16,620 nucleotides of DNA from an uncultured archaeon (GTDB lineage: Archaea > Asgardarchaeota > Thorarchaeia > Thorarchaeales > Thorarchaeaceae), in assembly GCA_964590575.1 (NCBI GenBank), contig CAZPWM010000044.1:6943-23562 (forward strand). Direction: 5' to 3'. This document shows positions 1 through 16,620 of this stretch, one piece after another. The stretch's first letter is position 1; every line of letters begins with the position of its first letter. A model generated the notes under the pieces. That model worked only from the letters and a program-made list of their open reading frames with translations, was not told the origin of the DNA and did not search any database. Position numbers and translations under genes: made by a program.

Positions 1-668
1 ATTAGCGGGTTCAGGACATATCCAAGGGTCTGCGGGAACTCAGGGACTGCTGTCGCTGTGAAGATGCCATACCCGGCAATAATGCCGCCAGCAGTACCGA
101 CGAGAAATCTTCTGGAGAGTACACAGCACAGCAGAGCGACAGAAGAGACCAGGAGAATGAGCAGCCAGAAGCTAAAGGTAAGCAGTAGAAGGGGAATGAG
201 TGACCAAGTGCTGGGAACCAAGATGTACACAGCGAAGAGAGAGGCAATTGTTGTGGGCACCCCTGTCATGAGCAGGACAGCACCGAGCTTGATGGAGAGG
301 ACACTGGAACGGCTGGCAGGGTATGTCAGAAGTGTCCGCAGAGTCCCGTCTTCAAAGGCTCTGGCAACGCTCAGGCCTGTTAGGACAGGGACCAGCAGTA
401 CGTCGATAGATGCGGTCCCGAGAAGCACAGCTGCATATGCGGGGGCAAACCTGTCCACGAATCCATAGTACCGGTTTATTATCTCAATGGTGTTCCATGG
501 CACCTGAGAACTCAGGTCCATAATCACACCTGCAGAGCCTTGTGATATGGCTACGACAAGTGACACAAAGAGGATGACTGCCACAATCGTTTCGCAAATT
601 GGAGAGCGGTAGACACAGTCCAGCTCAAGTCCCATGATAGCCTGAAGGAGTCCACGACGCCTACTCAT
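1..668 (-). CDS. ABC-2 type transporter permease (3' end runs off the window)
   Basis: Not in the ORF track. Manual translation from ATG at 668 (overlapping the ATPase stop, ATGAGTAG) is open to the window edge: MSRRRGLLQAIMGLELDCVYRSPICETIVAVILFVSLVVAIS...ARAFEDGTLRTLLTYPASRSSVLSIKLGAVLLMTG...; several hydrophobic segments and the E-x-GTL-xx-LL-x-x-P-x-SR motif of ABC-2 permeases. Confidence 0.85.
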   Translation of the reverse strand, partial: MSRRRGLLQAIMGLELDCVYRSPICETIVAVILFVSLVVAISQGSAGVIMDLSSQVPWNTIEIINRYYGFVDRFAPAYAAVLLGTASIDVLLVPVLTGLSVARAFEDGTLRTLLTYPASRSSVLSIKLGAVLLMTGVPTTIASLFAVYILVPSTWSLIPLLLLTFSFWLLILLVSSVALLCCVLSRRFLVGTAGGIIAGYGIFTATAVPEFPQTLGYVLNPL

Positions 669-1584
669 CCTTCATGACCTCCTTGAACGCGCCCTCTAGG
701 CTCCTTGCATGCTCAATCGCATAGACCCTGATCCCAAGGGACGCAGCGAGTCCTTCTATTCTGGCCTGGACCTCGCTTATCCCAGACGATTCGAGCCCGA
801 AGGTGACTGAGTTCGCGCCTGAAACCCGTAGCCCGACCAGTTCTGGAATCTGTTGGAGCGCTTCCGCAAGCCTCATAGCGTCCGACGTTATGATCTGATA
901 CATGCTTGAAGTACGTCTCTCAATAATGTCCTGAACGAGCCCTTCCTCAATCACTCTTCCAGCATTGATGAACGCAACCCTATGGCATATCCGTTCAAGG
1001 TCGGATAGGATGTGAGAGGAAACGAAAAAGGAGATCCCCCTCTCGTGGTGCAAGTTCACAATCAAGTCCATAATATCATCGCGCCCTGACACATCGAGAT
1101 TTGATGTAGGCTCATCCAGAAACACAAGCTCCGGATCTCCAGTGAATGCCTGAGCAATGCCGAGCCGCTGGTGCATCCCTGCTGACAGATGACCGATCTT
1201 CCTGTCCCTTGCGTATGCAAGGTCCACCGTGTCCAGCAGGTCCCCAGCTGACCTCTTGCTACCGTATATCCTGATGACTTTCTCAAGGTAGTCCTTCACA
1301 GTGAGTGTCCTTGGGTATGAGGGCCTCTCATGTAGAACTCCAATCCTTCTCTTCAGCTCAAGTGAGTCCTTGCGGATGTCAAGGCCAAGGACCTGACCTC
1401 CACCAGCATTAGGTCGTATAAGTCCGAGCAGTATCCGAAGCAGAGTCGTCTTACCAGCGCCATTTGGTCCAATGAAGCCAAAGATGCCAGCCTGCACGGA
1501 CAGGTCCACCTCGTCGAGTGCCCTGACTCCATCGAACTCCTTCACCAATCCCTTAACTGACACTATAGACTCTTGTATAGTCAA
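661..1584 (-). CDS. ABC transporter ATP-binding protein (ABC-2/multidrug type)
   Basis: Walker A GPNGAGKTT, signature LSAGMHQR, Walker B VFLDEP, H-loop SSHIL; TTG start preceded by AGAGGGG. Confidence 0.95.
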   Translation of the reverse strand: MTIQESIVSVKGLVKEFDGVRALDEVDLSVQAGIFGFIGPNGAGKTTLLRILLGLIRPNAGGGQVLGLDIRKDSLELKRRIGVLHERPSYPRTLTVKDYLEKVIRIYGSKRSAGDLLDTVDLAYARDRKIGHLSAGMHQRLGIAQAFTGDPELVFLDEPTSNLDVSGRDDIMDLIVNLHHERGISFFVSSHILSDLERICHRVAFINAGRVIEEGLVQDIIERRTSSMYQIITSDAMRLAEALQQIPELVGLRVSGANSVTFGLESSGISEVQARIEGLAASLGIRVYAIEHARSLEGAFKEVMKDE

Positions 1585-1670
1585 CGAAACCCCTCTATGT
1601 TCCTGTATCTGACTACCTTTTCGTTACACATTGTAGAACCTAATTGTGGCTATACTTAATATCTTCTGGG

Positions 1671-1705
1671 AGATTAATCTATTGGTCTATTGGTACTCTA
1701 TTGGT
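1671..1705. repeat. Palindrome AGATTAATCT overlapping three direct copies of TCTATTGG
   Basis: TCTATTGG at 1678-1685, 1686-1693 and 1697-1704; perfect palindrome at 1671-1680; intergenic between the nrdD stop and the ABC ATPase start. Confidence 0.7.
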
Positions 1706-1720
1706 CTGCGTAAACATCAG

Positions 1721-3862
1721 CTACAATGTGTATCTGTGTCTGTCTAGAAATTCCTGTTTCTTAGCAGGGTTGAAAGAACTCAACGACTGGAGGTACCCAG
1801 TGATCCTACTAAAAATCTCCACTCCGACATGTCCACATCGTGGGCAAGGTATTCGTGAAAGGTCATCAACCGATGAGAAGGATACACGTTTCCAATCAAT
1901 GCCAGCCTGATAGTTGCACGACCCACACTGAAGCACGTCTTTTGTGAAGCTCCAGTACGAGTTCAAGGTCTCCGTGGCAATCTTCTTTGTCAGTTCCCAG
2001 AGCGCGCCAGGATCGGGATTGGCTTCTCCAAGGTAGACGTGAGTTAATGCTCCGCCATCCATGAACGGGTGGAACATACCTTCCTTCTTGATCCGCTGAC
2101 TCAGTGGAAGATTAGCACTGACATCCAGAGTTGTGCTATTTGTGTAGTATACATGGGGAGCCTCACCTTTGAGGTACTTTCTCATACCGGGATACGACTT
2201 GTAGTCTTTCTCAGCAAGACGACCGGCTGCACTCTCAGCGGGGGTCCGGGTAACACCAAAGTGAAGTCCGGTTTCTTCTTGGAACTCAGTAGCCTTTGCC
2301 TTCAAATGTTTGAGGACCTTGATGCCGAATCGAGTGCCCTCACTCTCATGGAGTTGTTGGTTGACCATTACCGCTGCCATTTCGTCAAAACCAATTGTCC
2401 CTAGCAAGAACTCACGGGAATTCATGTCAATGAGGGGTTCGCCATTGGGCTTTGGTTGGGTGTAGAATGGCACACTGCCACTCCCAATTAGCTTATCCAT
2501 GAGCCTCTTCTTCTCGAGGATTACCTCCTTGGATAGTTCCAAGTACTCGTCAACCTTCTCAAAGAACCGGGCCTCATCTGTACGACCAAGCCATGCAGCT
2601 CTTCCAAAATTAGGAGTAACCATCTGTGATGCGCCAAACACCATATTGCCGCTCAGGAACTCCTCGAGCTCCTCATCACTACTTGCAGTCCAAAGGTGCG
2701 AGCAGCAGCTACTGCAACCGGCTTCGATCTTTGACCGCCAATTCAAATAGTTCTCAAAGTATGGAGAACCATGCTTGGCTGTGAGCTCGGCAACGAGGCC
2801 CCATGATGGGTCATACTCAGAGCCAATGAACTCCTTTCGAAGCACGATGTTTGGTTTTGGAAATCCAAATCCTTTACCCTTAGCATCGCCTTTCAGCATG
2901 ACTTCCATGAATGCATTGAAGAAGAGACGGGCTTCCTCTTCATAGTCACCATATGTAATCTCGGTTTCCTTACCGCCTGGTAGAACAGCAGGAACATCTC
3001 GCATTATCTTTGGAATCCCAGGTGTGAGATCAACACTGGAGAAGATGACCTGTCCGCCCCGAGCAACATACTGCTGGGTGAGTGTGAATATCAATTGTTG
3101 AGCGGCCTGCTTAATCTTCTTGTAAGGTTGACCCTTCATGAATGGTGCCATGAATGTGTTGAAGTAGAAATACCCCTGCCCGCCAGCAAACGAGCTCTGA
3201 GCAGCAGCAAGCCAGATCGCCGCATGGTTCATCGCTACAGAGAGGTGCTGAGCTGGGCCGGCAGCGCTCGAGTGCATTCCTCCAAGACCATCGGGAGCGA
3301 TACCTAACTTGAGCACCTGTCGCATGTCCCAAGTGGCACAGTAATCACGGGTGCTGAAATACTCCCTGTCCTTGATGTATATGTCTCCTCGTAGATGTGC
3401 ATCTGCAAGGTGAGGGGGTATCGTTAAGTATGTGTGTTGTTCCATCACCTGGTCATGGACAAGTTTAGCAATAGTTTCAGGGTTACGCATAAGATTAGCA
3501 TTAGATGTGTGGGCACCAGGATTATGGATGAGCAGACTAAGATCGTGCATTGGGATACCGACTCGTGTATATAGAATCCGTTCCTTCTCGAAACCCATCT
3601 CAGCAAGGACACTGTTACACATCTCACGAATAAGAGGACCAGATAGAAACTTGATTCCGGAGGCAACTATTCTGTCCATGACTCTTACAGCAACAAGATG
3701 AGCATCTGCATGAAGAAGCCCAGCCTCCAGCACAAGGCTGTCAATGATTTTGTTAGCATCAAAGGTCTCCATTGTACTACTAGTGGTTCGGACCTTTGGC
3801 ATCTTCTTCTCTCTCAGGCGGAGTTCTTCAGAGGTGGCAAGAGTATTGTGGATATCAGTCAT
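1721..3862 (-). CDS. nrdD: Anaerobic (class III) ribonucleoside-triphosphate reductase with N-terminal ATP cone
   Basis: ATP-cone-like PKVRT...FDANKIIDSL; AHLRGDIYIKD, YCATWD, AGGQG, FPKP, finger-loop SSCC, TPAES, YYTNS, GGALTHV; C-terminal CGSC...CPRCG zinc site and glycyl-radical motif SRITGYL. Confidence 0.96.
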   Translation of the reverse strand: MTDIHNTLATSEELRLREKKMPKVRTTSSTMETFDANKIIDSLVLEAGLLHADAHLVAVRVMDRIVASGIKFLSGPLIREMCNSVLAEMGFEKERILYTRVGIPMHDLSLLIHNPGAHTSNANLMRNPETIAKLVHDQVMEQHTYLTIPPHLADAHLRGDIYIKDREYFSTRDYCATWDMRQVLKLGIAPDGLGGMHSSAAGPAQHLSVAMNHAAIWLAAAQSSFAGGQGYFYFNTFMAPFMKGQPYKKIKQAAQQLIFTLTQQYVARGGQVIFSSVDLTPGIPKIMRDVPAVLPGGKETEITYGDYEEEARLFFNAFMEVMLKGDAKGKGFGFPKPNIVLRKEFIGSEYDPSWGLVAELTAKHGSPYFENYLNWRSKIEAGCSSCCSHLWTASSDEELEEFLSGNMVFGASQMVTPNFGRAAWLGRTDEARFFEKVDEYLELSKEVILEKKRLMDKLIGSGSVPFYTQPKPNGEPLIDMNSREFLLGTIGFDEMAAVMVNQQLHESEGTRFGIKVLKHLKAKATEFQEETGLHFGVTRTPAESAAGRLAEKDYKSYPGMRKYLKGEAPHVYYTNSTTLDVSANLPLSQRIKKEGMFHPFMDGGALTHVYLGEANPDPGALWELTKKIATETLNSYWSFTKDVLQCGSCNYQAGIDWKRVSFSSVDDLSRIPCPRCGHVGVEIFSRITGYLQSLSSFNPAKKQEFLDRHRYTL

Positions 3863-4161
3863 GCGGCATCAAGAACCTCCCTTCGAATCCGTTCCACAGT
3901 TGGAACCTCACCGCTATATAGCAGTCTTAGTTTACCACCATGTTCAATCATAATGGACGGTGTGCTAGCAATGAATACTTGATTTTCTAAGAGCTTGAAC
4001 TCGAATTCAGGATCCATTGTCGGAAGGTCAATTGTTTCCAAGATGACATCAGTTCCATCAAAAGCCTCTTGGATTACTGCCTTCGCTGCAGGACAGTTGG
4101 CGCAACCATCCTGCGTAAAAAGGTAGATAGTTGGTACTGCGTCTCGTCCTCCCGGCATCAT
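3859..4161 (-). CDS. Thioredoxin/glutaredoxin-like redoxin (NrdH-like), CANC active site
   Basis: LFTQDGCANCPAAK CxxC motif, STPSI cis-Pro motif, YSGEVP; ATGA overlap with nrdD; GGGGGTGAG ribosome-binding-like sequence upstream. Confidence 0.85.
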   Translation of the reverse strand: MMPGGRDAVPTIYLFTQDGCANCPAAKAVIQEAFDGTDVILETIDLPTMDPEFEFKLLENQVFIASTPSIMIEHGGKLRLLYSGEVPTVERIRREVLDAA

Positions 4162-4187
4162 AGCTCAACACTCACCCCCGCAGCAGC

Positions 4188-4231
4188 AGAGGTAAAATAA
4201 TATTCGTGCTAGAGGTAATAAAAGCATTACC
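4188..4231. promoter_or_regulatory. Putative promoter/operator of the redoxin-nrdD operon
   Basis: Inverted repeat GGTAAT-N6-ATTACC (4214-4231) overlapping a minus-strand TTTTATTA TATA-like box; AGAGGTAA repeated at 4188 and 4211. Confidence 0.4.
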
Positions 4232-4560
4232 GCACTTGGAGCCAGCCTCTCGCCTTGTTCTAGGCCAACCGGGGGAAACAATGGTCGAATCATTTTCTCG
4301 TATGTAGAAGACTTGCACTCCCACTTAAGGTCCGATGAAATTTGAGCAATAATCATGCAACCAGAACTAGGTTTTTGCAGTCCTCAGGCTAGGAAGCAGC
4401 TCATTTCTCTAGTGAAGAATACCAATCTATGAAACAACGGATACGAATGATTTGGCGCGGTTAATTGAATGTATTAGCTGCTAATCGTCAGACACGATTT
4501 GACAAACACAACCTAGAATAAGTGGTCGGATATACTACTGAGATGAGGAGCATACCAAGA

Positions 4561-5184
4561 ATGCCGACATATCTGAGAGCGAAAACACCGCTCGATGGCT
4601 GGACACGCATAATCAGAAAAATCATGGAATCGGGCATGACACGTGTAGATGAGAGAGATAGCGAAACCCGATGGCATGAGAATGTCATAATTCACATCGT
4701 TGACCCATATACAGACCGCGTGAGTGCTAAGTATCCATTCAGTGAGCAGGTGCTCCGCGATAAATACGCAACACAACTGCTTAACCCCGACCGCATGGAC
4801 TTTGACTACACATATGGCGAGCGACTTAATGCGTGGGGGGAAGAAGGTATAAACCAGATCGAGTTTGTCATCACCAAGTTGAAAGAGAGTCCTTATAGTC
4901 GGAGAGCAGTTGCCACTACTTGGGACCCTCGTAAGGATATCACAGTTGATGAGGTTCCTTGTCTCAACCACTTTGTTTTCATGGTGTGTGAAGGTAAACT
5001 TGACATATCAGTGATGATACGTTCGAATGACATGTATGGAGCTTGGCCAGCAAATGTGTACGCATTGGGAGAGCTCCTGACGTATGTTTCAGAAAAGACA
5101 GGAATCGCACCCGGCACAATAACAACTCACTCAGTCAACGCACATATCTACAAACACGATTGGGAAAAAGCTATGGAGATTTAG
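4561..5184 (+). CDS. thyA: Thymidylate synthase, short archaeal ThyA type
   Basis: YTYGERL, SRRAVATTWDP, catalytic VPCL, RSNDM, WPANV, AHIY; start moved from 4522 to ATG 4561 because GAGGAG lies at 4545-4550. Confidence 0.9.
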   Translation: MPTYLRAKTPLDGWTRIIRKIMESGMTRVDERDSETRWHENVIIHIVDPYTDRVSAKYPFSEQVLRDKYATQLLNPDRMDFDYTYGERLNAWGEEGINQIEFVITKLKESPYSRRAVATTWDPRKDITVDEVPCLNHFVFMVCEGKLDISVMIRSNDMYGAWPANVYALGELLTYVSEKTGIAPGTITTHSVNAHIYKHDWEKAMEI

Positions 5185-5291
5185 ACTATTTTTGCATCCG
5201 CGTCATTCATATACACCTTTAACCTGAACGGGCCCCTGAGTTTCAATACTTAATCTAATAGGCGCTATTATCAACACGGAGCTTAACTAAA

Positions 5292-5906
5292 TTGGATGAT
5301 ATTGATAAAAAATTGGTATCAATTCTACAGAAGAATGGAAGGACTAGCCTCTCAGAGATAGGAAAGAATCTTGGGATGTCTCATGTCGCTGTGAGTAAGC
5401 GACTTGACAAACTGGTCCAGTCTGAACTCGTGAACATTACTGCCGGGGTCAATGCAGAATATCTCGATGCCAAGGTTCTCTTTATGGGACTTGAAACCGA
5501 GGATATGGATGTAGCAGAACGAATTCAGAAAAAATATATTGATTGTCCTAGACTTTTGATGTTTGCACCAGTCACAGGGAGGTATAATGTGTTTGCAGTC
5601 ATGGTTGCGGAGGACACTTGGAGTCTCGAATCAATAATCGGTACGTGCAGTATGAGAACTGAGCCGGGAGTAAGAAGGTCAGAGAGTTGGTTTGGAAATG
5701 CTCCAATCGCGCCTAAGTACCTACAAGTGGATCTAGCACCAAGTGTATCAGGCAGCTCTGTTTCACCATGTGGAAGAGACTGCGGATCATGCAAACGTTA
5801 CAAAGCGGACAAATGTGTAGGATGCCCTCCAACAGATGTCTACAAGGGAAAACTCTGGGCGACACCAAACAAGTCCCAGAAGAAACGTAAAAAGAGCAAA
5901 GGTTAA
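5292..5906 (+). CDS. Lrp/AsnC family transcriptional regulator with C-terminal Cys-rich domain
   Basis: MDDIDKKLVSILQKNGRTSLSEIGKNLGMSHVAVSKRLDKL helix-turn-helix; VTGRYN effector-domain motif; tail PCGRDCGSCKRYKADKCVGCP. Confidence 0.9.
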   Translation: MDDIDKKLVSILQKNGRTSLSEIGKNLGMSHVAVSKRLDKLVQSELVNITAGVNAEYLDAKVLFMGLETEDMDVAERIQKKYIDCPRLLMFAPVTGRYNVFAVMVAEDTWSLESIIGTCSMRTEPGVRRSESWFGNAPIAPKYLQVDLAPSVSGSSVSPCGRDCGSCKRYKADKCVGCPPTDVYKGKLWATPNKSQKKRKKSKG

Positions 5907-5940
5907 CTCGACCAAGACTCTTGATAATCTAGTGAATCTT

Positions 5941-6531
5941 ATGAGTGACGTCTTTATTCACCCACTTGCTGTTGTCGATGAAGGAGCAAAGATTGGCAGC
6001 GGTACGCGAATCTGGCATTTTGCACATGTTAGGGGAACCGCGACAATTGGTAAGGGATGCAACATAGGAAAGGATGTCTACATTGATGCAGATGTTGTAA
6101 TAGGGAATAACGTGAAGATTCAGAATGGTGTTTCTGTGTATCACGGAGTTACTATTGAGGATGACGTGTTTTGTGGTCCTCATATGACATTCACAAATGA
6201 TATGTATCCACGAGCATTCGGTGAGTCTTGGGATGTTTCTAAAACACGAGTCAAGAAAGGAGCTTCAATAGGAGCGCATGCAACAATAATATGCAATACC
6301 ACTCTTGGTGAGTACTGCATGATCGGAAGTGGAGCAGTTGTCACACGCGATGTTCCTGCGCACGGCCTTGTTGTAGGTAACCCAGCACGACTTGTGGGAT
6401 TCGTATGCAAGTGTGGCCAGCCACTGAGTGAGAAAGTTTCACAGGATGACGAGTCCATCACCATGCGTTGCTCTAAATGTAAAACACAGCTAAAGTTGTC
6501 AAAATCAGATTTCAAGAAAAAGGTCAGGTAA
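5941..6531 (+). CDS. Hexapeptide-repeat N-acyltransferase (WbpD/WxcM-like) with C-terminal zinc ribbon
   Basis: FIHPLAVVDEGAKIGSGTRIWHF, KIQNGVSVY, FTND, GAVVTRDVP, GNPAR; CKCG...CSKC tail; ATG 5941 preferred to 5836, which would overlap the regulator. Confidence 0.88.
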   Translation: MSDVFIHPLAVVDEGAKIGSGTRIWHFAHVRGTATIGKGCNIGKDVYIDADVVIGNNVKIQNGVSVYHGVTIEDDVFCGPHMTFTNDMYPRAFGESWDVSKTRVKKGASIGAHATIICNTTLGEYCMIGSGAVVTRDVPAHGLVVGNPARLVGFVCKCGQPLSEKVSQDDESITMRCSKCKTQLKLSKSDFKKKVR

Positions 6532-6538
6532 ACCTGCA

Positions 6539-8650
6539 TTGTCTCACTTATACAAAAAGTTCGTTAAAGAAAGGGTCATAGACTTAGTGAGTCAAACTGA
6601 GAATATTCGCAATGTGACAATCATTGCACATATTGATCATGGGAAGACAACCCTGAGTGACTCTCTAATTGCTGCGTCTGGACTACTCTCAAAGGATATT
6701 GCAGCATCAGCTAGGCTTCTGGACTACGATCTTATTGAGCAGCAGAGAGGTATCACGATAAAAGCGTCAGGAATTTCACTAATCCATGCTCTTGGTGGAA
6801 AAGACTATCTAATTAATCTTGTAGACACTCCTGGACACATTGATTTCTCAAGTCATGTAACCAGAGGTCTCAGGCTTACTGATGGTGCTGTTATTGTAGT
6901 AGATTCAATCGAGGGCATAATGGTTCAAACAGAAACCGTTACCCGACAAGCGATGATGGAACTTGTCAGACCAGTACTCTTTGTGAATAAGGTTGATAGA
7001 TTACTTCGAGAAAGAAGATTGAGCGGTCGGAAGACTGCTGAAGAGATCAATAAAGTAGTACGTGAATTCAATGCAATGCTTGGAAAGTATCTAGATGATA
7101 GAAGATTGGAAGAGTGGGAGGTGTCCTTTAGCAAAGGATCTCTCAGCGTTGGTTCAGCAATTGACAAGTGGGGCTTGGGCATAGATACTCTCAAGGATCG
7201 CACTGGAGGAAGTGTAGCGCCAGCAGACCTAGCAAAAGCATTTCTTTCAATCATGGGAGAAATCGAAGAAACCTACAAAGCAGAAAACCAAAGAGATCTA
7301 GCAGTCCAATATCCTATCGCACAAGTTGTTATGGATTCGGTAGTCAGGGTTATTCCGAATCCCATAGTTGCGCAAGCTTATCGAGTTCCAAGGTTCTGGG
7401 ATGGAGATCCAGATTCAGAGATTGGAAAGAAACTCATTCGATGCAGCAGTAGTGGTCCTTGCATATGCATGGTAGGTGAGGTACAACCTGATAGACATGC
7501 AACAACAGTTACAGCAGTGCGAGTCTTCTCAGGTACTCTAAAGAGAGCTAGAGCCCTTATCAATTTGAGAACCAGAGAACAACGTAAGTCACTTCAGATT
7601 GGAATGTATATGTCAAAAACCCGTGTGGATCTCTCACATGTCCCTGCAGGTAATTTAGCATTCATCACAGGTCTTAGAGATATTGCTGTTGGAGATACTT
7701 TGATTGATGCTGAAGGTTATGAGAAATCAAAAGAATCAATTCCTCCAATGAGTGCTCTTCAATATCCCACAGAACCTGTTGTAACCTATACGATTGAACC
7801 AAGAAACCTTGCTGAACTTGGCAGTATTCAGGAACTTATTGAAGCCTATGTTAACACAGACCCAGCTCTTGAATTCGAAGTCAATCCTGAAACTGGTGAA
7901 ATGCTCCTCTCAGGAGCGGGAGAGCTTCACATCGAAATCTCTGTCGAGAAACTTACAAGACAGGGGATAGTAATTATTCTTGGTAAACCAATGGTGCTTC
8001 TGAAAGAGCAGCTCACAACTGAAGGAAAATCTTGTTCAAATGAAAACGAAAGCGTCAGTTCTTTCACAATTCGTGCAACAATTACATCTGATGAAATAGC
8101 TCCTGAAACGATTGGGTCAGTAATAGATCAAGATTTGAGTTCTGCAAGCTGGATTGTAGATACATCCAACAAGATCAATCAGTTTAGCGATGAAGCTGAA
8201 TGGATCAAAGAAGCATTCAGAACAATCATTCGTAATGGCACAGTAAGAGGAGAAAGAATGCGAAGGTTGGGTCTTGTGATAGAACGAGCATCTATAAGAT
8301 CGGAAGCACCTGAAACATCATGGAGAGATATCACACAACCTTTACTTAAGGCAGCCCGAGAGAGTGTTACATCAGGTGCTCCTGTCGTTTTAGAACCTTG
8401 GATTCACCTTGAAATCAGTACACCAGAAGAATATGTTGGAACAATGAGTGCAATACTATCGAAACGAAAGGGGCATGTCCTTGAGATAAATTCTGATAGA
8501 ACACTCTATAAAATTAGTGCAGAGATTCCTGTGAGAGAGTCATTTGGTCTTGCTAATGAGATTCGAACCTCAACCTCAGGATGGGCAACTTGGGGAGCAC
8601 AGGCAGGGGGTTTTAGAGACATAAAGAATTCAGAGGTACGCTATGATTGA
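6539..8650 (+). CDS. Translation elongation factor EF-2 paralog (aEF-2p-like) without the diphthamide motif
   Basis: G1 AHIDHGKTT, RGITI, DTPGH, NKVD; domain III ETGE...GAGELHIE; domain V LEP...ESFGLANEIRTSTSG; domain IV HRG position reads ETS. Confidence 0.88.
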   Translation: MSHLYKKFVKERVIDLVSQTENIRNVTIIAHIDHGKTTLSDSLIAASGLLSKDIAASARLLDYDLIEQQRGITIKASGISLIHALGGKDYLINLVDTPGHIDFSSHVTRGLRLTDGAVIVVDSIEGIMVQTETVTRQAMMELVRPVLFVNKVDRLLRERRLSGRKTAEEINKVVREFNAMLGKYLDDRRLEEWEVSFSKGSLSVGSAIDKWGLGIDTLKDRTGGSVAPADLAKAFLSIMGEIEETYKAENQRDLAVQYPIAQVVMDSVVRVIPNPIVAQAYRVPRFWDGDPDSEIGKKLIRCSSSGPCICMVGEVQPDRHATTVTAVRVFSGTLKRARALINLRTREQRKSLQIGMYMSKTRVDLSHVPAGNLAFITGLRDIAVGDTLIDAEGYEKSKESIPPMSALQYPTEPVVTYTIEPRNLAELGSIQELIEAYVNTDPALEFEVNPETGEMLLSGAGELHIEISVEKLTRQGIVIILGKPMVLLKEQLTTEGKSCSNENESVSSFTIRATITSDEIAPETIGSVIDQDLSSASWIVDTSNKINQFSDEAEWIKEAFRTIIRNGTVRGERMRRLGLVIERASIRSEAPETSWRDITQPLLKAARESVTSGAPVVLEPWIHLEISTPEEYVGTMSAILSKRKGHVLEINSDRTLYKISAEIPVRESFGLANEIRTSTSGWATWGAQAGGFRDIKNSEVRYD

Positions 8651-8658
8651 TTATTGGA

Positions 8659-10959
8659 CTACCGCCGTAGATAGAACCTTTTGTTCATGACAGTTCCTAT
8701 TGTAGAGAGTACCCGACGGTCCACGAAGGATATGCGATCAATAATTCTCAAAGCACGAGTTAAGTTCGAGAATACGGCATTAAGATAGGGTTGTGCTTCA
8801 ACCATTTCCGATTGTTCAACCATCTGCAGATAGGCATTGGCTATCTTAACCAACCCAAGCCAATCTTCATCTAAAAGGAAGTTGTATTGATTCTCATCAA
8901 CATCTACAGGAGCCCCTTGAAACCGTCCTCTATCAATATATGCAGCATATTGATTCTCCAATACTAGCGCAAAGCGACGTAGTACTTTTGATATTGAAGA
9001 TGATGTTGCTTTGATGAACTCTGAAGACTCAAGAAATGTTGGTTCTATCAATGCAACCGCTCCAAATGCAATAGCTGCTCCATAAAAACCAGTAGCTAAT
9101 TCGGAATAGTCCTTATTGTCATAAAAGGCTCTGATTGTCTGGACAAGATAGGTCTGACCCAACCAGTACTGTGCTAGAAGTGGATCATTACGCTGAACCG
9201 CATCATCCACTGGAGGTTGAATCCTTACACCAACCTCGAAATTCAACGCATCCAAGTTTAATTTAGCTGTCGATAATGCAGCAGTCAACCCAGCAACATC
9301 AGCAAGAGGGGATGTACTGACGCTCATCATCTTCGACCGCTCTAGAAGGGTGTTCCATGAATTCTCTAAGAATGGAACTACTAGAGATACACCATGGATA
9401 AACATTGATTCTTCATCTACTCTGACATCAATCAGCATTCTATCAATATCATCGAGTAGCCTCGTGAGTCTGGGGGGGATGGTACCACCGTGTCGATTCA
9501 ATAACCAGACAACATTGTATGTTGCAATAGCCATCTCTACAAATGCTCGAGTGTCAGTGGGAGAAAGGGGTACATACTGGACCAATATATCACGGAGTGG
9601 GTCTTGAATATCTAGCTCAGTTCTTTTAGAGATACGCATTTGTGAAAGTGCCAAACCCATCCGAGTTCCAATAAGCTCAATCTCTGAAACCCTACCATCA
9701 GCAAATTGAGCCTCTCGTAATTTCACAGCTGTTTCAAATGAAGTCAAACCAATTGGCCAAAATTCATCGCTTTCAGTGCAAAGGCAGGACCAACCAATTG
9801 CATTCTCTGTTCTCGCGAGCTCAAGGTCAATATCGGGGTAGAAGTCCTCCAAGTTTCGAAGTATTCCTTTGGCTTCATTGAAGTACTCTATTGATTTTGT
9901 CATGTTATCATGATCACCTAGGAGACCATGAGCAAAACCAAGACCAGCCAGTATCTTGAATACATGAATTCTATGATTGGTTTTGTTTTCCTCGACACTA
10001 TTAAAAATTCTAAGCCCAAGTTGAAGACGATTAATGGCTTGAGGTACACCTTCTCGCCAACCATTTGCCAAGATACTAGAACCAATCACAAGGTGAGCAA
10101 GGCCCACCTCAGCTTTATCAACAAGACCATCTTTAAGAGCTAAGTCGTAGAGTTCTGCAGCTTTGTCGCCTATATCACGTGCGGTAGTATGAGACACCGT
10201 TTCATCCCGGGTTTCATTCACACCCAGTTGAAGGCTCACCTCTGCAAGTCGCACCTGGGCATTTTGTGCACGCGCGATTGTTTCCAATTCATTAAGACGC
10301 GTCCGAGCTGCTTCAAACATATGAAGTTCGGTGAGAACACAAGCATAGTCAAAAGTTACCTCAAATGAGAAGTCGTTTTGACCTATTTCATTGCTTATCT
10401 CAATTAATCGATTAAGAAGTAATTCTGCACCTTCAAAGAAACCTTCTTTGATGAGTAACCAAGCGAGATTATGGATCTCATATAATGCAAGTGTTGTCGC
10501 ACTGTCATGACGTCGGTCATAGATAGCATTCAGAGTCATGAGAACCTCATCAGCTAAGAATGGGAGTAGAGGCCTAAGATTGAGTCGAATTGAAGAGCTG
10601 AGAGCTTGGGATAGTTCACCGAGAATATCAATAAGATCGGGGATTGCTTCAATATCAGGAAGGATCTCACACTCTGAACGTCGATGACCATTCGTGTATC
10701 TTGTATCAAGCAACAACAAGAGTTCGGGAACCACACGGTCTTTGTGGAATGATAATCGGATTGATAGCTCAGTAAGTTTAGCACTCGCAAGACCAGGTCT
10801 ACGAAGGATGATTTCCTCAATAGCACGTGCGATATCAAAGAGAGTATTTGCTTCTCCAATGTCATTAAATGAAATGTTTTGAACTGCGGAGAGACCATCA
10901 TCGAGAGACAGATTTACGCAGAGTATATCTCTCAGTGTAGCTATGAGCATTGCTTGCAT
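8659..10959 (-). CDS. Large alpha-helical hypothetical protein, TPR-like solenoid
   Basis: 766-aa ORF, Leu/Ala/Glu-rich, with TPR-like segments (LYEIHNLAWLL...AELLL, LAGLGFAHGLLGD...SIEYFNEA, ARTENAIGW...FETAVKLRE); GAGGAGAG upstream of ATG. Confidence 0.7.
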   Translation of the reverse strand: MQAMLIATLRDILCVNLSLDDGLSAVQNISFNDIGEANTLFDIARAIEEIILRRPGLASAKLTELSIRLSFHKDRVVPELLLLLDTRYTNGHRRSECEILPDIEAIPDLIDILGELSQALSSSIRLNLRPLLPFLADEVLMTLNAIYDRRHDSATTLALYEIHNLAWLLIKEGFFEGAELLLNRLIEISNEIGQNDFSFEVTFDYACVLTELHMFEAARTRLNELETIARAQNAQVRLAEVSLQLGVNETRDETVSHTTARDIGDKAAELYDLALKDGLVDKAEVGLAHLVIGSSILANGWREGVPQAINRLQLGLRIFNSVEENKTNHRIHVFKILAGLGFAHGLLGDHDNMTKSIEYFNEAKGILRNLEDFYPDIDLELARTENAIGWSCLCTESDEFWPIGLTSFETAVKLREAQFADGRVSEIELIGTRMGLALSQMRISKRTELDIQDPLRDILVQYVPLSPTDTRAFVEMAIATYNVVWLLNRHGGTIPPRLTRLLDDIDRMLIDVRVDEESMFIHGVSLVVPFLENSWNTLLERSKMMSVSTSPLADVAGLTAALSTAKLNLDALNFEVGVRIQPPVDDAVQRNDPLLAQYWLGQTYLVQTIRAFYDNKDYSELATGFYGAAIAFGAVALIEPTFLESSEFIKATSSSISKVLRRFALVLENQYAAYIDRGRFQGAPVDVDENQYNFLLDEDWLGLVKIANAYLQMVEQSEMVEAQPYLNAVFSNLTRALRIIDRISFVDRRVLSTIGTVMNKRFYLRR

Positions 10960-11020
10960 TCGAGCCTCTCCTCTTAGAGGATGCTCAATGTTCCTGCTTT
11001 AAAGGTTTCACAGAAATTAG

Positions 11021-11734
11021 TTATCGCGTAATCTTGAAATCGTGCCATTCTCTTGAGGTGTCAGTACCTCGCATACGCTCCATTCTGAGTTGATGCAAGG
11101 GGGTTGGACCGCTATCATCTATTCTAAATCTTAGAACTGCATCAGCTAAGTATGAAAATGTGGCATAGGTCTTCTCGTCATGAACACCATCTTCAAGGAC
11201 ATACATAATACTGTGCGAGCTTTGTGTTATTCTACCACTCAAACGTTGGACTGCTCTTGGCATTGTTGCAGGATTGGAGTGCAGAATCAATGTGGAAAGA
11301 CTATCAATCACAATTCGCGCGACAACAAGTTTCTCTAATACCTCTGACAAGACGATTCCAAGCTCACTAGTATCTTCCACTTTTGCAAGTGACCTTGCAG
11401 AACCAGTCTGTTGAGCTCCCATCCGTTCTGAATATGCATCGATGAAAACAAAACGACCAGATGCTTCTTGCTCTTCAACACTCCAACCATGACGGCTCAT
11501 ATCATTTCGAATGGACCGCGGAGAAACATCTGTTGTGACGAAGACTGCAGGGAATCCTAAAGCAATCCCTTCAGCAAGAAAAGCCTCTGCATACGTAGTC
11601 TTTCCTGAACCAAGTGGACCCACCAACATATAGGATACTTGCGTAAGTTGACCAAACTTCACAAGATCACTGATCATAGGAGTGGCTTTTGCTGGGGGTT
11701 GCACCACCCTTTGTGAGTCTTGATTCTCAACCAC
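11021..11734 (-). CDS. RecA-superfamily KaiC/RAD55-like ATPase, single domain, degenerate catalytic site
   Basis: Walker A GPLGSGKTT, Walker B IVIDSLS, EDGVHD, LADAVL, RMRG; the catalytic EE position reads DV. Confidence 0.88.
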   Translation of the reverse strand: MVENQDSQRVVQPPAKATPMISDLVKFGQLTQVSYMLVGPLGSGKTTYAEAFLAEGIALGFPAVFVTTDVSPRSIRNDMSRHGWSVEEQEASGRFVFIDAYSERMGAQQTGSARSLAKVEDTSELGIVLSEVLEKLVVARIVIDSLSTLILHSNPATMPRAVQRLSGRITQSSHSIMYVLEDGVHDEKTYATFSYLADAVLRFRIDDSGPTPLHQLRMERMRGTDTSREWHDFKITR

Positions 11735-11759
11735 TTTCTGGGCCTCGCAATATCACTGA

Positions 11760-12506
11760 TTAGGTCCCGGGACTGATTTCCCCAGGCCATACTCGGATTC
11801 CTTCATCTGTGATTCTCATGGAATGAATCCTTGAACTATGTTTCGAACCTCTCAGTTTGAGAACCTCGATGGAACGAGAACGAGATGTGTCACTTATTTT
11901 CTCGTTGTAGAGTACAATTACACCCGATGCTAAGAAGGCTTCGATATCAAACACGCCTAAGCCATGATCATCAGCCGGAATCTCACTGGTAAGGAGGAGA
12001 GTACAGCCAGTTCTTGTGATAGTAGCTGCAAGCTTGAAGAACTCCTCCCGAAGGATATCTCGACTCTTGAATTTGTAAGCCATAATCGAGAGTGTGTCAA
12101 GAACGACACGCTTTGCATTTAGTTTCTTAATATGATTGAGAATAATTGCTTCCAATCCTGAAAGGTCAAAACTTGGATACTCCCCAATTGTGACGGGAGT
12201 CACTTCTTTTGAGGGTGACAAGTCAACTATTGAGATTCTCTTTTCATTCACAAGCTTCTCAAGGTCCATCCCAAATCGCATCATATTCCTCTTGATAAGA
12301 TGAGGAGGTTCTTCGAGAGTTACGAACACTCCGGGTTCGTCATATTCAGTGGCACCCTTGTAGATGAACTGTGTAGCAAGAATGCTTTTTCCAGTTCCAG
12401 CCTTTCCTGCGATGAGGATTGTATCACCTCTGGGAAAGCCACCCTCGATCAGTTCATCGAGACCAGGAATACCAGTCTTTACTCTATCAATTTCATGGTC
12501 GCTCAT
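11760..12506 (-). CDS. Single-domain KaiC-like ATPase resembling the CI domain
   Basis: TGIPGLDELIEGGFP, Walker A GKAGTGKS, DEPGVFVTLEE, FDLSGL, RVVLDT, R-finger IEVLKLRG, ITDEGIRVWP. Confidence 0.93.
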   Translation of the reverse strand: MSDHEIDRVKTGIPGLDELIEGGFPRGDTILIAGKAGTGKSILATQFIYKGATEYDEPGVFVTLEEPPHLIKRNMMRFGMDLEKLVNEKRISIVDLSPSKEVTPVTIGEYPSFDLSGLEAIILNHIKKLNAKRVVLDTLSIMAYKFKSRDILREEFFKLAATITRTGCTLLLTSEIPADDHGLGVFDIEAFLASGVIVLYNEKISDTSRSRSIEVLKLRGSKHSSRIHSMRITDEGIRVWPGEISPGT

Positions 12507-12835
12507 TTTGACCCTTCCTTCTTTTTTGATAATACTTTTACACCAAGAACCATTTTCATCAGCATGTCCGGTTCAGGGATCCCGGTCACTGACATTCCAC
12601 CAATCATAACGGTCGGTAGTGCAAAGATACCAAATTCTTCAGCAGATTCTGGATTCTCACTGACGTTAATCACCTTTAGAGTGAACGCGTCGGAGCCAAA
12701 GTCCTCAATTGTTTCTCGAACTACTTCTTCTGCTCGCGGACAAAATGCACAAGTATCAGACTTGAAAAAAACAACCTCGATTTTCTCGATGGCGTCTTTC
12801 TTTGTTGACGCTTTGCGTTTTTTCTTATCCGCCAA
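12503..12835 (-). CDS. Thioredoxin-fold protein with CAFC motif (small archaeal thioredoxin / KaiB-like)
   Basis: FKSDTCAFCPRA, LKVINVSENPESAEEFGIFALPTV; ATGA overlap with the KaiC-like gene; TTG start with AGGAG upstream; basic N- and C-termini. Confidence 0.88.
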   Translation of the reverse strand: MADKKKRKASTKKDAIEKIEVVFFKSDTCAFCPRAEEVVRETIEDFGSDAFTLKVINVSENPESAEEFGIFALPTVMIGGMSVTGIPEPDMLMKMVLGVKVLSKKKEGSK

Positions 12836-12948
12836 ATGGTCGCACTCCTGAGTTCAAGAAACGGCAATGTTTCAAGCAATAGTTGTCACTTGAATGTTTT
12901 GAGGGTGTCGGCAGACATCCACTGGATATAGAAATGAATACAGGGATA

Positions 12949-13332
12949 TTATGAATATTTCAATAGACGTCTAATCCTTGTCGCAGCTTTTCCAATTGGT
13001 CGTGAGTGATAGCGGACTCCGCGAGGCATAACTGCTGCTAGAATCAATGCTTGCTTCCCACTTGTTCCTATCTTCTTGAAGACTGCTTTCCCTTGGGTGC
13101 ATCGGAGACTGATGTCTCGAATATCCCCAAGCATCAGTTCTTTGCGTACTCTCTCTGCTGAATTCGAGATAAAACCAGAAACCGCTGCGACTACATCCCG
13201 GTCAGCACCTGGGGAAACTGCTGATGCAATAGAGAAACCATCGTCTCGCACGAGAGACGAGTGTGTAAACCCGCCTTCCTTGTTCATCTGCTCAAGAATC
13301 TTAGGAAGTGCATTGTAATCAGGACGGCTCAT
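12949..13332 (-). CDS. Roadblock/LC7 (MglB-like) domain protein
   Basis: 127 aa; SLVRDDGFSIAS, DVVAAVSG...AERVRKEL pattern typical of roadblock proteins; AAGGAGA upstream. Confidence 0.87.
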   Translation of the reverse strand: MSRPDYNALPKILEQMNKEGGFTHSSLVRDDGFSIASAVSPGADRDVVAAVSGFISNSAERVRKELMLGDIRDISLRCTQGKAVFKKIGTSGKQALILAAVMPRGVRYHSRPIGKAATRIRRLLKYS

Positions 13333-13380
13333 TGAAATTCTCTCCTTTGAATCAACGGTCTACACTCGAATTAGTCGTTT

Positions 13381-13428
13381 CCCTAATAAACCATCTTAGA
13401 CTGCACCAACCACAGTAGAGATTTAAAT
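13381..13428. promoter_or_regulatory. Putative divergent promoters for the roadblock operon and the Rab-like GTPase
   Basis: Minus-strand TTTATTA at 13384-13390 and ATTTAAAT at 13421-13428 in a 134-bp head-to-head gap. Confidence 0.35.
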
Positions 13429-13466
13429 GCCCTCGACCTTTGTTCATGGGTGCGGGTTTGAGTGCC

Positions 13467-14015
13467 ATGTCAGCTGAGTTCCGCTATAAAATCGTCATGT
13501 TGGGGGACGGTGCAGTAGGAAAGACAGCTATGACCGCTCGTTTCACTCAAGATCATTTCGATTCTGATTACAAGCGCACCATCGGAAGCGACTTTGCAAT
13601 CAAACGACTCACTCTCGAGGACTTAGATGCGCAGGTGACTTTGCAGATATGGGATCTCGCCGGGCAACCAAGATTCGAGTCTGTGCGCCAGGGGTTTTAC
13701 AGAGGGGCTCGCGGGGGGCTATTGCTTTACGATGTGACCCGAAGACGGACATTCATGAACGTTGAGAACTGGAAAGACGAAGCATTCAAAAACCTACAGA
13801 ATGAAATACCCCTAGTCTTGGTAGCAAACAAGGTAGATCTAAAGGATAGTCGAGTAGTTTCAACAGAAGAGGGCGAGAAGTATGCAAAGAAAAACGGGCT
13901 CATCTACGTTGAGTCTAGTGCGCTCACTGGTGAGAACGTTGAGGAAGCATACTCAACCTTGTGTAAAAAGATGATTGAAGACTCCAAGAACGGGATTCCA
14001 ACCAAGACTGTCTAG
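13467..14015 (+). CDS. Rab-like small GTPase
   Basis: G1 GDGAVGKT, G2 YKRTIG, G3 WDLAGQ, G4 NKVD, G5 ESSAL; RabF-like IGSDF, LQIWD, RFES, FYRGA, LLYDVT; no C-terminal Cys; start at ATG 13467 preferred. Confidence 0.93.
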   Translation: MSAEFRYKIVMLGDGAVGKTAMTARFTQDHFDSDYKRTIGSDFAIKRLTLEDLDAQVTLQIWDLAGQPRFESVRQGFYRGARGGLLLYDVTRRRTFMNVENWKDEAFKNLQNEIPLVLVANKVDLKDSRVVSTEEGEKYAKKNGLIYVESSALTGENVEEAYSTLCKKMIEDSKNGIPTKTV

Positions 14016-14021
14016 TAACTA

Positions 14022-15158
14022 TTACCCATTCCTGGTTGTTCCTTTCAGTAAACCTAGTTCACGTTTACACTGCCATACCAGATAGAAGATCTTCTTGGTT
14101 GCTAAGATTGCTTCATCATAATTTGAACAGAGATTCTCGAACTGCTGTACTAGTTCATCTCTGGTTTCTTCACTCAACGTAGATTTAATCTCGTTCAAGA
14201 GTGCTTCGAAAGGAGCTATTGTGCCTGCAAGGTCAGTAACGTCCCAACGAATAATCGCTCCAGTACCATCTGCAGTCAGAAAAGATGAGGTCTTAGGATA
14301 CCACTCAATCCCGTCAATCTCACCCATTGTCGAAGCCTCACCGTGAATGGCAAGTTTTTCTGTGTCCCAGAGATAGATTGTCTTATCACTAGATCCTGAG
14401 GCGAGGTATTTACCATCCTCACTAAATGAGAGTGCTCGAACCTCTGTGTTGTGACCCTGAAGAACATGAGCTACCTTCATTGGTGTTCCTGCGGAGTCCC
14501 AGAGAATCACGTGAAGGTCGGAGGATCCAGAAGCAAGTCTTGACCCATCAGGACTGAAGCGGACGTTGTGTACTGCAGCACGGTGTTCACTGTGTCGTTG
14601 AATCATTTCACCAGAGTTTGAATCCCACTCGCAGATATTAGCATCAACAGATCCAGACACAATTCGGTTGTCCTGAGGATCCCAGTCACACGTGACCACG
14701 TAGAAACCATGTCCTTTCATGTGATTAAGCCGAGAATGATTTTCAACGTCCCATATCATGAGTGTAGTGTCACCGCTTCCGGAAACCAGCTTGTTGCCAT
14801 CAGGAGAGAAGGCAAGAGCAAGAACAGGATATTCATGACCCTCTAGTGTAGCTAAGCATTCACCTGTTCGAATATCCCAAAGTTTTACAACACGTTCAAC
14901 ACTTCCAGTTGCAAGAATGTCACCTTTCGGACTGAAAGCAATCGATGTACAGAGAAACTCGTCCTGCATTCGTTGTATCTCTTCGCCATTATCAGCGAAA
15001 TAAAGACGAATACTTCGATCCTGCAACGCCGCAGCATACATCCGTCCTACTTGATTCATTGCGAACCTTCTGGTTATCTCAGATCCATGCTCGGCCTGAC
15101 CTTTCAGGATTATTGGTTTCAGGAATATTGAAGTCTCTTGACTCTCCATATATGTCAC
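14022..15158 (-). CDS. WD40-repeat beta-propeller protein with a short helical C-terminal extension
   Basis: About seven repeats with GH...SGS.D..W-D signatures (e.g. LEGHEYPVLALAFSPDGNKLVSGSGDTTLMIWD); about 70-aa predicted helical tail; exact start uncertain (15158 or 15149). Confidence 0.93.
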   Translation of the reverse strand: MTYMESQETSIFLKPIILKGQAEHGSEITRRFAMNQVGRMYAAALQDRSIRLYFADNGEEIQRMQDEFLCTSIAFSPKGDILATGSVERVVKLWDIRTGECLATLEGHEYPVLALAFSPDGNKLVSGSGDTTLMIWDVENHSRLNHMKGHGFYVVTCDWDPQDNRIVSGSVDANICEWDSNSGEMIQRHSEHRAAVHNVRFSPDGSRLASGSSDLHVILWDSAGTPMKVAHVLQGHNTEVRALSFSEDGKYLASGSSDKTIYLWDTEKLAIHGEASTMGEIDGIEWYPKTSSFLTADGTGAIIRWDVTDLAGTIAPFEALLNEIKSTLSEETRDELVQQFENLCSNYDEAILATKKIFYLVWQCKRELGLLKGTTRNG

Positions 15159-15331
15159 GCACAGACCCGTTTCTAAATGCTCGAGGTTTTAGAGTGCGTA
15201 AAAGTCTTGTTGATACATCATCCAGCGCTACTAATCAAACTTGAACTGCATTCAGCTACGCGAATAAAATCATGCAACATCGCAGTAACCATTATCTACT
15301 GCCACAACGAGAATCAATGTGAGGGTGACCT

Positions 15332-16555
15332 TTGGTCGATAAGGACGAGCGGAGAATTGCTGCAGCATTAGGTGGAGGCGAATCTGTTAGTCGTTTTAAG
15401 AAGGCAGTGAAGGGAGTATTGAGAAAATCAGATGATATTGTAAGCAAGATGCTGTCCAATCTAACGAGTATCCAAGCATGCAAAGACGCCGCATTAACTG
15501 GAGATGATGACCTTAGATTGCTAGCAGTTTGTCGGCTTGGAGAATTCGGCGCGGCTGCATTTGATGCTCTCGATATTTCTCTCAACGACGAGAGTTTCTT
15601 GGTTCGTACAGTGGCTGCAGGAATGCTAGCTTACACAGAGGACAAAGAAGCAATTGATATCCTCAAACCCTATCTCGTTGACAACGATGAAACTGTAAGA
15701 GATGCTGTGAAGTATTCACTAGGTTGGCTCGATGAATATGCGTCTAAGAAGGAACATGGCACACGTATTCCTGAAAAATGGGAAAATCCAGCAGAGATTC
15801 TTCTTGACACAGATGCGATTCCTTTGAGGATCTCAGAGGAAGTAGAAGTCATCAGCACCTATACTACAATACCAGAAAGTCTAGAATTTGGAATGAATGT
15901 GGAGAACAACACCTTGGAAACAATCCATGAGGTTTCCATCAAAGTCTTGTTGTATCCGAACGAGAGTCTAAAGCCTCTTGACCCTCTAAGCCAACTCATC
16001 GTATCAATAGAACCAGGAGGGATCGAGGCGCTCATCTTTGGTTTCAAAGTGACCAATGAAGTAGTTGAGGGAGAGTTTGTTACATCAGTTCAATTCATTG
16101 ACGAAAAAGGGGAGGATGTAGCCGCGATCTCTGGCAACATATTTGTGAGATCTCTGTTCGAACAGGTACTCCCTCTAAAGACAACACCTGAAGAGCTCCT
16201 CAGTCTAAAAGCTAAGATGAAAGAGTGGAATAGAGAACACTCTCTTGCTGTTGATGCGAAAGAGCTATTCGACATATTACAAAATCTCTTTCAAAGCTGG
16301 AATCTATACACTATCCAAACTGAGAACACTGAAAGGGATGGTGTGTTTATGGGAGTCGTTTCTGGGATGGCAAAAGGAAGGATTCACGGCAACAAGTTGG
16401 CAGTGACCTTAACAGTTGTTGGACGGGTCGATGATGAACTGTCAAAACTACGAATTGATGTTCTTTCTGATGACCCTGAGGTTTTACACACCGTTGCTAG
16501 TGTGCTCTTTGAAACAATACAAAGAAAACTTGGTGTAATCGAGATGGAAACCTAG
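15332..16555 (+). CDS. HEAT-repeat protein with a probable adaptin/coatomer appendage-like C-terminal region
   Basis: HEAT/PBS-like repeats (LNDESFLVRTVAAGML, LVDNDETVRDAVKYSLG); beta-rich Ig-like segment (FGMNVENNTLETIHEVSIKV...IEPGG); alpha/beta C-terminus ending LRIDVLSDDPEVLHTVASVL. Confidence 0.7.
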   Translation: MVDKDERRIAAALGGGESVSRFKKAVKGVLRKSDDIVSKMLSNLTSIQACKDAALTGDDDLRLLAVCRLGEFGAAAFDALDISLNDESFLVRTVAAGMLAYTEDKEAIDILKPYLVDNDETVRDAVKYSLGWLDEYASKKEHGTRIPEKWENPAEILLDTDAIPLRISEEVEVISTYTTIPESLEFGMNVENNTLETIHEVSIKVLLYPNESLKPLDPLSQLIVSIEPGGIEALIFGFKVTNEVVEGEFVTSVQFIDEKGEDVAAISGNIFVRSLFEQVLPLKTTPEELLSLKAKMKEWNREHSLAVDAKELFDILQNLFQSWNLYTIQTENTERDGVFMGVVSGMAKGRIHGNKLAVTLTVVGRVDDELSKLRIDVLSDDPEVLHTVASVLFETIQRKLGVIEMET

Positions 16556-16556
16556 T

Positions 16557-16620
16557 TTACGCTAATCCTCCAGCCTCAAGGATCTTAATCGCTAGCTCCA
16601 AGAATGCTGCTTCGACATTT
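16557..16620 (-). CDS. C-terminus of a probable second small GTPase (5' part outside the window)
   Basis: Manual translation of 16619 to 16557: NVEAAFLELAIKILEAGGLA*, matching the post-G5 helix NVEEAY...L.K.M of the Rab-like gene in this window. Confidence 0.65.
   Translation of the reverse strand, partial: NVEAAFLELAIKILEAGGLA

Follow-up and report, generated by a model that had tools for sequence, protein, structure and literature searches.

Do two neighbouring KaiC-type ATPase genes form one signalling system with the adjacent genes for a roadblock protein and for a Rab-like GTPase, or has inherited gene order kept separate units together? This question is raised by a 16,620-nt stretch of Thorarchaeaceae DNA (the window). 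The ORF table gives five minus-strand genes, encoding a roadblock protein, a thioredoxin (Trx)-like protein, KaiC-A, KaiC-B and a 766-aa protein, and a plus-strand Rab-like gene. All six have the order, strands and gaps first described for them (113, -4, 25 and 61 bp along the run and 134 bp between roadblock and Rab, counted to the Rab ATG at 13467, not to the TTG at 13440). An earlier note had interpreted them as a circuit joining redox state, ATP turnover and a small GTPase, which our analysis partly supports; on balance, we lean towards a conserved Asgard signalling neighbourhood around one KaiC-type ATPase subfamily.

Pfam searches of the window matched Robl_LC7, Thioredoxin_3, KaiC (twice) and Ras. 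The Rab-like gene (13467..14015, plus strand; Ras 184.4 bits) is identified by sequence as orthologous to Thor-Rab, which has been crystallised (PDB 7EZB): phmmer aligned residues 1-175 onto residues 1-175 of 'Thorarchaeota Rab' (7EZB/7EZD/7EZE) with an E-value of 1.7e-96. The ORF would be longer if started at TTG 13440; we placed the start at ATG 13467 because this codon matches residue 1 of the crystallised protein. All 24 orthologues compared share the P-loop GDGAVGKT and the switch II sequence DLAGQ. A C-terminal cysteine is absent from the ORF translation, and no membrane anchor was identified for the window system. The roadblock protein (127 aa; 12949..13332, minus strand) just passed the Pfam PF03259 (Robl_LC7) cut-off (23.1 versus 23 bits). 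Its AF2 model (pLDDT 86.3; helix, two strands, helix, three strands, helix) matched MK-D1 Roadblock3 (9jue; TM 0.86-0.90, rmsd 1.3) in Foldseek, together with MglB (3t1s/6izw) and p14 (1veu); as modelled, the protein is a full-length MglB/LAMTOR2-type fold. The 3.4-Mb genome that contains the window has 22 small-GTPase loci and four roadblock loci by tblastn, and the window roadblock is the only one of the four to adjoin a GTPase. With so few GTPase loci, we estimate the chance that a given gene directly neighbours one at roughly 1%, assuming about 3,400 genes.

The Trx-fold protein (110 aa; 12503..12835, minus strand; Thioredoxin_3 35.3 bits) has a stop codon overlapping the KaiC-A start by 4 bp. 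Its CxxC motif, CAFC, and cis-proline (C29, C32 and P74) do not vary among 26 sequences, which cover three other Asgard families as well. The same window also carries a second small Trx/Grx-like gene, coupled to an anaerobic ribonucleotide reductase. In the PDB, the single-domain protein KaiC-A (248 aa; 11760..12506, minus strand; Pfam KaiC 237.8 bits) is closest to the CI half of a two-domain KaiC (8zn5; 182 bits for CI versus 72 bits for CII). All 54 sequences compared keep the Walker A motif G-x-[AP]-GTGK-[ST] as well as the TLEE glutamates and the Walker-B aspartate, and a B-loop-like segment is nearly invariant; identity within the window's own family (f1, Thorarchaeaceae) is 78-94%. With its catalytic residues intact, KaiC-A is predicted to be an active ATPase of the CI-half type. 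KaiC-B (237 aa; 11021..11734, minus strand) is a degenerate single-domain paralogue matching both Pfam KaiC (109.1 bits) and DUF7504 (42.5 bits). Alignment with PH0284 (2dr3) places TTDVSP opposite LEEHP, so that Asp-Val stands in place of the catalytic Glu-Glu pair and both catalytic glutamates are lost. All 35 orthologues examined carry TTDVSP unchanged, and the P-loop GK[TS] is retained.

The 766-aa protein (8659..10959, minus strand) gave only a sub-threshold TPR_12 match in Pfam. Its AF2 model (pLDDT 88.8, pTM 0.76) is an all-helical solenoid of 33 helices; Foldseek retrieved the TPR superhelices of Ctr9, Ski3, IFT-A and the LGN/Pins TPR domain (TMt 0.71-0.74), and its Atlas neighbours are TPR clusters. 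This TPR-like alpha-solenoid protein was found solely in f1: the gene is absent from the f2 cluster, and a profile search of five other Asgard genomes gave no match.

We then examined how far this arrangement is conserved. Our search returned 64 loci, of which 60 Thorarchaeota-like ones were kept and four distant ones (one Nitrososphaerales, three bacterial) dropped. At every testable Thorarchaeota-like locus, Trx lies directly upstream of KaiC-A, overlapping it by 4 bp or closely spaced from it (54/54), KaiC-B adjoins KaiC-A (56/56) and a roadblock gene lies less than 1 kb away (50/50). The TPR gene is adjacent at 48 of 49 testable f1 loci, and Rab is divergent and less than 400 bp from roadblock at 45 of 49 testable Thorarchaeota-like loci; it is missing at one (L027), and insertions part it from roadblock at three others (pyruvate kinase at L014). 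Across these loci synteny extends over all 16 kb between NrdD and a HEAT protein, taking in unrelated housekeeping genes (an EF-2-like gene and thymidylate synthase among them), and conservation within the family is therefore not specific to the six genes. The linkage of Kai-like genes with a small GTPase, proposed earlier from the window, does survive rearrangement in a sister family of the same order: genome G108 (L095) has Rab, roadblock, Trx, KaiC-A and KaiC-B on a single strand, with Rab inverted, gaps of 46, 76, 0 and 26 bp, and the TPR gene absent.

An IQ-TREE tree of 44 Asgard KaiCs placed KaiC-A in a clade of 18 rows from 17 loci (SH-aLRT 95). A small GTPase lies within 1.2 kb at 9 of the 17 loci, in 7 of 13 families (the window, L095, L097, L108, L102, L106, L114, L123 and L134), compared with 1 of 24 loci (L116) and 1 of 18 families outside the clade. 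GTPases were detected uniformly, by tblastn with five GTPase queries, and part of the neighbours also by Pfam; outside-clade KaiCs serve as a control for GTPase density since they sample the same phylum and, in part, the same genomes. Fisher's exact test gave p = 5e-4 by locus and 0.004 by family, with the 1.2-kb limit chosen post hoc and related genomes being non-independent samples. The proposed Kai-GTPase linkage is recurrent and specific to one KaiC clade. That related KaiC genes also adjoin small GTPases elsewhere among the Asgard lineages points to a candidate signalling link and not to chance neighbours. Lack of linkage in most relatives had been named among the outcomes that would count against the circuit; the genes are linked within the order, and about half of the relatives across the phylum lack the linkage. 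Eight clade loci have no nearby GTPase (L101, L117, L121, L122, L127, L130, L131 and L132), two of which (L121 and L132) are truncated where their contigs end.

The partners in these clusters vary. The GTPases belong to several families, Rab-like at most loci and Rag-like in f13, and a poorly resolved tree gives no support for separating the KaiC neighbours, as a clade, from other Thorarchaeota Rab paralogues. A roadblock gene accompanies the KaiC clade in three families only, f1, f2 and f10 (L114); L102 has a separate head-to-head roadblock-GTPase pair about 6 kb from its KaiCs. The Trx-KaiC pairing is kept in f2, f13 and f18 besides the Thorarchaeota loci, in f18 (L101) as Trx-KaiC-KaiC-B without a GTPase. 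The f13 order is a small protein, Trx/Grx, KaiC and a Gtr1/RagA-like GTPase (Pfam Gtr1_RagA). The Atlas clusters nearest to that small protein are Asgard/eukaryotic longin families of the NPR2/NPRL3/folliculin type (score 0.93, 194 shared features), a lead towards a longin-like protein replacing roadblock in f13. At L117, the clade includes a response regulator, KaiB (83 bits), a two-domain KaiC and a histidine kinase in succession; this canonical KaiBC inside the clade is consistent with partners being swapped between lineages around a KaiC core. Response regulators also flank the KaiCs of L102, L106 and L116.

Alignment of the spacers revealed several conserved elements. The divergent Rab/roadblock spacer (13333..13466; 46 Thorarchaeota spacers aligned) contains two TATA-like boxes in conserved columns. 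One, TTTAAAT (13421-13427), precedes the Rab ATG by 40-46 nt; the other, TTTATTA (13384-13390), precedes that of roadblock by 52-58 nt. The roadblock-Trx spacer (12836..12948, minus strand; 33 spacers aligned) has a conserved 18-nt motif, CTCAAAACATTCAAGTGA, at 12886-12903, visible in 30 of 32 distinct sequences, and AGGAG directly preceding the Trx TTG start; RNAalifold found no consensus structure in these spacers. In the KaiC-B/766-aa spacer (10960..11020, minus strand; 32 spacers aligned), a conserved TTTAAA box lies at 10998-11003, 39-44 nt upstream of the 766-aa ATG. The TATA-like boxes are putative promoters by their alignment, and the 18-nt motif may be an internal promoter or operator. 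Together, the boxes before roadblock and the TPR gene and the 18-nt motif suggest two or three transcription units instead of one.

From these features we infer the following physical interactions, direction of signal flow and operon structure. Active KaiC-A and catalytically crippled KaiC-B probably form a nucleotide-state-dependent oligomer as the core. The CxxC Trx-fold protein, translationally coupled to KaiC-A, probably partners that core in a redox-sensitive way, as input or adaptor. The Rab-like GTPase would be the output or coupled switch, with the head-to-head roadblock protein as its candidate regulator or scaffold, and in Thorarchaeaceae the TPR solenoid may contribute a lineage-specific scaffold.

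The same genes could instead be two or three independent units that share an inherited order with no signal between them, namely a Rab/roadblock switch, a Trx-KaiC-KaiC module and a separate TPR gene. The synteny of the 16-kb neighbourhood throughout Thorarchaeota, the conserved boxes before roadblock, Rab and the TPR gene and the motif in the 113-bp roadblock-Trx spacer are all in line with this, as are the 8 of 17 clade loci without a GTPase (f18 among them), the loss of Rab at L027 and the three Rab-roadblock insertions. However, inherited order does not readily account for GTPase adjacency at 9/17 loci in the clade versus 1/24 outside it, for a Rab gene that is inverted in G108 yet stays attached in a single co-directional run with short gaps, for the repetition of the layout with a Rag-like GTPase in f13, or for the roughly 1% chance adjacency that we estimate from 22 GTPase loci. 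We regard independent units as possible but doubtful.

Two other explanations concern the Trx-KaiC part. The Trx-like gene occupies the kaiB position of kaiBC, immediately upstream of KaiC-A, and its product exceeds the Pfam KaiB cut-off (28.5 versus 27 bits); with KaiC-A closest to a CI half and keeping the B-loop-like segment, and a canonical KaiB and two-domain KaiC in the same clade, the order Trx/KaiC-A/KaiC-B mirrors kaiB/kaiC (CI-CII) and could be taken for a KaiBC-type timer or hourglass with CI and CII split over two genes. This is very improbable, given that the KaiB match spans only 37 residues (40-76) and scores below Thioredoxin_3, that hhalign to bona fide Asgard KaiB reaches 87% probability over 28 columns only, and that the invariant CxxC and cis-proline are thioredoxin features. 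KaiC-B is moreover closer to CI (42 bits) than to CII (17 bits), is not the sister of KaiC-A in the tree, and, with both catalytic glutamates missing in all 35 orthologues, cannot act as an autokinase half of any known type. Alternatively, the Trx-like protein might have a housekeeping role, not a sensory one, as a common disulfide reductase or maturation factor by which the KaiC pair, or enzymes close by, are kept reduced. Its intact CxxC and cis-proline fit this role, and the reductase-coupled Trx/Grx-like gene shows that client-enzyme pairings occur here, but pairing with the KaiC clade at 54/54 Thorarchaeota loci and in f2, f13 and f18 would be unusual for a general reductase, and we consider the explanation unlikely.

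The proposed KaiC-GTPase neighbourhood shares features with several known systems. In the MglA-MglB polarity switch of Myxococcus and Thermus, a small Ras-like GTPase is paired with a roadblock-dimer GAP. Here too a full-length roadblock adjoins a small GTPase, and the window roadblock model superposes on MglB (3t1s/6izw) with a TM of about 0.8. As far as is known, MglA is without the switch-II glutamine, whereas the window GTPase is Rab-like and has its own (DLAGQ); the window genes are divergent, unlike the mglBA operon, and the likeness is known here from genes and models. To our knowledge, the Mgl system includes neither KaiC nor thioredoxin. Eukaryotic Ragulator/LAMTOR-Rag and GATOR1 (NPRL2/3 longin) control Rag GTPases in metabolic-state signalling and likewise pair a roadblock or longin with a small GTPase; the window roadblock model matches LAMTOR2/p14 (1veu, 6b9x), and the f13 variant resembles GATOR1 in pairing a Rag-like GTPase with a possible NPR2-like longin. 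Unlike Rag, the window GTPase is Rab-like and without a C-terminal roadblock domain, and a KaiC ATPase and thioredoxin are found here in contrast to the amino-acid sensors of eukaryotes. In the cyanobacterial clock, fold-switched KaiB and the SasA thioredoxin-like domain bind the B-loop of KaiC-CI, which recalls a thioredoxin-fold gene immediately upstream of a CI-like KaiC with a B-loop-like segment. Unlike KaiB, the window partner keeps a redox CxxC and by coverage is not a KaiB family member; unlike clock KaiC, KaiC-A is single-domain and its paralogue KaiC-B catalytically degenerate. No KaiA was noted in the loci scanned.

We found no published description of this module, in a comparison made without the contents of the principal work on KaiC hubs (Makarova, Galperin, Koonin 2017, mBio). 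As cited by other papers, that work concerns archaeal KaiC-like 'signal transduction hubs' with inactivated KaiC domains; the present neighbourhood is similar in pairing an active KaiC-like ATPase with a degenerate (DUF7504-type) one and in its variable input and output neighbour genes. The available text of Liu et al. (bioRxiv 10.1101/2020.10.19.343400) describes an Asgard operon in which genes for a LAMTOR1-like roadblock and a Rab-like GTPase are joined by one for a DENN-domain protein, likewise a conserved Asgard neighbourhood with a roadblock-superfamily protein and a Rab-like GTPase; it differs in its DENN protein, and 'KaiC' has 0 occurrences in that text. No window protein matched a DENN family in Pfam at E <= 0.01. 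Thor-Rab crystal structures and Asgard roadblock structures were reported by Tran et al. (2024, Commun Biol, PMC10933270), who point out that matching GTPases to regulators from genome layout is hard; in the available portion of their text, 'ATPase' and 'gene cluster' are absent and 'operon' is used for MK-D1 alone. The roadblock crystallised there from Thor-Rab's organism (7f8m) is a different paralogue, with an E-value of 5e-4 to the window roadblock. The source of Thor-Rab given in the same portion, contig LRSL01000056.1, is one of our loci (L028; 82% identical by tblastn).

The six genes of interest are closely packed. On the minus strand, a roadblock gene (12949-13332) is followed by the genes for a thioredoxin-fold protein (12503-12835), KaiC-A (11760-12506), KaiC-B (11021-11734) and a 766-aa helical protein (8659-10959; the TPR gene), with intergenic gaps of 113, -4, 25 and 61 bp. 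A Ras/Rab-family GTPase gene diverges from them on the plus strand, with its start ATG at 13467 and its end at 14015. The ORF listing, Pfam matches and computed gaps bear out, in every detail, the gene set, order, strands and gaps described in an earlier note on this DNA. The divergent spacer between the Rab and roadblock genes is 134 bp if the GTPase begins at ATG 13467, which aligns to residue 1 of the crystallised Thorarchaeota Rab (Thor-Rab). The stretch comes from a Thorarchaeota metagenome-assembled genome, and the records of its relatives are titled Candidatus Thorarchaeota.

In intergenic alignments, three conserved boxes lie upstream of start codons: TTTAAAT for Rab (40-46 nt from the ATG), TTTATTA for roadblock (52-58 nt) and TTTAAA for the TPR gene (39-44 nt). 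The roadblock-thioredoxin spacer additionally carries an 18-nt motif, CTCAAAACATTCAAGTGA (12886-12903, minus strand), which is present in 30 of 32 distinct Thorarchaeota spacers and is not TATA-like; it may act as an operator or as an atypical promoter. RNAalifold found no consensus structure in the alignment of this spacer. From these sequence features we infer that separate promoters may serve the Rab gene, the roadblock gene (perhaps together with the thioredoxin, KaiC-A and KaiC-B genes) and the TPR gene. The "one run" of genes in the earlier note describes gene order, not transcripts.

The GTPase matched PDB entries 7EZB, 7EZD and 7EZE, titled "Thorarchaeota Rab", with an E value of 1.7e-96 and scored 184.4 bits against Pfam Ras, and by sequence it is an orthologue of the Thor-Rab in 7EZB. 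Its P-loop (GDGAVGKT), switch II (DLAGQ) and NKVD motifs are all invariant among 24 orthologues. The C-terminal prenylation cysteine motif of eukaryotic Rabs is absent from the window protein, which ends in ...GIPTKTV with no cysteine; as predicted from its motifs, it is a Rab-fold switch working without the eukaryotic membrane anchor. The available text of Tran et al. 2024 (PMC10933270) reports Thor-Rab structures together with a phosphate-release GTPase assay, states that the protein is soluble when expressed, and gives contig LRSL01000056.1 as its source. This contig is one of our loci (L028), and the gene order there is the same as in the window. The same text contains no discussion of the gene neighbours of Thor-Rab, and remarks that regulators of Asgard GTPases are difficult to assign and that genome layout rarely helps (Tran et al. 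2024, PMC10933270).

The roadblock protein only just passed the Pfam threshold (PF03259, 23.1 bits against a cut-off of 23), and its orthologue at locus L095, from a genome (G108) of the sister family in the same order, fell under it at 22.1 bits. The AF2 model (pLDDT 86.3) has the elements H8-20, E24-29, E34-39, H45-66, E73-78, E81-91, E94-103 and H110-124, which is the full MglB/LAMTOR2 layout of a helix, two strands, a helix, three strands and a C-terminal helix. Foldseek superposed this model on MK-D1 Roadblock3 (9jue) with a TM score of 0.86-0.90 and on MglB with about 0.8, and the model also superposes on LAMTOR2/p14. The crystallised Thor roadblock 7f8m is a different paralogue (E 5e-4). 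Complex prediction for two roadblock copies plus Rab, with alignments as input, gave a score of 0.31 (mark 0.32).

In the thioredoxin-fold protein, the CxxC cysteines Cys-29 and Cys-32 and the cis-proline Pro-74 are invariant among 26 sequences from four Asgard families. The protein matches Pfam Thioredoxin_3, Thioredoxin and Glutaredoxin, and also KaiB (PF07689) at 28.5 bits (cut-off 27), the latter over 37 residues only (profile positions 19-55 of 82). Its identification as a true KaiB was rejected because the PF07689 match is partial, Thioredoxin_3 scored higher (35.3 against 28.5 bits) and its hhalign alignment with a bona fide Asgard KaiB spans just 28 columns. We read it as a redox-type thioredoxin standing in the kaiB position, not as KaiB. 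A thioredoxin-fold protein occupies this position in four families: the window's own (f1), the sister family (f2), f13 and f18. Another thioredoxin-fold pairing is present in the window at 1721-4161 (minus strand), where a gene for a 100-aa Trx/Grx-like protein (3859-4161) lies upstream of NrdD (713 aa, NRDD 445.8 bits) with a 4-bp overlap.

KaiC-A (248 aa) and KaiC-B (237 aa) are each a single domain, short of the two-domain CI+CII architecture (about 500 aa) of clock KaiC. KaiC-A is closest to the CI half of the two-domain structure 8zn5, scoring 182 bits with CI against 72 bits with CII. Its Walker A motif G-x-[AP]-GTGK-[ST], the catalytic Glu-Glu pair (TLEE) and the Walker B Asp of [VI][LI]DT are present in all 54 sequences, and it retains the segment aligned with the CI B-loop region. 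The CI B-loop of KaiC is the binding site of KaiB and SasA. KaiC-B keeps the P-loop and also matches DUF7504, while in all 35 orthologues its Glu-Glu pair has given way to Asp-Val (TTDVSP). That KaiC-B might represent the CII half was rejected, since it matches CI of 8zn5 better (42 against 17 bits) and has lost the catalytic glutamates. Neither protein contains a CII-like autokinase domain with Ser/Thr phosphosites and an A-loop.

The AF2 model of the 766-aa protein (pLDDT 88.8) is an all-helical solenoid of 33 helices. Foldseek matched it to Ctr9, Ski3, IFT-A and the LGN TPR domain, the nearest folds being TPR superhelices, and together model and matches identify it as a TPR solenoid, a superhelix of stacked helix-turn-helix units. 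Pfam TPR_12 scored below threshold (17.8 against a cut-off of 30.1). A profile search of five other Asgard genomes, run without a positive control, returned no match. Convergent with the TPR gene, and with 8 bp between the two ends, is a gene for a 703-aa EF-G/EF-2-family protein (6539-8650, plus strand, TTG start), which is a neighbour of the cluster at every Thorarchaeota locus and in G108.

Conservation was assessed from 64 matching loci, of which 60 were kept as Thorarchaeota-like and four distant ones were dropped (one Nitrososphaerales, three bacterial). The 60 include two partial matches, L059 (100% identity, residues 14-247) and L064 (97%, residues 214-248), which may come from the window's own genome or one very close to it, as well as L062, titled Hermodarchaeota yet with a 91% identical KaiC-A. 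Among loci with enough flank, the thioredoxin gene lies directly upstream of KaiC-A in 54 of 54, the roadblock gene within 1 kb in 50 of 50, KaiC-B adjacent in 56 of 56 and the TPR gene adjacent in 48 of 49. The Rab gene is divergent and within 400 bp of roadblock at 45 of 49; the exceptions are L027, where there is no Rab gene, and L014, L046 and L052, which carry insertions (pyruvate kinase in L014). The whole region from NrdD to the HEAT-repeat protein is syntenic in the Thorarchaeota loci too, so conservation at this depth cannot separate function from inherited order.

Several neighbours within this region deserve mention. Downstream of Rab, 14022-16555 encodes two proteins: a 378-aa WD40 propeller, whose gene is on the minus strand and converges on Rab, and one of 407 aa that begins with HEAT repeats and has no Pfam assignment in its C-terminal half; the WD40 gene is missing from some Thorarchaeota loci, and neither gene accompanies Rab in G108. 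At 5292-6531 (plus strand) lies the gene for a 204-aa AsnC-type HTH protein with a cysteine-rich and lysine-rich C-terminus. Its longest ORF overlaps that of the next gene, for a hexapeptide-repeat transferase, by 71 bp, and the transferase gene probably starts further downstream than its longest ORF does.

Beyond Thorarchaeaceae the cluster changes in composition. KaiC-A orthologues are 78-94% identical within the window's family and 65% in G108, and the best matches in other Asgard families reach 47% or lower. In G108, where the Rab gene is inverted, all five genes are co-directional in the order Rab, roadblock, thioredoxin, KaiC-A, KaiC-B, separated by 46, 76, 0 and 26 bp, and the cluster has no TPR gene. 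We collected 39 further loci around the best KaiC-A-like matches, from 37 genomes in 23 other families, G108 included. The IQ-TREE tree (quick search, LG+C20) covers 44 KaiCs; four KaiC-B-like rows with very long branches were excluded, and two-domain proteins were cut to their first 250 residues. It placed KaiC-A in a clade of 18 rows from 17 loci (SH-aLRT 95). A separate clade of 11 rows (SH-aLRT 99) comprises KaiCs that each adjoin an AsnC/Lrp-type regulator. The same two-clade split appeared in an earlier, smaller KaiC tree.

Small GTPases were sought uniformly by tblastn with five GTPase queries, and a selection of neighbours was also examined with Pfam. In the KaiC-A clade, 9 of 17 loci, from 7 of 13 families, have a GTPase no further than 1.2 kb from KaiC, against 1 of 24 loci (1 of 18 families) outside it. 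Fisher's exact test gave p = 5e-4 for loci and 0.004 for families, with the 1.2-kb limit set after the data had been seen, related genomes not being independent and two negative loci being cut by contig ends. As to the neighbourhood conservation across Asgard classes that the earlier note proposed as a check, linkage of the Kai-like genes with a small GTPase is kept within the order and at about half of the KaiC-A-clade loci, the others having none within 1.2 kb.

The neighbours of KaiC differ between families. In f13 (L097, L108), three small ORFs are followed by a Trx/Grx gene, KaiC and a Gtr1/RagA-like GTPase. The ORF just upstream of Trx has as its nearest Atlas clusters Asgard and eukaryotic NPR2/NPRL3/folliculin-type longin families (score 0.93), which is a lead, not proof, that it is longin-type. 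The f18 locus (L101) has a Trx-like gene, Trx, KaiC and a degenerate KaiC, and no GTPase. The roadblock profile showed no similarity by hhalign to the small ORFs upstream of Trx in L101 and L097; that of L101 gave a weak thioredoxin match. In f10 (L114), Ras is followed by KaiC and a second KaiC, with a roadblock gene about 900 bp away on the other strand; hhalign of the roadblock profile to this Pfam-weak roadblock gave a probability of 10.6% only. The f12 locus (L106) contains KaiC, Ras, a GvpD-like gene and a response regulator, with two degenerate KaiCs divergent from them, and in f16 (L102) the order is response regulator, KaiC, Ras, an unknown gene, KaiC and response regulator. A separate Ras-like GTPase/roadblock pair, arranged head-to-head, lies about 6 kb from the KaiC-Ras-KaiC cluster of that locus (L102:16036-17244). 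In f22 (L123, L134), Ras, a small ORF and KaiC are accompanied by an Arf-like GTPase nearby. Pfam at E <= 0.01 returned nothing for the 139-aa and 100-aa proteins of L097, the 401-aa protein of L102, the 103-aa protein of L106, the 79-aa protein of L123 or the two inserts in L052.

The KaiC-adjacent GTPases do not appear to be one orthologous group; they are mostly Rab-like, and Rag-like in f13. The GTPase tree is poorly resolved, with support below 80 on 13 of 26 inner branches. This diversity can be read in two ways, as repeated recruitment, which would favour a functional link, or as weakening the case for a single inherited module. The picture is one of a single KaiC subfamily that changes its partners from lineage to lineage, some lineages using two-component proteins and others small GTPases together with a roadblock or longin protein. 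The main rival account, in which the genes are independent units kept in an inherited order, is consistent with the wide synteny in Thorarchaeota and with the clade members that have no GTPase nearby; we consider it rather unlikely in view of the concentration of GTPases in the KaiC-A clade. On balance we lean, by a little, towards functional coupling of the Kai-like genes to the GTPase and roadblock genes.

The sequence data establish what the genes are, the state of their active sites and a neighbourhood specific to the KaiC clade; each individual step of a mechanism is far less certain than the coupling. The earlier note envisaged a circuit linking thiol redox state and ATP turnover to a small-GTPase switch. 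In such a scheme, KaiC-A and KaiC-B would form an oligomer dependent on the ATP state, to which the CxxC thioredoxin might bind in a redox-dependent manner, on the model of KaiB and SasA, which bind the CI half. The state of the KaiC oligomer could then be passed to the Rab switch through roadblock acting as a GAP, a GEF or a scaffold, and the TPR protein may serve as a scaffold specific to Thorarchaeaceae. A broader and decidedly speculative proposal is that these loci encode an Asgard sensor of modular build. In it, a KaiC ring would control a Rab/Rag GTPase according to the nucleotide state of the ring, a redox thioredoxin, as a stand-in for KaiB, would read or gate the ring and a roadblock or longin protein would relay the signal. 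The Thorarchaeota and f13 clusters would be two versions of this sensor, which would be the prokaryotic equivalent, and perhaps a precursor, of Ragulator/GATOR-style metabolic sensing.

Small GTPases, roadblock and longin proteins of Asgard archaea are central to ideas on the origin of eukaryotic membrane and nutrient signalling, and almost none of them has so far been matched to a regulator. The locus names a candidate roadblock for the one Thorarchaeota Rab with a crystal structure and measured GTPase activity, and proposes an upstream input in the KaiC ATPase pair and the redox thioredoxin. What would be new is the proposed coupling here of an archaeal KaiC-type signalling hub to a small-GTPase/roadblock pair; if it is true, the KaiC-hub idea extends to GTPase outputs and two separately studied signalling systems become linked. 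Among the papers listed for KaiC with Asgard, roadblock or small GTPase, none describes the cluster, and the KaiC-hub paper of Makarova et al. 2017 and the supplementary tables of Liu et al. may mention it. The Asgard operon in the available text of Liu et al. (bioRxiv 10.1101/2020.10.19.343400), comprising a LAMTOR1-like roadblock, a Rab-like GTPase and a DENN protein, is different from that of the window. The six cluster proteins are all small and match no Pfam membrane domain, and Thor-Rab is soluble, so binding and GTPase/ATPase assays should be straightforward.

Other KaiC arrangements were seen in the Asgard loci. An f9 cluster whose KaiC falls within the KaiC-A clade (L117:3212-7829) is of canonical-looking clock type, with a response regulator, a bona fide KaiB (83 bits), a two-domain KaiC (492 aa, 387 bits) and a hybrid PAS histidine kinase. 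The one locus outside the KaiC-A clade with a nearby GTPase (L116:3647-6849, f26) carries co-directional genes for KaiC, a diacylglycerol-kinase-like protein (DAGK_cat + YegS_C), a Ras-family GTPase and a response regulator. An AsnC/Lrp-type regulator gene lies directly upstream of a slowly evolving KaiC at 11 loci in nine Asgard families (L096, L098-L100, L103-L105, L107 and L109-L111); these are the KaiCs of the separate clade (SH-aLRT 98-99 over the two trees), and in L103 and L105 a gene for a long roadblock-domain protein is convergent with this KaiC.
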